This document shows positions 1 to 64,000 of a stretch of 64,000 nt of DNA, in pieces. Source of the stretch: Candidatus Fermentithermobacillus carboniphilus (GTDB lineage: Bacteria > Bacillota > Sulfobacillia > Fermentithermobacillales > Fermentithermobacillaceae). The position numbers were made by a program, and so were the translations under genes. Location: assembly GCA_018208355.1 (NCBI GenBank), contig CP062796.1, positions 845,777 through 909,776 on the forward strand, given 5' to 3'. Under the pieces are notes generated by a model. It ran no database searches and was not told where the DNA came from. It was given only the letters and a program-made list of their open reading frames with translations. The number at the start of each line of letters is the position of its first letter. The first letter of the stretch is position 1.

Positions 1-894
1 GATCGTCTCCTTGATGGTCTGTACAACAACGGGCCTTTCCTGTTCGGGGATCTCGGGAATCAATGCATACATGCAGATCCGTTCAAACTCCGGGTCAGAA
101 CTTACAGCGTGAACACCCTTAAGCCGCATAAGTTTGCCAACCAATATCGAAGACCTGATCGAAGGCAGGTACTTATTGGCTTTCACTTCCCGGACTTTTC
201 TAACCATGTTGACCACGCGTTTTGCGTCCTCGGGCAATAGATCCGCCTTCGCCATGCATATGGCGCTCTCGGTCTCTTCGTCAAAATTGCCTAGCTCTAT
301 AGTGGCCATCCGGTCCAAGAGAGCGTCGGCGGTCTTTTGGATACCTGCATAATCTCTGGGATTACTTGTGAAAATGGCGGCGAAATCTGGGTGGACTTTT
401 AGATATCCACCATAACCCGATACGAGCGGGAGGGGCAACAAGCGTTCTTCCAAGACTGGCAAGAACACGTTATTGGTCTCAGGCCTTGATCTTGTAAATT
501 CGTCATATATGAGAGTGTAGCCGTTCTTGCAGGCCTCAAGCAGTACTCCATGAGTCCAGTAAAGGCTGGTGCTTTCCTCTGCCCTTACGACAGTGCGGAT
601 GTAGTTGTCCAGCACTTTTTTCCGTATATAGCCCTGGAGGCCCCCAACGAAATCGGAAGCAGCCAAATCGTAATCTCCGTATATGATCATGGCGGGCCGC
701 CCGATTTTCGCTGCAACGTGCATGGCCAGCGTGGTCTTTCCTACTCCGGCAGGCCCCTTGAAATGGATGGGCAAACCAACCTTCACGTAGTCCAACGCGC
801 GCGAGGTTATCTCACGGATATACGGAGTTTCCACAAAGTCTTCTCCAGGTTTGGGTAAAAAGGTGGTGAGGGATTCTTTAATATTCTCGGTCAT
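1..894 (-). CDS. gvpN: Gas vesicle AAA+ ATPase GvpN (3' end beyond window edge)
   Basis: Not in the ORF track; hand translation from ATG at 894 (RBS GAGG) gives MTENIKESLTTFLPKPGEDFVETP...HFKGPAGVGKTTLAMHVA...TLIYDEFTRSRPETNNVFLPVLEE...HPDFAAIFTSNP. Walker A/B and GvpN-typical motifs; downstream of gvpA. Confidence 0.92.
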   Translation of the reverse strand, partial: MTENIKESLTTFLPKPGEDFVETPYIREITSRALDYVKVGLPIHFKGPAGVGKTTLAMHVAAKIGRPAMIIYGDYDLAASDFVGGLQGYIRKKVLDNYIRTVVRAEESTSLYWTHGVLLEACKNGYTLIYDEFTRSRPETNNVFLPVLEERLLPLPLVSGYGGYLKVHPDFAAIFTSNPRDYAGIQKTADALLDRMATIELGNFDEETESAICMAKADLLPEDAKRVVNMVRKVREVKANKYLPSIRSSILVGKLMRLKGVHAVSSDPEFERICMYALIPEIPEQERPVVVQTIKETI

Positions 895-930
895 GTTGTT
901 ATCGACCTCGCCCCATTTCGAATGTACAAT

Positions 931-1305
931 CTAATAAACGATCTCACCCGGCTTTTGCCTGTAAGAAGGCGACAAAGCGGATTGTTGTGATTTCGATGAG
1001 TCGATATCTAGCGGATGATATATAGACGCAACCCTTAACCTGGTGAGCGCGCGATTTTTGTCGATAGTTTTGGAGAGCCTCGCTTGGGCTTTCATGAGGC
1101 GCCGTCTGAATCGCCCGGTAGCCGATTGAATTTTGTCTTTACGCTTTGTTTCTGTTTCTAAAAGCCGGAGCAAGCCGCGGTCGAGAAGCCTTTCTTGCAG
1201 AACCCATCCCTTTTCCGATAGTCCATAATCCTTCATCCTGGCAAGCATAAGGCCGCTTGCGACATGCCGCGTTTTAAGTGTTTTCACCGGTCTCGTAGAC
1301 TGCAT
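931..1305 (-). CDS. Basic hypothetical protein in gas vesicle cluster
   Basis: 124-aa ORF with RBS (GGGGGAG), co-oriented between the coiled-coil gene and gvpN. Confidence 0.65.
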   Translation of the reverse strand: MQSTRPVKTLKTRHVASGLMLARMKDYGLSEKGWVLQERLLDRGLLRLLETETKRKDKIQSATGRFRRRLMKAQARLSKTIDKNRALTRLRVASIYHPLDIDSSKSQQSALSPSYRQKPGEIVY

Positions 1306-1918
1306 GGTGATTTCTCCCCCTATCCCTTAAGAGGCGATCAAGAAGGGTCTTCTCTGTCAATCTCAGATTTTTGACATCTTCAGTCCTTAAAAGTTCGCCT
1401 TTTTTAAGAAGATTTTTAAGTTTTTGATTCAGGCCTTTTATAGCCTTATTGAACGTTCTCAACCTTTGCTCCATATCCAGAAAAGTGCCGAGGATGCGGT
1501 CTGCTTCATTTTCCATCTCGTCTCGTATCTCTTTTAGAACCGCATAAAGATTCTTTTCGTTTGCCTCCAGTACTTTGTTTCTCATTAGGGCCAGCCTGAC
1601 CCGTTCACGTGAAAGGTAATCCTTCAAGATTTCTTCCAGTCGTTTTTGTTCGATCTCCAGTTCGACCCTCTTACTTTCCAGGAGCTGCATGACGTCATCC
1701 ATCATGGCATCGAAATCTTTTTTTCGGAGAGAACAGTTTTTGGCCAAAATTTCTTTGAGCCTGGTACTAACCTCTTCCCTTTCACGGAATGCAGCGGTCA
1801 AATCGGTATTCGCGTCCCGGATAGCGCGGTATGCAGTATCGATGAGAAACCTGATACTCTCTACTTTGGACTCATATGAATCTAATAGCTCGACGATCAA
1901 CTGTTTGATATCGTGCAT
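1274..1918 (-). CDS. Coiled-coil protein in gas vesicle cluster (gvpC position)
   Basis: Probable start ATG 1918 (MHDIKQLIVELLDSYESKV...) with RBS GAGGTGG; E/K/L/R-rich helical sequence directly after gvpA. Confidence 0.7.
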   Translation of the reverse strand: MHDIKQLIVELLDSYESKVESIRFLIDTAYRAIRDANTDLTAAFREREEVSTRLKEILAKNCSLRKKDFDAMMDDVMQLLESKRVELEIEQKRLEEILKDYLSRERVRLALMRNKVLEANEKNLYAVLKEIRDEMENEADRILGTFLDMEQRLRTFNKAIKGLNQKLKNLLKKGELLRTEDVKNLRLTEKTLLDRLLRDRGRNHHAVYETGENT

Positions 1919-2007
1919 CCGGTACCACCTCAAACTGGAGATAGGAATTGGCAAGGTACGCTCTTCACACACGAGGATGCCTTGGCAATTCCCCCCACAG
2001 TGACTCA

Positions 2008-2211
2008 TCAGGCCTCGCTGGTGAGCCCTACCGCTTCGGCATATCTGAGATAGGTCTCCACCGAGGCAACCACGACTCTCGCCTCAATGGCCAAGAGTTC
2101 TAAACCAAGCACGGATACCCTTGCCCACGCATCAATCACAACGCCCTGCGTAAGAATCCTATCGATAACCTCAGCAAGCCCTGAGGGTGCGAGCGCCGTC
2201 TTCACTGCCAT
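2008..2211 (-). CDS. gvpA: Gas vesicle structural protein GvpA
   Basis: [54 protein letters not shown] matches the GvpA signature. Confidence 0.96.
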
Positions 2212-2290
2212 GTCTCCTCACCTCCTTCTAAGGTGGTATGGCGATCATGAGCCGCTTGGCCCCCACCTTTCCGATGGCAAACGGATCGGG

Positions 2291-2506
2291 TCATCCGACC
2301 GGCCGGGCATGCGACCTGTTGAATACCCCTGGTACCGGCTTCTCACAACGCGCCCCGCACTTGGGACAATACCTGTAATTCCTCCAAAACCGCCAGGCCT
2401 CTCCGCAGTTGCTGCAGGTGATAGTCAACCGCTCCCCACACTGCGTGCAGTAAGTTTCGAAGGCAGCAACGGGTCGGCCGCAACTCGGACACTTGATCGC
2501 ACCCAA
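2291..2506 (-). CDS. Double zinc-ribbon protein
   Basis: Four CxxC motifs (CPSC, CTQC, CSNC, CPKC); likely TTG start at 2506 after a G-rich RBS. Confidence 0.75.
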   Translation of the reverse strand: MGAIKCPSCGRPVAAFETYCTQCGERLTITCSNCGEAWRFWRNYRYCPKCGARCEKPVPGVFNRSHARPVG

Positions 2507-2546
2507 TGAAAGCCCCCCTAGATTTACCTCCTGCATTGGTTCGATC

Positions 2547-2577
2547 TAACTTATGTCACCCCTACTTGCCGTGTTAC
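2547..2577 (-). promoter_or_regulatory. SigK-like promoter upstream of the gvp cluster
   Basis: Minus strand GTAACA-N16-CATAAGTTA fits the SigK consensus AC(A/C)-N16-CATAnnnT(A/G). Confidence 0.6.
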
Positions 2578-2800
2578 TATTGACGCTTCTTTGGTATGCG
2601 ACGAAACAATCTCGATGGGGCACGTACAGGCGTTCCTCCCTGCGAAGCAAGCACGACGAGGCCGGGCATACGCGCATGCTCGTGAACCGGGCATTATGAA
2701 AAAAACTAAGACTGACGGTACGCCGGCAGGTGAAACTCAAGGCTTCTTCGCCTCGGCAAGCCGCGATGCCCTGTCAGACTTCACTCAACCCTCAGATAGG

Positions 2801-3211
2801 TCATTGCTCAACTAACTGTTGAGGAACACCGTCAAGTTCGTTGTCCGTGTCAGGAGTATCCTGCGGGCTATCCCTACTCGGTGCTGACTCCTCTTCTCTC
2901 TTCTCTGAGTTTGGAGGGACATATTCAACTATTTTGAGCGTCCCCACTTCCACAAAAGTCGGAGCCGAACCGCCCACTGGTTCCTGCTGTCTGGTAGACA
3001 AACCTTCTCGAGGCTTTTGCACGAATATGGTAAGCCCGTTTGCGCTCTGCCTCACCGTCGGCGCCCCTGAACATGAGATAATAAGCCAGATGGCCCTGAG
3101 CTTTGCTTTGCAGATCCGGATGAACCTCTTAAACCCTTGTCGTGAGCGTTCAAGAACTTCTTTTACCCCATGCACCGCCCAACCGTCGTCCCGAGTTCCT
3201 CTCAAGTGCAT
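2801..3211 (-). CDS. Hypothetical protein
   Basis: ATG with GGGGGAG RBS, co-oriented with neighbours; no family recognised. Confidence 0.5.
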   Translation of the reverse strand: MHLRGTRDDGWAVHGVKEVLERSRQGFKRFIRICKAKLRAIWLIISCSGAPTVRQSANGLTIFVQKPREGLSTRQQEPVGGSAPTFVEVGTLKIVEYVPPNSEKREEESAPSRDSPQDTPDTDNELDGVPQQLVEQ

Positions 3212-3281
3212 CTCCCCCAATCCAAGTCATAAATATTGTGGAGAGAACAGGAGTGAGCCTGTCTCTCCACACCTCGGGACC

Positions 3282-3827
3282 TTACGGGTCGATAGGATTG
3301 TCTACGGGGTTCGGTACATCGGGATCCAGCACTACTTTGACACTCTTGAGCTGGCAAGTTTGACACGTGAACGGACCTATCTGAATCTGGCCGAACACCG
3401 ACCCACCGCCGGGAGTAATCCCCGTTCCGGTGCAAGTCAAAGTAGGCGTTGTGCAACCTCCTGCAGTGACCTTGATCTGGTTGGTCGGCCCGAGAACTCC
3501 CTGAACAGTCCTAGTTGCCTGTAGGAGCACAACACTGTTATCGTCAAGGAGCACGGTGAAGTATATTGTTGCGTTGAACTGCACCTCGAGCGTCCCGGCA
3601 ACATCTACTATCTGCATAGTACCCGGGAAAATGGTTGCCGCACAACTTATGATCTGCTGGATGGTTCTTCCCGCAGGAGCGGCTACAGTGATAACTCCGG
3701 ATGTCGTAGCCTGGAAACTCTTCGTGACCAGTACCTCTACAGAACACAACCGGACCGCTGAACTAGGTGTTCCTGCGAACGTCTGCAGAAAGGAATCCGC
3801 GCCTGGTGTCAGGTTTACATCTCCCAT
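3282..3827 (-). CDS. Thr/Val/Gly/Cys-rich beta-type protein, possible spore coat or exosporium protein
   Basis: Strong RBS, 181 aa, no signal peptide, several Cys, SigK-like promoter upstream; function inferred. Confidence 0.6.
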   Translation of the reverse strand: MGDVNLTPGADSFLQTFAGTPSSAVRLCSVEVLVTKSFQATTSGVITVAAPAGRTIQQIISCAATIFPGTMQIVDVAGTLEVQFNATIYFTVLLDDNSVVLLQATRTVQGVLGPTNQIKVTAGGCTTPTLTCTGTGITPGGGSVFGQIQIGPFTCQTCQLKSVKVVLDPDVPNPVDNPIDP

Positions 3828-3862
3828 CGCTCTCCCTCCCTTCTTTCATCTCCGAGTCGCTA

Positions 3863-3893
3863 CATAATACGCACGAGGGGTCGACGGTGTTAC
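3863..3893 (-). promoter_or_regulatory. SigK-like promoter
   Basis: Minus strand GTAACA-N16-CGTATTATG; same GTAACAC element as the gvp promoter, one mismatch in the -10 box. Confidence 0.45.
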
Positions 3894-4079
3894 GTAAACT
3901 TGAGACACACAATCTCAGTGAAACCGGGCAAAGCCAACAAAACGCAACATATTACGTAAAGCCCGCCTCAGGGGCAAGGCAGATGTACTTCTTAACGGTG
4001 TTGCGGTCGAGGCCGATCTGTAATACATCGACATACTCACATTCGAAGCCCAGGTAGACACTCAAAAGACACTCTTCGG

Positions 4080-4700
4080 TTGCCGGATGTAGGAGTACAG
4101 AGCATCTGTGGCGTATTCATTTATCCAGAGGTGACATCATTGACTGAACAAGAACGCCTGTTTTGGGTAAGTAAGGCCATGGCTCTCGGAGCATCCCAGG
4201 CATGGATGATTGCCATCGACGATGTTGTGATGGACCCAAGGGCCCGCCTGAAATGCCGCGTTCCGCTGTGTTCGAGCTTCGGCAAGAACCTCATGTGTCC
4301 TCCGTTCCTCCTTTCATACAGGGAGAGCGAGGAAGCGATCAGGAGGTATAACTGGGGTTTGCTGGTAAAGCTAGAAGTACAGGCCATAATTGAAAGAGAC
4401 CGTGACTTAATCCACGCCGGTGCACTTGATCTCCACAAGATCATAAATCAGCTGGAAAAGGTAGCATTCGAGAGAGGGTACAGGTTTGCTGCCGGGCTAA
4501 TCGGCGGGACGTGCAGACTGTGTGACAGGTGCGCGGCAGAAACGGGAGGAACCATTTGCAGGCATCCGTTTGAAGCAAGGCCTTCGATGGAAGCAATGGG
4601 CATTGATGTAGTGGCTACACTTGAGCGGCTAGGTATCGAAGCACCAGAATTTCCCCCGAGGGACAAAGTGGAGTGGATCGGCCTGCTATTGCTCGAGTAG
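4080..4700 (+). CDS. DUF2284 family predicted metal-binding protein
   Basis: RLKCRVPLCSSFGKNLMCPP, GGTCRLCDRC, CRHPFEARPSMEAMGIDV; start uncertain. Confidence 0.85.
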   Translation: MPDVGVQSICGVFIYPEVTSLTEQERLFWVSKAMALGASQAWMIAIDDVVMDPRARLKCRVPLCSSFGKNLMCPPFLLSYRESEEAIRRYNWGLLVKLEVQAIIERDRDLIHAGALDLHKIINQLEKVAFERGYRFAAGLIGGTCRLCDRCAAETGGTICRHPFEARPSMEAMGIDVVATLERLGIEAPEFPPRDKVEWIGLLLLE

Positions 4701-4956
4701 GTCTAGGAGGGGAAACAGTGAGCGGGAATAGATACGCGAAAGAGAAAGCCTGAATAGTCACGGACATACAAATTGGCTTCCCAATTGGCATTTAGTTGAC
4801 TGGTACCTCCTACTTGGTCACCTCCAACTCGAGCTCCCTTAGTGACCCAACGCTCAGGCACTCTGTGCCACCCCAGACCCCTTTCGAATTCGGAGGGCAC
4901 TGTCGAGAAACTCATTTGATTCCAAAACGTGGTTATGTCCCTGCTCTTATCTTATA

Positions 4957-4988
4957 ACCGGGGGACGGGATGGAACCCCGCCCCCGGT
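4957..4988. terminator. Stem-loop between convergent genes
   Basis: ACCGGGGG...CCCCCGGT inverted repeat just after the permease stop. Confidence 0.6.
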
Positions 4989-5001
4989 AAGAGTCAATGT
5001 T

Positions 5002-6285
5002 TCAAGAACCCCTTGAGAGCTTCATAATCAACCAATAGCTGATCAAGGAGGCAAGCAGACCTTGGAACGCCGGAACGCCGGCGGTGAAGGCCTTAGCGAC
5101 TATTATACCAATAGCCCATGCAGCGAACGCCTGCCACCTGAATGAAACGATCATGCTAGATACATCAACGCCGTCAACCCTGTCAATGTTGCGCAGTAGG
5201 AAGAAGTGGCTGATCAGAACACCGGCGATTGGCGGTGAAAACACAGAGATGGCACTAAGTAACTGCCCAAATCTGCCGGCTAACCCCGCAAGACCGAAAG
5301 ACAGGGCGATGCTGGTTGCCAGGACGTCCCAAAATGCTCGTGGCAATTTGAGCCCGATAATGTCCCCTATGTTTGAAAAGGCTAGCGCAAAACTCCACAC
5401 GTTGTTGTCTGCTGTCGTCCACATAGCCAGAAACAGCACTATGAACGCCGGAACCAAGAGCCCCAGTCTCGCCATTACTTGTACAAAGTTCCCAGACCCT
5501 GTTATAATCGCTGAGGCAGTAGATATCCCCTCAAACACCGCAGCACCCACAACCCAGCTTACCAAGGTGGATGCAGCTACATGTACGGGCTTCTTCGCAT
5601 ACCGTCCGATGTCTGAAACCATTGAGACTCCAGTTATCCAGCATGCAATTACGGACGATATGGCCGCTCCCAAGCTTATTGGCTTTTCAGGAATCCTAGT
5701 AAGAATAACTCCCAACCCTCCGCCGGTTTTGGATAAGACAAACAGTGCAGAGAACCCCAAGATGATGAGAGACGGAACCGCGATTCTGCTAAGATATGCC
5801 AGGCCTTTGAAACCAAATATCGATGACAGAGTAATGGCGACTGCGAAAATGACTTGTGCCAAGGGTACGGGAACGCTTGGAATCAAGGCATTTAGCGCAG
5901 TACCTACAGTTCCGATTAGTGTTCCGACGATAGCCATGACAGTAATCCCTATGACACCCGATGGTATGGTAGCTCCTACACGCCCGAACACAATTCTCGA
6001 GTTCAGGTATGTAGTCAGCCCCGTTTTTTGGCCAATTAGTCCTGAGTAATACCCCAAGACTGCGAGGACCAAGTTCCCGAGGATTATAGCAACCATAGCG
6101 TTGGCAAATGTGACACCTGCCCCCAAAACAGAACCTAACAGAAATGCAGTAGGACTTATCACAAACCCCGCGAGTGTGACAACGACATCGTAGGCCGATT
6201 TCCTGTCTTCTGGTGCAACGGGCTTGAGAGCGTAATCTTCCATTGTATGAGCGATGCTAGAGTGGCTCTCAGGAGACGTTGACAT
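5002..6285 (-). CDS. NCS1 family (cytosine permease-like) transporter
   Basis: Multi-TM protein with EDYALKPV N-terminus and SDIGRYAK and WTTADNN motifs of CodB-like permeases. Confidence 0.88.
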   Translation of the reverse strand: MSTSPESHSSIAHTMEDYALKPVAPEDRKSAYDVVVTLAGFVISPTAFLLGSVLGAGVTFANAMVAIILGNLVLAVLGYYSGLIGQKTGLTTYLNSRIVFGRVGATIPSGVIGITVMAIVGTLIGTVGTALNALIPSVPVPLAQVIFAVAITLSSIFGFKGLAYLSRIAVPSLIILGFSALFVLSKTGGGLGVILTRIPEKPISLGAAISSVIACWITGVSMVSDIGRYAKKPVHVAASTLVSWVVGAAVFEGISTASAIITGSGNFVQVMARLGLLVPAFIVLFLAMWTTADNNVWSFALAFSNIGDIIGLKLPRAFWDVLATSIALSFGLAGLAGRFGQLLSAISVFSPPIAGVLISHFFLLRNIDRVDGVDVSSMIVSFRWQAFAAWAIGIIVAKAFTAGVPAFQGLLASLISYWLIMKLSRGS

Positions 6286-6388
6286 TCGGCTGCCTCCTTT
6301 CAAAAGTGTATATGACCGACGCGAGATACTGAAATCTACAAGCAGCTCTTGGGAGACTGTAGTTGCAAACTGTCACCCCCTATCGTTG

Positions 6389-8041
6389 TCAGCGTGTGAA
6401 TATAGCAGGCCCGTCTGTCGTTACCACAAAACTGTCTTCAACGCCAATCGAATGTCTCTTGTATCCCCACTGCCACTCAAAACACCCTATCATTCCAGGT
6501 TTAAGACGGCGTTGGTCATTCTTGGCGAAGCAAAGGTTGGCTGGTTCTTCCTTACCCATGACGTGGCCAACATCACGTGTGAATACGTCAGATAAGTGCT
6601 CTATATGAAGTGGGATGAGCCCCAAGGTCCTGATAAAGTCAAGTTTCTGGTCTACTGCACCACACGAGACTTTATAGACGTCGCTTCCTGTCGCATTGGC
6701 CTTTGCTGCAGGTATTCCCGTCTCGAGCATAATTTTCTCAAGTAAGCCGTAGAGGCTTTCAGCTTCCCTATTAAAGCAGGCTGTCCTGGCTACGTCCGAG
6801 ACCCCTCTCAGGAACCCGGACTCGTCGTACAGCTTGATTCCTGAATCAAATTTCAGAGAATTGCTGTGCCTTGTAACCAGATAATCCTTGTAGCAAGACG
6901 GAGATTCGCTACGGTTTCCCGAGTGCAGATTGGCAAAGTAAACCTCATACGTTAGGGGAACTCCGTGTGCGTCCATGAATTCATCGATACGGTTGATGTA
7001 AAAGCCGTAAACATCTTTCTCGTTGACTGGCCAACCTTCACGGACGCGTCGGCTTGTCTCATCCAGTGCTGCCTCGATGCCGCGGATAGACGCTAACCCC
7101 GCTATGATGTAGGCGGCAAGGTCGTTTCCGGCCCATTCTTCTCTCCAATCTCTAATAATCGCTGATGCAGGGACCGTCTCGCGTGAATCAAGGCCGAGAC
7201 CGAGGTACTCTCCAACACTCATGTCCTCTTCTTCTATACCAATCACTCCATCGGGGAGGAGTGCCCGGAACCGCGGAACGTCTACAACCCCATGACCTTG
7301 ACGCATGGTTCCTAACTTGTTTGTGAAAACAACTGTTACTTCTCTTTTGCCCGTTTGATAGAGAGCGATGATTCCACCTCGGTTCCACCTTTGTGGAATT
7401 CCTGCTATTTCTTGGACATTCAGAGGCGAAGTCACGATCACTCCGGCTAGCTTATGCTCTAATAGATACCTATCAAGTACCTCAAAGCGCCCGAAACCTG
7501 AGAGGTCGAGGTACTGTTTGAGAATAGTCTTCTTGTCGGTCTTTAGAGTATCAACTAAAGAACCGGCAATTGCAGTAAGCTGGGGACGAAGGGAGTTCAA
7601 AAGCTGTTCCACAGCATCTGTGCTTTGCTTGAACACGGTGCCAGACACCAATTGAAATTTCTCGGGCAGCCTTGTGTTAACGGTTTTTCGAATAGATTCG
7701 TAAAGAGCTACAGGTGTTTCATAATCGACGATAAGTTCCTCATCGCCACATGCAGCATGTATCGCGGCAACCGCGTCAGGGTATGGACGCTCGGGACCAG
7801 GCGCAAAGAGGAAATATGGTCTAAAATATCCAATCTTAATATCACCGGGGAGAATCATCCCCTGGAAGTATCCTCGCTCATGCATTCTGCCAAAAGCAAA
7901 CGTACCTTGTTGGGTTTTTACGATAAACGGTCCATGCATTTTCCAAGATGCTAGCTGTAGTTTGGGGAACAGGAAATCTCTGAAAACGTCTAGGCCAGTC
8001 TCCTGGCGTATCCTGAAGGGGTTGATAATTAGTTCGGCCAT
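6389..8041 (-). CDS. Divergent M24 (pita-bread fold) peptidase/amidohydrolase
   Basis: C-terminal FDSG, SDVART, GHVMG, FEW and VED supply the D,D,H,E,E metal ligands; long N-terminal region. Confidence 0.75.
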   Translation of the reverse strand: MAELIINPFRIRQETGLDVFRDFLFPKLQLASWKMHGPFIVKTQQGTFAFGRMHERGYFQGMILPGDIKIGYFRPYFLFAPGPERPYPDAVAAIHAACGDEELIVDYETPVALYESIRKTVNTRLPEKFQLVSGTVFKQSTDAVEQLLNSLRPQLTAIAGSLVDTLKTDKKTILKQYLDLSGFGRFEVLDRYLLEHKLAGVIVTSPLNVQEIAGIPQRWNRGGIIALYQTGKREVTVVFTNKLGTMRQGHGVVDVPRFRALLPDGVIGIEEEDMSVGEYLGLGLDSRETVPASAIIRDWREEWAGNDLAAYIIAGLASIRGIEAALDETSRRVREGWPVNEKDVYGFYINRIDEFMDAHGVPLTYEVYFANLHSGNRSESPSCYKDYLVTRHSNSLKFDSGIKLYDESGFLRGVSDVARTACFNREAESLYGLLEKIMLETGIPAAKANATGSDVYKVSCGAVDQKLDFIRTLGLIPLHIEHLSDVFTRDVGHVMGKEEPANLCFAKNDQRRLKPGMIGCFEWQWGYKRHSIGVEDSFVVTTDGPAIFTR

Positions 8042-8084
8042 TTTACTGTCCTCCTTGGAAAATATGAGGTAGTTTTAGTCAGAC

Positions 8085-9275
8085 TTACTTGAGAATGCCG
8101 AGACTTCGTCCGACTCTCTCAAAGGCTTGAGCTGCGGCATCCAGGTCGTCACGCGTATGGGCCGCCGACACGATGCATCTCAGTCTTTCTTCCCCCCGTG
8201 GGACAACTGGGTAGCAATAACCTTGGACGAAAACTCCTTCGTCCAGTAGACGAGCACTCATCTCCATAGCAACGGCTCCATCGCGTATCATCACAGGCAG
8301 TATCGGAGTTTGAGAAGGGGCAACTTCGAATCCCAGTGATGTCAGCAATCTTCTGAAGTAACGGGTATTATCCCAAAGTCTCGTCCGAATCTCCGGAAGG
8401 CTCTCCATCTTTTTGAAAGCCGCCAAAGCAGAGGCAACAACGTGAGCGGGAACGACGTTGGTGAACCTATAAGTTCTGGCCTTTTGGATGTAATACTCGG
8501 TAAGCAGAGAGCTGGTGGCTATGTAACCGCCAATGCTTCCGCTCATTGCCTTACCCAGGGTGCTAGTTAAGATGTCAATTTGTCCCTCCACACCGAATAG
8601 CTCAGGTGTTCCCCGGCCATTCTCTCCCAGAACGCCTACACCGTGAGCATCGTCTACCATCAACACCGCGTTATAACGACGGGCAATACTGATCAGGTCA
8701 GGAAGAGGAGCCAGATCCCCATCCATGCTAAAAACCCCATCGGTGACAATCAACTTGGTCCGGTAGCCCTCAGCTGCTGCAAGGTCTTTCTCCAGGTGGG
8801 CTAAATCCAGGTGGGGGTAGACATGTATTTTTGCTCCGCTCAGGCGGCACCCATCTATGATGCTAGCGTGGTTGAGAGCATCGCTGAATATCGCATCTCC
8901 TTTACCTACCAGGGTGGCTATTGCACCCACATTAGCGAGAAAACATGAAGGGAAGAGCAAGGCTCGTTCTGTTTTGTGAAAATGGGCGAGGTATTCCTCG
9001 AGAGCAAGGTGAATGTCGGTAACCCCGCATATCCTGGGGCCTGAAGATTCCCCCGCGCCGTAGCGTCTTAAGATTTTCTCTGTCTCTTGAACTACCTCAG
9101 GATCTGAAGCTAAACCAAGATAGTTAGTTGAGGTAAGTATTATTGTATCTCGCCCGTCGAGGATGGCGTGAGCTCCCTGTGCACTCGATATTATCCGGCG
9201 ATAACCCCAGAGTCCTTGGCTCTTTAGCTCCTCAAGCTCATCCCGTATCTTGTTTTGAAGTTCTTCTGAAATCAC
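8085..9275 (-). CDS. kbl: Glycine C-acetyltransferase (Kbl)/BioF-family alpha-oxoamine synthase
   Basis: NYLGLA, SDALNHASIIDG, TDGVFSMDGD, DDAHG, TLGKA (PLP Lys), YPVVPRGEERLR. Confidence 0.8.
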   Translation of the reverse strand: MISEELQNKIRDELEELKSQGLWGYRRIISSAQGAHAILDGRDTIILTSTNYLGLASDPEVVQETEKILRRYGAGESSGPRICGVTDIHLALEEYLAHFHKTERALLFPSCFLANVGAIATLVGKGDAIFSDALNHASIIDGCRLSGAKIHVYPHLDLAHLEKDLAAAEGYRTKLIVTDGVFSMDGDLAPLPDLISIARRYNAVLMVDDAHGVGVLGENGRGTPELFGVEGQIDILTSTLGKAMSGSIGGYIATSSLLTEYYIQKARTYRFTNVVPAHVVASALAAFKKMESLPEIRTRLWDNTRYFRRLLTSLGFEVAPSQTPILPVMIRDGAVAMEMSARLLDEGVFVQGYCYPVVPRGEERLRCIVSAAHTRDDLDAAAQAFERVGRSLGILK

Positions 9276-9291
9276 GCTATCACACCTCCGG

Positions 9292-9624
9292 TTAAAGGTC
9301 CCTCAATGCCATGTACAACATAATCAAGTTTTCCGTACTGGAGTTTTCCACTGAATGCTCCTCGCCGGGTGGAATTACAGCGAGATCCCCAGGGCTAAGT
9401 CTTGATCTCTCACCGTGCGAAATCAGGCTGCCAGTACCAGAGACGACGTAGAAGACTTCTAGATAGTCGTGTGTGTTACCGGGAAGTGCGTCATCCGGCA
9501 CGAGTTCAGTGATACCCATTGTTACATTGCCTAGCAGGTTGATTCCCGTTAGCTGCCACGCCGTGCTCTTCTTTCCAACATTCTTCGGTGTACCGGATAT
9601 GCGCATGTTAACGACGAGACTCAT
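9292..9624 (-). CDS. Cupin domain protein
   Basis: THDYLEVFYVVSGTG...PGD..IPPGEEHSVEN cupin motifs. Confidence 0.85.
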   Translation of the reverse strand: MSLVVNMRISGTPKNVGKKSTAWQLTGINLLGNVTMGITELVPDDALPGNTHDYLEVFYVVSGTGSLISHGERSRLSPGDLAVIPPGEEHSVENSSTENLIMLYMALRDL

Positions 9625-10757
9625 AACGTAGTCCCCTCTTCGGGCCTAAGAGAAATAGCACCTGTCGGGCATCGCATCTCGCACATTCCGCACCCTTTGC
9701 AGAATGATGTAACTTCGGGACCATGAGATCCGGCGACAATACCGCCGTAAAAACAAGCATCGAGGCAGGCAAGGCATCCACTACAAAGGGTCCTGTCTAC
9801 TGTAGCGCGGTTGTGCTTGGTGAATAATTCTTTGTAACTCTTGGCGTGTCTTACTGCAATGCCAGTGATGTTCTCGTACGAGTAACCGTGGGCCATCATG
9901 AACTGTTCCAACTTTTGCACCATTTCCCCTAAGATGTCATATCCGTGTACCATTATGGCGGAACATACCTGCACCGTTGTCGCACCAGACATTATGAATT
10001 GCACGACATCTTCCCAGCCGCCAACTCCATTTGATCCTGCGATCGGAAGATGCGGCATAGCCTCATGTACTTTCGATACCCATCTCAAAGTCAGCGGAAG
10101 AACCCAGGGGCCTCCTATGCCGCCCCAGCTGTCAAGAACAGCGCGGCCCTTTTCAACATCAACCAGAAAACCACGGTATCTATTTGCGATTACCACTGCA
10201 TCAGCGCCTGCAGATGCTACCGCCCTGCAGGTCTCAACTACGTCTGGCACTTCGGGAGAAAGTTTGTAAATGACCGGGAACCGCACTACGGACTTTATCG
10301 CCGTAACAATGGCCTTGGCCACATCGTCTGAAGTAACGAGCTCAATGTCTTTGTCAATACCCGCAAGCCGCGACGCATAATCTACCATGGCGTCTAGAGG
10401 ACCGGTTGCAATAGACGGGATTACGGTGGCATTGAGTTTCAGCGCGTACTCGTAAGTCTTCCTCAATTCGTCGATCCAGTCTTTTGGCGCTAACGGAATT
10501 CCGCCGCGCCCATAGAAAGTGAAATTCTTGGGGAACTGTCCGTTACGGCAGATCTTGTGGTTTTCGTCTAGTATTGCCCACCGACAGTGATCGTAAGACT
10601 TGGCGATGTCAGGTGTAAACGAGACGGATTTTGCAATAACACCTCCTATTCCTTGATCTAAAGCTTTCTTCATATGTTCGAAATCACAGGTCGGTTCCCC
10701 CGCCGATGCGAAAATAGGATTTTTAAGGCGAATGCCCAAGTAATCGAGTTTTGGCAC
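9621..10757 (-). CDS. Dihydropyrimidine/dihydroorotate dehydrogenase-like FMN enzyme with 2x[4Fe-4S] (PreA-like); catalytic loop apparently missing
   Basis: LKNPIFASAG, PVIYKLSP, GGIGGPWVLPL, MSGATTVQVCSA; C-terminal CxxCxxCxxxC twice; no N-x-S-C-P motif. Confidence 0.8.
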   Translation of the reverse strand: MPKLDYLGIRLKNPIFASAGEPTCDFEHMKKALDQGIGGVIAKSVSFTPDIAKSYDHCRWAILDENHKICRNGQFPKNFTFYGRGGIPLAPKDWIDELRKTYEYALKLNATVIPSIATGPLDAMVDYASRLAGIDKDIELVTSDDVAKAIVTAIKSVVRFPVIYKLSPEVPDVVETCRAVASAGADAVVIANRYRGFLVDVEKGRAVLDSWGGIGGPWVLPLTLRWVSKVHEAMPHLPIAGSNGVGGWEDVVQFIMSGATTVQVCSAIMVHGYDILGEMVQKLEQFMMAHGYSYENITGIAVRHAKSYKELFTKHNRATVDRTLCSGCLACLDACFYGGIVAGSHGPEVTSFCKGCGMCEMRCPTGAISLRPEEGTTL

Positions 10758-10993
10758 TTAGACACCTCCCAGGCAATTCTTAAAACTAAGTTTCATATTC
10801 TACAAAGATTAGTGAATTCCTTCATGTCTGAGAGGAACTCGCACATTTCTCTCACGCGTCAGTTAACTGCGTACACCTGCGAAAATCCTTCTGATTGACG
10901 CCGGATATGAGAACCAATATACTATAAGGGCGCATGTACGTTCCGGGAAATTGATGAAACTAACTTTAACTATTGAGTAAAGGATGGATACTC

Positions 10994-11776
10994 TTGGCGG
11001 ATTATTCGATTCGAATCCTCTCTGACTCGCTGAAAGTAATTGACGCATTATCTGCCCAAAGAAGGCCTCTTACCTTTACACAGATCAGTGATTTGACGAA
11101 ACTAAACAAAACCCGCCTATTTAGGATTCTTTCGAATTTAGTAGACTTGCACCTTGTAGACGAAGTAAACGGAAATTACCTTTTGGGATGGCGATTATTC
11201 GAGATTGGGCAGACAGTTCCGCAAGTTCATGGATTTCGTCTTAATACCCATGAGAGTCTCAGGCAGCTTAGCGACTTCATTGGCGAAACCGCCAATTTTG
11301 GAGTCTTGACTGACGGCGAAATACTCTTCATGGACGTTGCTGAGGCAGATAGGACATTAACGACAACATTCAAAGTGGGTTCCAGGTTACCAGCTCATCT
11401 TACTTCAATCGGCAAGGCGATACTGGCATCTTGGTCTGAACAACAAGTTATTCAATTCTTCAAGGGTAGGCCATTCGTACGATTGACCCCCAACAGCGTC
11501 AGGGACCTTAACCACCTACTTGAACAGCTCAAAGTAGTGCGCGAACGAGGATGGGCCTTAGACGACCAGGAGTTTGCGGAGGGGGTCCGGTGTGTCGGGG
11601 TAGGAGTTAAGAACTATGCTGGTCAGACAGTAGCTGCAGTCAGCATATCCGGCCCGGCATCCAGAATTACCGATGATAAAATTCCGGACATCGTTTCTGA
11701 ACTTCAGCGGGTGGCGGAAGAGTTTTCACGCGTCCTTGGATGGGGAGGGCTAAACGAAAACGGTACTGCGAAATAA
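10994..11776 (+). CDS. IclR family transcriptional regulator
   Basis: N-terminal HTH plus GSRLPAHLTSIGKAILA and VRERGWALDDQE...AAVSISGP; divergent from the catabolic operon. Confidence 0.93.
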   Translation: MADYSIRILSDSLKVIDALSAQRRPLTFTQISDLTKLNKTRLFRILSNLVDLHLVDEVNGNYLLGWRLFEIGQTVPQVHGFRLNTHESLRQLSDFIGETANFGVLTDGEILFMDVAEADRTLTTTFKVGSRLPAHLTSIGKAILASWSEQQVIQFFKGRPFVRLTPNSVRDLNHLLEQLKVVRERGWALDDQEFAEGVRCVGVGVKNYAGQTVAAVSISGPASRITDDKIPDIVSELQRVAEEFSRVLGWGGLNENGTAK

Positions 11777-12368
11777 CGCAGTTTTTTTGCCCAGCCCTAC
11801 CGAAGCGCCTGTTAACGATGCAGAGTCGGAGCGGGATCGTAAGCTGCACCTGCTCGTTCAAAGTTCCGGTAGACCATTCAGCTGTACGATTTCCTTCAGG
11901 CTCGCCCTAAGGTAACAGGTCTTCGTAGGGTTCTTAAACCTAAAGTCACGGCGATTTGAAAACCCACTGCTAGCCCCAATGTCGCATATGGCGATACCGT
12001 CGAGGACTCTTGCTGCCATTTGAGCGATATAAGGAACCTGCGGGCTTCCGAATCTTCAGCAACAACGTCAACTTTCTGTTGTCAGCCCCTTAAGTCGATT
12101 CGCGAGATATACCTGCATGTATATGACAGCTTCCGAGGTCTGGTCAAGCCTTACGGCAAGTCCACCACAAAAAGGTTAAACTAACCGCCACTGGTATTTG
12201 TCCGGCAATCGAAATCACCTGCCCTCCTGCGAGGAATTGGGGTGTGAAAGTGCAGACCGGAGCCCAGGCCTCGATGCGAGGAAGAACTGCCCGCCGCGGA
12301 CCCGAACTCTCTCGGGAATTCATGATAAGATCCATCATAGGGTCTGTCATGATGAATGAGGGGAAGGA

Positions 12369-12875
12369 GTGAGTCCAGTGGACGTTTTCGAAGCAATCCG
12401 AACAAGGAGATCTATAAGGGCATACAAGAACGAACCTGTACCCGAAGAATCCCTGGCAAGAGTGCTAGAGGCAGCGAGGCTCGCCCCATCGGCGGCAAAT
12501 CGCCAGGAGTATAAGTTCATAGTGGTCAAAGATGAAAAGCGCAGGCGAGAACTAGCCCAGGCGTGCAATAACCAGTCCTTCATCGGTGACGCCGGTGTCG
12601 TCATCGTAGGCTGCGCCACCAATCCCCAACGACGCTACGCCTTTGTGGACGTAGCTATAGCCATGGATCACATGACCCTGGCGGCTCGGGCGGAGGGACT
12701 TGGAACCTGCTGGATAGGCGCCTTCTCGGAGGCAAAAGTCAAAGAGATTCTCGGCATCCCCGATTCGGTCAGCGTGGTATGCCTCCTCCCGGTGGGAATC
12801 CCCGCGACTGAGGGCGTAATGCGAGGGCGGAAATCGAAGGAAGAGCTTTTCCCCAGCGAAACCTGGCCTGCGTAA
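12369..12875 (+). CDS. Nitroreductase family protein
   Basis: RRSIRAY, APSAANRQ, GLGTCWIGAF. Confidence 0.92.
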   Translation: MSPVDVFEAIRTRRSIRAYKNEPVPEESLARVLEAARLAPSAANRQEYKFIVVKDEKRRRELAQACNNQSFIGDAGVVIVGCATNPQRRYAFVDVAIAMDHMTLAARAEGLGTCWIGAFSEAKVKEILGIPDSVSVVCLLPVGIPATEGVMRGRKSKEELFPSETWPA

Positions 12876-12965
12876 AAGAGACTCCGTCAAACCGGGCTTC
12901 TGCAGTTTGATTTGAAATTAACGCACCCAGCGCTGTAGTTTCCCGGCCGAAGCCATCGGGGACGG

Positions 12966-13425
12966 CTACTCTGTGCGCTTCGGCCCGTTTCTCCGCAGCA
13001 CCAGCACCAGGCTTACCAGTATAAGGACTATGCCTGTAACAAGGAACGCCTCTTTCTGGAGCCAACCGGCTGCCTTCTGGAATAATGTGCCCGGCCGACC
13101 CTGCGCGCGTTCCGCCTGGTATTTCTCGAGACTGCCCAGAAGGTCGGGTACGAAATCGGTGAACCTTCGCGGCCAGCGAGGTCACCGCTCTGAGCACCTG
13201 TTCGTTCATAAAAACGTGTACGTTCGGGTACGCCATATCCCTCATCTGTCTTTCCACCGGCTTAAAAAGTTCTCCAAGACCCGAGACCCTCGCTGAATGC
13301 ATATCCATGGCCGGATTGACGAATGAATGACCCAGTTCGTGTAGGGTGAGCGTTTCAAGAGACCTGCCAGACGGGAAGTCGGGAGAATCCGTGTACCAAT
13401 GCCCTGGTGACCAGACCCAAAACAT
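12966..13425 (-). pseudogene. DUF4932-like gene remnant (HExxH), 5'-truncated with internal deletion/frameshift
   Basis: LHELGHSFVNP...NEQVLRAV in one frame, then RFTDFVPDLL...TM helix...RRNGPKRTE* in another. Confidence 0.6.
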
Positions 13426-13445
13426 GCGGTGGTTGGTCTTCGATC

Positions 13446-14252
13446 CTAATTCCCCACTCCCTGGTAAAAGTCCATGGCCTTCGTCCAAAACCAGTAAGCG
13501 CAGACAAAAGTCACCACAGCCACAACCGGCGTCGCCAGCGCCATCCGCATCAGCGCGCCGTTTCCGAAGACGAGTTGAGCGGGGTAAAAACTGGCAAAGG
13601 CCACCGGGATGACCCACGTGATGAGCGTCCGGACACCCTTGCCATAGATGTCCGCAGGGTATCTCGTGAACTCATCTACCGTCCACGCCAGAGTGGTAAA
13701 TCCGCTGCTCTCGATGGTAAAGAACGCCATCGCGTTCCCTACTATGTGCATCGAAGCGAATATAAGCGACCCGGATACCGCCGCCACCAGAACCCATAGG
13801 ATGTTCCAAACCGTCCTCTGTCCGAGCATCCCCAGGCAGGTCCATACGAGGATGATTCCGGTGAGGAGCTCTCCCCAGTCGTCATTATCAAGATATCCCG
13901 CCACAACCTGAAAGAGCGGGTTTAGGGGTCGCACGAGGAGTCTATCGATGTAACCCGTCCGTACCATCCAGGATACGGACATCAGCTCTACCCAGAACAG
14001 GTGAAACAGCGACCGGGAAAAGATGCTCAAGCCGTAAATGAGCAACACCTGCGGGAACGTCCATTCGCCGATGGCGTGAATCCTTGATAACAACACCCAC
14101 ACGGCGGCGACAGAGCCCAGGGAGTATACCGCCCCTGCAAGATTGATCGTGACAAAGGGGATAGGGTAAGCCATAAGAGATAACCAGTTTGCTCTGAGAT
14201 ACCAGTAATACAGACAAACATGCCTGGCCACGTCCTTGGCTTTCTCGGCCAT
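13446..14252 (-). CDS. ABC-2 type exporter permease (DUF990-like)
   Basis: GYIDRLLVRPLNP, RYPADIY, FYPAQLV. Confidence 0.88.
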   Translation of the reverse strand: MAEKAKDVARHVCLYYWYLRANWLSLMAYPIPFVTINLAGAVYSLGSVAAVWVLLSRIHAIGEWTFPQVLLIYGLSIFSRSLFHLFWVELMSVSWMVRTGYIDRLLVRPLNPLFQVVAGYLDNDDWGELLTGIILVWTCLGMLGQRTVWNILWVLVAAVSGSLIFASMHIVGNAMAFFTIESSGFTTLAWTVDEFTRYPADIYGKGVRTLITWVIPVAFASFYPAQLVFGNGALMRMALATPVVAVVTFVCAYWFWTKAMDFYQGVGN

Positions 14253-14256
14253 GGGC

Positions 14257-15039
14257 TTAACCCCCTTGTATGGTCAAACTCTTGACGGCGCCCGACCAGA
14301 GAATTCGCGACGCCAGCACCATGAGGGCGGTCCAAATGAGCTGGCTCAGGAGCGACGATCCGACTTCGCCCGGCGCAATGATCCCGCTCCAGATGGCCAG
14401 AGGCACATAGTGGATGGACTTGAAGGGCAAAAACTCGGCTATCGTCCTCAGCCAGCCCGGGAAGAACTGAAGCGGGAAGTACAGGCCGGAAAAGAGTTCC
14501 ACGACGGTGTAGATGCTATCTATTCCGACCTTGCTTTTCGTATGGAACGTAATCACCCCTGACAGGAAGGACGTAGAGAATACCGTCACATATCCCATCA
14601 GCACGGAGGCTACGAAGACTGCCAGCACCGGGAGGCCAGGCACCTTCAGTACACCCATCAGCCACAAGACAGTCAGGAGCGGCAGCCCCGTTGAAACCAG
14701 GCTGAACAGAGCGCTCCCCAGGTTTTGGAAAAGGAGTTGGAAGTGAAGGTCCACGGGTTTCACGAGGTCGTGCACTATCTCCCCTGACCATATGCGTTTT
14801 GCCGTTCGCAGGGCTACCGGTTCGCCAAGGAACCCCGAGACAACCCTGCCCATCATGGTGTATGAAATCATGGTGCTAAGGCTGATCCCTGCTATTGCGC
14901 CCGTGTCCCGGTACACGGCGGTCCACAGCGACCATTGAATGACAACCAGCATGAAGGCCCCGGCGAGGGTAGCCCAGTAGTTGGCGCGGTACCGAAAGCC
15001 TCGGAGAAACTCAGACCGGGTGTATGCCAGGTACTTCAT
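14257..15039 (-). CDS. ABC-2 type exporter permease (DUF990-like)
   Basis: YRAN, SGEIVHDLVKPV, FSGLYFPLQFFP, C-terminal IQGG. Confidence 0.88.
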   Translation of the reverse strand: MKYLAYTRSEFLRGFRYRANYWATLAGAFMLVVIQWSLWTAVYRDTGAIAGISLSTMISYTMMGRVVSGFLGEPVALRTAKRIWSGEIVHDLVKPVDLHFQLLFQNLGSALFSLVSTGLPLLTVLWLMGVLKVPGLPVLAVFVASVLMGYVTVFSTSFLSGVITFHTKSKVGIDSIYTVVELFSGLYFPLQFFPGWLRTIAEFLPFKSIHYVPLAIWSGIIAPGEVGSSLLSQLIWTALMVLASRILWSGAVKSLTIQGG

Positions 15040-15998
15040 CCCAGCTCCGCCTCCCTGTAGAACCGCCTGACCGTATCCTCCAGACTCCCCAGCGTCCCAC
15101 CGGTGACTCTACGGAGCTCCTCTTGGGTCCCATCGAACATGATCCGGCCGCGGTGAATCAACATGACTCTGTCCGTCACGATCTCGAGGTCGTCCAGGTC
15201 GTGGCTGGCCAGGAAGATGGTCACGCCCCGCTTCTTCTCCGCCCTGAGAAAATCGCGGATTTGCTCCCGCGCCAGAATATCCAGGCCGATGGTGGGCTCG
15301 TCTAGAAAGACCACAGCGGGATCGTGCAAGAACGTAAGGGCCAGGTCACACCTTGTCTTTTGTCCAAGTGACAGCATCCTAGCGGGCGTATCCATGAGAT
15401 CTCCGATATCCAGGGCCTCCACAAGCCTGTCCCTGTTTGCCCGGTAAGTCTCTCTCCTCAAGTCATATATCCTCCCGAGTAGGTCGAAACTTTCCCGCAC
15501 CGGCAGGTCCCAGAGAAGTTGCGTCCTCTGGCCCATCATTAGCCCTATGCGTCGAGCGTTCTCCGTCCGGTGCCGGAAAGGCTCCACGCCTAAAACGGTA
15601 ACCTTGCCGGACGTGGGGACCAGCACGCCACACAGGATCTTGATGGTCGTGGACTTTCCCGCCCCGTTAAGGCCGATATACCCCACGGATTCACCTGCGT
15701 GAATGGTGAAAGATACGCCGTCCAGGGCCTTCACCAACCGGTAATCGGGCTTGAAGAAACGAGAGACTTTCTGTAAGAATCCCTCCCCGTCGAGCCTCAC
15801 CCTGAAGTACCGGGTCAGTTCCTCTGCGACGACGACAGGAGAGGCTTCACTCGGCCGGGAACCTACGGACCCGCCGCTCGTCGAGCTGTCGCTGGATGAG
15901 GGGGCTTCCGGTGAGACGCTCGCCGACCGGGTCCCCTCTCGCGAAAAGCACTTTGGCGTGGCGCACTCTGAAATGGCGCTGACTAAAGTGCCGTTCAA
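15036..15998 (-). CDS. ABC transporter ATP-binding protein
   Basis: GLNGAGKST, LSLGQ, FLDEPTIGLD, SHD. Confidence 0.93.
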   Translation of the reverse strand: MNGTLVSAISECATPKCFSREGTRSASVSPEAPSSSDSSTSGGSVGSRPSEASPVVVAEELTRYFRVRLDGEGFLQKVSRFFKPDYRLVKALDGVSFTIHAGESVGYIGLNGAGKSTTIKILCGVLVPTSGKVTVLGVEPFRHRTENARRIGLMMGQRTQLLWDLPVRESFDLLGRIYDLRRETYRANRDRLVEALDIGDLMDTPARMLSLGQKTRCDLALTFLHDPAVVFLDEPTIGLDILAREQIRDFLRAEKKRGVTIFLASHDLDDLEIVTDRVMLIHRGRIMFDGTQEELRRVTGGTLGSLEDTVRRFYREAELG

Positions 15999-16036
15999 CT
16001 AAACATCCTCCCTTCGGGAAAGGGCAATATAGCGCG

Positions 16037-16076
16037 GACGATACGTAAACCGCCAGAGACGATACGTAAACCACCA
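16037..16076 (-). promoter_or_regulatory. 21-bp-period direct repeat, probable activator site of the ABC operon
   Basis: GACGATACGTAAACC(G/A)CCA twice (+ strand) at 16037 and 16058; TATATT follows 5 bp downstream on the minus strand. Confidence 0.6.
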
Positions 16077-16586
16077 ACTCAGAACGTCCGGGGTCGTAAC
16101 CGGCGAAAGGCAAGACGCACCAAGCAATTAGGAACCCTGCCTGCAGTTTCAGAACATTCAGGAGTCATAAGGACGTTCCGGAATGACAACCGGAGGGAGC
16201 AGGAAAGAGGATGAGGAAAACTCGGCAGAAACCTCGGTAGATCGAGAACCGCTTCTATTGTCGCGCCTCAATCTCGTTTGAATTTGACCAGGCGCCCGTT
16301 GTGTACGGTGGCACCTCCACAAGGCAGTCAAACCGCTATCGAAGTCTTATCCCGGTTTCGGGTTTTCTCAGGCTACCCTGCCTTCACCTCTAATCCTGTC
16401 TCCCATCCAGCCGCGTTGACCGTAAGTGCCATAAAGATCACATCCTTTCAGTATTTCATCTCGGAACTTTCTCTCAGACCGGACTTACCGGCTACTCTGG
16501 ACGGCGCTTCCCCGCCACAGCCCCCGCAAACAAATCTTGGAGTCAACCTCAGTCTATGAGGGGGAGGAGCGCTGTGTCAAGTGCAG

Positions 16587-16628
16587 AAAAACCGCCCGGG
16601 ACACCGGAAAACCGGTACTCCCAGGCGG
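16587..16628 (-). terminator. Rho-independent terminator of the S8 protease gene
   Basis: Long GC stem followed by TTTTT on the minus strand. Confidence 0.75.
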
Positions 16629-16656
16629 CGGTGCTAACCAGCGATCTTCACCTAAT

Positions 16657-19600
16657 CTACTTGATTATCGACCAGATCATCTTGGCGCTCTCTGCCCTGG
16701 TTCCGAAAGCGGCAGGGTCAAAGAGGTTGCCTGGACGGCCTGAGATAATCTGCATTCGAGAAAGCGCATCAACATAACCTTTAGCCCATCCTGGAATTCC
16801 TGCGTCGTCTGCGAAACTCGAGGCCGCAGTCGACGGCGTCACTCCTATCGCCCGACCAAGGATGGCGGCCATCTCGGCCCTGGTTATCTTATCGTCTGGC
16901 CTAAATCGATCGTCGCTTCCTTTGACCAGACCCGCCTTGTACGCCACCTCAATGTAAGGTGCTGCCCAGTGGCCCGTTACATCTTCGAAGAACACACTTG
17001 ACCCGTCACCTTGTGTAAGGCCCAAGGCAGTCACAACCAGCTTCACGAACTCGGCGCGGGTGATGTCGGCGTCAGGCTTGAAGATCCCGCCGGGATATCC
17101 ACCGACAACACCGATGGATGTGAGGCCGACGATGTACTCCTCACCCCAGTGACCGCCGATATCCGCGAGTTTCACGAAATCCGGGAATGTAACAAGAGCG
17201 AACAAGGATAGGTGCCGAGTCTTCCCTCTGACTTCGTTCCTGGGGGAATTGAAAGCCGTCGGGATACCCATCCATCGACCTGAGCCGGGCAGGTACCTGG
17301 CCAAAAGCATGTCTTCCCTCGGCGTCCCGGAGAAAGCAGTTACTATCTCTACAGGGGCAGAGAGAAGGCCCAACTCTTTCCCGCTGAAAGATGTGGCCTT
17401 GATTTCGTAGCCGGTTCCTTCCAGCGGCCTATTTCCCGAAGCACCCGGAAGGATCCCGGTTTTCTTCTCAACAACGATCTTAGCCGGTTCCGGTAAGGAA
17501 TCGGGCAACACCCTCAGCGTCAATCCAAGGGCCCCTCCACCGACGATCGTTTCAACGCCAGGATTCGCCACTCCCTCTGCTTTCTGTGTAGCCGGCTGAG
17601 GCGTAGCAGTCCCGGTTCCTCCGGAAGGCGGGGGTGGTGGAGGTGGCGGAGGCGGTGGCGCAGCTCCAATCTCGATGGACAACGCTTTTTGGGCTTTTAC
17701 TCCCAGACTATCGACCACTTCCACTACAAACTGAGCCGTACCGGTAGCGGAGGGGGTCCCGGATATGATTCCCGTATCTCCTGCTAGAGCAAGTCCTTGT
17801 GGAAGCGCACCCTGAGCTATGCTCCAGGTATACGACCCAACTCCGCCCTGGGCTTGCAGAGTGGCTTGATAGGGCTGATTAGCCTTGCCTTTGGGCAAAG
17901 ATTCTGTAGTAACCACAAGTTCAGTGACTGGAGGTCCGCTGAGTTTTCCGGGGGCAAAAGCTTCAGTGATATTCCCTGCCGCATCCTGCGCCCTAAACTG
18001 GATTTCAGCATCCTGAATGATGATCCCTGAAGGCACAACCCACGTGCCACGATAAAGACCCGGAGTATCAGGATCCTCGTGCATCGGCTGGAAGGATTGA
18101 GCCTGCGGGTGAGTAGAGATCACCACCTGGTAAGAAGCCGAAGCCAAACCCGGCTCACTCTGGAAACTTAGAGCGATGGATTGGCCCGGCGCGATCGACA
18201 CATCTTCAGAAGGAACCATTTGGCTGATAGCAGGAGGCTGAGTATCCCGCGTTACCGTGCGAGTGATGGCGGTCGCGTTCTGGGCCTTATCCAAAGCCTG
18301 GACTGTTATGGTATTAGGCCCGTCCTCTTCGGCCAGAAGAACTCTCAGGGTGAAATGTCCGTCTACGATGGGAGCGGCGGCTTCGTTGATTAGCACTTTA
18401 TCCAGGTAACGATCGCTGACGGTGCCGGTTATTGTAACCGCGTCTCTATTGGTGAGGAATCCATCGAACGGTTCTGTAACCTCAAGTACCGGGGCCTCAG
18501 TGTCGAGGTGAATCGTGATAGGCTGAGACGGATCAGTGTATCTATCTCCAACCCAGGCTTTGACAATGAATACGTTGGGACCATCGTTGAGGTTAACAGG
18601 GATGCTGAACACTCCGTCAGCATCAGAATTTGTCCTACCAACCTCTTCGTCGGCGCGATACAATCGCACCTCGACATTGGGCGAGGTCTGCCCCTTGATT
18701 TCCACCTGCAGCTGATTAGTTACCGTCCCATCGGCAGGCGATGTAATCACAGGTACCCCCACCGGATACATCACAGATGCCCTTATCATCGTATTGCCTT
18801 CGTCTTCCGCCCTGGGCGACCACTCGCCGCCGACAAACTGCCACGACCTGCCGTACTGCCTACCGTCTTCGTCAACGGCTAATCCGGGGCAGTTGGGATA
18901 CGGGGCGGACTGAATATACGCCACATAAAAGTCTCCTGTCACGGTGATGCCTAAGTCTCCGCAGTCAATGACGGTCCAGTTCCCATCCCTGACTGCGGTA
19001 CCGTCGAATGGACCGGCTACCATCTTGCCTGGGGCTCCATCAGGACCTGTGGCATCAAAGACCGCCCATTTGAATGCGGTGCCACCCGGGTTAGGCCATG
19101 TGGAATCCCAGAACCTGAAGGCGATGGACTTGAGCATGGCGGCTCCACCCTGGGGCGTCATCCGCACCGCCCACCCGTTTCCTGCATCGTAAAATGCGTA
19201 CGCGTTCTCGGCCGTCCCATCGTCATAGACTAATTCGCCAGGATAACCGACGAAAGGCTTCAAGGCAACATTGACTACCGTCGGAGCACCTTCCGAGACA
19301 ACAATGGGGATATCCTGCGGATAGTATGTGGGAGCCGAAATGTGCAGCGTATACTCGCCGATGAAACAATCGATGCTGAACTGACCGTTTTGGTCTGTCA
19401 GGGCCGGTGCAACATACGGATCCTCCACAAGGCTCAGTTCGGCACCTTGAATCGGTTGCCCTGTGTTTTTATCAATCACAACGCCTGCAACGACGCTCCG
19501 AGGTATGGGCTGAAGCACAAAGTTTTTCCTCGTAGTTACGCCTTCCTCGATTGTAACCGAGTCTTGGGCCGGATAGAAACCGTAGCTATAGACGCTTATG

Positions 19601-22600
19601 GTGTAGTTCCCTGGAGCGTGGGAGATAGAATAATCGCCTGTAGCAGGGTTGGTTCTTGTAGACCGTCCTGTCTCCAGGATGGTAACCACAGCATCCAAAG
19701 GCAGAGACTGGACGTCAGCAGGCGGTGCCTCTTCCGGCACGATCATACCGCTGCCGGGCTCTCCCGTCCTCACGTCCTCCCACTTGAAACTGGGTAACAA
19801 TTCGCGATTTGGCTTTTCCTTAGAGGGGTCAGGATCGCCCGGGGTTAGAGAGAGAGTCTCTCCCGCAGTCATGTCGGGTCCACTTATGGTGCCGCCGATG
19901 ATATCGGTGCCGGAGCCACTATCAGGATTGGCGGGCAAAGCCAGCACTTCTACGTCATCGATATACCAGCCTTGTTTCACCACGCTTGAGTCCGATTTAA
20001 GCCTAAATCTAATGTAAACAGTCTGACCACCGTAGGTCGCGGCATCCAAGTCGTAGGTCGCTTGTGACCATGCCTTACCATTGGTGGAATGGCTATACTG
20101 ACCCAGCGTAGTCCATGTGGTACCATCTCTCGAGATCTCCACGAAACCCTTGTCGTAACCAGTCTCTATCTCGTACCAGTGCCAGAAGGTTACAACGTAA
20201 CCCCCAAATCCTTCTGGGAGAGAGATTTGAGGCGACATTAACCAGCCATCCATATTGTTGCCATAATTTCCCGCAAGGTTAGTCGCCCAGAGATTGGCCC
20301 CGGAATGGGCATTCCCGGGCCCGCTTGTAGGCATACCTAACTGCCAACAGTCGCCGGTGCCTCCGTGGGTCCATCCGGGAGCCCCCGTCTCAAAGTTGTC
20401 CTCAAAGACGGTAACCGGTCCCACCGGGGTGACCTCAGCGATGTTAGACATGGGGCTTTCGTTACCGCCAAGGTCAACGGCTTTTACTCCGTACTGGTTA
20501 ATCATGTTAGGTACCGGGTCTCCGTGAATGAAGGAAAGAAGCGTAGTTGATGCGATCTTGGTAAAATCGCCGTAAACAGCACCGTAGACTGTATCGTAAA
20601 CTCTGTGGTAGACATCATACGTTTGCACATCTTCTTCAGGAGATCCGGCCCAGGTAAGCTGGACAGTTCCAAGACCGGTATCTTGAGCCGTGAGTCCTGT
20701 CGGCGCCTCCGGCGGGATGTCGTCAGGACCTATCAGTGCTACGTCGTCGATGTACCATCCGGCTTTCGTCACCGAGCCGTCGGTGAAGAGGTTAAACAGG
20801 AGGTACACTAGATGCCCGGTAAAAGGCGTCAAGTCGAGCCTTACTTTTTTCCACCCACCGGATGAGCCGGTGAACTCTTGAATCCGGAAGAAGTTCATAC
20901 CGTCCAAAGATACGTACACATCGCCATAGTCATAGCCTGTCTCCAGTTCGTACCAGTGCCAGAACCTCAAGATCGCCTTATCAACGTTGCGGAGATCAAG
21001 AGGAGGCATGAGAAGGTAGCAATTAGCGTTGCTTGGGTAATTGCCACTCAGGTTGGTGGCAAAAAGCTTTTGTCCTGAATGAGCAGCCCCGGGGCCGGAC
21101 GCGGGCACACCCCATTCCCAGCAGTCCAGGGAACCACCGTGAACCCAGCCTGCGGGAACGCTGTTCCCTTCAAAATCTTCGGCATAACCAGGCTCAACGC
21201 CGACCTTCACTTGAATCACGTAGTACTGCCCATCGACTTCAGGCAAACGAACCACGTTTCCACCGAAGTCCCGTACCCTGATGAAGTACTCTACGTTCAG
21301 GTTCTCTTGGAAGAGATACCAAGGGATAATTCCCTGGTAAACTCCATCCTTGTGGTCGCCGGAGATCCTGTCCATCTGCACATATGTGAAAGCGGGCTCT
21401 CCTTGAATCCTGGCGAGAAGCTCAACTGAAACAACGCTGACGTCATCGCGGGCCCTGACTGTAACCGGCAGATCAAACCCCACGAAAGCTTCGGTTATCG
21501 GATAATGCTCAACAACCGGTGGCTCAAGATCATCCCCGCTTTGAAGCACTTTTCCGGCTACTGTACCGGACCCTATCAGTGCCAGCATCGCATTGTAGGC
21601 ATTTACGAGACCCCATCCAAAACCGTTATTGGGTCGGCCTTGATACTGATTATCCTCAAGAGGCGTGGCTGTCTGAGTCAGAAGGCTCTCAAGCTGGTCC
21701 ACCGTGATGCCAGGATCGATGCTGCGTAAAAGGGCTACAGTACCCGCTACATGCGGACAGGCCATAGATGTCCCGCTCCAACCGCCCTCGTATCCACCCG
21801 GGACGGAAGATCGCACCCCAACACCCGGGGCAACAACTTCCGGCTTGATCTCTCCGTAAGGAGACGGGCCTCGGCTTGAAAAACCGGCCAAAACATTATT
21901 TCGATCTATGGCACCTACAGCAAAGGACTCGGGATAGTTGCCAGGACAGCCGATGGTTCCTGCACCTGGGCCCGAATTGCCGGCAGAAAACGCCGGGAAA
22001 ATCCCAGCTGCACGCCAAGCGTTGACCACATCTCTGAACCAATCGTCCTGGATGGGGCCCGCGCCCCAAGAGTTGTTAACCACGTCAGGCGCATATTCGG
22101 GATGTGGTTGGCCTTGGGCATCTGTCGGGGCTACGAGCCACTGGCCTCCTGCTATTATATCGGTATCATATCCGCTTCCGGAGGCATCCAGGATCTTCAC
22201 GGCTATCCACTGGGCATCCGGGGCTACACCTATCTGGTTGACCCCTTCAGGGTCCGAGCCACATATGGTGCCCATAGTGTGAGTACCGTGGCCGTGGTCA
22301 TCATAAGGGAAGGATCGCCCGTTGACCGGGTCAAACCAGCTGAAAATGGCAAGCTCTCCCGGCTGTCCCGTTTCCGGGTCAATTCCCCTCCACTTTCTGG
22401 CGAGTGCCGGGTGTGTCCCATCAACGCCTGTATCCAGGTTGGCCACCACCGTCCCCTGGCCCCGGTAACCCATAGCCCATACAGCCGGCGCTTCTACGTG
22501 CTGCACGTTCCACTCAACGTTCTGAGCCCCAGCGCTTTGGCTGCCTGCCGGCGGGGTTGACCCGGCACTCTCTCCGGCCGGGTTAATGTCAGATGACTCA

Positions 22601-23163
22601 GAACCGCCAGTGGGTCTTTCGTTGGGCGGAATATATTGTCTCTTGACGTCCAAAATGATACTCTTTACCTGGGGGATCTTGGCTAAGGCTTCCATAGCTT
22701 CTTTGGTACTGGTGACAGATACCGCGTTAATAATCCAAAACGGCTGGTACGCCCGAACCGCACCAGCTGCTTGAAGTTCTCGGATAGCCTTCAGCAGATC
22801 CCCCTGTGAACGGGATGCCGTCTCCCTCAAAGACCGAACCACCGCTGCGCCAGCTACTGCTTTGAGATCCTTTCCTGTCACGCCTTTGGCAGCAGCGCTC
22901 CGTTTGGCACTATCAGCAGCGCCGAAAACATCGGCCCGGTCATTTAGCAAAACTATATAGCGAACAAACTCGTCTTTGGAAAAGGCCTCAGCTACTTCTT
23001 TGGAGATTTTGTCACGGGGTCCCAGCGTCAACTCGGCCGCTGCACCCCTCGGGTTAACCGACGTTATTGGCGATTTACTGGCTTGGGCAAAAACTTCAGG
23101 AACAAACAGTCCTAATGCCATCGCCAGCGTCAAAAGCGTCGCTAAGAACCTTCTCATCCACAT
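16657..23163 (-). CDS. Cell-surface S8 serine protease, bacillopeptidase F-like, with beta-sandwich/FN3/carboxypeptidase-regulatory/Ig-like domains, polyproline linker and three SLH domains
   Basis: Signal peptide (MWMRRFLATLLTLAMALGLFVPEVFA; RBS AAGGAG), triad LDTG/HGHGTH/GTSMA, SLH motifs ITRAEF, ITRAEM, TRAES. Confidence 0.92.
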   Translation of the reverse strand: MWMRRFLATLLTLAMALGLFVPEVFAQASKSPITSVNPRGAAAELTLGPRDKISKEVAEAFSKDEFVRYIVLLNDRADVFGAADSAKRSAAAKGVTGKDLKAVAGAAVVRSLRETASRSQGDLLKAIRELQAAGAVRAYQPFWIINAVSVTSTKEAMEALAKIPQVKSIILDVKRQYIPPNERPTGGSESSDINPAGESAGSTPPAGSQSAGAQNVEWNVQHVEAPAVWAMGYRGQGTVVANLDTGVDGTHPALARKWRGIDPETGQPGELAIFSWFDPVNGRSFPYDDHGHGTHTMGTICGSDPEGVNQIGVAPDAQWIAVKILDASGSGYDTDIIAGGQWLVAPTDAQGQPHPEYAPDVVNNSWGAGPIQDDWFRDVVNAWRAAGIFPAFSAGNSGPGAGTIGCPGNYPESFAVGAIDRNNVLAGFSSRGPSPYGEIKPEVVAPGVGVRSSVPGGYEGGWSGTSMACPHVAGTVALLRSIDPGITVDQLESLLTQTATPLEDNQYQGRPNNGFGWGLVNAYNAMLALIGSGTVAGKVLQSGDDLEPPVVEHYPITEAFVGFDLPVTVRARDDVSVVSVELLARIQGEPAFTYVQMDRISGDHKDGVYQGIIPWYLFQENLNVEYFIRVRDFGGNVVRLPEVDGQYYVIQVKVGVEPGYAEDFEGNSVPAGWVHGGSLDCWEWGVPASGPGAAHSGQKLFATNLSGNYPSNANCYLLMPPLDLRNVDKAILRFWHWYELETGYDYGDVYVSLDGMNFFRIQEFTGSSGGWKKVRLDLTPFTGHLVYLLFNLFTDGSVTKAGWYIDDVALIGPDDIPPEAPTGLTAQDTGLGTVQLTWAGSPEEDVQTYDVYHRVYDTVYGAVYGDFTKIASTTLLSFIHGDPVPNMINQYGVKAVDLGGNESPMSNIAEVTPVGPVTVFEDNFETGAPGWTHGGTGDCWQLGMPTSGPGNAHSGANLWATNLAGNYGNNMDGWLMSPQISLPEGFGGYVVTFWHWYEIETGYDKGFVEISRDGTTWTTLGQYSHSTNGKAWSQATYDLDAATYGGQTVYIRFRLKSDSSVVKQGWYIDDVEVLALPANPDSGSGTDIIGGTISGPDMTAGETLSLTPGDPDPSKEKPNRELLPSFKWEDVRTGEPGSGMIVPEEAPPADVQSLPLDAVVTILETGRSTRTNPATGDYSISHAPGNYTISVYSYGFYPAQDSVTIEEGVTTRKNFVLQPIPRSVVAGVVIDKNTGQPIQGAELSLVEDPYVAPALTDQNGQFSIDCFIGEYTLHISAPTYYPQDIPIVVSEGAPTVVNVALKPFVGYPGELVYDDGTAENAYAFYDAGNGWAVRMTPQGGAAMLKSIAFRFWDSTWPNPGGTAFKWAVFDATGPDGAPGKMVAGPFDGTAVRDGNWTVIDCGDLGITVTGDFYVAYIQSAPYPNCPGLAVDEDGRQYGRSWQFVGGEWSPRAEDEGNTMIRASVMYPVGVPVITSPADGTVTNQLQVEIKGQTSPNVEVRLYRADEEVGRTNSDADGVFSIPVNLNDGPNVFIVKAWVGDRYTDPSQPITIHLDTEAPVLEVTEPFDGFLTNRDAVTITGTVSDRYLDKVLINEAAAPIVDGHFTLRVLLAEEDGPNTITVQALDKAQNATAITRTVTRDTQPPAISQMVPSEDVSIAPGQSIALSFQSEPGLASASYQVVISTHPQAQSFQPMHEDPDTPGLYRGTWVVPSGIIIQDAEIQFRAQDAAGNITEAFAPGKLSGPPVTELVVTTESLPKGKANQPYQATLQAQGGVGSYTWSIAQGALPQGLALAGDTGIISGTPSATGTAQFVVEVVDSLGVKAQKALSIEIGAAPPPPPPPPPPPSGGTGTATPQPATQKAEGVANPGVETIVGGGALGLTLRVLPDSLPEPAKIVVEKKTGILPGASGNRPLEGTGYEIKATSFSGKELGLLSAPVEIVTAFSGTPREDMLLARYLPGSGRWMGIPTAFNSPRNEVRGKTRHLSLFALVTFPDFVKLADIGGHWGEEYIVGLTSIGVVGGYPGGIFKPDADITRAEFVKLVVTALGLTQGDGSSVFFEDVTGHWAAPYIEVAYKAGLVKGSDDRFRPDDKITRAEMAAILGRAIGVTPSTAASSFADDAGIPGWAKGYVDALSRMQIISGRPGNLFDPAAFGTRAESAKMIWSIIK

Positions 23164-23794
23164 GCTCCTTTCTTCGCAAGATTCCATGCATGCTAGACAT
23201 AGCCGGTATTCGAAGGCTTTCTCCTGTATTTCGCTTCCTGTATTTCCCCTGCGCATCACACCCCTCTCCGAGATAACTCACATACCTCGTGGCCCGATAT
23301 CCAACTACCCATCCTGGCCGCGATCAGAAAACTCTTGTGAACGACACCCCCCTTGTGGCGAACGTCCAGCGAAGACCTGGGGCTATCAGCTATTTTGTTA
23401 TAAGCCCCCGAGTCGCCAGGGCTTCCCGCTCCTGGTCGGCCTGGAGCGATACACCTATATACTCCCGTGGCGCTATTTTCCCTTTGTTGTAATTTGAGAA
23501 AAAATCGACCATATTTAACAACTTGAGGCCAACTGCTGTCATGTTTTATCGTCAAGCCTTACGTTTTCGCTCTGGCCGGACTCATTTCGATGAAAAATGA
23601 CAACCTTAATAACAAACAAAACTACAAAGACCCCTGAACTGTATTAATCGTCCGACTGAATTCGGGGTACTTCGATAACCTGTATAGGGTCTCTAACTTG
23701 GAGTTTTGAGTGGGGTAAGGTAGCAGTGTTCAGCGGCCACAGGAAGGAACCTCCTGTGGCCAGTCCAGGTTCACCCAACGGTGACCGAGACCTG

Positions 23795-24292
23795 TCAGGC
23801 CTCGAGACAAAGAGTCTTGATGTTCGGTTCGAGGCAATAAAACTCCGAATCCTTATGCACCAAGGTGGCTCCTTTCGTAAGAGCAGACGCCGCTATGAGG
23901 GCATCGGCCACACTGAGACCGCCCCACGCCTTTATCTCCGCCGCTTTCCACAGCAATTCCTCGTCGGGCCAGACTTCGTCCATCTGCAAATTTCTGACTT
24001 GAAACAATAGAGAAAATGCTTTCTCGGAACCTTCCCGGGAAATTGTCAAGTAGAGGAGCTCAAAGAGGCTCATGAAGGACACGCAAATCGTTACAAGGCC
24101 CTTATCACGCTTTTCAAAAAGGTCTTCGATAGTGGAAGCACCTGGCTCATCCTGGTAAAACGCCAGTATCGCGCTGGTGTCGAGAAGGTAAGAGGGGCTT
24201 TCAGGTAAACGGTCCTGAGTATCCACTGCATCCCCAACACCCTTGGAAGCCCTGGTATGCTTAGCGTTATTGGTGTTCACCTGATCCTTCAC
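23795..24292 (-). CDS. vapC: PIN domain toxin, VapC family
   Basis: YLLDTSA, FEL, LSVADALIAA, LVHKDSEF; true start may be downstream. Confidence 0.88.
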   Translation of the reverse strand: MKDQVNTNNAKHTRASKGVGDAVDTQDRLPESPSYLLDTSAILAFYQDEPGASTIEDLFEKRDKGLVTICVSFMSLFELLYLTISREGSEKAFSLLFQVRNLQMDEVWPDEELLWKAAEIKAWGGLSVADALIAASALTKGATLVHKDSEFYCLEPNIKTLCLEA

Positions 24293-24629
24293 TACGTTCC
24301 TCCTCCCTCTCGGTTTCTGCCGTATCGCACGCTCTTTCCGGGAGACCTCTCGTCATTCTCTTGGTCTCTTTGTTTGTCCTCTCTCTTTCTTCTTTTCGGT
24401 AATGGGTCAAAACTTGCAGGTAATCGACGCCAGATCGCCCTGCTCCTCGGAACGCTTTCCATGGCTGCTCCGGCAATGGGACTATTTCGATGGATTCACC
24501 TTTATCAATCCAGGCAATTCGTGTGCCCTCACGGATGAGGAACTTATCCCTGATTTGGGACGGTATTACCGTCTGATATCGACTGCTGACGGAAGTATGC
24601 GCAATCGGCCGGGTTGATCTTGTTTTCAA
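24267..24629 (-). CDS. AbrB/MazE-type antitoxin
   Basis: VSSRYQTVIPSQIRDKFLIREGTRIAW swapped-hairpin motif directly upstream of the PIN gene. Confidence 0.85.
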   Translation of the reverse strand: MKTRSTRPIAHTSVSSRYQTVIPSQIRDKFLIREGTRIAWIDKGESIEIVPLPEQPWKAFRGAGRSGVDYLQVLTHYRKEERERTNKETKRMTRGLPERACDTAETEREEERSEGSGEHQ

Positions 24630-24911
24630 CTGGCTGACCCTCCTTTACATCAATCATACAAGACGATTCGATGATTTGCAAGACGAAATGCAAATTGGTC
24701 TTGTGGCCTAGGCAAGTAGGACTTTCCTATGCCTCCAGTCGCGCTTCTTTGCTTCGGTACCTCAAAAAGCAGGATTCTTCGAGGATGTGCCGAATATGCC
24801 GAGCATATAAGATGGTGGTCTTGCAGAGCAGTAGTACATGGGCATACCAATCGAAGTCGATTGAAAACAAGGCTAGCGTATACTCATGCAGGGGGCGACC
24901 TTAATTCCCCT

Positions 24912-26681
24912 ATGATGACGCCCAAGATTTCGGATATCATGCGTCCCTTGTCCTGCTGCTTGACTCCAGCCGATACGGTGCGGTCTGCCATGTTAAAGGC
25001 TTGCACCGGTAGGTGGTGGATGTTGCCCGTAATCGGCCACAATGGTGATGTTGCGGGAACAGTCTCTCTATTTGATCTGGTGTTGGCAGCCGAGATCGAT
25101 GGACGGCTCTCCGAGCCTGTCCAGCGGATTATGGTGTCCCCACCCGTCACAGTGAACGCCGAAATGCCCGTCGAAGAGTTCTTTCAGCAAGGCCTGTCGA
25201 TGGCCGTAGTCAAAGATCTCAATGAAGTCGTGGGTCTTGTCACACCTCTGGAACTCCAAAATGCCATTCAGGTATTACTGAAGGAGGTTGTGGAGCTCAG
25301 AGAAGCACACCAACTTGAACGCGCAATCATCAACTCCGTCTACGATGGTGTTTACATAACCGACGGACAAGGGTACACCCTGGATGTCAACGATGCCTAC
25401 GTCAGGATAACCGGCATCCCGCGAGAAGAAATCGTCGGCCGTCACATGAAGGAACTCATTGATGAGGGATACTTCAAGAGTTCCGCCAGCTTAATGGTAC
25501 TTGAAACTCGGCAGCCGGTAACCATCATCGACAATATCAGAGGCGGCGTGACCTGTCTGACGACGAGTAATCCCGTGTTCAATGAGAAAGGCCAGATCAT
25601 CAGGGTGGTGTCATCCGTACGGGATATGACAGAATTGGCAGAACTAAAAAGCAAACTGGAACAGGCAAATCAGTTGAACCAGAAGTACGAGCAGGAACTC
25701 GAACTCCTTCGCCGCCAGCAGCTTCAGGATGACCTAATCATCGGACAACATGAGACTATGCGGGCTCTACGTCGAATGATCGAAAAAGTGGCCAAAACGG
25801 ATGCTACCGTTCTGATTTTGGGAGAGACTGGAGTAGGCAAGGAACTGGTGGCCAAAGAAATCCAGAGGTTGAGTCCGAGGCGAAATGGTCCTTTCATTAG
25901 GATCAACTGCGCAGCTGTACCTGAGCACCTGATCGAATCAGAGCTATTTGGATACGAACGAGGCGCATTCACCGGGGCGAACAGTACCGGTAAACCAGGT
26001 ATATTCGAATTGGCAGAATCGGGAACGATTTTGTTGGACGAGATAGCCGAGCTTCCCATGGATACCCAGGCTAAATTGCTACGAGTGCTCCAAGAAAAGG
26101 AAGTGACGCGTCTCGGGGGAACACGCCCTAGGAAACTCGACGTGAGGATATTAGCGGCAACTAACAAAGATCTTGAACAGCAAGTCGCAAAAGGGTTGTT
26201 CCGGAAAGATTTGTACTACCGCCTCAATATCCTGCCTATCACCGTTCCGCCCCTAAGAGAACGAAGAGAAGACATACCTTTGCTCGTTGACTATTTCTTG
26301 CGACTCTTCAACCGCAAGTATGGGACCAGCAAGAGCTTCAGTCGACCCGCCCTGCATAGACTCTGCGATTACTCATGGCCCGGAAACGTTAGGGAGCTAA
26401 GAAACCTAGTTGAACGCTTAGTAATAGTCACTCAGGAGGACATTATAGGCCCTGAACATCTTGTGGGGCTGGTGGTACACAGGGGTCAAAAGGAGGCTCT
26501 TTGCCCTGCGAACAGCGGGGAAATACATACACTCAAAGAGGCAGTGCGTGAGCTGGAGAGGCACCTAATTTCTGAAGCTCTCAGGACTTATGGCAGCACC
26601 CACAGGGCAGCGCACGCTCTTGGTGTAAGCCAACCCACGGTGTTGAGAAAGATCAAGAAACTTGGCATCAAGCTATCTTAA
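24912..26681 (+). CDS. Sigma54-dependent activator (CBS-PAS-AAA+-HTH)
   Basis: GETGVGKE, ESELFGYERGAFTGA, LLDEI, WPGNVREL, C-terminal HTH; likely start ATG 24912. Confidence 0.93.
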   Translation: MMTPKISDIMRPLSCCLTPADTVRSAMLKACTGRWWMLPVIGHNGDVAGTVSLFDLVLAAEIDGRLSEPVQRIMVSPPVTVNAEMPVEEFFQQGLSMAVVKDLNEVVGLVTPLELQNAIQVLLKEVVELREAHQLERAIINSVYDGVYITDGQGYTLDVNDAYVRITGIPREEIVGRHMKELIDEGYFKSSASLMVLETRQPVTIIDNIRGGVTCLTTSNPVFNEKGQIIRVVSSVRDMTELAELKSKLEQANQLNQKYEQELELLRRQQLQDDLIIGQHETMRALRRMIEKVAKTDATVLILGETGVGKELVAKEIQRLSPRRNGPFIRINCAAVPEHLIESELFGYERGAFTGANSTGKPGIFELAESGTILLDEIAELPMDTQAKLLRVLQEKEVTRLGGTRPRKLDVRILAATNKDLEQQVAKGLFRKDLYYRLNILPITVPPLRERREDIPLLVDYFLRLFNRKYGTSKSFSRPALHRLCDYSWPGNVRELRNLVERLVIVTQEDIIGPEHLVGLVVHRGQKEALCPANSGEIHTLKEAVRELERHLISEALRTYGSTHRAAHALGVSQPTVLRKIKKLGIKLS

Positions 26682-26693
26682 GGCCCAATCTCT

Positions 26694-26798
26694 TGATACG
26701 GTTTTGCATCAGCCTGTATTTTATTTCGGTATCGGCGGAAGTAGGTCCTATGATGGCCTTTCGCTCATTTTTAACGGGACCGATACAGTATCGTATCA
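26694..26798. promoter_or_regulatory. Two palindromic upstream activator sites
   Basis: TGATAC-N6-GCATCA (26694-26711) and CGATAC-N6-GTATCA (26781-26798). Confidence 0.65.
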
Positions 26799-26881
26799 GC
26801 GTATCCTCGCAGAGTGCGCGGCGTTCAAGTCGTATCTCTTTCCGGTCCAGTATAACGAGGTAAATTACCTCTGTCTACTAG

Positions 26882-26897
26882 AGGCACAGTACTTGCA
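26882..26897 (+). promoter_or_regulatory. Sigma54 -24/-12 promoter
   Basis: AGGCAC-AGTAC-TTGCA matches TGGCAC-N5-TTGC, 48 bp before the ATG at 26945. Confidence 0.8.
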
Positions 26898-27946
26898 TCT
26901 GAATCACTAGCGAGCTGAGTCATGGCAAGAAAGGAGCGTGTCAGATGCCTTCACTCATTAAGGCCGACAACAGTTGGGCGTTGTGGGCGATCATGGTCAG
27001 TATTGCCGCCTTTTCGATTTGGGCTGAGCAGAAGACGAAGTTGGGCTCGAAGTTATCTGGTTGTATGGTAGCTCTTCTATGCATGATGGCATTATCCAAC
27101 TTGGGTATCGTACCTACGGAGGCTCCTGCGTACGACGTGGTTTGGGGTTGGGTGGTTCCGCTGGCGATCCCCTTGCTCTTGTTTAAGGCCGATTTGGTTC
27201 GTATATTGCGGGAAACCGGTCCCACACTGGTGGCATTTGTCTTCGGCGCGCTTGGAACATCCCTCGGAGCAATCGTAGCTGGGCTGCTCGTGAACATAGG
27301 TTCGGAGACCTGGAAGATGGCAGGCGTGTTCGCATCCACTTACATCGGCGGTACGCTCAACTATGTTGCTGTGTCTAAGGCCCTGAACGTGTCCAGTGAG
27401 ATCGTGAGTGCTGGTGTGGCCGCTGATAACTTGAATATGACGCTATACTTCCTCATCTTGTTCGCCATACCCGGCATTGCTCTCTTCAGAAAACTTTTCA
27501 AGACGCCTCACATAGAAGAGGCCGACCGGGAGGCGCTGAAGGCAGCGGATAGCGGGCAAGAGGCGTTAAGCGCGGCTGCATTGTACTGGGGCAAACACGA
27601 GATCTCTCTCTTGGACATCAGCGTATCTTCCGCCCTAGCATTTGTCGTAGCTGCCCTCGGAAATATGATCGCGGGGGCCTTGGGCATCGGCTACCTCAGC
27701 ATCCTGATCAACACGGGGCTCATAGTCCTCATAGCCACCATGTTTCCGAAACAAGTGGGCAGCCTGGCAGGTGCGCAGGAGCTCGGCACATTCCTCATGC
27801 ACATATTCTTTGCTGTGATCGGTGTAGCTTAGCACTTTAATCCAGCGTAAAAAGCCTCTTTGTTTTCGAGTTCTTTTAGGATTATGCAAATCCCTTCCCA
27901 AAGCAGTGTGATAGGATTTTGTCAATTTCCTTTGGGAGGTAGGACG

Positions 27947-28459
27947 ATGCAGATGATTTTGTCGGTTAACATGGGACCTGAAGAGTACGCTGCAAAACAC
28001 GAAGAAATAGAGTTCCCTAAGATAGACATCTGCCCGATGTGCAAGGCGAGGAAGCGTCTTCACAGGCATGGCTCTTTCCAGCGGAATGCCCTGCCTGAGA
28101 AAAACAAGGTTCTTCTTGTGCGGATTCACCGGTTCTTCTGCACTGTATGCAAGAAGACAGTCTCCTTGGTTCCATCTTTTCTCGTGCCTCATTTTCAGTA
28201 CACAGCCCATTTCTTGGTAGGCTCGATTCTGGGAAAGGTCGAAACCTACCGTGAACTCTTGCGGTTCCACCAGAAACGCTTTCTCAAGAACCTCAATCTG
28301 ATACAGGCCTTTTTCAGGGATATGGGTTTTAGGTGGAGTCTTCCCGAGGCCGGAAAAGAAAGGGCCATAAAACTAGCGGAGGAAATCGAGAATTTGGGCG
28401 TAGGAAGTTTCTCGCTGCTCTACCACAAGCAGCACCACCGTAGTTTTATGGCAGTTTGA
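27947..28459 (+). CDS. Transposon zinc-finger protein (DUF6431-like)
   Basis: CPMC...LHRHG...RFFCTVCKKTVSLVPSFLVPHFQY; RBS GGGAGG. Confidence 0.8.
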   Translation: MQMILSVNMGPEEYAAKHEEIEFPKIDICPMCKARKRLHRHGSFQRNALPEKNKVLLVRIHRFFCTVCKKTVSLVPSFLVPHFQYTAHFLVGSILGKVETYRELLRFHQKRFLKNLNLIQAFFRDMGFRWSLPEAGKERAIKLAEEIENLGVGSFSLLYHKQHHRSFMAV

Positions 28460-28618
28460 TTTTACCTGCCCCGGGTGGTTTCGTAAAGAGAGCAGCGTCC
28501 AACAAAACGTTTCCGTGGTTTCCCTTCTCCGGGTCAATTAGTATGGTTCTGGCGTACCTCTGATGCGCCAAAGAGCAGCAACTGACCAACAAAATCTACC
28601 AAAAAGGGGGAGGAAATC

Positions 28619-29878
28619 ATGGATGAGAAGGACCGGGAACAGATAGCGCTTTTCCGGTACGGATTGATTGCGCCCATGCTGCAGGGAAGCGTGGAAGACA
28701 GGGCTTCATACCTGGCTTCGGTTTCAAGCAGAACCTACGAGGTGCCCTGCTATGGAAATGTGGAGTACAGCCCAAAAACAATTGAGTCCTGGTTCAGAGC
28801 ATACATGAAAGAAGGATTCGACGGCTTAAAGCCGCGTCAGCGTTCGGACAAGGGAGAGACCAGGGCAATTCCCTTGGATACAAGACACAAGATCTTGGAC
28901 CTCCGCCAGGAAAAGACCAATGTTCCGGTGACAGTCTTTTACCAGCAACTTGTAGATAAAGAAGTCATAAAGCCTCAGGAAGTATCGTACTCTAGCCTGT
29001 ACCGGCTCTTGAAACGCCATGACCTTGTAGGTAAAAGAACTCGCAAGGAACCGGAAAGAAAAAGGTACGCTTTGGACAAAGTAAATGAGGTTTGGCAGGC
29101 AGACCTCTCTTACGGTCCCTACCTCAAACTGGGCAAGAAGAAGGTCCAGACGTTTCTCTTTGCTTTCCTGGATGATGCTTCTAGGCTGGTTCCTTTCGCC
29201 CAGTTCACACTGGACCAGACCTTCGACTCTCTCAAAGTAGTGTTCAAAGAAGCCTTATGCAGGAGAGGTATCCCCAAAAAAGTTTACGCCGATAACGGGA
29301 AGATCTACAGGTCAGGCCAATTCCAGTTTGTCTGCGCATCCCTTGGCATAGCCCTCCTTCACACCCAACCTTATGACGCCGCAGCAAAGGGAAAAATCGA
29401 GAGGTTCTTTCTCACTGTAAAACAGCGCTTCTACTCAACCCTTGAAGCCGAAACCCTCACATCCCTGGATGCCCTTAACCAGGCTTTCCACTCCTGGCTT
29501 GAGAAAGACTACAATGGCAGACACCACAGCGCCATAGATATGACTCCTTTGGATAAATACATGTCCCAGGCTAGTGACGTAAAGATGGTGCAGGACCCTT
29601 CCTCTTTGGATCCCCTCTTTTTGAGGCGGGAGAACCGCAAAGTTAGGCATGATTCCACCATCAGCGTCGAAAACACTCTCTTTGAAGTTCCTCCCAGGTT
29701 CATAGGTCAAAGCATCGAGGTAAGATTTGAACCTAAAGACCTAAGTGAAGTGCTCATCTATGAAAACGGCCTTGAGGTCGCCCGCCTGAAACCCGTGAAT
29801 CTTACTGATAACGCCAGGGTAAAACGGGAAAAACCTGCGCTGCGATTGTCTGACATCGCTAAAGATGAGGAGGATTGA
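28619..29878 (+). CDS. DDE transposase with Mu-like C-terminal domain
   Basis: WQAD, LDDASR, YADNG, KGKIERFF. Confidence 0.93.
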   Translation: MDEKDREQIALFRYGLIAPMLQGSVEDRASYLASVSSRTYEVPCYGNVEYSPKTIESWFRAYMKEGFDGLKPRQRSDKGETRAIPLDTRHKILDLRQEKTNVPVTVFYQQLVDKEVIKPQEVSYSSLYRLLKRHDLVGKRTRKEPERKRYALDKVNEVWQADLSYGPYLKLGKKKVQTFLFAFLDDASRLVPFAQFTLDQTFDSLKVVFKEALCRRGIPKKVYADNGKIYRSGQFQFVCASLGIALLHTQPYDAAAKGKIERFFLTVKQRFYSTLEAETLTSLDALNQAFHSWLEKDYNGRHHSAIDMTPLDKYMSQASDVKMVQDPSSLDPLFLRRENRKVRHDSTISVENTLFEVPPRFIGQSIEVRFEPKDLSEVLIYENGLEVARLKPVNLTDNARVKREKPALRLSDIAKDEED

Positions 29879-29880
29879 GC

Positions 29881-30681
29881 ATGTACAGGCCTTTCTACTC
29901 GCTCTCTAAAGAACCCTTCGGTAAAGACATAAAACCGCAAGAGCACTTTCCTTCCCAGAGTTTCAAAGAGGCCTTGGCCCGACTAAAATACCTGGTGGAT
30001 ACCAGAGGCTTTGGCGCCATCTTGGGGGAATCAGGGTCAGGCAAGACATATGCCCTCAGGACCATGGCCGAAAGTCTCAACCCAGCTCTGTACAAAACCA
30101 TCTACCTTCCCATGTCATCAGGCACAACAATGGACATGTACCGTAATCTTGTGACAGGGCTGGGAGAAGAGCCGAGATATCGCAAGAGCGATCTCTTCCG
30201 CCAGATCCAAAAGGCAGTTGAGCACTTCTTCTACGAGAAGAGAGTTACGCCGGTGTTCATTTTGGACGAAATGCACCTGGCGAAACCTGAATTCCTCCTG
30301 GATCTGGCGATGATATTCAACTTCTCCATGGATTCCAAAAACCCTTTCGTCGTGATCATAGCCGGTTTGCCTTTTTTGAGCACGCGATTGAAACTCAATC
30401 ATATCCAGCCTCTCGCCCAAAGAATCATCGTCCATTACAAGATGGAGCCTTTGGATAAACCAGAGGTCTTCCAGTACATCAACCACCGCCTAAAACTGGC
30501 CGGGGCTACAACTGAGGTGTTCAGCCAGGAGGCCCTTGAAGCTATCGCTTCCCACTCTGCAGGTTGGCCCAGGCTGGTTAATAACCTTGCCAGCACATCG
30601 CTACTTTTGGGAGCCCAGTTGAAGAAGAACCCGATTGATGCCGAGGTCGTGAGATTGGCCTCTATGGAGACAAACCTCTGA
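29881..30681 (+). CDS. ExeA/TniB-like AAA ATPase transposition helper
   Basis: GESGSGKT, ILDEMH, GWPRLVNNL. Confidence 0.9.
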   Translation: MYRPFYSLSKEPFGKDIKPQEHFPSQSFKEALARLKYLVDTRGFGAILGESGSGKTYALRTMAESLNPALYKTIYLPMSSGTTMDMYRNLVTGLGEEPRYRKSDLFRQIQKAVEHFFYEKRVTPVFILDEMHLAKPEFLLDLAMIFNFSMDSKNPFVVIIAGLPFLSTRLKLNHIQPLAQRIIVHYKMEPLDKPEVFQYINHRLKLAGATTEVFSQEALEAIASHSAGWPRLVNNLASTSLLLGAQLKKNPIDAEVVRLASMETNL

Positions 30682-30728
30682 ACTCGCAAGTCATTGGGCG
30701 CTTCCGCTTGCTGTAGACCCTGCAACTT

Positions 30729-30765
30729 GCCGGTGATGCCTAGTAATAGGTGTCACCGGCCTTCT
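30729..30765 (+). terminator. Hairpin inside the transposon right end
   Basis: GCCGGTGATGCCTA-GTAA-TAGGTGTCACCGGC followed by CTTCT. Confidence 0.6.
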
Positions 30766-31277
30766 ATATGGAGCTAAAACAGCCTCCCACAAGCAATGTG
30801 AAAGTGAAAATCGAGGGTAAAGGGATTGTGCAAACGGGAGAAGAATTAGAACCTTGGAATCTGACAATTGGCATATTGGAACGGAATTTCAGCCTGGAGG
30901 AATCTGAAAAATACACGCGGGGTTAATTTGCAAAATGACAGATCGGTGCCGCAGCCAACATACCCCTAATAATCCGCGTTGGATCCAAACTGTTTCTGAT
31001 GGCTATAGTCATCATCTTTGTGCATTTCTTGGTGATCTTCGCCCTTGGCAAGCTCTTCAAATTCAACCTTGAAGAGATTCTCGTGGCTTCCAACGCGAAC
31101 ATTGGTGGACCCACCACCGCATCGGCATTCGCCATAAGTCAGCGATGGAATGGCCTCATCCTACCTGCTATCCTAGCAGGCATTTTCGGCTATGCTATAG
31201 CAAACTACATTGGCATCGGTTTGGCGTACACGGTAAAAGGGCTCCTCGGGATGTAGGGTCTTACGGGGGAGTGCAGC

Positions 31278-32297
31278 ATGCTCGCAGTTGTGAAGGATCG
31301 GAAAGGGCCGGGATTCGCGGTGAAGGATGTCCCGGTCCCAAGTCCAGCTCAGGATGAGGTCCTTGTGAGAGTCCGAGCGGTAGGGATATGCGGCACGGAC
31401 CTTACGATTATTGAGGGTAAAAGAGATGTCCCGATTCCGTTGATTCCGGGACACGAGTTCGCCGGCGAAGTCGTTGAGGTTGGTTCTGCGGTCGAAGGAT
31501 TTCGGGTTGGCGACAGAGTCACCTCGAGTCTCATCGTGAGCTGCGGCGAGTGTCAATACTGCCGTCAGGGGATGGAAATACTGTGCGACAGGATAAAAGA
31601 AATAGGCATCCATATCAATGGTGCATTCGCAGAATACGTCGTGGTTCCCCAAAAGACGCTGGTAGCACTCCCCCAAAACTTGACGTTTGAAGATGGCGCT
31701 TCAATGGACCCAATTGCATCAGCCTATAGAGCGGTGTGTAAAGCCCTCGTTGGGCCGGAAGATGTTGTGGTTGTTTTCGGGCCCGGTCCCATCGGGTTGT
31801 ACGCTCTCCAGGTAGCGCTAGCCAAGGGGGCTGCGAAGGTCCTCTGTTTCGGTACAAAACCAGACTCGATTAGGCTTAAGGTTGCCGAGAAACTTGGGGC
31901 GGTAACCGGCGTTGCCAGTGATGAAATTGGATGCGTGAGCGTGGTGAGAGATACAACAGGAGGGCGTATGGCTGACGTAGCTATTGATGCGACTGGGAGC
32001 GTTTCTGCCCTTTCTGCCTGTACCAGGGTCCTAAGGAAGAACGGACGTGTGTGCATTGTCGGCATACCGCACGATGCGGCTATCGTGACACTCGCAGAGG
32101 TGGTGCGGAAGGAACTAAGACTATACGGGAGCTTCTGTTATACCTTACCCGAATTCCGGGCTTCGCTCCAACTGTTGGAAAATGGCAGCGTCGTGACCGA
32201 GCCTGTGATTTCACATCGGCTGCCTCTTAGGGATTTTGAAGAGGCGTTGGATCTGATCTATCGCAGGGAAGCGGTGAAAGTCATGCTCATTCCCTGA
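31278..32297 (+). CDS. Zn-dependent MDR dehydrogenase (threonine/sorbitol dehydrogenase-like)
   Basis: GICGTD, GHEFAG, CGECQYC...C, GPGPIG. Confidence 0.9.
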   Translation: MLAVVKDRKGPGFAVKDVPVPSPAQDEVLVRVRAVGICGTDLTIIEGKRDVPIPLIPGHEFAGEVVEVGSAVEGFRVGDRVTSSLIVSCGECQYCRQGMEILCDRIKEIGIHINGAFAEYVVVPQKTLVALPQNLTFEDGASMDPIASAYRAVCKALVGPEDVVVVFGPGPIGLYALQVALAKGAAKVLCFGTKPDSIRLKVAEKLGAVTGVASDEIGCVSVVRDTTGGRMADVAIDATGSVSALSACTRVLRKNGRVCIVGIPHDAAIVTLAEVVRKELRLYGSFCYTLPEFRASLQLLENGSVVTEPVISHRLPLRDFEEALDLIYRREAVKVMLIP

Positions 32298-32335
32298 AGA
32301 GCTTCCCCGCGAATCATTCGACAGATCTTGGAGGG

Positions 32336-33757
32336 ATGGAAGTGCCAGGTAATACCACGAAAGTTTATCCATACATGCCCAACACTGTCCCAGAAATCAA
32401 AGAGGAGATGATGAAGGAAATAGGCATACGATCGACGGAAGAGTTGTTTGCCGATATCCCTGACGACATAAGATTCAAAGGCAAAATGAACTTACCTGCT
32501 CCAATCCTCAGTGAGTCTGACCTCAAACGGCACGTCGAAGGGTTGCTCGCCAAAAACATATCCTGCGAGGACGCAGTGAGCTTCCTTGGAGCAGGCTGTT
32601 ACCACCATTACGTACCTGCCGTGTGCGACGAGATAGCTAACAGATCGGAATTCTTGACAGCTTACTGCGGAGATACCTACTCAGATCACGGCAAAATGCA
32701 GGCTATATTCGAGTACTGCAGCATGATGGCCGAGCTTTTAGACCTGGACGTGGTCAGCTATACCACGTTCGACGGAGGACAGGCAGTCTCTTCGTCGCTG
32801 AGGATGGCCATACGGATCACCGGAAGAAACCATCTACTCTTGCCGAGGACAATTAACCCCGAGATCCTTTCGCAGGTTAGGGATTACTGCAAGAAAGTCG
32901 CCGACATCGAGCTCGTTGCTTATGACCAGAAGACAGGACAACTAGATCTTTGCGACTTGGAGCGAAAGATCTCAGATAAGACAGCTGCCGTGTTTATTGA
33001 GAATCCGTCCTATCTCGGAGTCCTCGAAGAGCACGGGCAAGAAATCGCCGACCTGGCGCACCGACATGGGGCTCTCTTCGTGGTTTCCGTGGACCCCTCT
33101 TCCCTGGGGATCCTGGAGCCTCCCGCACACTACGGGGCCGACATTGTATGCGGTGACATCCAGCCCCTGGGGATTCACATGAACTACGGCGGCGGATGCG
33201 CCGGCTTCATCGCCACAAGGGACGAGAAGCGTTTCATCGAAGAGTATCCCACTTACCTGTACGGTATTACGACCACGAAGCGCGAGAATGAATACGGGTG
33301 GGGTCGCGCTCTTAACTGGAGAACATCCCACGGAAGCAGAGAGAAGGCGAAAGAGTACTTCGGTACGTCGGCAGGGTTGTATGCCATAACTGCCGCCGTG
33401 TACATGGCTCTGATGGGCCCACAAGGCATGAGAGATCTGGGATGCACCATAGTTCAAAGGGCTCACTACGCAAAGAAGCTGCTCGGACAAATCAGAGGGG
33501 TGCGAACTGATGTCTTCTCTTCAGCCGTATTCAAGGAGTTTGTAGTAAATTTCGACGGCACCGGACTGACCGTGCGCGATATAAACAAGAAACTTTTGGA
33601 CTACAACATATTCGGAGGTAAGGATCTCTCCCAGGACTTCCCGGAACTTGGGCAGAGCGCCCTTTATTGTGTCACGGAACTCACCACTCTAGAGAACATC
33701 AAGAAACTCCAAGACGCGCTTAACAGCATACTTGGATCTCGGAGGTGTGCTTCATGA
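32336..33757 (+). CDS. gcvPA: Glycine decarboxylase P-protein subunit 1 homologue (divergent)
   Basis: YPYMPNT, SFLGAGCYHHYVP, RSEFLTAY, FKEFVV. Confidence 0.88.
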   Translation: MEVPGNTTKVYPYMPNTVPEIKEEMMKEIGIRSTEELFADIPDDIRFKGKMNLPAPILSESDLKRHVEGLLAKNISCEDAVSFLGAGCYHHYVPAVCDEIANRSEFLTAYCGDTYSDHGKMQAIFEYCSMMAELLDLDVVSYTTFDGGQAVSSSLRMAIRITGRNHLLLPRTINPEILSQVRDYCKKVADIELVAYDQKTGQLDLCDLERKISDKTAAVFIENPSYLGVLEEHGQEIADLAHRHGALFVVSVDPSSLGILEPPAHYGADIVCGDIQPLGIHMNYGGGCAGFIATRDEKRFIEEYPTYLYGITTTKRENEYGWGRALNWRTSHGSREKAKEYFGTSAGLYAITAAVYMALMGPQGMRDLGCTIVQRAHYAKKLLGQIRGVRTDVFSSAVFKEFVVNFDGTGLTVRDINKKLLDYNIFGGKDLSQDFPELGQSALYCVTELTTLENIKKLQDALNSILGSRRCAS

Positions 33758-35322
33758 CCGCAACTCCTAATGCTCCAAGATTGAGGAGGTTCCACCAAGC
33801 CCGTTGGGATGAGCCAATCATCTTCGAGATGAGTCGAAAAGGCCAGCGCGGTATCTTCGTTGCAGAGTCCGAACAAGAGATAAAAGACGAAACTGGACCG
33901 GCTGAAAACCTGATACCCCAAGGCCTTCTACGGAAGAACCCGCCGGCTTTACCGGAACTCGGACAAATGCAAGTGTTAAGGCACTTCTTGCGGCTTTCTC
34001 AGGAGACCATCGGTGCAGACATCAACATAGACATCGGCTTAGGCACCTGCACGATGAAATACAATCCGAAGATTCATGAAGTCTTCGTGAGGTCTCCCAA
34101 GATAGCAGATCTCCACCCCTACCAGGACGAGAGTACAGTTCAGGGTATCCTCGAAATCACTTATAAGGTAGAGCAGTTCCTGAAAGAGATTTCAGGGATG
34201 GATAAGTTTTCATTCCAGCCGACTTCTGGAACTCAAGCCATATACTCCAACGTTGCCGTTGCTCGAGCCTATCACGAGGCAAACGGCGAAGGCACCCAGC
34301 GAGACGAGGTCATTACGACCATCTTTTCTCACCCGGGAAACGCTGGAGCGGCCAGCGCAGCTGGCTACAGAGTGATCACGCTGATGCCAGACGACAGTGG
34401 CCTTCCGGACATTAAAGCTCTTAAGTCAGTCGTATCCAAGCGTACTGCAGCTCTACTCATAACAAACCCGGAAGACACCGGGATCTTCAACGACAGGATC
34501 AAGGAGATTGTGGACATCGTTCATTCTGTCGGCGGTCTTTGCATCTATGATCAGGCGAATGCTAATGGTCTCCTGGGCATCACTCGGGCTAAAGAAGCGG
34601 GATTCGACATGTGCCATTTCAATCTCCACAAGACGTTCGCATCTCCCCACGGGAGCCAAGGTCCCGGAACGGGTGCACAAGGCGTCGTGGCAAAGCTTGC
34701 TAGGTTTCTGCCAAAACCCACGGTGGAATTCGACGGTGAAAAGTACTATCTTGATTACGGTCGCCCGGACAGCATCGGGAAAATCCGTAAGTTTTTCGGC
34801 GTGCCGCCAGTGATATTGCGGGTCTATGCGTACATTGTCAGCCTGGGAGAGGAAGGCCTGAGGACGGTCTCGGAGATCGCGGTGCTGAACAACAACTACC
34901 TGCTCAAGAAGCTTCTCGAAATCCCCGGGCTTTCTTGCCCCATGGGCGAAGGCAGGAGAAGGATCGAACAGGCTCGGTTGAGCTGGGCCGAACTGAAAGA
35001 GAAGACCGGCGTCGGTACTGATGCTATCTGTCGCAGAGTCGTGGATTACGGGCTTCAGAGCTACTTTACCAGCCATCATCCATGGCTTGTCCCTGAACCT
35101 TTCACGCCCGAACCGGTGGAGACTTACTCAAAGGATGATATAGACGAATATGTTGCGATAATCCGTCAAATAGCTCATGAAGCTTTCACGGATCCAGACT
35201 TGGTTTTGAACGCTCCCCACAACAGCACGATTTCAGTGATAGACCACGAACCGCTTGTAAACATCGAGAAATTTGCTTGTACTTGGAGGGCATTTAAGAA
35301 GAAGACAGGCCAGCAGGAGTAG
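33754..35322 (+). CDS. gcvPB: Glycine decarboxylase P-protein subunit 2 homologue (divergent)
   Basis: LGTCTMKYNPK, YDQANANG, HFNLHKTF (PLP Lys), AVLNNNY. Confidence 0.9.
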   Translation: MTATPNAPRLRRFHQARWDEPIIFEMSRKGQRGIFVAESEQEIKDETGPAENLIPQGLLRKNPPALPELGQMQVLRHFLRLSQETIGADINIDIGLGTCTMKYNPKIHEVFVRSPKIADLHPYQDESTVQGILEITYKVEQFLKEISGMDKFSFQPTSGTQAIYSNVAVARAYHEANGEGTQRDEVITTIFSHPGNAGAASAAGYRVITLMPDDSGLPDIKALKSVVSKRTAALLITNPEDTGIFNDRIKEIVDIVHSVGGLCIYDQANANGLLGITRAKEAGFDMCHFNLHKTFASPHGSQGPGTGAQGVVAKLARFLPKPTVEFDGEKYYLDYGRPDSIGKIRKFFGVPPVILRVYAYIVSLGEEGLRTVSEIAVLNNNYLLKKLLEIPGLSCPMGEGRRRIEQARLSWAELKEKTGVGTDAICRRVVDYGLQSYFTSHHPWLVPEPFTPEPVETYSKDDIDEYVAIIRQIAHEAFTDPDLVLNAPHNSTISVIDHEPLVNIEKFACTWRAFKKKTGQQE

Positions 35323-35446
35323 TTGAGAGTAAGCATACAGCCAGTTCTTGCGACCTTATTTCCGGAGATATGGTATACTTGCGCTGAATTACCATCTGAT
35401 AGCCTCTCTAAAGTTAAGTCGCGATTGCCCTTGGGAGGTACAAGCA

Positions 35447-36937
35447 ATGTCTTCAGCCGTCTCGGAAAGGGTCAGATGCAAGTCGCTGCTAAGCCGCATT
35501 ATGTCTGCCAGCGATGCATGCCGGTTCATAAACGACCGTGACGTCGTGGCAGCAAGCGGGTTTACACCTGCCGGATACCCGAAAGCGGTCCCGTTGGCGC
35601 TCTGCGAGAGGCTCAAAGAAACCGGAGAGACCCTTTCAATTACGCTCATTACCGGAGCTTCTGTCGGTGAGGAACTGGATGGTGCACTAAGTCGCGCCGG
35701 AGTTCTGTTTAAGCGCATACCTTATCAGACAAACACCTCATGCCGTGTGGGGATTAACGAGGGAAGGATCTTATACGTCGATGATCACTTGAGCCAAGTT
35801 GCGGGACACTGCAGGAGAGGTTTCTATGGGCGCCCTGACGTAGCAGTGATTGAAGCTGTGATGATTACCGAGGACGGAAAAATTATACCATCGACTTCAG
35901 TGGGGAACTCGCCCACATTTCTCAGGGAAGCACGTGCGGTCATCATCGAGATCAATACTAGCCAGCCGCTGGACCTATACGGAATGCATGATATTTACGT
36001 TCCAAAAGATCCGCCCCATACCGAGCCGATCCCCATCCGCAGCCCTGGAGACCGTATCGGTACTATATTCATAGACTGCGACCCGGAAAAGATTGTGGCC
36101 ATAGTCGTCACCGACATGCCGGACAAGCCTCGTGAACTTACCCCGGGAAATGAACAGACTACCCGCATAGCGTCAGAGGTCGTGGATTTTCTCGAGCACG
36201 AGGTCAGAATCGGCAGACTACCCAAGAACTTATTGCCTCTTCAGTCTGGCGTGGGAAACATCGCCAATTCCGTCTTAAAAGGCCTTCTGGAGTCTCGTTT
36301 CGAGAACATGACTTTCTATTCGGAAGTCATACAGGACTCTGTACTGGACCTGTTGGATGCCGGCAAGATCGAGGCCGCTTCGGCAACCTCCTTATCGCTC
36401 TCTCCCACAAGGCTGGAGGTGTTCTACAAAAGATTGAACGAATACAGGGACAAGATAATCCTGAGACCGCAGGAAATATCCAACCACCCGGAGGTTATCA
36501 GGCGACTCGGCGTCATTGCCATGAACACCGCGATCGAGATGGACATATACGGCAACGTGAATTCCTCACACACTTTCGGGACCCACATGATGAACGGGAT
36601 AGGTGGCTCAGGAGATTTCTCCCGCAACGCATATCTAACCATCTTCATGGCACCGTCAACGGCGAAAGGAGGAGCCATTTCGACCGTAGTGCCCATGGTT
36701 AGCCACGTAGATCACACGGAGCACGAGGTCCATGTGCTAGTCACTGAACAGGGTCTTGCCGACTTGCGCGGTCTTGCTCCAAGGGAAAGAGCCAAGGTCA
36801 TCATCGAGAAGTGTGCCCACCCTGATTACCGACCAGCGCTCCGTGATTATTTCCGGAGGGCGGAGTCTAGGGGTGGTCACACTCCCCACATTCTTGAGGA
36901 AGTGTTCTCATGGCACTCGCGATTCGGGCAAACATAG
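35447..36937 (+). CDS. Acetyl-CoA hydrolase/succinate CoA-transferase family
   Basis: SGFTPAGYPKAVP, LQSGVGNIAN, YSEVIQD, MNGIGGSGDF, VTEQGLADLRG. Confidence 0.92.
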   Translation: MSSAVSERVRCKSLLSRIMSASDACRFINDRDVVAASGFTPAGYPKAVPLALCERLKETGETLSITLITGASVGEELDGALSRAGVLFKRIPYQTNTSCRVGINEGRILYVDDHLSQVAGHCRRGFYGRPDVAVIEAVMITEDGKIIPSTSVGNSPTFLREARAVIIEINTSQPLDLYGMHDIYVPKDPPHTEPIPIRSPGDRIGTIFIDCDPEKIVAIVVTDMPDKPRELTPGNEQTTRIASEVVDFLEHEVRIGRLPKNLLPLQSGVGNIANSVLKGLLESRFENMTFYSEVIQDSVLDLLDAGKIEAASATSLSLSPTRLEVFYKRLNEYRDKIILRPQEISNHPEVIRRLGVIAMNTAIEMDIYGNVNSSHTFGTHMMNGIGGSGDFSRNAYLTIFMAPSTAKGGAISTVVPMVSHVDHTEHEVHVLVTEQGLADLRGLAPRERAKVIIEKCAHPDYRPALRDYFRRAESRGGHTPHILEEVFSWHSRFGQT

Positions 36938-36972
36938 GCACTCGGCTGGCTCGGGTGACTGGTCGGCACCGT

Positions 36973-38054
36973 TCAGTGCCTAGCCACCAGCGTGCACCAC
37001 GAAATAGCCATTTCCTTTACTGGTAGAGCGTCAAAACCGGCACCTCCCAAAAGTTCGCTGCGCGGAGTCGGCTGGGCCCTAACTTCCATGAGGTTCTCCA
37101 CGGATACTCGTAGACCGCTCTCCGTGAATACTTTCAGGGCACTGTCCATGTAGCACAGATCGGCTAGGCCGTTTTCCCTCAGCAGCTGATCGGTTTCAAG
37201 GTCGCCTTTGGGATAAAAGATGGAAGTGGCGAACATGTAACCCTTGAGAGTTCGACTGATTTCCGCAACCGCGCGACGGGGGTACCTTATATTCTGGAGT
37301 CCCACGTGAGATGTGAAAACCGGGACGCAGTCGTCCCTGAATGGCATCCTTCTCACGTCAAACGCCAGGAAATCCAGGTTCTTGTCTATACCTAAATAGT
37401 GGAAGTACTTCTTATTACGCCGCAGCACTCGCGGGCTGAAGTCCGTGACTACGACCTGACGGTCTGGAAAGCAGCAAGCAAGCCGCTCAACCAGTGTACC
37501 GACTCCGCTTGCCAAGTCGACAATCAGTCCAGATGCCGCGGACACAAGGTTAAGTACGTGCTCGATCTGGGATCTCTGACACGCCTCATATTCCGGAGTA
37601 TATATACCACCAAGGTCGCTCGCTGCCTCGCGAGCACCCGCGTAGTCCCCTCGCTCCATTAGCACCATTGACCTGAAGAATCGGTCTACTCCCGACAGAG
37701 ACTCCAACGGAGATTTGGTCAGTCTCTCGTCTATTTCAGGTTCTCTTTGAGGAACGCAGATAGATGGCTATCAACCTCTTCCCACAGGTCTTCGCGCTGC
37801 ACATCCGGAGTTAAGAATGCCCCTATGCCGTCCTTCACTGAGTAGGTCGCACCGCAGGCGCTACACTCAGCACGCCCCTCCATTACGTCGTAGTCTGGGG
37901 CTCGGGCTCCGCCAACACCCGTGTCCTCGATTGCGATCTGGGTATCCGAATTTTCAACCTCGAAGATGTCCCATGTAAGCTCGCCTCGGCACGCGGGGCA
38001 CACAAGGAGATCCCTCAGATGCTCTCGCATGCGTGTATCCCTCCCGATGCCCAC
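36973..38054 (-). pseudogene. Trm112-like zinc knuckle plus class I SAM methyltransferase, split by a 1-nt frameshift near 37740
   Basis: LVCPACRGEL...KEN continues as PEIDERLTKSPLESLSGVDRFF...VDLASGVG in the next frame. Confidence 0.75.
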
Positions 38055-38173
38055 TTCGACAGCGGACCGAGGTATTCCAGTACTGCGGTAACGTTACTCT
38101 TTCGTTGCTAATGCTTTACCCCAGCAGCCAATGCACCGTTACACCGTGTGGCAGCCATGAAGAAAGAACTGGC

Positions 38174-39127
38174 CTAATCCCCTTTCAGAACAAAATCCAG
38201 AGCACGCAGTAGCGTGTCGCTGAAATCCGGCGGAAAGCGGTGGCCCATGCCAGGGCGGACATCCAGCTTGCACAGGAGACCGTTTTTCTCCATGGCATCC
38301 TGTAGCCGGCAAGCTCCCTGGTAGAACTGGTCTCTATCCCCGGTTATGATGTAGCCTCTGACCCCCCGCGGCGCCGCTTTATCCATCAGGACCACGAACC
38401 CCTCTATGTCCCGTACAGCCGGCACAACAGCGATGAATCCGCGACTCTGAAAGGGATCGCCCTTCAATGCAGCGGTGATGGCGATCCTCCCTCCTTGCGA
38501 AGCCCCGGCAATAACCACACGGCTTGGGTCAAATCGGTAACTATCCCGCGTCTTCTCATAAGCCCATGTCACCTCGGTCGCTGCCCTGTCCTCGTCGTCC
38601 CAGCAGAACTCGTCTTTAGCGCACATCTGCGAAGACTGAGGAATTGCCACAACTATACCTGTTTCGGTAGCTGGTTGCCAGTACGGCGCGAACTTCTGAG
38701 CATCGCTCCCACGGGAATGCAGTGCCATGAGCAGCGGAGGTGGGGATGCACCGTCTGCCTTCCGGGGTGGCAGAACCATAATCTGCGGACGAGACCCCTC
38801 TTGAGCCGCAGCACCAAGGTGCTTGCACGCGAGCACGATCTCACGGAACTCGGGAGTGTCACGGATAGGTGCCAAGTCAGTTTCGTTCATTAACGTGGTT
38901 TCGGACCACCAAATCCCGTGACCCACTGCCTCTTCAAAGATAGCGAGTGCCTTTCTTGTTTCTCCAAGAAGACTGTAAAGGCATGCCCGCCAATATGAAG
39001 TCCTTGTAGCTCTCTCAGGGAAAATCTCAGCCGCAGAGTTGGCCGCTTCCAAAGCCTCGCGCAATTTTCCTTGACCATAAAGTGTAATAATACGGTCCTG
39101 GAGCTCGGCCCAATTCTTTACCTCCAT
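38174..39127 (-). CDS. TPR plus alpha/beta hydrolase (esterase-like)
   Basis: YWRACLYSLLG TPR-like segment, GASQGG nucleophile elbow, TGDRD, GMGH. Confidence 0.82.
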   Translation of the reverse strand: MEVKNWAELQDRIITLYGQGKLREALEAANSAAEIFPERATRTSYWRACLYSLLGETRKALAIFEEAVGHGIWWSETTLMNETDLAPIRDTPEFREIVLACKHLGAAAQEGSRPQIMVLPPRKADGASPPPLLMALHSRGSDAQKFAPYWQPATETGIVVAIPQSSQMCAKDEFCWDDEDRAATEVTWAYEKTRDSYRFDPSRVVIAGASQGGRIAITAALKGDPFQSRGFIAVVPAVRDIEGFVVLMDKAAPRGVRGYIITGDRDQFYQGACRLQDAMEKNGLLCKLDVRPGMGHRFPPDFSDTLLRALDFVLKGD

Positions 39128-39442
39128 TTCTTGTCACCTCCTCCCGTATGCCACACCATTCAGGCATCTTGATAACGCAATCCTAAGTCTCCCGAACCGC
39201 GACGCGCCGCGTGCTCCAAATTTCTATTACACCATCACGTGACTGCGGGAAATTTCGACCCCGACTGACAAAATCCTTCCACTACAGTTAAGACTTCGTA
39301 AATGGCATAACGACAGACCCCACGAATAATAAGCTAATCTCACCTAGAGTATCAGCCGCGGTTCCAGGGTTTTGAAGTCAGCATGCTCAGATCCAATGGA
39401 GAAGCATACCTGTTGGTAGACTCCGTACGAAGGCCTTAGAAC

Positions 39443-40831
39443 CTAATCTCGAGCTTGTCCTGCGGTCTTCACCCACTCCGATATGTCATCGATCACTTCC
39501 TCTGACACATGTCCCGGAACCAGGTACTCATCAGGAGAGCTTTTGCCCGTACCGCTGATAAATAAGTGGTTTAGATCCTTATAAGTCTTGATGCTAACGT
39601 TCTCTCGCGCGTTGGCTTCTCCCAGAAGGCCGTCTTTCCAACCCTGAAGGTCTTTCATAGTGACCTGGTAGTCCCTTTCGCCCTGCAAAATCAGCATGGG
39701 AAGCCCGACTTCTCTAGCAGTCTCCACCGCATCGTACGCCGCAAGATCGTCCCAGTAGGACTTAGGAGCATTCAGGGCCAGTTCCCCTTCTCTGAGTTGG
39801 CCGGATCTGATCTTCTGGACCTCAGCCTTTGTCGCCTCGATCGCTCTGGATTCGGCCTCACTAATGGTCGCGTCCAGCCCTGCGATATACTCCACCTGCT
39901 CCACTATTAAATCAAGGAGATCCCTGCTCGCAGGTGCCAGCATAACGATTCCGGCTATGCGCGTGCGCTGCGATGCTAAACACTCTTCTGCTATCCTTGG
40001 CGCCAGCGTCGCGCCGAGACTGTGCCCAATAACGAACACTCTTTCTGGATCCACTCGAGGCGTTTCTTTCAAGAGCGCCACCGCGGCTACGGCATCATCG
40101 ATAGTCTCCTCTTTGACGGTCATGTTCTTTATGTCCTTCATCTCAGCTGCGTAATGCTTCGTTCGCTTCTCATACCGCAAGGCAGCAATACCCCTTGACG
40201 CAAGTCCCCACGCCAAGTCTTTGAAAGGTTTATTGGGTCCCAGGGTCTCGTCCCTGTCTTGGGGACCCGAGCCATGGACCAAAACCACAGCCGGAAATGG
40301 TCCTTCACCCTTGGGCATGGTCAAAGTACCGGGTAGGGCCCATCGGTCTTGGCCAACCACGACCTCTTGTTCCGTGAAAGAGTCCTCTTCGGCATAGACA
40401 GGAGCGGTATACTGGCTTGAGACCTGCGCCGGCTGAAATGCCACCAGCCATAAACCGGCCACTTTTGCTTCGTCATCGAAAACTACCTTGATATCAACGG
40501 AGCCCTTCTCAAAAGCGGCAGTGACGTAAACTACCCTGTATCCGGATTCCTGGATAAACTTTGTTCTCGTGATTTGCAGCCATCTCCCGCCCTGAACTAG
40601 AAGTCCCGACCACAGTTCACCCAGTTTCGAAGCCGGCATCGCCGCAGCCATTTGCTTGTTGAATATCTTGCTGGCTTCTTCGTATTTGCCGGCAGCCATA
40701 GACAAGACAAGATTCCGGGCAAGAGCGTCCAACTCTTCTGGGGTCCTAGAGACGGTTTGTTGCGGTTTGGGTGCGCACCCTGAGAGAAAAAGCATACAAG
40801 CGACTAAGAAACAACCCAGAGTCGCTTTCAT
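39443..40831 (-). CDS. DUF3887 alpha/beta hydrolase lipoprotein
   Basis: Lipobox LSGC, HGSGPQDRDE, GHSLG, GERDYQV, LNHLF; start ATG 40831. Confidence 0.88.
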   Translation of the reverse strand: MKATLGCFLVACMLFLSGCAPKPQQTVSRTPEELDALARNLVLSMAAGKYEEASKIFNKQMAAAMPASKLGELWSGLLVQGGRWLQITRTKFIQESGYRVVYVTAAFEKGSVDIKVVFDDEAKVAGLWLVAFQPAQVSSQYTAPVYAEEDSFTEQEVVVGQDRWALPGTLTMPKGEGPFPAVVLVHGSGPQDRDETLGPNKPFKDLAWGLASRGIAALRYEKRTKHYAAEMKDIKNMTVKEETIDDAVAAVALLKETPRVDPERVFVIGHSLGATLAPRIAEECLASQRTRIAGIVMLAPASRDLLDLIVEQVEYIAGLDATISEAESRAIEATKAEVQKIRSGQLREGELALNAPKSYWDDLAAYDAVETAREVGLPMLILQGERDYQVTMKDLQGWKDGLLGEANARENVSIKTYKDLNHLFISGTGKSSPDEYLVPGHVSEEVIDDISEWVKTAGQARD

Positions 40832-41160
40832 CTTAAGACCACCAACCCCATCTCGGATTCCGTTCTGAACAGGGGTGAAAGCCTGGTATAAACCCCCATC
40901 CTCTCCGCCCACGCAATATCCCCTGTCACACGCTTCTCTACTTCGTCGAACTGGAGAACCCTTGCCATTCTTCCAGGCGGCAATTCTCTGGCTATCAGCA
41001 GGACATCAATGTCTGACCCATAAGTCGGACTCCCTACAGAACCGAAGACCACGAAACTCGTAAGGTTAGGGCCATAGACCTGGATACATTCGTTCTTGAG
41101 GCGATCGCAAAGCTCCTCAAAGGTTTTCCTTAAGATACCATTCGAACCAGCGTCGCTCAC
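40828..41160 (-). pseudogene. Truncated MNT nucleotidyltransferase
   Basis: Paralogue of 45008-45523 with a 6-bp deletion in the GS motif and loss of the C-terminus and HEPN partner. Confidence 0.8.
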
Positions 41161-41278
41161 TCGGCATCCCCTACTTTACAACAACAGCAAAGCCTCGCTG
41201 CCCTCATGTTATCATACGGAATAGGCAAACTAAAACTTTCCTCGATCGTGTCGTATTTTGGGGTCCGAGTCCCGCCCA

Positions 41279-41686
41279 CTAGTCCCCTCCAAGGGCAAGT
41301 TCCAGACACTTCCGCAGCGCTGCGTCATACTCTAGGTTAGGTCCTTCGCCCAAAGGCAACCCCTTGGTCAGAGCCTCCACATATCGCACCAGGTCTTGCG
41401 GATCAGGCTCAGCCAGAACGTCTGGAGTCGTATGGGTTTCCTCGTTTGCCGTGAAATCAGCATTCAGGGCCATCTGGCTGGGGAAGAAGACAGCCATCTT
41501 ACTGTTCGGCAGGACCATTATCACGGGGGTTGGTCCTCCACCGTCTCCCGCTGTGGGTTCACCGACTACGGTTGCCCAACCAAAACTTTTGCAGAAAGAT
41601 GCAAACCCTTCCGCAGATGAGAACACTAGCTGTCTCGACGATGCATCGCACCGGGTTTTTGGGACACGGGTTTGAGTATACAACAT
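41279..41686 (-). pseudogene. S41 peptidase C-terminal fragment
   Basis: VFSSAEGF...ATVVGEPTAGDG...LPNS...TTPDV; no N-terminus. Confidence 0.65.
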
Positions 41687-41696
41687 CCGCCGTCGG

Positions 41697-41920
41697 TTAG
41701 TCTGCCACCTCCTGGTCGCAGGAAAGTTCTTGCAACGCGATAAACCCGGGTATGAGGGTGATAGCTCCGATAAGGGAAGTTATTAGCATCCCGAAAGAAC
41801 CGCTTTGGGAGCCGATAAGCTTGGAAATTGTTGAAGGACTGAGAAAAGTTAAAAGTAAGCTAATGAGGATGATGATTCCAACAAATTGGGGAAGGATCTC
41901 CCCTCGAAAGACTTCCATAC
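41697..41920 (-). pseudogene. Permease (DUF318/ArsP-like) fragment
   Basis: EILPQFVGII...ISKLIGSQSG..G..I.SLIGAITLIPGFIA, truncated at both ends. Confidence 0.55.
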
Positions 41921-42047
41921 TGACGGATGGACTTTCTGCCTTGCTTTCACAAAAAGTAAGATCCGGTCTTCGCTCTTTCACTTTGCAAGGAATACGGTTG
42001 AACAATCGGAACCTTCAGAATAAAATCTTGGTGAGGGGGCATATCCG

Positions 42048-42845
42048 TTGCTAAAGAAAACCGGCCTTCTTCTCATCATCTTGCTTTTTCTTCTTTCTTA
42101 TGGCCTTCGTTGGAACGCCACATCACGAGGTAAGGATACGGTTGAATTCACCGACTACCGCGTTAGATCCGCGCTGGATTTCGCGGCTCGAGACTCCTCT
42201 GCCAAGTACGTGGTTAAGGAAGGCACACCGGTCAAAGCCTGGGTATCGGGATCGTCGGATGGATATACCGTCAACGCTGCGTTTAGTCTCAATGATTATG
42301 CCTGGCTTGTGATGGTGAAATTTGATCCGGCTGGTAACCCCGTGAGCTGTTCTACCGAAATCTGGTCTGCTTTCACTGTCTCGAGGTATCTTTGCACGTT
42401 GTCTTTTGCAATGGCAGGGCTGTGGTTGGCCGTAACTTTCATATTTCCCCATTTTGCAGTTAAATGCCCTGATTGCACAACCAATCCACTCCTGCCGGTG
42501 GTCACGGAACAGCACGACACAACGATCTTCGCCGGCGGGGTTGATGACGAAGGATTCACATTACCACCTATAGTCGAGAGGGCGTGGATTTGTCCCCGCT
42601 GTGGTTATACGAAGGTGAAGTACGTTGTGCCGGAATACTACCGCCCGGGTTTGGCCCGGTCACCGGCAGACACAGGACTACCACGGCTACACCCAAGGGA
42701 GCTGGACCGACTTGAGCGTGCATTCGATAAGTGGACCAAGGATAGGAAGGAAATGGCGCGCTTCCACTCCTTTGAAGAATGGAAAGCATTCTTCGATGAA
42801 CTGAAGACCCGTGAAGGAGAAAAGAGGCAGTTCCGTTTCCAATAA
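42048..42845 (+). CDS. Hypothetical membrane protein with zinc ribbon
   Basis: N-terminal hydrophobic helix, second TM, then CPDC...CPRC; RBS GAGGGGG. Confidence 0.7.
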   Translation: MLKKTGLLLIILLFLLSYGLRWNATSRGKDTVEFTDYRVRSALDFAARDSSAKYVVKEGTPVKAWVSGSSDGYTVNAAFSLNDYAWLVMVKFDPAGNPVSCSTEIWSAFTVSRYLCTLSFAMAGLWLAVTFIFPHFAVKCPDCTTNPLLPVVTEQHDTTIFAGGVDDEGFTLPPIVERAWICPRCGYTKVKYVVPEYYRPGLARSPADTGLPRLHPRELDRLERAFDKWTKDRKEMARFHSFEEWKAFFDELKTREGEKRQFRFQ

Positions 42846-42982
42846 CCAGCCCGGCAACTATTAGTCTGGAACAGTCATTTCGACGGCGAGAATCTAGAGA
42901 AAATCGGAGCGTCAAATTCGCTTGGGAGCTACGTTTTCGCTGGTCCTTTTTCGTCCGTGCTGACGACAAAGGCTTGCTAATG

Positions 42983-43544
42983 TGGCATCCTGTAGCCGGC
43001 AAGCTCCCTGGTAAAACTGGTCTCTATCCCCGCTTATGATGTAGCCTCTGACCCCCCGCGCCGCCGCTTTATCCATCAGGACCAGGAACCCTCTATGTCC
43101 CGTACAGCCGGCACAACACCGATGAATCCGCGACTCTGAAAGGGATCGCTCTTCAATGCAGCGGTGATGGCGATCCTCCCTCCTTGCGAAGCCCCGGCAA
43201 TAACCACACGGCTTGGGTCAAATCGGTAACTATCCCGCGTCTTCTCATAAGCCCATGTCACCTCGGTCGCTGCCCTGTCCTCGTCGTCCCAGCAGAACTC
43301 GTCTTTAGCGCACATCTGCGAAGACTGAGGAATTGCCACAACTATACCTGTTTCGGTAGCTGGTTGCCAGTACGGCGCGAACTTCTGAGCATCGCTCCCA
43401 CGGGAATGCAGTGCCATGAGCAGCGGAGGTGGGGATGCACCGTCTGCCTTCCGGGGTGGCAGAACCATAATCTGCGGACGAGACCCCTCTTGAGCCGCAG
43501 CACCAAGGTGCTTGCACGCGAGCACGATCTCACGGAACTCGGGA
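42983..43544 (-). pseudogene. Internal fragment of the TPR-hydrolase duplicate
   Basis: Near-identical to 38293-38855; both ends missing and a frameshift near 43086. Confidence 0.85.
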
Positions 43545-43591
43545 ATGGAGAAGCATACCTGTTGGTAGACTCCGTACGAAGGCCTTAGAAC

Positions 43592-44439
43592 CTAATCTCG
43601 AGCTTGTCCTGCGGTCTTCACCCACTCCGATATGTCATCGATCACTTCCTCTGACACATGTCCCGGAACCAGGTACTCATCAGGAGAGCTTTTGCCCGTA
43701 CCGCTGATAAATAAGTGGTTTAGGTTTAGATCCTTATAAGTCTTGATGCTAACGTTCTCCCGCGCGTTGGCTTCTCCCAGAAGGATCACTAATGGTCGCG
43801 TCCAGCCCTGCGATATACTCCACCTGCTCCACTATTAAATCAAGGAGATCCCTGCTCGCAGGTGCCAGCATAACGATTCCGGCTATGCGCGTGCGCTGCG
43901 ATGCTAAACACTCTTCTGCTATCCTTGGCGCCAGCGTCGCGCCGAGACTGTGCCCAATAACGAACACTCTTTCTGGATCCACTCGAGGCGTTTCTTTCAA
44001 GAGCGCCACCGCGGCTACGGCATCATCGATAGTCTCCTCTTTGACGGTCATGTTCTTTATGTCCTTCATCTCAGCTGCGTAATGCTTCGTTCGCTTCTCA
44101 TACCGCAAGGCAGCAATACCCCTTGACGCAAGTCCCCACGCCAAGTCTTTGAAAGGTTTATTGGGTCCCAGGGTCTCGTCCCTGTCTTGGGGACCCGAGC
44201 CATGGACCAAAACCACAGCCGGAAATGGTCCTTCACCCTTGGGCATGGTCAAAGTACCGGGTAGGGCCCATCGGTCTCGGCCAACTACGACCTCTTGTTC
44301 CGTGAAAGAGTCCTCTTCGGCGTAGACAGGAGCGGTATACTGGCTTGAGGCCTGCGCCGGCTGAAACGCTACCAGCCATAAACCGGCCACTTTTGCTTCG
44401 TCATCGAAAACTACCCTGACAACCCAGAGTTGGTTTCAT
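43592..44439 (-). pseudogene. Deleted duplicate of the DUF3887 hydrolase
   Basis: Near-identical to parts of 39443-40831, with deletions near 43785 and 44415 and a 6-bp tandem duplication (DLNLNH). Confidence 0.88.
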
Positions 44440-44585
44440 CTTAAGACCCCCTGGAGGGCAGCATATCATCTTCCTGTTTACGTCCGCAAAGAGAGCGCGG
44501 TTTTGCTCGCAAAGAACCTTCCCGGGAAATGGTCAAATAACCGATATGACAGCTCTATAACTATAACAGCTCTATAACGATGCTT

Positions 44586-45011
44586 TCAGCGGAACTCCTC
44601 TGGCAGTTCTATGCAGGACTGGGCTGCACGTACCACTGTCTCTGCGTCGTTCATCGCTCTCTGGGCATCCTCTGCCGTATACTCAAGTGTAGGAATAAGG
44701 TCGACCTCACCGTAGAACGCGAACTCTCGCTCTTTGCGCAACCAGCGCGAGATATTCTTGAGAGTCTCGGCGTTCTTCCGAACGGGTTCAGGAAACATGT
44801 GGCTATACTCTACGATTAGATCACCCACATCATGAATCTTGGGCGGTTCTACGCCAATCTGCCTGAGCATACCTTTGAGGGCGAGCTCCACGATTTCTTG
44901 GGCTTCGCGAACAACATCTGAGAAGGCGTTCTCATTATACAACACGCTCAGGATTTTGAGTCTGGTCTTGGCCTTGATGAGATAGCTCTGAGCCAAGGTC
45001 AGGTTCTTCAT
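44586..45011 (-). CDS. HEPN domain protein
   Basis: VVREAQEIVELALKG...PKIHDV...REFAFYG. Confidence 0.88.
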   Translation of the reverse strand: MKNLTLAQSYLIKAKTRLKILSVLYNENAFSDVVREAQEIVELALKGMLRQIGVEPPKIHDVGDLIVEYSHMFPEPVRKNAETLKNISRWLRKEREFAFYGEVDLIPTLEYTAEDAQRAMNDAETVVRAAQSCIELPEEFR

Positions 45012-45523
45012 ATCTCGAACACCTCCCCAGGCTTGAGGTCAGGCTTGAGTACCCAATGCCAAGTACTACCACGACGCACCCGGACCGCCCCCATCGCTTG
45101 GAGCTTCTCTCTCAGAGATTCAAGGTATTTCTGGAAAAACCCTCCCCTATCGAGCAAGATCTTGGCATCTTCTACCATATCCAAGAAGATCAGGCCCCCT
45201 GACCCCACCTCGGATTCCGTTCTAAACAGGGGTGAAAGCCTGGTATAAATACCAATTCTCTCAGCCGACGCAATATCGGCTGCCATACGCTTTTCTACTT
45301 CTTCGAACTGGGAAACTCTTGCCATTCTTCCAGGCGGCAATTGTCTGGCTATAATTAGGACATCAATGTCTGACCCATAAGTCGGAGTCCCTCTCCCTAC
45401 AGAACCAAAGACCACGAGACTCGTAAGGTTAGGGCCATAGACCTGAATACACTCGTTCTTGAGGCGGTCGCAGAGCCACTCAAATGTTTTTCTTAAGATA
45501 CCGCCCGAACCACCGTCGCTCAC
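45008..45523 (-). CDS. MNT nucleotidyltransferase
   Basis: VFGSVGRG...SDIDVL; overlaps the HEPN start. Confidence 0.88.
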   Translation of the reverse strand: MSDGGSGGILRKTFEWLCDRLKNECIQVYGPNLTSLVVFGSVGRGTPTYGSDIDVLIIARQLPPGRMARVSQFEEVEKRMAADIASAERIGIYTRLSPLFRTESEVGSGGLIFLDMVEDAKILLDRGGFFQKYLESLREKLQAMGAVRVRRGSTWHWVLKPDLKPGEVFEI

Positions 45524-45626
45524 TCGGCATCCCCCACTTTGCAACAGAGCAAAGCCCCACCGTCCTCATGTTATCATACGGACTGGGCAAACTAAACCGA
45601 ACTTCTATACGCCAGCGTAAATTCCT

Positions 45627-45825
45627 GTTAAATCTGAGCCACTTTCCCCGCTAAAAATCTAGCCATACTCCCAGGGGAATTCCCTCCAATCTGGAAATCG
45701 GTCACAGGTCGGAGGCAACTGGGAGGGTCATATCAGAGGAAGCGTGAACCACAATTCGATATCTGCATGCGCAGGGTCTGGACCAACCTGACATTGCACG
45801 GGAGCTGAAGATATTCCGATCTGGA
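45627..45825 (+). mobile_element. Degenerate IS21-family left end with IstA N-terminal relic
   Basis: TGT followed by repeated AAATCT(G)AGCCA, then ISEEA*TTIRYLHAQGLDQPDIARELKI, resembling the IstA HTH. Confidence 0.55.
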
Positions 45826-46542
45826 ACATCCATGGTCCGAACCACGCTATTCGTAGATGCACGGGGTCCACCCCAGGGCAAGGGTCACCGACGACCGTCC
45901 GGGGAGGTACCGTCCCTGGAAATGATCACATCCATACCTCGTCACGCCCGAGTGCCGGACTATACTACCGGTCGCCTCATGCTCCAGGCGGCTTGGGTAG
46001 TGAGTCCCAGGGTTAAGGAAATTGGGCGCAGCCCAATTCAAGAAATCATTGGATCATCAACTTTTGGGCCTAGCACGCACTTATAATTGTTATAAATCCT
46101 TTCTACGCTTGGAGGTATAGAGCACATACGCGTCGAATGTACCTCATAAATAAGTTCCAAGTAGCCTTGTGCCCGATGTGGGTGGGCTACGGCCATTTGA
46201 GGCCTCTCATGGGGGATGAGGTTGCTTTTTGACTGTGTGCGACGAAGAGAGGCCTGGCGGACGGAGGGGATTCACTCGTCTAGCACTGGTAATGTAAAGC
46301 AAATTGCGCGGTCCCTCGTAACAGAAGATGAACTGCAAGTTAACCCCGGACAAGAAGCCGGACAATTCAGCGCAGGTCAGGGGGGTGCGGGCATCAAATA
46401 TACAAGGATGCACACGGCAGCTTAACCCACTCTTGAGAGCAACAGGGCCCTCTCCGATGCACCACTATAGACCTACCCTGCTCTGATGATGTGAAATCTA
46501 CCGGTTTAAGCATCTGACAAAAAAGAAAGGAGGCAACATAAG

Positions 46543-48387
46543 ATGGGCGGCTATAAGAATCGTATTCTACGCGTAAATCTCACTGACCATACATTCTCCG
46601 AAGAACCTCTCGACAAGGACCTGATTCACGACTATATCGGCGGGCGTGGTTTCGGCATCAAGTTTCTGTACGACGACCTCAAACCCGGCGTCGATCCCCT
46701 AGGGGAAGATAACGAGATAATATTCATAGCCGGCCCCCTGGCGGGAACTAATGCTCAGTCCTTTGCCCGCTGGAAGATCTTTTTCAAGTCCCCTCTGACG
46801 GGCACGTACTTCAAGTCGTCCGGCGGAGGTCACTTCGCAGCAGAACTGAAGTTCGCGGGCTTCGATGCCGTCATTGTCAAAGGGATATCCGAGAAGCCTG
46901 TCTATCTCTGGATCCATGACGGACAGTGTGAGTTTCGAGATGCAAGTTACCTGTGGGGATTAGATTGTGACGACACCCACACCCTAATCCGCGAAGAACT
47001 CGGCGACCCGTTGGTCCGTATCGCTTGCATCGGGCCTGCCGGAGAACGAGGTGTGAAGTATGCCGGCGTTTTCAGCGACCGTCGGGCCGCTGGCCGCGGC
47101 GGCGGTGGCGCGGTCATGGGAGCCAAAAATCTCAAGGCTGTGGCCGTCAGGGGACGTGAGAAGGTTGATATAGCCGACCCAGAGGCTTTCCGTGAAGCCG
47201 TAAAAGCACAGATAGCTGCGTACAAGGCCCATCCCATGTTTGAATCTTTTTCCCAGACAGGAACTCAGATCGCCGAATTCACCAACGTCCTTGGCATGTA
47301 CCCCACACGAAACTTCCGAGAGGGCGTTTTGCCCGATTGGGAGAAGATCGAAGGGGCAGAATACACCAAACTGCGGGTACGTAAGACAGCCTGCTACAGT
47401 TGCATGATCCACTGTGGAAACATAACCAAGGTAGGCACGGGTAAGTACAAAGGCGCCTGGAGTGAAGGACCCGAGTATGAGACCACGTGGGCTTTCAGCG
47501 GGCCCATCGGGGTCCCGAACATCGGCCTCACCGTAGCTGCCGACAAACTGTGTGATGACTTAGGGCTGGACACAATCTCCACCGGCAACGCCATCGGTTT
47601 CGCTTTTGAGCTATACGAGCGAGGGATCCTAACCAAGGAAGATACCGGCGGTCTGGAACTAACTTATGGCCGCGAGGATCTCGTTCTGGAACTCATCAGG
47701 CAAATTGCATACCGCGAAGGCTTGGGAGATTTGTTGGCAGAGGGGACGCGCGAAGCAGCTAGGCGTATCGGGAAAGGTGCCGAACAGTATGCTATCCACG
47801 TAAAGGGATTGGAACTGCCCGCATATGACCCACGTGGAGCTAAAGCGCACGGACTGAACCTGCTTACAGCTAACCTCGGTGCTGACCATAACTGTGGTTA
47901 TGCTCCGCAAGAGCTCTTTGGCGTCCCAATTCCAAGAGAGGTAGACCGTTTTGCTATCGAGGGTAAAGGCGAACTGACAAAGTTCAATCAGGACATCACG
48001 GCATTCATGGAAACGGGCATCCTCTGTGGTTTTCCGGTATCCATGTCCATGATTGACGCAGGGCTCTACGGCAGACTCATCTCGGCAGCCACCGGGATCA
48101 AGGACTTCGCTGACCCCAATTACATGTGGCTCGTGGGTGAGCGCATCTTTAATCTAGAGCGAATGTTCAATGTGCGAGAGGGATTTGGCAAGAAAGACGA
48201 TGCTTTCCCCGCTCGCCTGACCAATGAACCGATTCCTAGCGGCCCGTCTGCCGGGCAAGTGTTTGAAGCCGAACCTTTACTGGCGGACTACTACAAAGTG
48301 CGAGGCTGGGATCCAGAAACCGGCATCCCTACTGCAGCCAAACTCAGGGAGCTGGGGTTAGATTTCACCGCCCAGTATGCAAAGTGA
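46543..48387 (+). CDS. aor: Aldehyde:ferredoxin oxidoreductase (W/Mo-pterin AOR family)
   Basis: RILRVNL, KSPLTG, GRGGGGAVMGAKNLKA, CYSCMIHC, EYET, DDLGLDTIS, YDPRG. Confidence 0.93.
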   Translation: MGGYKNRILRVNLTDHTFSEEPLDKDLIHDYIGGRGFGIKFLYDDLKPGVDPLGEDNEIIFIAGPLAGTNAQSFARWKIFFKSPLTGTYFKSSGGGHFAAELKFAGFDAVIVKGISEKPVYLWIHDGQCEFRDASYLWGLDCDDTHTLIREELGDPLVRIACIGPAGERGVKYAGVFSDRRAAGRGGGGAVMGAKNLKAVAVRGREKVDIADPEAFREAVKAQIAAYKAHPMFESFSQTGTQIAEFTNVLGMYPTRNFREGVLPDWEKIEGAEYTKLRVRKTACYSCMIHCGNITKVGTGKYKGAWSEGPEYETTWAFSGPIGVPNIGLTVAADKLCDDLGLDTISTGNAIGFAFELYERGILTKEDTGGLELTYGREDLVLELIRQIAYREGLGDLLAEGTREAARRIGKGAEQYAIHVKGLELPAYDPRGAKAHGLNLLTANLGADHNCGYAPQELFGVPIPREVDRFAIEGKGELTKFNQDITAFMETGILCGFPVSMSMIDAGLYGRLISAATGIKDFADPNYMWLVGERIFNLERMFNVREGFGKKDDAFPARLTNEPIPSGPSAGQVFEAEPLLADYYKVRGWDPETGIPTAAKLRELGLDFTAQYAK

Positions 48388-48667
48388 AAGTAGCATGATC
48401 ACCGTAACCGTAATGTTTTTTGGCCAGATTCGCCAGATAACTGGCGTCAGTCAGCGGGCGATCTCGCTGGGAACCGGTGCCAAGCTGACCGATCTGGTAG
48501 TGCGTCTCAACGAGGAATATGGGCCTTCTTTCGCTGAAGAGGTGTCTCGCATTCAGGGACTGCGTATCTTGATCAACGGCAGAGAGTACAGCCTGTTGGG
48601 CGGAATGCAGGCACCGCTGTCAGATGGTTGTACTGTGGTTTTCATGCCTCCCATAGCAGGCGGCTGA
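48377..48667 (+). CDS. MoaD/ThiS family sulfur carrier
   Basis: Ubiquitin-like sequence ending PPIAGG, directly after AOR. Confidence 0.88.
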   Translation: MQSESSMITVTVMFFGQIRQITGVSQRAISLGTGAKLTDLVVRLNEEYGPSFAEEVSRIQGLRILINGREYSLLGGMQAPLSDGCTVVFMPPIAGG

Positions 48668-48672
48668 ACCTA

Positions 48673-48715
48673 AAGGCGGGTAGATGGGCGACCCCCCACC
48701 TTCCCGCCTTAATTT
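48673..48715 (+). terminator. Terminator after aor-moaD
   Basis: AAGGCGGG...CCCGCCTT stem followed by AATTTT. Confidence 0.65.
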
Positions 48716-49666
48716 TACGAGAACCTCTTGTTGGCTGGGGTCACTTCAGCAGGTTTGAGGATAAGAACGGAAGCAAGTACTTGTACGAGGTAAGGGTCGC
48801 GTCCTATTTAGGTTAGAATAGCTTGGTCGCACGTGCGCGAGACGCAGCCGCCAAGGTAGAGTCGGAACTTCTCAAGGAAGACCTAGAATCGTTCGCTCGG
48901 GCAATCGGACTGGCGTACGAGAAGCGAGACGTAAACTATTTAATACTCGCCCACAGGATCCTACATGACCTTGACTACTGGGTTTTCAACAGTGAGACGT
49001 TCTTCAACAACACCGAGGAGTTTCCAAGAGGTTCCCGCGATTATTGGAGAGTCACAGCTACTTTGGAGGGTAAGAAGTTTTTGTTACCTCGCCCGACGAG
49101 CCGAAATTTTGAACCGGATAGACGTGCGTCTGGAAAAGTCCGATTTCCCCCTCTGCTTTGAAAAGGTACTTGGGCTTCGCACGGTCAACACCTGCCTCCT
49201 CTCTGCTCAGACTCAGGAGGTACCGGGTCGCTCTTAGTTCCCACGGTCCGGCAAACTCCCCGGCGTTGAAGGCTGATTGCCCGCCTGTCTCCGGGTCTAT
49301 GCGGAATGTGCGCGGCACGTCGACGTCCGCGAGTTCGATGACCAGGTCTCCATCCTGGATCCCCCGTATCCGGTAGGAACCCGTGATGTTGAAACTGACG
49401 GACCCATCGTGATAAGTGACAAAGAGGGTGATTGGGATGGCAAAAAACCGCAGACCGAACCGTGACCCGTCGTCAACAGTCACCCTAACTGAGGTTTCAG
49501 GTCTGCTAAGGAGCACGTTTTCCAGATTGTGACGTTAGGAAGGAAAAGCGACACTTCCAATAGTTCTAACCCTGGGCCAAAGCCCCCGGTCCCATTCCCC
49601 ACTCATGTTGAAGCACGAAGGTAACTCCCTGGTTCTCGTTGAGGACCTAATAGTCTCCATACTCTC

Positions 49667-50506
49667 TCACCAGTAATTCCGAATGACTAGCTCTGTTATT
49701 GGCCCTCTTCGATCAGCTCTACAGTTTATGGCGCGCCTGGCATAGACCACCTGGATGTCGTACCCCGAATACAGCTGCCGTATGAAAGGCGTATCCGAGT
49801 TGCTCAACATCACCAGACAGCCCCTCTTGTCTAATTCCTTGAAAACACCTGCCAGGCGCTCTTGGTCTTGAGCCCCGAAAGCATCCGCGGTGTAACTCGT
49901 GAAATTGGCTGTATCCGACAGGGGGTAATAAGGTGGGTCCAGATACACGAACGTACCTGCTCGCGCGAAGTCAAGAACGCGGCTAAAATCGTCACAAAGA
50001 ATCTCCGCTGACTTCAGAGCCGCCGAGACTAACCGGAGGTTGGGTTCGTCCACGATTTTCAGGTTTTTGTACCTTCCGAAAGGCACATTGTGTTTACCCT
50101 GGCTGTTAACTCTCCACAAGCCGTTATAGGCCGTTTTGTTTAGATACAGGAATCTTGAAGCCCTTTCTACCGGAGATAACACCTGTGGGTCTAGCGCCCT
50201 AATGGAATAGTAGTATTCACTGGTATTCTTGTGTTTTTTCAGGTCACTGAGTAGCTCCTCAAGATTGTTGCGCACTACCAGGTAGAAATTGATAAGCTCC
50301 TCGTTGCTATCAATGAGGATCGCTTTGGGAGGCAACAAATGGAAAAAAACGGCGCCGCCCCCCACGAAAGGTTCTGCGTAAAGGCCGAATTCTTTCCTCG
50401 GGAACAGTGGCTCAAATTGCGGTATAAGCCCGGTCTTGCCTCCAGCCCATTTCACCGGAGGCTTGGGACTCGTTCTCTGCATGAATGCCTGACATCTATC
50501 CATCAA
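49667..50506 (-). CDS. Dam-family N6-adenine DNA methyltransferase (orphan)
   Basis: KWAGGK, EPFVGGGAV, RFLYLNK, DPPY, LSNS. Confidence 0.92.
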   Translation of the reverse strand: MMDRCQAFMQRTSPKPPVKWAGGKTGLIPQFEPLFPRKEFGLYAEPFVGGGAVFFHLLPPKAILIDSNEELINFYLVVRNNLEELLSDLKKHKNTSEYYYSIRALDPQVLSPVERASRFLYLNKTAYNGLWRVNSQGKHNVPFGRYKNLKIVDEPNLRLVSAALKSAEILCDDFSRVLDFARAGTFVYLDPPYYPLSDTANFTSYTADAFGAQDQERLAGVFKELDKRGCLVMLSNSDTPFIRQLYSGYDIQVVYARRAINCRADRRGPITELVIRNYW

Positions 50507-50648
50507 CGACCTTCACCCCGGGCTAAGTTTGCTCCCCAAACGGCATTTGGCTGCGCCACCACGGGGCTACCTTCGCCGACTACGTGACAATGCAAACCGG
50601 TTCCCTCGTACTCTCCCTGCTATGCCATTTGAAGACCCTCTGAATGGG

Positions 50649-51044
50649 TCAAACGGCCAGTTTGCTTCTGACAAAGTTCACGACGTCTTCTGCCAGGGCT
50701 ACCGCTGAAACAGCACTATCTCTTGTGTATACGTGCGCAGGAATGCTGTCCGGGAGTCCGTTGGGGTATCTGGTCGGTACATAGTACCCATCGAGAACGG
50801 ACCATCTTTTGACCGCTTCTGAGAATGCCGGCTCCCATCGAGAGGCTGCCCGACACAATCTCTCTACAGAATGGCCGAGCACGATCTCCTCTCCCTGAGC
50901 GTAAATGAAAGCTTTGAGAGCCTTTTCGGCCACCTGCTGGGCCAAAAAGCATGCAATATGGTAACCACCGGCATCAGCAAGGTGTTTCGCCCATCGCAGG
51001 TCCTCGATGGCTTGTTCAAGCCAACGTCTTCCTTCTTCAGACAC
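50649..51044 (-). CDS. HEPN domain protein
   Basis: [27 protein letters not shown]. Confidence 0.9.
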
Positions 51045-51432
51045 GCTTCCTCTCATAAAGGACCACTTCATCCTTCAATAAGTTTCTGAAGAAATCCTTC
51101 TCCTTGATCTTCTCGAATTCCTCCGGTGTGTAACACAACACATCAATATCGACAGGAAGACACAGATTGCTGTAAATGAGTTTGAGCCGGTCGACAAAGG
51201 ACAAATCCGTTCGCATTATCACTACCAGGTCGAGGTCGGTAAACAGGTCGGCCCTGCCCTTTGCGTACGAGCCAACAAGGCTTATACGCTCGACACCATC
51301 CAGTTTGCTGATCACAAACACTGCTTCTTCCAGAGAGACCTCCAGAAGACGCCGGTATTCATCACGTTTGGAGGACAAGGAACCGGAAATAGGCTCACTG
51401 CCGTGGTCCACATATGCCCGTTGCTCGCACAT
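51037..51432 (-). CDS. MNT nucleotidyltransferase
   Basis: [24 protein letters not shown]. Confidence 0.88.
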
Positions 51433-51850
51433 GCCACCCGCCCCTTTTGCGACCTTGAGCAGAGTTTATATCCACCGGTGCTCTTTCGTACCGAGCATGC
51501 GGTTCAGGCCGCAGGCCTTTCTCAGTTTCTCCGGATCCTCCTGGTTTCCTTCCGCTTTCCTGTTAGTTCTCTTTGCCGCAATGCAGTTTCCGGGGCTCTT
51601 TCTCCATGCCCCTCTGCCCCGCTATGAGCCCCAGGGAACACCCGTTCACTTACCGTAATTGCCGGCGACATTCTGACGAACAGAACCTCCGCCGCACGAA
51701 AGCATCTACCGCGCGTGAAGTCGCTGATAGCTCAAGTGGAACCCGGAGAGGCACAGGCGAGGGAAGGCTTCGTACCGCTATGGGCTATGATACCATGTGT
51801 ACTGGTGGCGGTTTTCACTCTCACTCTTATCATGAAGAGGTGCTTTAGCC

Positions 51851-52681
51851 GTGATAGCAGAGTATGACGCTCGCCTCTGGTACGATCAAATCCCCCTGCG
51901 ACGATCAGTTCGTGCCTACGACAGCCGGAAAGTGCCCGATGATACGCTGGACAGGTTACGTCCATTTCTCTCAGGCTTCTCGGGACTCTGTCGGGGAGCT
52001 CGTGGCGTACTCCTGGATGACGCCGGGGATGTTTTCACCGGCATCATCGCATCCCTCGGCAGGATAACCGGGGTTTCCACAGTCGCAGTATTCATCGGGG
52101 ACACAAGTGTGCCGGAACACATGGAATCTGTAGGTTATCTCGGAGAAGGCGTCATCCTCCAAGCTACATCTCTCGGTCTTGGGACGTGCTGGGTAGCCGG
52201 GACTTTCAACCGGAACTGCACCGCGTCTAGGGTCAAACTTGGCAAGAACGAAAAGGTCGTCGCCGTCACTCCCCTGGGTTTTCCCGTTGAGAAAGAAGAT
52301 GCAGGCCACAGGCTCGTGCGCAGTCTGGCAAATTCTAAAAAACGGAAGCCCCTTGAAGCCATATTCGGCGGTCTGCCCCCGGAAAAGTGGCCACCCGGTT
52401 GCAGGGAAGCCCTGGAAGCAGCTAGGCTTGCTCCCTCAGCCCTTAACCGCCAGCCCTGGTTTTTTGAAGTAACCCATGGCGAAATTACCCTATCGGTGCA
52501 AGGTGCCGGCTCTGGGTACGGCTCCTTGAAGAGGCTTGACTGCGGTATAGCCATGCTGCACTTTGAAGTAGCCGCAAAGGCTTTAGGCCTGGAGGGCCAT
52601 TGGGAACTCCTGAAACCTCCGCACGTAGCAAGGTTCATCCTGCATGAAAGCGGCTCCGGTATCAGTCAGGCACGAGGATAA
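51851..52681 (+). CDS. Two-domain nitroreductase family protein
   Basis: RRSVRAY, GLGTCWVAG, APSALNRQPW, DCGIAMLH. Confidence 0.88.
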   Translation: MIAEYDARLWYDQIPLRRSVRAYDSRKVPDDTLDRLRPFLSGFSGLCRGARGVLLDDAGDVFTGIIASLGRITGVSTVAVFIGDTSVPEHMESVGYLGEGVILQATSLGLGTCWVAGTFNRNCTASRVKLGKNEKVVAVTPLGFPVEKEDAGHRLVRSLANSKKRKPLEAIFGGLPPEKWPPGCREALEAARLAPSALNRQPWFFEVTHGEITLSVQGAGSGYGSLKRLDCGIAMLHFEVAAKALGLEGHWELLKPPHVARFILHESGSGISQARG

Positions 52682-52982
52682 GTTCATCTCAAAGAGGTAA
52701 ACTCCTGCAAAAAGAAAGGACGGCCGGTTAATCCGCAGGGGTCAAGCGCACGGAGAACCCAGAGCAAGTTCGAAGAACAAACGCACGACGTAGGCCGCTT
52801 CCTAGGCTTCCAGGTAGCACAAGTACAGGGGACCGAGAGGTTGAGACTAGACTCCAAACCTCCCAAACCGGCACCTTGCGAGTTTCAAAACTCTCAGTCT
52901 GGTGCACGGCATGACACCTGGGAGCAACAAGACTTTTCATCGGTACACAAGAAGACCCTAGACATGAAGCCTTCTCCTACAT

Positions 52983-53231
52983 CTACTCCCCGGACTCCCC
53001 CTTGTTTCCAGCAAGGACTCGGCGTGCCAATTCCAGGTCCTTTCGAGGAACAAATACCTTGATCGGCGACAGACCCGGATACACGCTGGATGGCAGGAAA
53101 GACCTGAAAATCACCTCTATGCTGTAGGGCTCGAGGGCTGAACGGATAAGTCCCTTTTCTACCTCGGTTGTCACCTGACAAAGCTCCACCCACTCTTGAT
53201 CTGCCACACAACTCACCCCCATCATACCCAC
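52983..53231 (-). CDS. DUF2007-like small protein
   Basis: E..LIRSALE..SI...IKVFVPRKDLELAR pattern. Confidence 0.7.
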   Translation of the reverse strand: MGMMGVSCVADQEWVELCQVTTEVEKGLIRSALEPYSIEVIFRSFLPSSVYPGLSPIKVFVPRKDLELARRVLAGNKGESGE

Positions 53232-53388
53232 ACCAATCGATACCCTTATACTTGTTCCTCAGTTCTTACACACAAGTCTCAAATGTGACCGGAGTCAAAT
53301 AGATCCAGGAAGCAAGCGCTCAAATCAGGGTCAAACTGTTTGCTGGTCAGATGACCACTTCTAATCGGCCTCACGTATTGCACAACCC

Positions 53389-53813
53389 CTATTGTGCTTT
53401 CTCGAGGTATTCCAGTACGGCGGTAACGTACTCACGATACAGGTTAAGTGTATCGTCAATGCTTTCAAACACGGTTACATCGTCTATATCTTCATATTCA
53501 TGGACGATAATGTTCCGTTCACCCGCGGACGGGGCGATTGCCAAGGCCATTCCTCACGCAAAACCCCCATCTTTCCTACTTCGACAAACGAGCTATATGC
53601 ATCATCAGGCGCAGGCCGGCCCGCATCCACAATGATGTGCGTATTGATGTCCACAGCTACGTCGACGATCAACTGGATCAATCTCTCAACAATCCTTTTG
53701 TTTCGAAAGTCTTTGAGGTAATCCTCAAGGCTAATATCCCGCATTGATTCCAGTTCGTTCAAATACTCCAGCATTTTCTTCACCTTGCGCTTAACCACCG
53801 AAGGATCAACCAT
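53389..53813 (-). pseudogene. DUF86/HepT-type HEPN RNase toxin, frameshifted near 53550
   Basis: VERLIQLIVDVAVDINTH, then after the shift ALAIAPSAGERNIIVHEYEDIDD...EKAQ*. Confidence 0.85.
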
Positions 53814-54255
53814 GGTATCCCCTCTTTTGAGCAGCCTGCTTAAGATAGCGGTCCATAGCCTGGTAGAAAACCTTCGAGTCCTCATGCTGTCTTACCGCAA
53901 GAGAGCAGAACTGTGCAAACAGGCCGGGCATCCCTTCGTAAACAGGCTTGCCGGTCTTCGCAACCTGAAACCTAAGTAACGGATTCGCATGATTGAGAAT
54001 GACCAGGTCAACATCGGCTGTCTGAAGGTATGTAATCAGGTCTTTCATGAACTGCCTTCTCTCGCGGGCAAGGCACAGCAAGTCGCGCGCGTAGCCCTTA
54101 TCTTCCATAAGCACTGCCAAATCTATGTCGCTTGCATCCGTCGCCCGTCCTCTAGCCTGCGACCCAAAAAGTACCGCAAGCGAAACTCCGTGCCGATGGC
54201 ACAAAGCAGCAAAGCCAGGGCTACGCAAGAGGTTAACCGCGTCCTTGGTACCCAT
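53806..54255 (-). CDS. MntA-type nucleotidyltransferase antitoxin
   Basis: LFGSQARG...SDIDLAV, VDLVILNHANPLL. Confidence 0.9.
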   Translation of the reverse strand: MGTKDAVNLLRSPGFAALCHRHGVSLAVLFGSQARGRATDASDIDLAVLMEDKGYARDLLCLARERRQFMKDLITYLQTADVDLVILNHANPLLRFQVAKTGKPVYEGMPGLFAQFCSLAVRQHEDSKVFYQAMDRYLKQAAQKRGYHG

Positions 54256-54410
54256 CGCGTCTCTATCTTTTCTTCTGACCTCATCCTAGATTTTACCGGT
54301 TTAGCCGGTCCCCGGCAATGTCGGACCGTTCGCCTGCTGAGACCTAATATTGCGCCAGCTCGAGCTGGGTCTGGTCATCTTTTGAAGGACCTGTTGCTGC
54401 ACTGTGCTTA

Positions 54411-54887
54411 TTAGTGGGTATCAACACCTTGAACTGCACAGCAGAGGCTCATAAATGGTTTGAGACCGAACCATTTCTTCACGGTCTCGTCGTCCGTCTT
54501 GGCCGCTTCGTCTAGCCATGGCTTCATTTGTTCGGGCATGGAAACTATCAAATTGTAGAGTCGGGGACTGAGGATAGTAGTGTGTCCGTTGTTACAAGCA
54601 TGAGGATTCGCCCCATTCTTTTTCGGACTCTGCATCGCTCTTTCTTCGACGGATGGCATCCGATTGCGGTTGTCGACTACCGCTTTTTCGACCAAGGTGA
54701 AAGCCACCATGGACTCGGGCTGAGCACCGCCTGCAATCAGGAAGGCAGTCCTCCTGGTCAAGGTCTCAGTCTTCTCCGCGCCGGCGCCGGCAACGATTCG
54801 GACAAACCGGCTGTTTGTTAGGACCGCCCTTTTCTGGGTTTCCGACAACCCGTCGAGGATTCTCTCAAGACGGCCAGGATCAACCAT
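54411..54887 (-). pseudogene. UvrD/Rep helicase N-terminal remnant fused to unrelated sequence
   Basis: LSETQKRAV...IVAGAGAEKTETLTRR...VAFT; Walker A is mutated and homology stops there. Confidence 0.65.
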
Positions 54888-54974
54888 GTATGCTGATACT
54901 AATCTGAACCTCCGATGAGCGTCATCGAGCCAAGTCGAATGCAGCTTCCGCAAGAAAGAACCAATTCCTTCGTC

Positions 54975-57900
54975 CTATTCCTTCAGCGGCCCAATCTTGT
55001 CAGCTTCGATCGGCAACGAAGTCAGGTACATCACCGGCACGTGCGTATTAGTTACCAACCTGTCATCAATCCGAGCTGGATCCGGCACGAATCCGACAAT
55101 ACGGCAGAGGCTGACGGGGTTGGCCCTTATCCAGTTAACGCGCCGGACATGTTTATCTAACTCATCCATCGCTTCTCCTCGGAAGCGGCGACAGATTTCA
55201 GCAACCTCAGCGACGGTCCGAGCAAGCTGCAAGCGTTTACACTCAATAAGCAGAACCTCTCCACTAGGTCTCCACGCTAGAACATCAACATCGCCAAGTT
55301 CCGCGGGTCCCTCCAGTTCGGTCATGGGAACTTCGGTGCGCGTCTGCCAGCCTTTCTCGCGAAGTCGATCAGCAACTGACAAGGCAAATGCACGGCCTCT
55401 CTCGTTGTTTACCATTCCGATGTATTGTTTCATGGCCTGAGAGGTGAAAAACTCTTGTGGCAAATGTCCTCTCTCCGATCTCTCCAATAGAAATCTGACT
55501 CCAGACATCAATGTACCGGCCCCGTAGAACACTCTGTCGTCGTCTTCGTTTCCGAAAATGAGAATAGGTCTGGCCGCCAGAGAGAGCCTACGGCGGAATC
55601 GCCACGGATATATATCTCTTTCCGAGAACCCGGGCGGGGACTTGTCCCATGCAGGACGGTGGAATATGCTAAATGTGCGAATGAATGCTTCGCAGGCATC
55701 AGGTGACAGGCCGCGAGCTACAGTCAACCTCGTTTTGAGGTCGCCCAGCGTTGTTTCAACCACCACGCTATCACGCTCAACTGCCAAGTCCATGAGCGCC
55801 GCTAGACCGTCTATCGCCTCGTCCGGCGTTAGACTGAACTCAATCCGAAACGCCCGAATGAAATCAGCAGAGAGGACCTCATCAGCTCGCACTCGTCCGC
55901 CGGGAGGCTCGCTTCGGTACAGTTTTGCGTATTCCGCTGCCGCCCGTTCGAACTCTTCCCGCAAGTAAGCGGTCGAGAACGGCTTAATGACCGTGCTATG
56001 GAAACCTCGATCGATCGTGTACTCACCATTTGGATGTAATTCGATTTGGGGTTCAACCAGGTCATTATAGATCGCGTCGGAGTCCGTCGCAACCTCAATC
56101 AGCAGTGCAGCTTTAGCCAATAGCTCATCCAGATCCCACCGGGATAGCTCGCGACCACCTACCTTTGGGCACTCACAAATAGCCATTTCCAGGACAGTGC
56201 GCGCCGCCAAGGAAACATTGCCCCTTTGCGACTCTCGCTCCTGCGCAACAGCGAAGACATCCTCCTCTGGCTTATATAAAGCAAGGACTGCCTGTGCGGT
56301 ACGGCGCCAGTGGTCACGATCCTGAATAACGGCTTCATGTACCCGGAGCACCTCGCGAATCACAGATGCCCGATCGAACTGGTGCAACAGGTTCCGGAGC
56401 TGACTCCAGATCTTGACTACAAGCCTGTGCAGGAACTGGTTACACTCAGACTTCGACTTGATGCTAGTGCCGGGCCAGGCTGCCGTACAACCTTCGGAAA
56501 GCCTGAGCTTGGAAAAGACAAAATCCTCATGTGCGAGAAATATCGGCTTCTGGTCTGACCGCCATAGCAAGTATTCGATGGGGTCATACGTACGAAACAC
56601 GTGGAAAACACGTTCACCTGGGTCGCCTATCACTCTGCTCATTAGATCAGTTAGGACGCTCTCGTCAACATCCCCCGTCGCGCCTTGGTGCAAGCTGACA
56701 AGGGCTTTCGCAATGCCGCGGAGGACCAGCCTCTCACCGGTGTTCTCCGGCTGCTGGAAACACATGAGGAAATCCGACGGAAACCTGACCTCAGCCGTTC
56801 TCCGGACTAGATTAACCGTAACTTCTGGCTCACCGACCAGGACACCCGGCTCGTATTTTAGGTCCTCTGGTACAGCGACTTCGCCAAAGTTGAGCCGAAT
56901 CTCTATCGCACCACGCGGCGCCTTTGGGTAACGAGCCTCCACCTCGAATACTAGCCTATCGTACAAACCGATGAACCCTGACCACATCTCATAGAGGAAA
57001 CGCCGGACCTCCTCGCCACCATCCCTTGGTTCTACTACGAGCCAACTAGGGCCGCGCGGGGTCTCCACCGCACCTGCCAGGACCCCCATGCCCAAATGAT
57101 GTAGGCTTGCGTAAATTGGACGACCCTGCATGGACTTGAAGTACGCGTCCCTACCGAACCGCATAACTGGCAAATAGATACCACCTACTGTCTCGAGGAC
57201 ATGGCAATCCGCCAGATTCCGCACCTCAGCCCGGACCGGCAGAACCATGTCGTTACCTATGACAAGTACGGTGCCTTGATCAACCGGCACGTCACGTGGG
57301 ACAAGTTGGTAGTTCAGGTGACGCCAGAAACAATAGAAGTTGTAATCGCCATTAGTGTTAACGAAGCGGACGCCTTTCTCCTCTGCCCACTCCTTCTGCT
57401 TGATGCATTTCAGGTAGCGTGTGATCGGTCGATCGGGCTCTCTGGCTAGCATGAGGAGATCTGGTATTCGAATAACCGACAAGCGCCATTCTTCCGGCCA
57501 GTCCTTGAATTCCAGAACAAACCCGCGGCCGAGGCCGCCCATCACCAGCAGCGTCATTCCCTCAGCGAAGTCTGGTAACGATCGACAATGACTAGAAACC
57601 TTGCTCAGATATTGCTCGAGACCTGCCCTCAGTTCCTCCGGATACTCCATGAAACTAGAAAGGCCCTGGGTATCCAACCAATCCAACCTGTCATGCAGTA
57701 GGACTACATGGAGATACTTGTTCACGTCGTACTTGAGCAACCAAGTATGTAGTGAAGGCACCTTTCCGTCTGGTTTCGGCGGCTCAAGAGATTCAGCTTC
57801 CCCCTTCAGCTCCCAGAGGCCTTCCCTCTCAACTTGGCGCGCCTGCAGGCTGGCGAGCGTATCTGCGAACTCATGAAGGTAGCCCAGCCGCTTTAACTCA

Positions 57901-58661
57901 AATACGACAAATCGCCTGATTGCAGGACTGACCGCGTGAGGCAATGCAAGCACTAGTTCGTCGCCGAAGTCGACGAGAGGGCGTCTTTCCAGAGACGAGT
58001 GCCCTACCCATTCCTCCGCGAGTACCTTCTTGTGTTCATCCCGTAGGATGAACGGCTCCAGTACCTTACGGTTGATACCCAGTGCATCCAGCTCGGCTGC
58101 AGTGAAGGTTATCCAGCGCGCCCCGTCCGCCACGGGAGCTCCTAACGCCAATTTTACCGTATCTTGTGGGATCGAAGGCTCGGTGTGCCATCTCCGAAGA
58201 CCAGCCCGTTCAGCAACGCAGTCGCTTAGCTTGAGCAATGCAAATGCGGGAAGCAACAGAGCCCGGCACTCTGGTGGAGCCCCGGGGCTGTTCAGTGTTT
58301 CGAGGACTATCTGGACGAAGTAATCATTTGATTCCCAGATGCCTTCAAATACCCGCCGATTTCCCTCAGGGGTCTCGACATTGGTGACGAAAACGTCTTC
58401 GACAGGATCCTCAAGCAGTGCAATCCAGATGTTGCCGATATATCTGTTCAACCATCGATCAATTTCGGCTAAGCTAGGTTTACGATAACCGTGGCAGTGT
58501 GCGACGGCCAGGTGAACAATGGTTTCTATACGGATTGTGTCGGCCTGTAGGGCAGGAGCGGTCAGTAGGCCGCCGAGTTGCGTGACAGTAGACTTCAGGT
58601 CGTACTTGTGAAGGAATCCTGCAATGCGTTTTAGTTCAGGAGCATTAAGTGGGATCATCAA
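54975..58661 (-). CDS. 1228-aa protein with C-terminal PD-(D/E)xK (NERD-like) nuclease domain
   Basis: Intact long ORF with RBS AAGGA; C-terminal E...LGDVDVLAW...LLIECKR motif. Confidence 0.75.
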   Translation of the reverse strand: MMIPLNAPELKRIAGFLHKYDLKSTVTQLGGLLTAPALQADTIRIETIVHLAVAHCHGYRKPSLAEIDRWLNRYIGNIWIALLEDPVEDVFVTNVETPEGNRRVFEGIWESNDYFVQIVLETLNSPGAPPECRALLLPAFALLKLSDCVAERAGLRRWHTEPSIPQDTVKLALGAPVADGARWITFTAAELDALGINRKVLEPFILRDEHKKVLAEEWVGHSSLERRPLVDFGDELVLALPHAVSPAIRRFVVFELKRLGYLHEFADTLASLQARQVEREGLWELKGEAESLEPPKPDGKVPSLHTWLLKYDVNKYLHVVLLHDRLDWLDTQGLSSFMEYPEELRAGLEQYLSKVSSHCRSLPDFAEGMTLLVMGGLGRGFVLEFKDWPEEWRLSVIRIPDLLMLAREPDRPITRYLKCIKQKEWAEEKGVRFVNTNGDYNFYCFWRHLNYQLVPRDVPVDQGTVLVIGNDMVLPVRAEVRNLADCHVLETVGGIYLPVMRFGRDAYFKSMQGRPIYASLHHLGMGVLAGAVETPRGPSWLVVEPRDGGEEVRRFLYEMWSGFIGLYDRLVFEVEARYPKAPRGAIEIRLNFGEVAVPEDLKYEPGVLVGEPEVTVNLVRRTAEVRFPSDFLMCFQQPENTGERLVLRGIAKALVSLHQGATGDVDESVLTDLMSRVIGDPGERVFHVFRTYDPIEYLLWRSDQKPIFLAHEDFVFSKLRLSEGCTAAWPGTSIKSKSECNQFLHRLVVKIWSQLRNLLHQFDRASVIREVLRVHEAVIQDRDHWRRTAQAVLALYKPEEDVFAVAQERESQRGNVSLAARTVLEMAICECPKVGGRELSRWDLDELLAKAALLIEVATDSDAIYNDLVEPQIELHPNGEYTIDRGFHSTVIKPFSTAYLREEFERAAAEYAKLYRSEPPGGRVRADEVLSADFIRAFRIEFSLTPDEAIDGLAALMDLAVERDSVVVETTLGDLKTRLTVARGLSPDACEAFIRTFSIFHRPAWDKSPPGFSERDIYPWRFRRRLSLAARPILIFGNEDDDRVFYGAGTLMSGVRFLLERSERGHLPQEFFTSQAMKQYIGMVNNERGRAFALSVADRLREKGWQTRTEVPMTELEGPAELGDVDVLAWRPSGEVLLIECKRLQLARTVAEVAEICRRFRGEAMDELDKHVRRVNWIRANPVSLCRIVGFVPDPARIDDRLVTNTHVPVMYLTSLPIEADKIGPLKE

Positions 58662-58723
58662 CGCGCTTCCTTTCGTTGCTCAGGGTTAATGGTATCCAAC
58701 CGCACCTCAAAAGCTCGGTACCG

Positions 58724-58792
58724 TTCTTGTAATAAGCCCTGCTTAATCTCTCGGATTACATTAACCTTGACTTCGATGCAATGCACATCTAC
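58724..58792 (-). pseudogene. Possible type I RM HsdS C-terminal relic
   Basis: VDVHCIEVKVNVIREIKQGLLQE resembles the HsdS terminal helix (IKQGxMQELL). Confidence 0.35.
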
Positions 58793-58796
58793 CCAG

Positions 58797-59843
58797 TTAA
58801 AGCAAGCTCCGCTTAAGTTCTCGGATCACACTAACCTGGTCAGCCTCTGTATAGGGCAAAGTCGCGCCGTCGGGTCGCGATTGCCAGAGAACTTCGCCGT
58901 GCGATAGGTCAGATAGTTCCTTGCTTGTCGACGAACCGAATCTTCGCACAACGGCGTTAAGCACGGCTTTTTCACTTGCGCTCAAGCCCCCAAGGTCAGG
59001 AGTCTTGTTAGGTCTTATCAGATCTCCGCTATATTCACCGAGTTCCTGGGTAACAATATCTACGCAACCAGTCTCCTGCAAAAGACTCAATAAAACCTGA
59101 AATTTATCAGGTGCCGGCCCGTAGGGCATCCTCACGTAAGCCAACCCAGTAATGGAAGTACCCTCAAGGGAAAAGTGAGTAAAGTCCGCGAGCCACAAAA
59201 GTTTGGCCAGTTTGGTCTTATACAAGCGGCCAACCTCGCCAGCTATCCACGCGACAATCTCTCCGACTTTCTGGAAGTCGAAAGCTCTGAATCCTCTAGA
59301 CACCGGGTCAATAGAGTAGGCTATCGTTTGCAACTGCTCATACACGGCAACCAAACTCTGTGTCTCTGACTTGAGCACCGTAGAGGCGATTTGCGAGTAC
59401 AATCGTTTCCATTCATCCTCTGAGAATCGATGCTTGTTATACTCAAGTTTCTTGAGCAGTACCGATGGGTCGGAGGCAATCTCCCTGAGGATTCTGTCAT
59501 GGGACTCATCCTGCAAAGCCCCATTCTCATAGCGGTGTATTGTCACCAACCCCCACCCCAGAGCTCTAGCAAGAGCACGTTGGGATAACCCATAACGCTG
59601 ACGAATCCCCGCTATCTCCTCGGGCGTGAGCAGACCATGCTTGCGCCGGTAAGCATCATAGGCCGATCTCAGATTGCGCTCCTCGGATTCCATGTCAAAG
59701 ATCTCGTTCCCGCACACAACACACCTATAATGGACAGCGTCAACAACCTCGATAGGCTCGCCACGAACAAAGAACACTTCGGGTTTCTTAACTGGCTCAA
59801 TGTCCCATTCTCTGATACAATTTGGGCAAAAAGCAACTTTCAT
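58797..59843 (-). CDS. MqsA-type antitoxin (Zn finger + HTH) fused to DUF4065 (Panacea/SocA-like) domain
   Basis: CPNC...CVVC, LLTPEEIAGIRQRYGLSQ, KTKLAKLLWLADF...SITG..Y..MPYGP, SH..W. Confidence 0.85.
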   Translation of the reverse strand: MKVAFCPNCIREWDIEPVKKPEVFFVRGEPIEVVDAVHYRCVVCGNEIFDMESEERNLRSAYDAYRRKHGLLTPEEIAGIRQRYGLSQRALARALGWGLVTIHRYENGALQDESHDRILREIASDPSVLLKKLEYNKHRFSEDEWKRLYSQIASTVLKSETQSLVAVYEQLQTIAYSIDPVSRGFRAFDFQKVGEIVAWIAGEVGRLYKTKLAKLLWLADFTHFSLEGTSITGLAYVRMPYGPAPDKFQVLLSLLQETGCVDIVTQELGEYSGDLIRPNKTPDLGGLSASEKAVLNAVVRRFGSSTSKELSDLSHGEVLWQSRPDGATLPYTEADQVSVIRELKRSLL

Positions 59844-60199
59844 TTTTCCACCTCCCTCCTGAAGGGGCGGGTTAGGTTATGCTCAGCCTCGTGAAAAGAC
59901 ATACATATGCATCTGCCGGAGTACACGGCTACTTTTATATACAGAACAATGCCACAGTAATTGGGTCCGAATACCCACCATTGAATTGGCCTGCCCCTGT
60001 CATCGTCAAGTGGACCCTCTGAATAATCTGACACACTCAACTCTCGTAACACGCTCGGCACTTCACTGGGCAACATGCCCAACATCGCTAATGATTGGAC
60101 ATTCTTTTCTCTCTCGACAAAAGCAAGTTTCCCCTCTTGTGAAAGGGTCATCTTCAGTCGAAGCAGGAACTCTTACACCTGCTCCCTGTCTGCAGCCAA
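59840..60199 (-). pseudogene. MqsR/RelE-like toxin with premature stop at codon 9
   Basis: RBS GGAGG then TTG at 60199: MAADREQV*EFLLRLKMTL...REKN...DYSEGP...WVFG...LYIK...CMSFHEAE; TAA at 60173-60175. Confidence 0.8.
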
Positions 60200-60441
60200 C
60201 TAATTTTCCTCCCAGTCGGTGCTATCATATGATAGCACGTGGTAGCCTGCCACTGGAAGCGGTATCGCAAGAAACTGGGGGCAACTCAAGGGTTTTCGAT
60301 TCGATACTCATGCAGGTCTGTAACAAAGTCCTTCAGCGCCTTCCCTTCATACTTGCGCTATGCCCGAGAAGAAGCCAGTCACCTGCTCTCAGAGAGACTG
60401 CATCGTTAGTGCCTGAGCTGATATCATGTGAGGAGGGACTT

Positions 60442-60590
60442 GTGCTTTCGTCCTTTTGGAGGAGGAAAACAAAGGTGAGACGTAAACTAAGAGGTCTCAG
60501 GACCATTGGTCTGGTCGCCGTCACTTTGATCGTATTTGTAGTTTCCTACAATGTGTATGACAACAACAGAGTTGCGATCGTACGGCAAGA
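60442..60590 (+). pseudogene. 5' fragment of a membrane-anchored protein (metallophosphoesterase-like), cut by IS256
   Basis: TM helix then YNVYDNNRVAIVRQE, ending at the IS boundary. Confidence 0.45.
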
Positions 60591-61310
60591 GAGGTTGTCC
60601 CGTCCACCGTGGAATTTCGCCGGCGACAGCTCTCCTTCCTCCTTTCAGTCGCTGACCATCTCCTTCCTCTCCCGATGAACCTCTCGCTCAAGAGCAGCCT
60701 TTAGCAAGGGCAGTTGCTGATATCCCTGTATCCGACGGAACCTTTTCTCCGCATCCAATAGGCCTGCTGCTGTCCACCTGAGAATCTGACCTGTATCCCG
60801 CCACCTTTTTACCCTTTTGGCCAGTCCTTGGGCAACGCTGTTGGCAGACTCAATAATGTTCGTCGAAGATAGAATTCTCTTGAGATGCCCTGTGAGGCCC
60901 AACCGGGTGACTGTCAACGTTTCCTCCAGGCCCTCTCTAATGCTCGCAGCTGCCCCCGGATATTCTCCTTCTAGACTGTCTGCCAGCCTTTTAAGGGCAG
61001 CCATTGCTTTCTCGGCGTCTTGCTCAGCCCATGCTGCTCGAAGTCGCTGCTGGACCCATAAATGATGGGTCTTGGGTAAATGGTCCAGTACGTTCCTCAT
61101 CTTGTGAATCCGACATCGTTGTACCACTACACTATCCCCTAAAACGTCCCGTACGGCTTTTCTCAGAGCCTTTGAACCATCTATAACCACTAACATCGGT
61201 CTGTCTTTAGGCAAACCCATCCCAACAAGGTCTTCCAAAAGCGCTTTGCAGACAGTTGGGTTCTCGGTAGCACCTTCCCAAAGCCACAGTATGTACTTAC
61301 ACCCAATATC
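60591..61310 (-). mobile_element. Truncated IS256-family element (C-terminal transposase part and right end)
   Basis: LWEGATEN, VIDGSKAL, QRCRIHK.RN, SSTNIIES, EKRFRRI; end sequence GAGGTTGTCCCG; N-terminus absent. Confidence 0.85.
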
Positions 61311-61362
61311 GGCGCAATGCGTAGGTAGTCTCGCGCGCCGTCTGTGATATCCTAAGACGAAG

Positions 61363-62193
61363 GTGAGACTAATGGTCAGGCAAGATCAATTTAGCGGTTT
61401 CTTTGCCGAGTTCTATGATATCCTGCACGCGGGCCTCGGCGACGTGGAGGCGTATCTCGGGTACGCTCGCAGGTTCGGGCCGAGAATCCTGGAACTTGGC
61501 TCGGGGACGGGAAGGATCCTGATTCCTCTGGCACGCGCCGGTTTTCAGGTGACCGGCGTGGACTTATCCGATGATATGATGGCAATATGCAGGCAGAAGC
61601 TGGAGTGCGAATCCTCGGAGGTTCGCGGCAGGGCGAGGGTAGTGAAGGGCAACATCGTGGATCTGGATCTCGGCGATACATTTGATCTGGTCATCGCCCC
61701 CTGTAACCTCATCAACTGTCTCACCGGACCCAGCGAGGGCCTCGCGCTCCTGCGGACTGCAAGGCGCCACCTTAGGGACGGAGGCATGTTCATCCTTGAC
61801 AGCAGCATTCCGGACATACCGCACATGGTAAAGTCCAACGGCGTGACCAAGACGTTCGAATTTACTCACCCGCTAACCGGCACAACCATCATAGATCGCT
61901 TCACCGCGTGGTATGACTTCGTCCTACAGATTGAGACGGATCACATAATCCTCGAAGAACGCGACGGCAGCAGGCTCCTGCGGCGGGAAGAGGTCACCGA
62001 CACACAAACGTACTACTTTCCGCGCGAAGTCCGCATGATGCTGGCGGCGGCAGGATTTCGGATCGTCCACGAGCAGGGCTCGGTCATTGAGGACATCCCC
62101 ATTGATAGTAATGCGGGAGAGATGGTGTTCTTCTGTCAGAAAGATTCTGACCGGAACCTCGAGATCAACATGCATGCTAACTGCGCTCTATAA
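61363..62193 (+). CDS. Class I SAM-dependent methyltransferase
   Basis: ILELGSGTGR, GVDLS, FDLVI. Confidence 0.9.
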   Translation: MRLMVRQDQFSGFFAEFYDILHAGLGDVEAYLGYARRFGPRILELGSGTGRILIPLARAGFQVTGVDLSDDMMAICRQKLECESSEVRGRARVVKGNIVDLDLGDTFDLVIAPCNLINCLTGPSEGLALLRTARRHLRDGGMFILDSSIPDIPHMVKSNGVTKTFEFTHPLTGTTIIDRFTAWYDFVLQIETDHIILEERDGSRLLRREEVTDTQTYYFPREVRMMLAAAGFRIVHEQGSVIEDIPIDSNAGEMVFFCQKDSDRNLEINMHANCAL

Positions 62194-62332
62194 CATGTGA
62201 GGATGAACTCTGTTGAAAAGGCTGGCCTTGTTCCTCCTGCTGGCAACGCTTCTTTGCCCCACGGGAATTATGTCTGTACCGCGGGCGGAGAATTGTGAAG
62301 GCCCAAGCCCGATACTACTCGGCTATACAGAA

Positions 62333-62360
62333 ACCCTTCTGACGGCGGTTTCATATAGTA
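62333..62360 (+). promoter_or_regulatory. SigK-like promoter
   Basis: ACC-N16-CATATAGTA, 31 bp before the ferritin-like gene. Confidence 0.5.
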
Positions 62361-62390
62361 GTGTAGATAGTAGACGAGGGGTGAACATCT

Positions 62391-62669
62391 TTGTCCGAGG
62401 AACTAGCGATGCGTTATGGGGACCAGGACCAAGCAACCGTGCTTGAAATGCTTCGGGAAGACCTCATAGGAGAACTTCAAGCCATAAATCAGTATGAACG
62501 ACATGCGAGGACGACCTCTTACGCACCCGCCCGACAGCTTTTCCAGGAAATTGCCGATGATGAAAAACACCACGTAGCCGAGCTGCTAAGGATGATAGCA
62601 CAGCTTGATAGAGTACAGGCCGAAGAGCTGAGAAAGGCTTTCATGTACAGTCTAGGAAAGCGTGATTAG
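62391..62669 (+). CDS. Small half-ferritin/rubrerythrin-like protein
   Basis: DLIGELQAINQYERH...IADDEKHHVAEL di-iron motifs; RBS GAGGGG. Confidence 0.85.
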   Translation: MSEELAMRYGDQDQATVLEMLREDLIGELQAINQYERHARTTSYAPARQLFQEIADDEKHHVAELLRMIAQLDRVQAEELRKAFMYSLGKRD

Positions 62670-63086
62670 TCCTTACGGTGGAGCAAAACAAAGGTTGTCT
62701 TGGTGAATAACTCTTGGATCAAAAAGGTCTGGAGCAGGCTTGCTACTGGGCCCCTCTTTCTTTGCGCACCTTAGGTCGGTAAAGCCCCGTGCTGTGAACC
62801 CCGCCATGGCTGGGACCCAGTAAGCGGCAAAGTCATTTTCTTAGGCATTTGGCAGTATCCTGCAACTTTTGCTTTAGAGGCTCTTGGTTCTTCCGTCACT
62901 TCGGAAACATACCTATACCGATAGATTCGGTTCCGCAGTTGCCAGCGTCAACCTTCCCTGACGTGCCGGAAGCAACCAAATCGTGGATGAGAGCGGAAAT
63001 CAAGGCAACCGAAGATGTAAGACTGCTCAATTACCCGAAACAAGAGAAAGGCCGAGGAAGTACATATACTTCGTTATCCCCAGCAG

Positions 63087-63572
63087 CTAATTCCACTTAC
63101 GTACAATGGGTATTGCTTCTAAATGGTTCAGAATATCATCTAACCCTTCTGGAAATGCGTACCATACACCCTTATGAAGATCTAACAATTTCCGCTCCCT
63201 AATAAAGTATCTCAGCCCATACAATTGATGAGGCTCCAAGACAAGGGTTATTACACCGTCCCCTGGAGGAAACGGAGTACTAGCCCTCCCTATCCTTTTG
63301 GCCTCTCCCAGTAACCGGACGAATGAAGTCAACCCTTTCCCGTCGGAGATTTGATGCCATTCTAACGAACCTCCCGGGGTTAGAGCCTGCTTTGATTGCC
63401 GGACAGTGTTAATGCGCACCTCAACAACTTTTCCCAGGTCGAGTTGGATTTCTCCGGCTAGATTGCGATGACCGCATGAACTCAGCACGAGAAGGACCAT
63501 GCCACACAGCAAGATGTAAACTACGCCCCTGTAATTCATAGACCTCCGATATCCTCCCACGGCTAGAGGCAA
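63087..63572 (-). CDS. Hypothetical lipoprotein
   Basis: MNYRGVVYILLCGMVLLVLSSC lipobox; real start probably the ATG after GGAGG near 63539. Confidence 0.6.
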   Translation of the reverse strand: MPLAVGGYRRSMNYRGVVYILLCGMVLLVLSSCGHRNLAGEIQLDLGKVVEVRINTVRQSKQALTPGGSLEWHQISDGKGLTSFVRLLGEAKRIGRASTPFPPGDGVITLVLEPHQLYGLRYFIRERKLLDLHKGVWYAFPEGLDDILNHLEAIPIVRKWN

Positions 63573-64000
63573 TCTGTTCGTCGCCTGACATAGTCGATTA
63601 CGTCTGTGGTCCGCGGTTTGGTATCAGGATTCCTGATATCCCAAGACTGTCGTACAGACGTGCTCATACCCTTCCGGGATCCCCATCCACACAGATATAT
63701 CTTATTCATGAATTGGGCCTCTTCCTCCGGCACTTCGGGCAGAAACTGAAGTCTGCCTGAAGTCTCTGGCCGCAGTACGGACAAAACGCAGCGTAGTTAC
63801 CCTTGAGCGCATTCGTACGCCTCACATGCTGTACGTGGACGTCCCAAGATACACGAACCCCGACATCGAGAAGCTGCTTGCGATAGGACGGCCGTTCAGG
63901 TGCGCCGCCGTGCTTGCGCTACAGACCCCAGTGCAGGCTGAACTGGACGGAAGCCGTACTTTCAGGGAGGTTATGAACGAAGCCCACCGCCTCTGACAGC

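Follow-up and report, generated by a model that had tools for sequence, protein, structure and literature searches.

A gas-vesicle operon preceded by a candidate SigK-type promoter in the endospore-forming Candidatus Fermentithermobacillus carboniphilus

The gas-vesicle operon and the 181-aa gene

The window, a 64,000-nucleotide stretch of the Candidatus Fermentithermobacillus carboniphilus genome (CP062796.1:845777-909776), begins with two units on its minus strand. The first is the head of a 14-gene gas-vesicle (gvp) operon of about 8.4 kb, which continues ~5.8 kb past the window start, and the second consists of a single gene for a 181-aa beta-sandwich protein. The 3.9 kb occupied by the two is not the single module that the first-pass annotation had proposed.

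Counted from the promoter side, the operon starts with a zinc-ribbon gene, followed by gvpA, a 244-aa gene, a 124-aa gene and gvpN; past the window start it continues with genes for Hsp20 and a CDC48-type AAA protein, gvpF, G, J, K, L, a second J-like gene and gvpO. GvpL_GvpF (twice), GvpG, GvpK and GvpO all exceed their Pfam cut-offs, and two more PF00741 genes, both J-like, are present besides gvpA. A GvpA-type shell protein occurs together with the assembly genes N, F/L, G, K and O; this is a gvp cluster. A 276-aa GAF-plus-HTH gene adjoins its far end.

The zinc-ribbon gene (2291..2536, minus) encodes a double zinc ribbon (Pfam DZR, 2.1e-9; Zn_Ribbon_1, 2.3e-8) of 81 aa from the ATG, or 71 aa from an in-frame TTG at 2506. 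It is followed by gvpA (2008..2211, minus; PF00741, 2e-13), the gene of the 67-aa major shell protein. Just past the gvpA stop codon, a hairpin (1934..2001, minus) has a perfect inner stem of 13 bp and a folding energy of -27.9 kcal/mol, with a z-score of just -1.1. Both RNA contigs over gvpA terminate within it, at 1971 and 1979. On these weak indications, the hairpin is possibly a 3' stabiliser or an attenuator, by which gvpA RNA would be in excess.

The helical 244-aa ORF lies right after gvpA (1274..2008, minus). Its likelier start, at 1918, gives a protein of 214 aa, the form present in the Atlas, where its closest neighbours are clusters of hypothetical proteins from Chloroflexota, Bacteroidota and Chlorobiota; no Pfam match was obtained above cut-off. 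The 124-aa gene (931..1305, minus) belongs to no known family, its product having no match in Pfam or NCBIfam. By tblastn, the 244-aa gene stands directly downstream of gvpA in 9/9 loci holding that region, and the 124-aa gene just upstream of gvpN in nine loci (L025-L028 and L030-L034). The idea that the stretch includes genes never linked to gas vesicles is contradicted by these two, which are equally placed in nine gvp clusters, mostly of non-spore-formers. The last gene in the window is gvpN (1..894, minus; Pfam AAA_5, 3.2e-17), with 298 of its 312 residues inside and its end 44 nt beyond the window start; the complete ORF is found at 15733-16671 of L002.

Clusters sharing the gene order and content of this operon are present in Dehalococcoidia, Chloroflexi and 'Acetothermia' MAGs. 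The common order is gvpA, 244-aa gene, 124-aa gene, gvpN, Hsp20, AAA, F, G, J, K, L, J-like and O. GvpN is 49-57% identical to that of 12 gvp clusters, and the AAA protein 63-69% identical to its counterparts in related clusters. Of the nine clusters carrying the 244-aa and 124-aa genes, almost every one belongs to a MAG labelled as Dehalococcoidia or Chloroflexi, groups in which spore formation is not known. The nearest relatives being in non-sporulating organisms, these gvp genes need no sporulation context. Bacillus megaterium, a spore-former of the Bacillota too, has a gvp cluster with a different gene set. The related clusters differ from the present operon: an extra ~1.2 kb lies between their 244-aa and 124-aa genes, neither the zinc-ribbon gene nor the 181-aa gene is in the position it has here, and gvpA is preceded by a small HTH gene of the excisionase type, where the window has the zinc-ribbon gene and a SigK-type site. 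A similar zinc-ribbon stretch is present at the far end of one of them, L031.

The 181-aa gene (3282..3827, minus) encodes an all-beta protein for which a search of 5.8 billion proteins yielded just 11 relatives. Its AlphaFold2 model (pLDDT 82.8) is a beta-sandwich, whose structural neighbours in the Atlas, themselves predicted models, are SipL and CotE clusters (TM 0.55-0.59). Among solved structures, Foldseek found none with an E of 0.001 or below, and the top match by VIA was an alpha-crystallin domain (Z 5.7). No Pfam family, SipL (PF12673) and CotE (PF10628) included, was matched by any of 11 family members at E up to 10, and hhalign against the genome's own SipL protein returned a probability of 0.14. 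Judged from the model, the protein is possibly of spore-coat type. The gene is not adjacent to gvp genes at its homologue loci or in the related gvp clusters, and a genome carrying a distant homologue (G190) had no gvpA match. To judge by its sequence context, it is an orphan unit separate from the gvp operon, with its own conserved putative promoter.

Promoter sites and sporulation genes

Ahead of the gvp operon, site 1 (2548..2578, minus) consists of a -35 hexamer with AC (2578..2573), a 16-nt spacer (2572..2557) and a -10 nonamer, CATA-NNN-T-A (2556..2548). Any box of the form CATA-NNN-T includes TA-NNN-T, the core of sigma-70 -10 boxes. With 17 nt between AC and CATA, site 1 is a full fit, in both boxes and in spacing, to the consensus of SigK, the sigma factor that acts late in the mother cell. 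It ends 12 nt 5' of the zinc-ribbon ATG (2536); the TTG, which has a G-rich ribosome site and is the likelier start, would leave a leader of ~35 nt. Site 2 (3863..3893, minus), ~36 nt upstream of the ATG of the 181-aa gene (3827), has the same hexamer (3893..3888) and a 16-nt spacer, the AC again standing 17 nt from the CATA-type box; its -10 box (3871..3863) departs from the consensus by one letter, a G at the first A of CATA. Both sites stand where the first-pass annotation had placed them, one ahead of the leading gene of the gvp cluster, the other ahead of the 181-aa gene. The letter preceding AC is A in each. The -10 boxes of SigE and SigK promoters are similar, with a -35 of ATA for SigE and of AC for SigK, as described in PMC3789822. 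Its letters set site 1 apart, as a predicted promoter, from the SigE type (-35 ATA) and from the SigA type (G before AC).

The source genome, a 2.3-Mb MAG of an endospore-forming member of the Bacillota, encodes Spo0A, SigH, SigE, SigG and SigK. In profile searches, Spo0A reached 406.5 bits (cut-off 200), and SigE, SigG and SigH exceeded their cut-offs. The SigK candidate, whose gene is distinct from that of SigE, scored 302.7 with NF004471 (cut-off 252) and 295.6 with TIGR02846, slightly short of the cut-off of 298.65. SpoIVA, SpoIID, SpoIIIAA, SpoIIID, SpoVT, CotJC and a SipL/SPOCS protein were also found; dpaA and yabG had no match in this genome (94.5% complete).

Taken alone, the match at site 1 is weak, barely above chance in this genome, and it is lifted by the comparative data given below. 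The strict B. subtilis-type SigK pattern has 43 matches in the whole genome, both strands counted; only three of them are fully intergenic, site 1 included. A looser pattern, searched in 1234 upstream regions, is not enriched (22 sense vs. 27 antisense), which amounts to a ~2% chance match per upstream region. Genome-wide there are four instances of the first-pass annotation's hexamer with CATA 15-17 nt downstream of it.

A single study supplied two metatranscriptome runs with transcripts of the locus; within a 19.9-kb stretch, no parts are better represented in them than gvpA and the 181-aa gene. The gvpA contigs cover 1971-2219 and 1979-2260 with zero differing letters, and those of the 181-aa gene, which come from a digester community, cover 3284-3844 and 3257-3840. 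The two genes also have similar contig depths: 31.3 for gvpA against 32.1 for the 181-aa gene in the first run, 10.4 against 10.1 in the second. Depth of this kind being an unreliable measure, the agreement is no more than a hint. The metatranscriptomes are bulk samples, in which the cell type behind the RNA is not distinguishable.

These data bear on a first alternative, in which site 1 would be a chance match and the gvp operon vegetative, giving ordinary buoyancy to the cell from an unrecognised promoter (for instance, one under the GAF-HTH regulator). It agrees with the missing enrichment in this genome, with the derivation of the cluster type from non-spore-formers and with the RNA: the gvpA contigs extend at most 49 nt upstream of the gvpA start and stop short of site 1, and the 276-aa GAF-plus-HTH gene is itself represented in the runs. 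On the other hand, a scan of 2212-2800, upstream of the gvp operon, found no sigma-70-like site at the threshold used, and the survey of other genomes makes this alternative rather unlikely.

For the 181-aa gene alone, site 2 could instead be a SigA promoter with an 18-nt spacer, as which it scores 9/12, and the product a surface or stress protein, abundant in vegetative cells and without relation to spores. The deviating -10 box, the alpha-crystallin match and the transcripts in the digester community would suit such a role. At the homologue loci, however, the boxes are equally distant from the start codon in 5/5; the -35 region retains AC and lacks the sigma-70 hexamer, and the strict SigK-type pattern is found in 3/5, including the two most distant homologues (28% identity). 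The SipL and CotE clusters among the Atlas neighbours also point away from SigA, and we regard this assignment as improbable. SigK-type promoters for both units are the reading retained here.

Gas-vesicle promoters of other spore-formers

Among 400 other genomes searched for gvpA, 13 were positive, with 18 loci. The pattern sought was AC, 16-18 nt, CATA, 3 nt and T, at most 200 nt upstream of gvpA. It was present at 11/18 loci, corresponding to 9/13 genomes and 6/10 families, as compared with 1/18 on the antisense strand of the same loci and a mean of 0.47/18 (maximum 3/18) after dinucleotide shuffling. Other 200-nt windows within the gvpA loci matched in 20 of 468 cases, a chance of 4.3% per window. 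Binomial P values for the gvpA count are 2e-11 when loci are taken and 3e-5 when families are taken. At each of the 11 matching loci AC is preceded by C or A; the G that a sigma-70 -35 box has at that place does not occur there. The gap from AC to CATA is 17 nt in nine and 16 nt in two. The strict pattern is missing in four of the 13 genomes, of which two have near misses and two are without it; in G550, the one surveyed genome that carries a pair of neighbouring gvpA copies at 38-40% G+C, neither copy has it upstream. In these other Bacillota the pattern lies ~50-115 nt upstream of gvpA itself, unlike site 1, which is 337 nt from gvpA with the zinc-ribbon ORF between.

The 13 genomes all have dpaA, a SigK gene, and spoIVA, a SigE gene; sigK is intact in nine and split in two. 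The SigK-type pattern precedes dpaA in 12/13 (none antisense) and spoIVA in 1/13, and the ATA-type pattern was found at 0/18 gvpA loci, 0/13 dpaA and 3/13 spoIVA. By sequence, the putative promoter upstream of gvpA resembles the dpaA type and not the spoIVA type. This recurrence at gvpA and dpaA and the low chance rate within the gvpA loci argue against a fortuitous site 1. Of the proposal that the gas-vesicle genes are wired to SigK, the presence of sigK and the conservation of the motif before gvpA in other spore-formers are upheld.

A further alternative accepts the promoters as real mother-cell promoters, read by SigE at an earlier stage, or by SigE and SigK together, with vesicles formed from engulfment on. 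The -10 box is common to the two factors (PMC3789822). Within the present genome, the ATA-type -35 box is clear at the SigE-type genes spoIID and spoIIIAA and less so at spoIVA and spoIIID. An AC-type box is also seen upstream of the sipL-like gene and, as AC-N17-CATA-NNN-T, of the cotJ operon, and the B. subtilis counterparts of both are SigE genes, which would favour SigE. However, in C. difficile the cotJ-like operon is described as SigK-dependent (PMC3789822), the -35 box of the site is AC and not ATA, and the ATA type, clear at spoIID and spoIIIAA, is absent from all 18 gvpA loci. A reading by SigE, alone or together with SigK, is very unlikely.

In clusters with the gene order of the window, the SigK-type pattern was found in 0/9, eight of the nine being non-Bacillota MAGs by their titles. 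Since this cluster type is common to non-spore-formers, with an HTH gene before gvpA, the promoter looks like a rewiring after lateral acquisition.

Gas vesicles and the sporulating cell

Gas vacuoles adjoining the spore, to which the first-pass annotation had appealed, are on record for sporulating cells of several Desulfotomaculum-type species: vesicles next to or around the spore are described for Desulfofarcimen (Desulfotomaculum) acetoxidans, Desulfallas sapomandens, Desulfosporosinus cupriresistens and 'Desulforudis audaxviator' (PMC3035247, PMC12739157). All four are anaerobic endospore-formers, and the present MAG likewise combines a gvp cluster with sporulation genes. The passages on gas vesicles in these reports give microscopy and gene lists, naming neither promoter nor sigma factor; for this uncultured MAG, on the contrary, the evidence is at promoter level, and that for gas vesicles consists of the genes and the RNA contigs over gvpA. 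The SigK regulon of B. subtilis and C. difficile (dpaA/spoVF, cot genes, sigK P2) is described with the same AC -35, CATA-NNN-T -10 and comparable spacing, and with the -35 box as the sole difference from SigE promoters (PMC3789822, PMC517825). The regulon passages in the text of these two papers do not mention gvp genes.

We infer SigK dependence from the promoter type. In the explanation that we hold to be more probable than not, the SigK-RNA polymerase would transcribe both minus-strand units at a late stage of sporulation, within the mother cell, and such timing and compartment imply that gas vesicles would be assembled beside the maturing spore. The hairpin after gvpA would hold the shell-protein message in excess of that of the assembly genes, and the vesicles may lend buoyancy to the sporangium or the released spore.

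Whether this extends to endospore-forming Bacillota at large, with gas vesicles as a late mother-cell organelle of the SigK regulon serving the spore, and laterally acquired gvp clusters rewired by a SigK promoter, appears to us an evenly balanced proposition. If so, even clusters from non-spore-formers would gain a SigK promoter, the zinc-ribbon gene and its site having here replaced the HTH gene. A SigK-type promoter in most gvp-bearing spore-formers would explain the gas vesicles seen beside their spores; such vesicles would then be there to float or disperse sporangia or free spores rather than to serve the vegetative cell.

Gene order and promoter-like sites at the gas-vesicle locus

Two SigK-type sites (AC, 16-18 nt, CATA, 3 nt, T) lie on the minus strand near the window start, and direct reading of the sequence places both exactly where the first-pass annotation had put them. 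The site before the gvp operon (2578..2548) is composed of a -35 hexamer at 2578..2573, a 16-nt spacer and a -10 nonamer at 2556..2548, with 17 nt between the AC of the -35 box and the CATA of the -10 box. Only 12 nt separate it from the annotated ATG of the zinc-ribbon ORF, whose translation more probably begins at an in-frame TTG (2506) that follows a G-rich ribosome site. The other site (3893..3863) repeats the same hexamer at 3893..3888 and the same spacer, with a -10 box at 3871..3863 that differs in one letter from the CATA core, ~36 nt before the ATG of a 181-aa gene. A sigma-70 scan upstream of the gvp operon found no housekeeping-type promoter; the site before the 181-aa gene, read as a sigma-70 promoter, scores 9 of 12 with an 18-nt spacer.

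The operon begins with a double zinc-ribbon ORF (2536..2291, minus; DZR, 2.1e-9), followed on the same strand by gvpA (2211..2008; PF00741, 2e-13), a helical 244-aa ORF (2008..1274, with a likelier start at 1918), a 124-aa ORF with no family (1305..931) and gvpN (894..1; AAA_5). Because same-strand gvp genes continue past the window start (Hsp20, a 711-aa CDC48-type AAA protein, gvpF, gvpG, a gvpJ-type gene, gvpK, gvpL, a second J-like gene and gvpO), the operon counts 14 genes over ~8.4 kb, of which only the head falls within the window. With E values up to 1 allowed, an Rfam search over 1-4300 returned no match. A gene for a 276-aa GAF-plus-HTH protein flanks the distal end of the gvp region (6800-7630, plus strand, of L002, the fetched locus spanning the region), some 8.1-9.0 kb ahead of the window. 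Its gene neighbors an ABC1-kinase gene and a phasin-like 102-aa gene, has RNA contigs from both metatranscriptome runs and is a candidate regulator of the cluster.

A 745-nt gap (2537-3281) separates the operon from the 181-aa gene (3827..3282, minus). It contains a doubtful 139-aa ORF (2801-3220, minus) that belongs to no family and lacks homologues in the fetched loci. This ORF passes a crude codon-usage test, and at least two strain-specific indels are located within 2579-2800, just downstream of it.

The 181-aa protein is rare: 11 relatives among 5.8 billion proteins, none in the genomes of 60 relatives and two distant homologues in 209 genomes of the class. It has no Pfam, NCBIfam or profile match. 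AlphaFold2 models it with confidence as a beta sandwich (pLDDT 82.8), for which solved structures in the PDB offer no clear match. The nearest predicted models in the Atlas belong to SipL/SPOCS and CotE clusters (TM 0.55-0.59), which Pfam and profile comparison do not confirm, and its Atlas neighbors by features are CryBP1-type clusters. In all five readable homologue loci, an AC box visible by eye precedes a CATA-like box by 16-18 nt, and the distance to the start codon is similar throughout. The strict pattern is matched in three of the five, including one of the two distant homologues (28% identity); the other (28% identity) is one letter off. No gvp gene was found on the homologue contigs, three of which are metagenome contigs that, at 1-2.6 kb, reveal little context, and gvpA had no match in G190, which encodes a distant homologue. 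The reading of the 181-aa gene as a separate unit expressed late in the mother cell, possibly encoding a coat-type protein, is a lead, not a finding. The idea of a single 3.9-kb mother-cell module, partly of unlinked genes, is not supported: these 3.9 kb hold an operon head and a separate 181-aa gene.

RNA contigs were available from two metatranscriptome runs (X19 and X20) of one digester study; such contigs cannot show starts, strands or levels. Over gvpA, they span 1971-2219 and 1979-2260 without letter differences (depth 31.3 in X19 and 10.4 in X20), and over the 181-aa gene 3284-3844 and 3257-3840, with 8 and 19 differences (depth 32.1 and 10.1, respectively). Depths of only 2.5-6.6 are seen for the few other RNA pieces on a 19.9-kb stretch. 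In both runs, RNA contigs leave most of the gvp operon uncovered, which proves nothing. Between the ends of the 181-aa gene contigs and the predicted start site, 12-16 nt remain, and none of these contigs crosses it; DNA contigs run on. Those of gvpA reach at least 49 nt upstream of the gene; therefore, its RNA starts further up. Both have their 3' ends inside a hairpin directly 3' of gvpA (1934-2001, minus), which has a 13-bp perfect inner stem and a z-score of only -1.1; the gap after gvpA amounts to 90 nt of intergenic sequence if the next gene starts at 1918. Taken together, these RNA data amount to a hint at most.

The promoter pattern upstream of gvpA in other genomes

Among 400 other genomes sampled from the phylum, 13 possess gvpA, at 18 loci. 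Patterns were counted within 200 nt upstream of the gene, with dpaA as a SigK control and spoIVA as a SigE control. The AC-type pattern precedes gvpA at 11 of the 18 loci (9/13 genomes, 6/10 families), and the SigE-type pattern, with ATA at -35, at none (0/18). On the antisense strand, the AC-type count is 1/18; dinucleotide shuffles give a mean of 0.47 and a maximum of 3 of 18, and other 200-nt windows of the same loci 20/468. Binomial P values are 2e-11 by locus, 5e-9 by genome and 3e-5 by family, the last being the fair figure because kin are not independent. Upstream of dpaA, the AC-type pattern occurs in 12/13 genomes (none antisense) and the ATA-type in 0/13; for spoIVA, the counts are 1/13 and 3/13. 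Judged by these pattern counts, the predicted gvpA promoter behaves like that of dpaA and unlike that of spoIVA. This central outcome reaches beyond the window: conservation upstream of gvpA, proposed as a check on the locus, is seen in 9/13 other gvp-bearing spore-former genomes.

The spacing of the 11 sites is narrow, with 17 nt from AC to CATA in nine and 16 nt in two. In 11/11, AC follows a C or an A and not the G that marks a housekeeping -35 box, and the spacers have no common sequence, even inside one family. Of the four genomes lacking a strict match, two come close, one of them with the exact -35 hexamer of the window and a one-letter change in the -10 box.

All 13 gvp-bearing genomes contain spoIVA. 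Their sigK gene is intact in nine, split in two pieces in two, and was not found in two, both fragmented genomes of 83-86% completeness. In Bacillus subtilis, sigK is likewise split in two pieces. The N-terminal and C-terminal halves of split sigK genes are 3.7 kb apart in G322 (C1:1687410-1691783), lie on two separate contigs in G426, and in G186 (C1:860430 and 1386296) occupy opposite strands at a distance of ~526 kb; these arrangements look like skin-type intervening elements.

Close kin offered little for comparison: only one of 40 relatives has gvpA (G037, of another family), and its sole match, off-spacing and 434 nt upstream, was left uncounted. The closest GvpN proteins (49-57% identity) are found in MAGs labelled Dehalococcoidia, Chloroflexi, 'Acetothermia' and, once, 'Clostridia', with the same gene order as the window. 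The 244-aa and 124-aa genes are each in place in nine of these related loci and are ordinary members of this cluster type rather than sporulation genes, contrary to the first-pass view of them as never linked to gas vesicles. In the Dehalococcoidia-type clusters (fetched loci L025-L031 and L034), a small excisionase/MerR-like HTH gene, read by eye, lies directly upstream of gvpA, whereas the window has the zinc-ribbon gene and the SigK-type site in its place; in these clusters, the 244-aa and 124-aa genes are also separated by an additional ~1.2 kb. Clusters of like gene order, mostly from MAGs labelled Dehalococcoidia/Chloroflexi, lack the SigK-type pattern upstream of gvpA (0/9).

Sporulation genes and pattern matches within the genome

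The genome of the window (G000) is a single contig of 2,316,832 bases, 54% G+C and 94.5% complete, in which the window occupies C1:845777-909776. Of the public runs, a coal metagenome holds this DNA best, and near-identical DNA recurs in metagenomes from digesters, sludge, the subsurface and hot springs. The two regulators on which the sporulation reading depended are present: Spo0A (406.5 bits) and SigK, above the NF004471 cut-off and just below that of TIGR02846. SigE, SigG, SigH, SpoIVA, SpoIID, SpoIIIAA, SpoIIID, SpoVT, CotJC and a SipL-like protein with three SPOCS domains were also identified; a SigF candidate scores well below family cut-offs. Neither dpaA, which all 13 other gvp-bearing genomes possess, nor yabG, both sought as in-genome SigK controls, was found in this 94.5% complete genome.

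SigE and SigK share a -10 box and differ at -35 as ATA versus AC, according to Saujet et al. (PMC3789822), who also describe the cotJ-like operon of C. difficile as SigK-dependent; Eichenberger et al. (PMC517825) argue that these consensus sequences should hold across endospore-formers. In the genome, spoIID and spoIIIAA are preceded by an ATA-type -35 and a CATA-type -10 box, to which spoIVA and spoIIID show a less clean fit; spoVT has a forespore-type promoter, and the cotJ operon and the sipL-like gene an AC-type one. Its gene set marks the organism as a spore-former, with sigma-factor promoters of canonical appearance.

On this genome alone, the sites are hardly more than chance. The strict pattern has 43 matches on both strands, three of them fully intergenic. 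A looser pattern gives 22 sense versus 27 antisense matches in 1234 upstream regions, and two further versions 4 versus 7 and 14 versus 15; the chance of a match per upstream region is ~2%. As sense does not exceed antisense in any of the three versions, there is no genome-wide enrichment of the SigK consensus, and the motif alone cannot find the regulon here. Nor do the genes scanned downstream of 8 of 14 matches form a clear regulon: proteins with two LysM domains, a trypsin-like peptidase fold or a double P-loop NTPase and an unknown 94-aa protein are mixed with RNase HII, YitT, WecG and GntR.

Individual matches deserve mention. An AC-type site with a CATA box lies 46 nt upstream of the called start of the sipL-like gene (three SPOCS domains plus SH3; G000:C1:301165-302757, minus) and another 34 nt upstream of that of the two-LysM gene (G000:C1:223169-224011, plus); both genes are candidates for the same late mother-cell set as the gvp sites. 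Within the window, a 92-aa ferritin-like protein (62333-62669, plus) of the encapsulin-cargo EncB family (NF058679, 1.4e-20, below cut-off) has a strict match 31 nt upstream of its start, one of the only three fully intergenic ones, and may be a sporulation-timed iron-storage or encapsulin gene.

Gas vesicles and the mother cell

Gas vacuoles beside spores have been seen microscopically since the 1970s in Desulfotomaculum-type bacteria and were proposed as a means of dispersal of deep-subsurface spore-formers. [quoted passage not shown] The same position is described for Desulfosporosinus cupriresistens in a report that references Desulfallas sapomandens and 'Desulforudis audaxviator' (PMC12739157). 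In the searchable literature, outside which lie subscription journals and supplementary tables, no paper connects gvp genes of endospore-formers with SigK or with the mother cell; its matches on gas vesicles with sporulation or SigK concern Streptomyces, other actinobacteria or Microcystis. The regulon tables of PMC3789822 and PMC517825 may bear on this link.

The connection between gas vesicles and late sporulation, as first proposed, is well supported by comparison, with gvpA resembling dpaA, and unproven for this locus. As the most likely mechanism, favored with moderate confidence, SigK would transcribe a laterally acquired gvp operon in the mother cell. The wider claim, that SigK-driven gvp expression is the rule across spore-forming Bacillota, is about as likely as not.

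If true, a SigK promoter on gvp operons would supply the regulatory link for gas vacuoles beside spores, and a long-known oddity of cytology would become a developmental circuit open to testing. A whole organelle would join the mother-cell program, through a laterally acquired operon plugged into a developmental sigma factor of the host. For gas-vesicle reporter engineering, it would point to natural promoters active in a defined cell type. Moreover, it would predict which uncultured spore-formers make buoyant spores.

Follow-up and report, generated by a model that had tools for sequence, protein, structure and literature searches.

The first 3.9 kb of the window (the whole 64,000-nt stretch of DNA that was analysed) is probably the promoter-proximal end of a 14-gene, minus-strand gas-vesicle (gvp) operon, accompanied by a separate unit for a 181-aa protein. 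With moderate confidence we favour a model in which the gvp operon is transcribed in the mother cell from a SigK-type (or SigE) promoter, here called site 1, ahead of its first gene, and the 181-aa gene is transcribed on its own. In this model, an RNA polymerase bearing a sporulation sigma factor would use TAACAC-N15-CATAAGTTA, with a predicted start near 2540; transcription would take place in the sporangium's mother cell, and gas vesicles would assemble next to the developing spore, as microscopy has found in other anaerobic spore formers. The gvp genes would then be controlled by one of the host's developmental sigma factors.

Gene content and layout of the gvp operon

Within the window the operon runs from a zinc-ribbon gene through gvpA, a coiled-coil protein and a 124-aa protein to gvpN (Table 1), and past the window it continues with hsp20, a CDC48-type AAA ATPase, gvpF/L, gvpG, a gvpJ-like gene, gvpK, gvpF/L again, a second small gene of the gvpA/J family and gvpO. 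Both gvp genes named in the original prediction were borne out by profile matches above cut-offs: gvpA by Pfam Gas_vesicle (PF00741, 2e-13) and NCBIfam GvpA (NF006874, 111 bits; cut-off 100), and gvpN by TIGR02640 (301 bits; cut-off 266.8) and Pfam AAA_5. Beyond the window, GvpL_GvpF (twice), GvpG, Gas_vesicle (twice), GvpK and GvpO exceed their Pfam cut-offs. By gene content the cluster is thus complete, with GvpA, GvpN and the assembly set GvpF/L, G, J, K and O; no activator encoded in the cluster was recognised.

Table 1. Features in the first 3.9 kb of the window
Feature	Position	Strand	Remarks
gvpN (AAA+ ATPase)	1..894	minus	extends 44 nt past window start; full ORF 312 aa in genome
124-aa ORF, conserved gvp-cluster neighbour	931..1305	minus	family-less; homologue in L065
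Coiled-coil protein, 214 aa	1274..1918	minus	start ATG 1918 by homologue alignment
Imperfect hairpin, 13 bp	1945..2000	minus	directly 3′ of gvpA stop codon, read from sequence
gvpA, major gas-vesicle structural protein, 67 aa	2008..2211	minus	Pfam and NCBIfam
Double zinc-ribbon ORF, first gene of operon	2291..2536	minus	Pfam DZR 2.1e-9, Zn_Ribbon_1 2.3e-8
Site 1, mother-cell (SigK-type) promoter candidate	2577..2547	minus	GTAACAC-N15-CATAAGTTA
139-aa ORF, doubtful status	2801..3220	minus	coding score 5.1, lowest kept
181-aa all-beta protein, rare family, candidate spore-surface protein	3282..3827	minus	own transcription unit
Site 2, promoter candidate of 181-aa gene	3864..3893	minus	GTAACAC (3893..3887)-N15-CGTATTATG

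The original prediction spoke of genes never before linked to gas vesicles. This does not hold for the two genes between gvpA and gvpN, both of which have homologues behind gvpA at other loci, among them those of Chloroflexota and Bacteroidota. The coiled-coil ORF stays open back to 2008 (244 aa), and homologues align only from the listed start. Such homologues (24-31% identity) lie directly after gvpA at 16 loci of Chloroflexota, Bacteroidota, Pirellulales, Desulfobacula and Chlorobium, and at none of 39 loci of this organism's own phylum; Atlas clusters score 0.95-0.96 with this protein. The 124-aa ORF has no family in Pfam or NCBIfam, and is 41% identical over 54 aa (tblastn) to an ORF in a Chloroflexia MAG locus (L065), where it is placed between the coiled-coil homologue and gvpN. 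The front half of the operon (gvpA, coiled-coil, 124-aa, gvpN) is, judged by this synteny, of the type found in Chloroflexia and Bacteroidota rather than that of its own phylum's clusters.

The zinc-ribbon gene is peculiar to this cluster, with no homologue next to gvpA among 119 other loci. It encodes 81 aa from ATG 2536 or 71 aa from the in-frame TTG 2506, and an SD-like GGGGGG 6 nt upstream of the TTG makes this the more plausible start. The 139-aa ORF upstream of the operon has no family in Pfam or NCBIfam and just two homologues, at 98% and 80%.

Two metatranscriptome runs (Logan) gave contigs over both gvpA and the 181-aa gene, contigs that show neither starts nor strand. Those across gvpA terminate at 1971 and 1979, in the region of the hairpin, which has a predicted fold of −27.4 kcal/mol and a z of only −0.5. 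DNA runs of the same study yield long contigs that span the whole 12.7 kb.

A candidate mother-cell promoter ahead of the operon

Site 1 lies before the operon's first gene exactly as predicted. In full it reads GTAACA-CGGCAAGTAGGGGTGA-CATAAGTTA, the −10 element occupying 2555..2547 and conforming to CATAnnnTA, and the site as a whole (ACACGGCAAGTAGGGGTGACATAAGTTA) matches the strict pattern AC-N17-CATAnnnTA. It is non-coding (coding fraction 0) and in sense orientation, and its −10 element ends 11 nt before ATG 2536 and 41 nt before the SD-preceded TTG 2506. The best reading of these letters is a mother-cell promoter of SigK type, with SigE also possible.

The genome is, to judge by its genes, that of a spore former with sigK. 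The proposed check for sigK and spo0A found both, with SigK at 299 bits (NF004471; cut-off 252) and Spo0A at 406 bits; SpoIVA (710) and SpoIIIAA (311) are likewise above their cut-offs, and sigE and sigG are adjacent.

The motif words alone are not above chance, because their counts are near expectation in window and genome alike. AC-N17-CATAnnnTA occurs twice in the window (0.71 expected), a number that 18 of 100 shuffles reach, and GTAACAC occurs five times (4.38 expected); AC-N16-17-CATAnnnTA occurs 45 times on both strands of the 2.32-Mb genome, against about 55 by a rough base-composition estimate. With the looser AC-N16-17-CATAnnnT there are 281 matches in the genome, 66 of them non-coding, and the 28 downstream ORFs that were scanned include CotJA, two LysM proteins, GH18, YmaF, SpoIID, BofA and an M23 peptidase, a set that speaks for the motif class being in use here. 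Taking all genes as the control, 17 of 1975 are preceded by the motif, and its intergenic orientation bias is just 1.5-fold with crude gene calls. What exceeds chance is the position of the motif and its recurrence before gvpA elsewhere.

These counts are one reason to consider that site 1 is a chance match, and that a recently acquired, foreign-type gvp operon is driven from elsewhere, by a vegetative or stress-responsive promoter that may lie closer to gvpA, with no coupling to sporulation. The foreign cluster type fits this account, as do the absence of gvpA from all 35 other genomes of the order, the occurrence of the 12.7-kb block within other flanks in a related strain, and the distance of 336 nt from site 1 to gvpA, with the extra zinc-ribbon gene between, compared with 30-116 nt for relatives, whose motif is directly before gvpA. 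We nevertheless consider it unlikely. A sigma-70 scan found no sigma-70-like site before the zinc-ribbon gene or gvpA, nor can one be made out in the 79-nt gap; a strict match is expected only about 0.004-0.005 times in a 250-nt upstream stretch (a rough figure from the genome's non-coding rate); and the motif precedes gvpA in spore formers of at least nine families.

The motif before gvpA in other genomes

Recurrence was assessed by searching for AC-N16-17-CATAnnnT in the sense orientation 25-130 nt before gvpA. The motif was found at 6 of 21 loci in the organism's own class (shuffle mean 0.16, reached by 0 of 2000), at 9 of 18 in a phylum sample (mean 0.22, 0 of 1000) and at 9 of 29 in a second class (mean 0.5, 0 of 500), and antisense matches in the three sets numbered 0, 0 and 1. 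In total, 24 of 68 gvpA loci of other spoIVA-positive Bacillota carry it, and 44 are without the two-block motif. Among 78 control loci, mostly cyanobacterial, Bacteroidota and Proteobacteria, the single locus with the motif is the sole Bacillota MAG; CATAnnnT occurs at eight of them, not including L065 and L066. Motif-bearing loci of the first two sets fall into 9 of 24 families, a count to be read with the fact that one family accounts for five of the class's ten CATAnnnT loci and that related genomes are not independent. Most gvpA carriers are spoIVA-positive (18 of 20, 13 of 13 and 30 of 32), as is G597 itself.

Positions left free in the search are conserved as well: at −21, 17 of 18 sites have T or G, and the AC is followed by C or A; the TAACAC context of site 1 fits the resulting [T/G][C/A]AC[C/A]. 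The GTAAC word is present at 4 of the 68 loci, and one locus (L190) has GTAACAC-N15-CATAAATTA upstream of gvpA. Because the same motif precedes gvpA in at least nine families, sporulation-type wiring appears to be a rule-like state for spore-forming hosts.

The proposed test for conservation in orthologous gvpA clusters came out positive as recurrence, and not as orthology: the 35 other genomes of the order offer no such clusters and the front half is of a foreign type, so that the 24 loci are analogues of site 1 rather than orthologues. Site 1 itself has no orthologous promoter with which to be compared.

SigK or SigE

A related scenario is that the early mother-cell sigma factor, SigE, recognises site 1, alone or together with SigK, and that vesicles begin to form soon after asymmetric division rather than late. 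The CATA −10 element is common to SigE and SigK, and the division between the two is soft here, since the AC-type motif also precedes SpoIID, BofA and the M23 peptidase, all of them early genes of B. subtilis. Moreover, two gvpA loci (L015 and L021) have GTCAT at −35, like spoIVA and spoIIIAA of this genome. Against SigE, site 1 is K-type only: it has no match to the E-type two-block pattern kmATAww-N13-15-mATAnnnT and hence lacks the kmATA block at −35 that SpoIIIAA, BofA and M23 have. Its −10 element ending in TA and its −35 AAC-AC agree with the SigK consensus, and the gvpA sites share [T/G][C/A]AC[C/A] at −35. We regard this scenario as rather unlikely.

Both consensus patterns derive from B. 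subtilis work, and the host is a distant anaerobe. Two classic SigK targets, DpaA and YabG, were looked for and not found in the genome, which therefore provides no SigK standard of its own; YkuD, under SigK control in B. subtilis, carries an E-type match here. The late, SigK assignment of the original prediction is accordingly kept in part: a SigK-consensus site and a host SigK are present, but sequence alone cannot separate SigK from SigE.

A separate unit for the 181-aa gene

The entire 3.9 kb had been proposed to be one mother-cell module. We instead read it as two neighbouring units, because the 181-aa gene forms its own transcription unit and has a close homologue in a genome (G367) where gvpA was not found. 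The second predicted site is half there: GTAACAC is present, but the −10 element at equal spacer reads CGTATTATG, with CGTA for CATA, which places site 2 outside CATAnnnT. RNA-library contigs over the gene (3284-3844 and 3257-3840) end 20-24 nt downstream of this −10.

Relatives of the gene have a canonical CATATTAT promoter. Upstream regions of two homologues read GCAC-N16-CATATTATGT (L147) and GGAAC-N17-CATATTATGT (L148), and AC-N16/17-CATAnnnT occurs in three of the family's five distinct upstream regions (these two and G184). On these letters, the promoter appears to be of the same class in relatives and degenerate here.

The protein has no match in Pfam or NCBIfam, nothing in the PDB at E<=0.001 (Foldseek), and 11 homologues among 5.8 billion proteins. 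Its AF2 model (pLDDT 82.9) consists of strands throughout, the best VIA match being an HSP20/CS sandwich (Z 6.4, weak to middling). Atlas look-alikes include CotE and SipL clusters (TM 0.55-0.59, weak; features 0.93) and CryBP1-type ones, which are leads only. The gene probably encodes a beta-sandwich protein associated with spores, and not a part of gas vesicles.

It is possible, if doubtful, that the gene is a mere neighbour with a housekeeping promoter, unrelated to spores or gas vesicles. Site 2 can be read as GTAACA-N18-TATTAT, which scores 9 of 12 in the sigma-70 scan; its −10 is without CATA both here and at the G367 homologue (L146), the very genome in which gvpA was not found. Yet the region has fewer sigma-70-like sites than its shuffles do (2 vs 3.5), three of the family's upstream regions carry the AC-type motif as described, spoIVA is present in all three genomes that encode a family member, and the structural look-alikes are Bacillota clusters.

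Comparison with known systems

The SigK-dependent promoters of B. subtilis, which serve its late mother-cell regulon (Eichenberger et al. 2004, PMC517825), share with site 1 an AC at −35, a 16-17 nt gap, CATAnnnTA, a short leader to an SD-preceded start and a SigK-encoding host. They differ in that the start site and sigma dependence proposed here are read from sequence, in a distant anaerobe where neither DpaA nor YabG was found.

The Chloroflexota and Bacteroidota clusters (L065, L066, L128 and others) share the order gvpA, coiled-coil, 124-aa homologue, gvpN, and GvpA here is 76% identical to that of L065 and L066. Their hosts are not endospore formers, and the clusters themselves have unrelated DNA upstream and no zinc-ribbon gene.

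Regulated gvp clusters include those of haloarchaea, with GvpE/GvpD, and of Priestia megaterium. Serratia gvp genes are under quorum-sensing and oxygen control (cited within PMC12739157). All share with this cluster the core gvpA, N, F/L, G, J, K and O and Hsp20-type and AAA-type accessory genes; the difference is that here no cluster-encoded activator was recognised and control by a host sigma factor is proposed.

A further parallel is that with gas-vacuolate spore formers. Gas vacuoles occur in sporulating cells of Desulfofarcimen acetoxidans (PMC3035247), likewise in Desulfosporosinus cupriresistens, Desulfallas (D.) sapomandens and 'Desulforudis audaxviator' (PMC12739157), and in sporulating Sporohalobacter lortetii and Orenia sivashensis (covered in PMC4187190). 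In those portions the reports give phenotypes and gene lists, without a promoter or sigma factor, whereas the present organism is described here from its genes and its cluster type is unlike that of its phylum. Common to both are an anaerobic endospore former and a complete gvp cluster, and the timing predicted from site 1 agrees with the microscopy. If our reading is true, the recurrence of the motif before gvpA would explain why gas vacuoles appear beside spores in spore-forming bacteria.

The promoter candidate before the gvp operon

The host genome is a single contig of 2.32 Mb with a GC content of 54%. The original prediction placed a SigK-type promoter, GTAACA-N16-CATAAGTTA, before the first gene of the gvp operon, and this sequence (site 1) is present exactly as claimed. 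The same GTAACAC element and spacer were also reported before a 181-aa gene upstream (site 2); here the word is present, at 3893..3887, but the -10 at the same spacing reads CGTATTATG and is not CATA. A sigma-70 scan reads site 2 as GTAACA-N18-TATTAT.

Features of the gas-vesicle region (window positions)
Feature	Position	Strand	Remarks
DUF2284 gene			Beyond 181-aa gene, divergent
Site 2	3893..3864	-	Promoter candidate before 181-aa gene
181-aa gene	3282-3827	-	Upstream of gvp operon
Doubtful 139-aa ORF			Within 745-nt stretch between gvp operon and 181-aa gene
Site 1	2577..2547	-	Promoter candidate before Zn-ribbon ORF
Double-zinc-ribbon ORF	2291-2536	-	Pfam DZR, 2e-9; first in transcription order
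gvpA	2008-2211	-	Second, after Zn-ribbon ORF
Coiled-coil protein	1274-2008	-	Directly after gvpA; probable start 1918
124-aa ORF	931-1305	-	Between coiled-coil gene and gvpN
gvpN	1-894	-	Last operon gene within window; runs off window

The distance from the end of the site-1 -10 to the first ATG of the Zn-ribbon ORF is 11 nt. Because that codon would leave no leader, we take as the start an in-frame TTG at 2506, which lies 41 nt from the -10 and has GGGGGG 6 nt upstream. Word counts are at chance level: the strict motif AC-N17-CATAnnnTA occurs twice in the window, where 0.71 is expected and 18 of 100 shuffles attain this count, and 45 times across the genome, and GTAACAC occurs five times in the window against 4.38 expected. 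The only other strict match in the window, at 62333-62360 (+), lies 31 nt before an ORF (62391-62666, +) for a 92-aa rubrerythrin/COQ7-like (ferritin-like) protein, which may be another mother-cell gene.

In the genome, the operon continues beyond the window with genes for an Hsp20-domain protein, a CDC48-type double AAA ATPase, GvpF/L, GvpG, a Gas_vesicle-domain protein with a C-terminal Cys motif, GvpK, a second GvpF/L, a second small Gas_vesicle protein and GvpO, every one of these proteins scoring above its Pfam cut-off. Zinc ribbons occur twice in the cluster, as the separate first gene and as the CPQC...CPWC tail of a GvpJ-like protein (genome 841745-842146), each of them atypical for gvp clusters among the loci seen. 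No Rfam family was found within 1-4300, and hairpins after and before gvpA were no better than those of shuffled sequence.

Recurrence of the motif before gvpA in other spore formers

gvpA was found in none of the 35 other genomes of the same order, which leaves site 1 without an orthologue; the gvpA loci of other spore formers were therefore compared. The sets were (i) the host's own class (20 genomes); (ii) a phylum sample, comprising the 13 gvpA-bearing genomes of 400 further genomes; and (iii) the class of a Bacillota MAG (locus L096), where gvpA occurs in 33 of 162 genomes and loci were obtained for 30 of 38 places, one with 75 nt of upstream sequence being dropped.

Motif matches on the sense strand at -130 to -25 before the gvpA start (dinucleotide shuffles for the phylum sample)
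Set	Loci	Motif	Matches	Shuffle mean	Shuffles reaching count	Antisense
Own class	21	CATAnnnT	10	1.4	0/2000	0
Own class	21	AC-N16-17-CATAnnnT	6	0.16	0/2000	0
Phylum sample	18	CATAnnnT	13	2.8	0/1000	1
Phylum sample	18	AC-N16-17-CATAnnnT	9	0.22	0/1000	0
L096 class	29	CATAnnnT	19	4.95	0/500	8
L096 class	29	AC-N16-17-CATAnnnT	9	0.5	0/500	1
Together	68	CATAnnnT	42			
Together	68	AC-N16-17-CATAnnnT	24			

The two-block motif recurs in 24 of the 68 loci, which are analogues, not orthologues, of site 1, in counts that include kin sharing promoters by descent; it is absent from the other 44. The AC-type matches of the first two sets are spread over 9 of 24 gvpA-bearing families. Positions left free in the search are conserved too: the third base before AC is T or G at 17 of 18 sites, and the base that follows AC is C or A. 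Four loci contain GTAAC, with GTAACAC-N15-CATAAATTA in L190. In the other loci, 30-116 nt separate the motif from gvpA itself; in this genome it stands 336 nt upstream, before an extra gene. As a control we used the best 80 named loci by GvpA likeness, mostly from cyanobacteria, Bacteroidota and Proteobacteria and without species of published gas-vacuole phenotype; among the 78 with enough upstream DNA, CATAnnnT occurs in eight and the two-block motif in one, that of the only Bacillota MAG in the set.

The sporulation marker spoIVA was found in 18 of 20 (the misses being 82% and 61% complete), 13 of 13 and 30 of 32 gvpA carriers, and in G597. We set this association aside as evidence: it is too weak, the base rate of spoIVA already being 324 of 401 genomes (14 of 14 for carriers in the phylum sample).

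Several of the compared loci have features of their own. In five loci of family f42 (L021, L024, L027, L028 and L030), a conserved 5' leader hairpin, TGGAGG-loop-CCTCCA, directly follows CATAnnnT before gvpA; its stem sequences vary while pairing is kept, and it may be an mRNA stabiliser or translational element of gvpA. In L169 (genome G213), the leader of a third gvpA-like gene has a run of at least seven GGACAA copies that separates a CATATTAT site from the start codon. L096 has, next to its gvp genes (3738-5196, -), two convergent ORFs with a common C-terminal domain, in one of which a GGLSITPP-like repeat recurs about 20 times; both ORFs may encode spore-surface or fibre proteins.

Host sporulation genes and use of the motif in the genome

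The original prediction implied sigK and spo0A in the genome, and both are there. The SigK score is 299 bits with NF004471 (cut-off 252) and 294-295 with TIGR02846, whose cut-off of 298.65 it does not reach. The genes sigE and sigG adjoin, and Spo0A, SpoIVA and SpoIIIAA are present; with these factors encoded, the host is able to use a SigK-type promoter. DpaA (TIGR02853) and YabG (TIGR02855) were not found in the 94.5%-complete single-contig genome, and dipicolinate may be made by some other route. Some clostridia make dipicolinate another way. Upstream of sigK (genome 2220100-2220230) is GCACA-N15-AATAGTATG, an AC-type sequence with AATA instead of CATA, which would fit self-reinforcing sigK transcription; a 306-aa ORF on the opposite strand is preceded by AC-N16-CATACTAT.

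AC-N16-17-CATAnnnT matches the genome 281 times, 66 of them outside crude gene calls. For 29 of these 66, an ORF of 60 aa or longer with a preceding SD lies no more than 160 nt away. A family scan of 28 of the 29 ORFs, all but the Zn-ribbon ORF itself, included CotJA, two LysM proteins, a GH18 hydrolase, YmaF, SpoIID, BofA and an M23 peptidase, together with unrelated products (H+-PPase, L28, FabA and others) and nine ORFs without a family. When aligned on CATA, the sites before these ORFs mostly have CAC or AAC 17 nt upstream. At -130 to -25, the motif precedes 17 of the 1975 genes, and its intergenic orientation bias is 1.5-fold.

A SigE-type promoter is an alternative for site 1. The two-block pattern of SigE type, with a CATAT word as the -35, is matched as well by BofA, M23 and SpoIIIAA; CotJA, LysM, GH18, YmaF and site 1 showed no fit to it, and site 1 therefore falls with the coat-like set. 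The split is imperfect, since the YkuD and DUF3048 genes show E-type matches, and the consensus sequences behind it are those of B. subtilis, not computed ones.

The 181-aa gene and its promoter

The 181-aa protein has only 11 homologues among 5.8 billion proteins, none of them named. Its model is all-beta (pLDDT 82.9); Foldseek found nothing with it, VIA-align gave middling matches to HSP20/CS sandwiches (Z 6.4, 5.6 and 5.2), and neither fold search was firm. Atlas look-alikes, leads only, are CotE, SipL and CryBP1-type Bacillota clusters.

Upstream of relatives are GCAC-N16-CATATTATGT (L147) and GGAAC-N17-CATATTATGT (L148), and upstream of a distant paralogue in genome G184 is AC-N17-CATACTGT; CGTA replaces CATA at site 2 and in G367/L146. 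G367 (97% complete) has a close homologue (306 bits) and is spoIVA-positive, and gvpA was not found there with the GvpA query used. A metagenome scan for the family returned only three short contigs, with no gvp genes on them. Because of the relatives' CATA promoters, and the homologue in G367, the 181-aa gene appears to be an independent gene of the sporulation class rather than a gas-vesicle gene. The 3.9 kb, originally read as one module, is instead an operon start and a separate neighbour gene of the same promoter class. In G184 (L151, C50:44821-48279, minus), the distant homologue comes third in a tandem array of ORFs (206, 179 and 195 aa) that may be paralogues; the AC-N17-CATACTGT site precedes this last ORF.

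RNA libraries

Two metatranscriptome runs of one study contain contigs over gvpA (1971-2219 and 1979-2260) and the 181-aa gene (3284-3844 and 3257-3840), and small pieces of three other ORFs of an 18-kb stretch; DNA runs of the same study span 12.7 kb in long contigs. Both genes are thus present in RNA libraries as gene-sized pieces, in contigs that cannot show transcription starts, strand or level. The contigs over the 181-aa gene stop 20-24 nt past the site-2 -10, a position compatible with transcription beginning shortly behind this element. Site 1, the Zn-ribbon gene and most of the other gvp genes have no contig in either run, and the uncovered part proves nothing. The gvpA contigs extend only to 2219 and 2260, which leaves about 280 nt to the predicted start; this gap could reflect processing, a second promoter or low depth, and no promoter-like words were seen just upstream of 2260. 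Equal contig depths (31.3 and 32.1; 10.4 and 10.1) were rejected as a sign of gvpA/181-aa co-expression, because contig depth cannot rank genes.

A block shared with a related strain

In a related strain, the match of DNA contigs is confined to genome 837740-850491 (window -8036..4715), with unlike sequence at both ends. This pattern would suit a movable block to which the 181-aa and DUF2284 genes belong. The GC content forms no sharp island, at about 0.50 versus 0.54 in the genome. The match limits in runs X4 and X5 are L145 positions 740, 2897-2900 and 13491 (window -8036, -5879 and 4715). In the related strain, the block from the ABC1 kinase to the DUF2284 gene has other flanks and is split by an insertion before gvpO; an in-frame 6-nt insertion lies at window 3174, inside the doubtful 139-aa ORF.

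Discussion

Our best reading, which we consider somewhat probable, is that a mother-cell promoter precedes the gvp operon, SigK-type by its sequence, with SigE also possible. Its strength comes from the recurrence of the two-block motif before gvpA across spore formers, and not from the site itself. The mother-cell module of the original prediction thus keeps the putative SigK-type promoter before the gvp operon and loses the 181-aa gene, which is separate.

Drawings of gas vacuoles next to anaerobes' spores appear in species descriptions from the 1970s onwards. Passages in PMC3035247, PMC12739157 and PMC4187190 document them in sporulating cells. Subscription papers aside, we found no paper that connects a sporulation sigma factor with gvp genes in endospore formers, and the literature returned on gvp and sporulation was only Streptomyces work and phenotype notes. 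If a conserved SigK-type promoter precedes gvpA, gas vesicles would be a developmental product of the mother cell, which would favour a role in spore dispersal or release over vegetative buoyancy; the question becomes testable in a cultivable relative.

A broader reading, which we offer tentatively and regard as rather doubtful as a whole, joins three elements: (i) gvp genes would be a widespread, unrecognised member of the late mother-cell (SigK) regulon in many endospore-forming Bacillota families; (ii) a foreign (Chloroflexota/Bacteroidota) cluster would have been captured here and rewired through a new double-zinc-ribbon first gene with GTAACAC-N15-CATAAGTTA; and (iii) the adjoining gene, for a novel spore-surface protein, would have a sister promoter, both moving on the 12.7-kb block.

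Finally, the host may have gained an organelle cluster by horizontal transfer and connected it to its own developmental programme. The upstream DNA does not resemble that of the Chloroflexota loci. The front of the cluster appears to be acquired, because its coiled-coil and 124-aa neighbours and its GvpA likeness point outside the phylum. The original prediction included genes never linked to gas vesicles; the 124-aa gene and the coiled-coil gene (244 aa as an open ORF) prove to be conserved gvp neighbours. Coiled-coil homologues, found in none of 39 loci of this phylum, directly follow gvpA in Chloroflexota, Bacteroidota, Pirellulales, Desulfobacula and Chlorobium (16 loci). The identity of GvpA to Chloroflexia and Dehalococcoidales proteins is 76%, versus 58-71% within the phylum, and the order in a Chloroflexia MAG is gvpA, coiled-coil homologue, an extra coiled-coil ORF, 124-aa homologue and gvpN.
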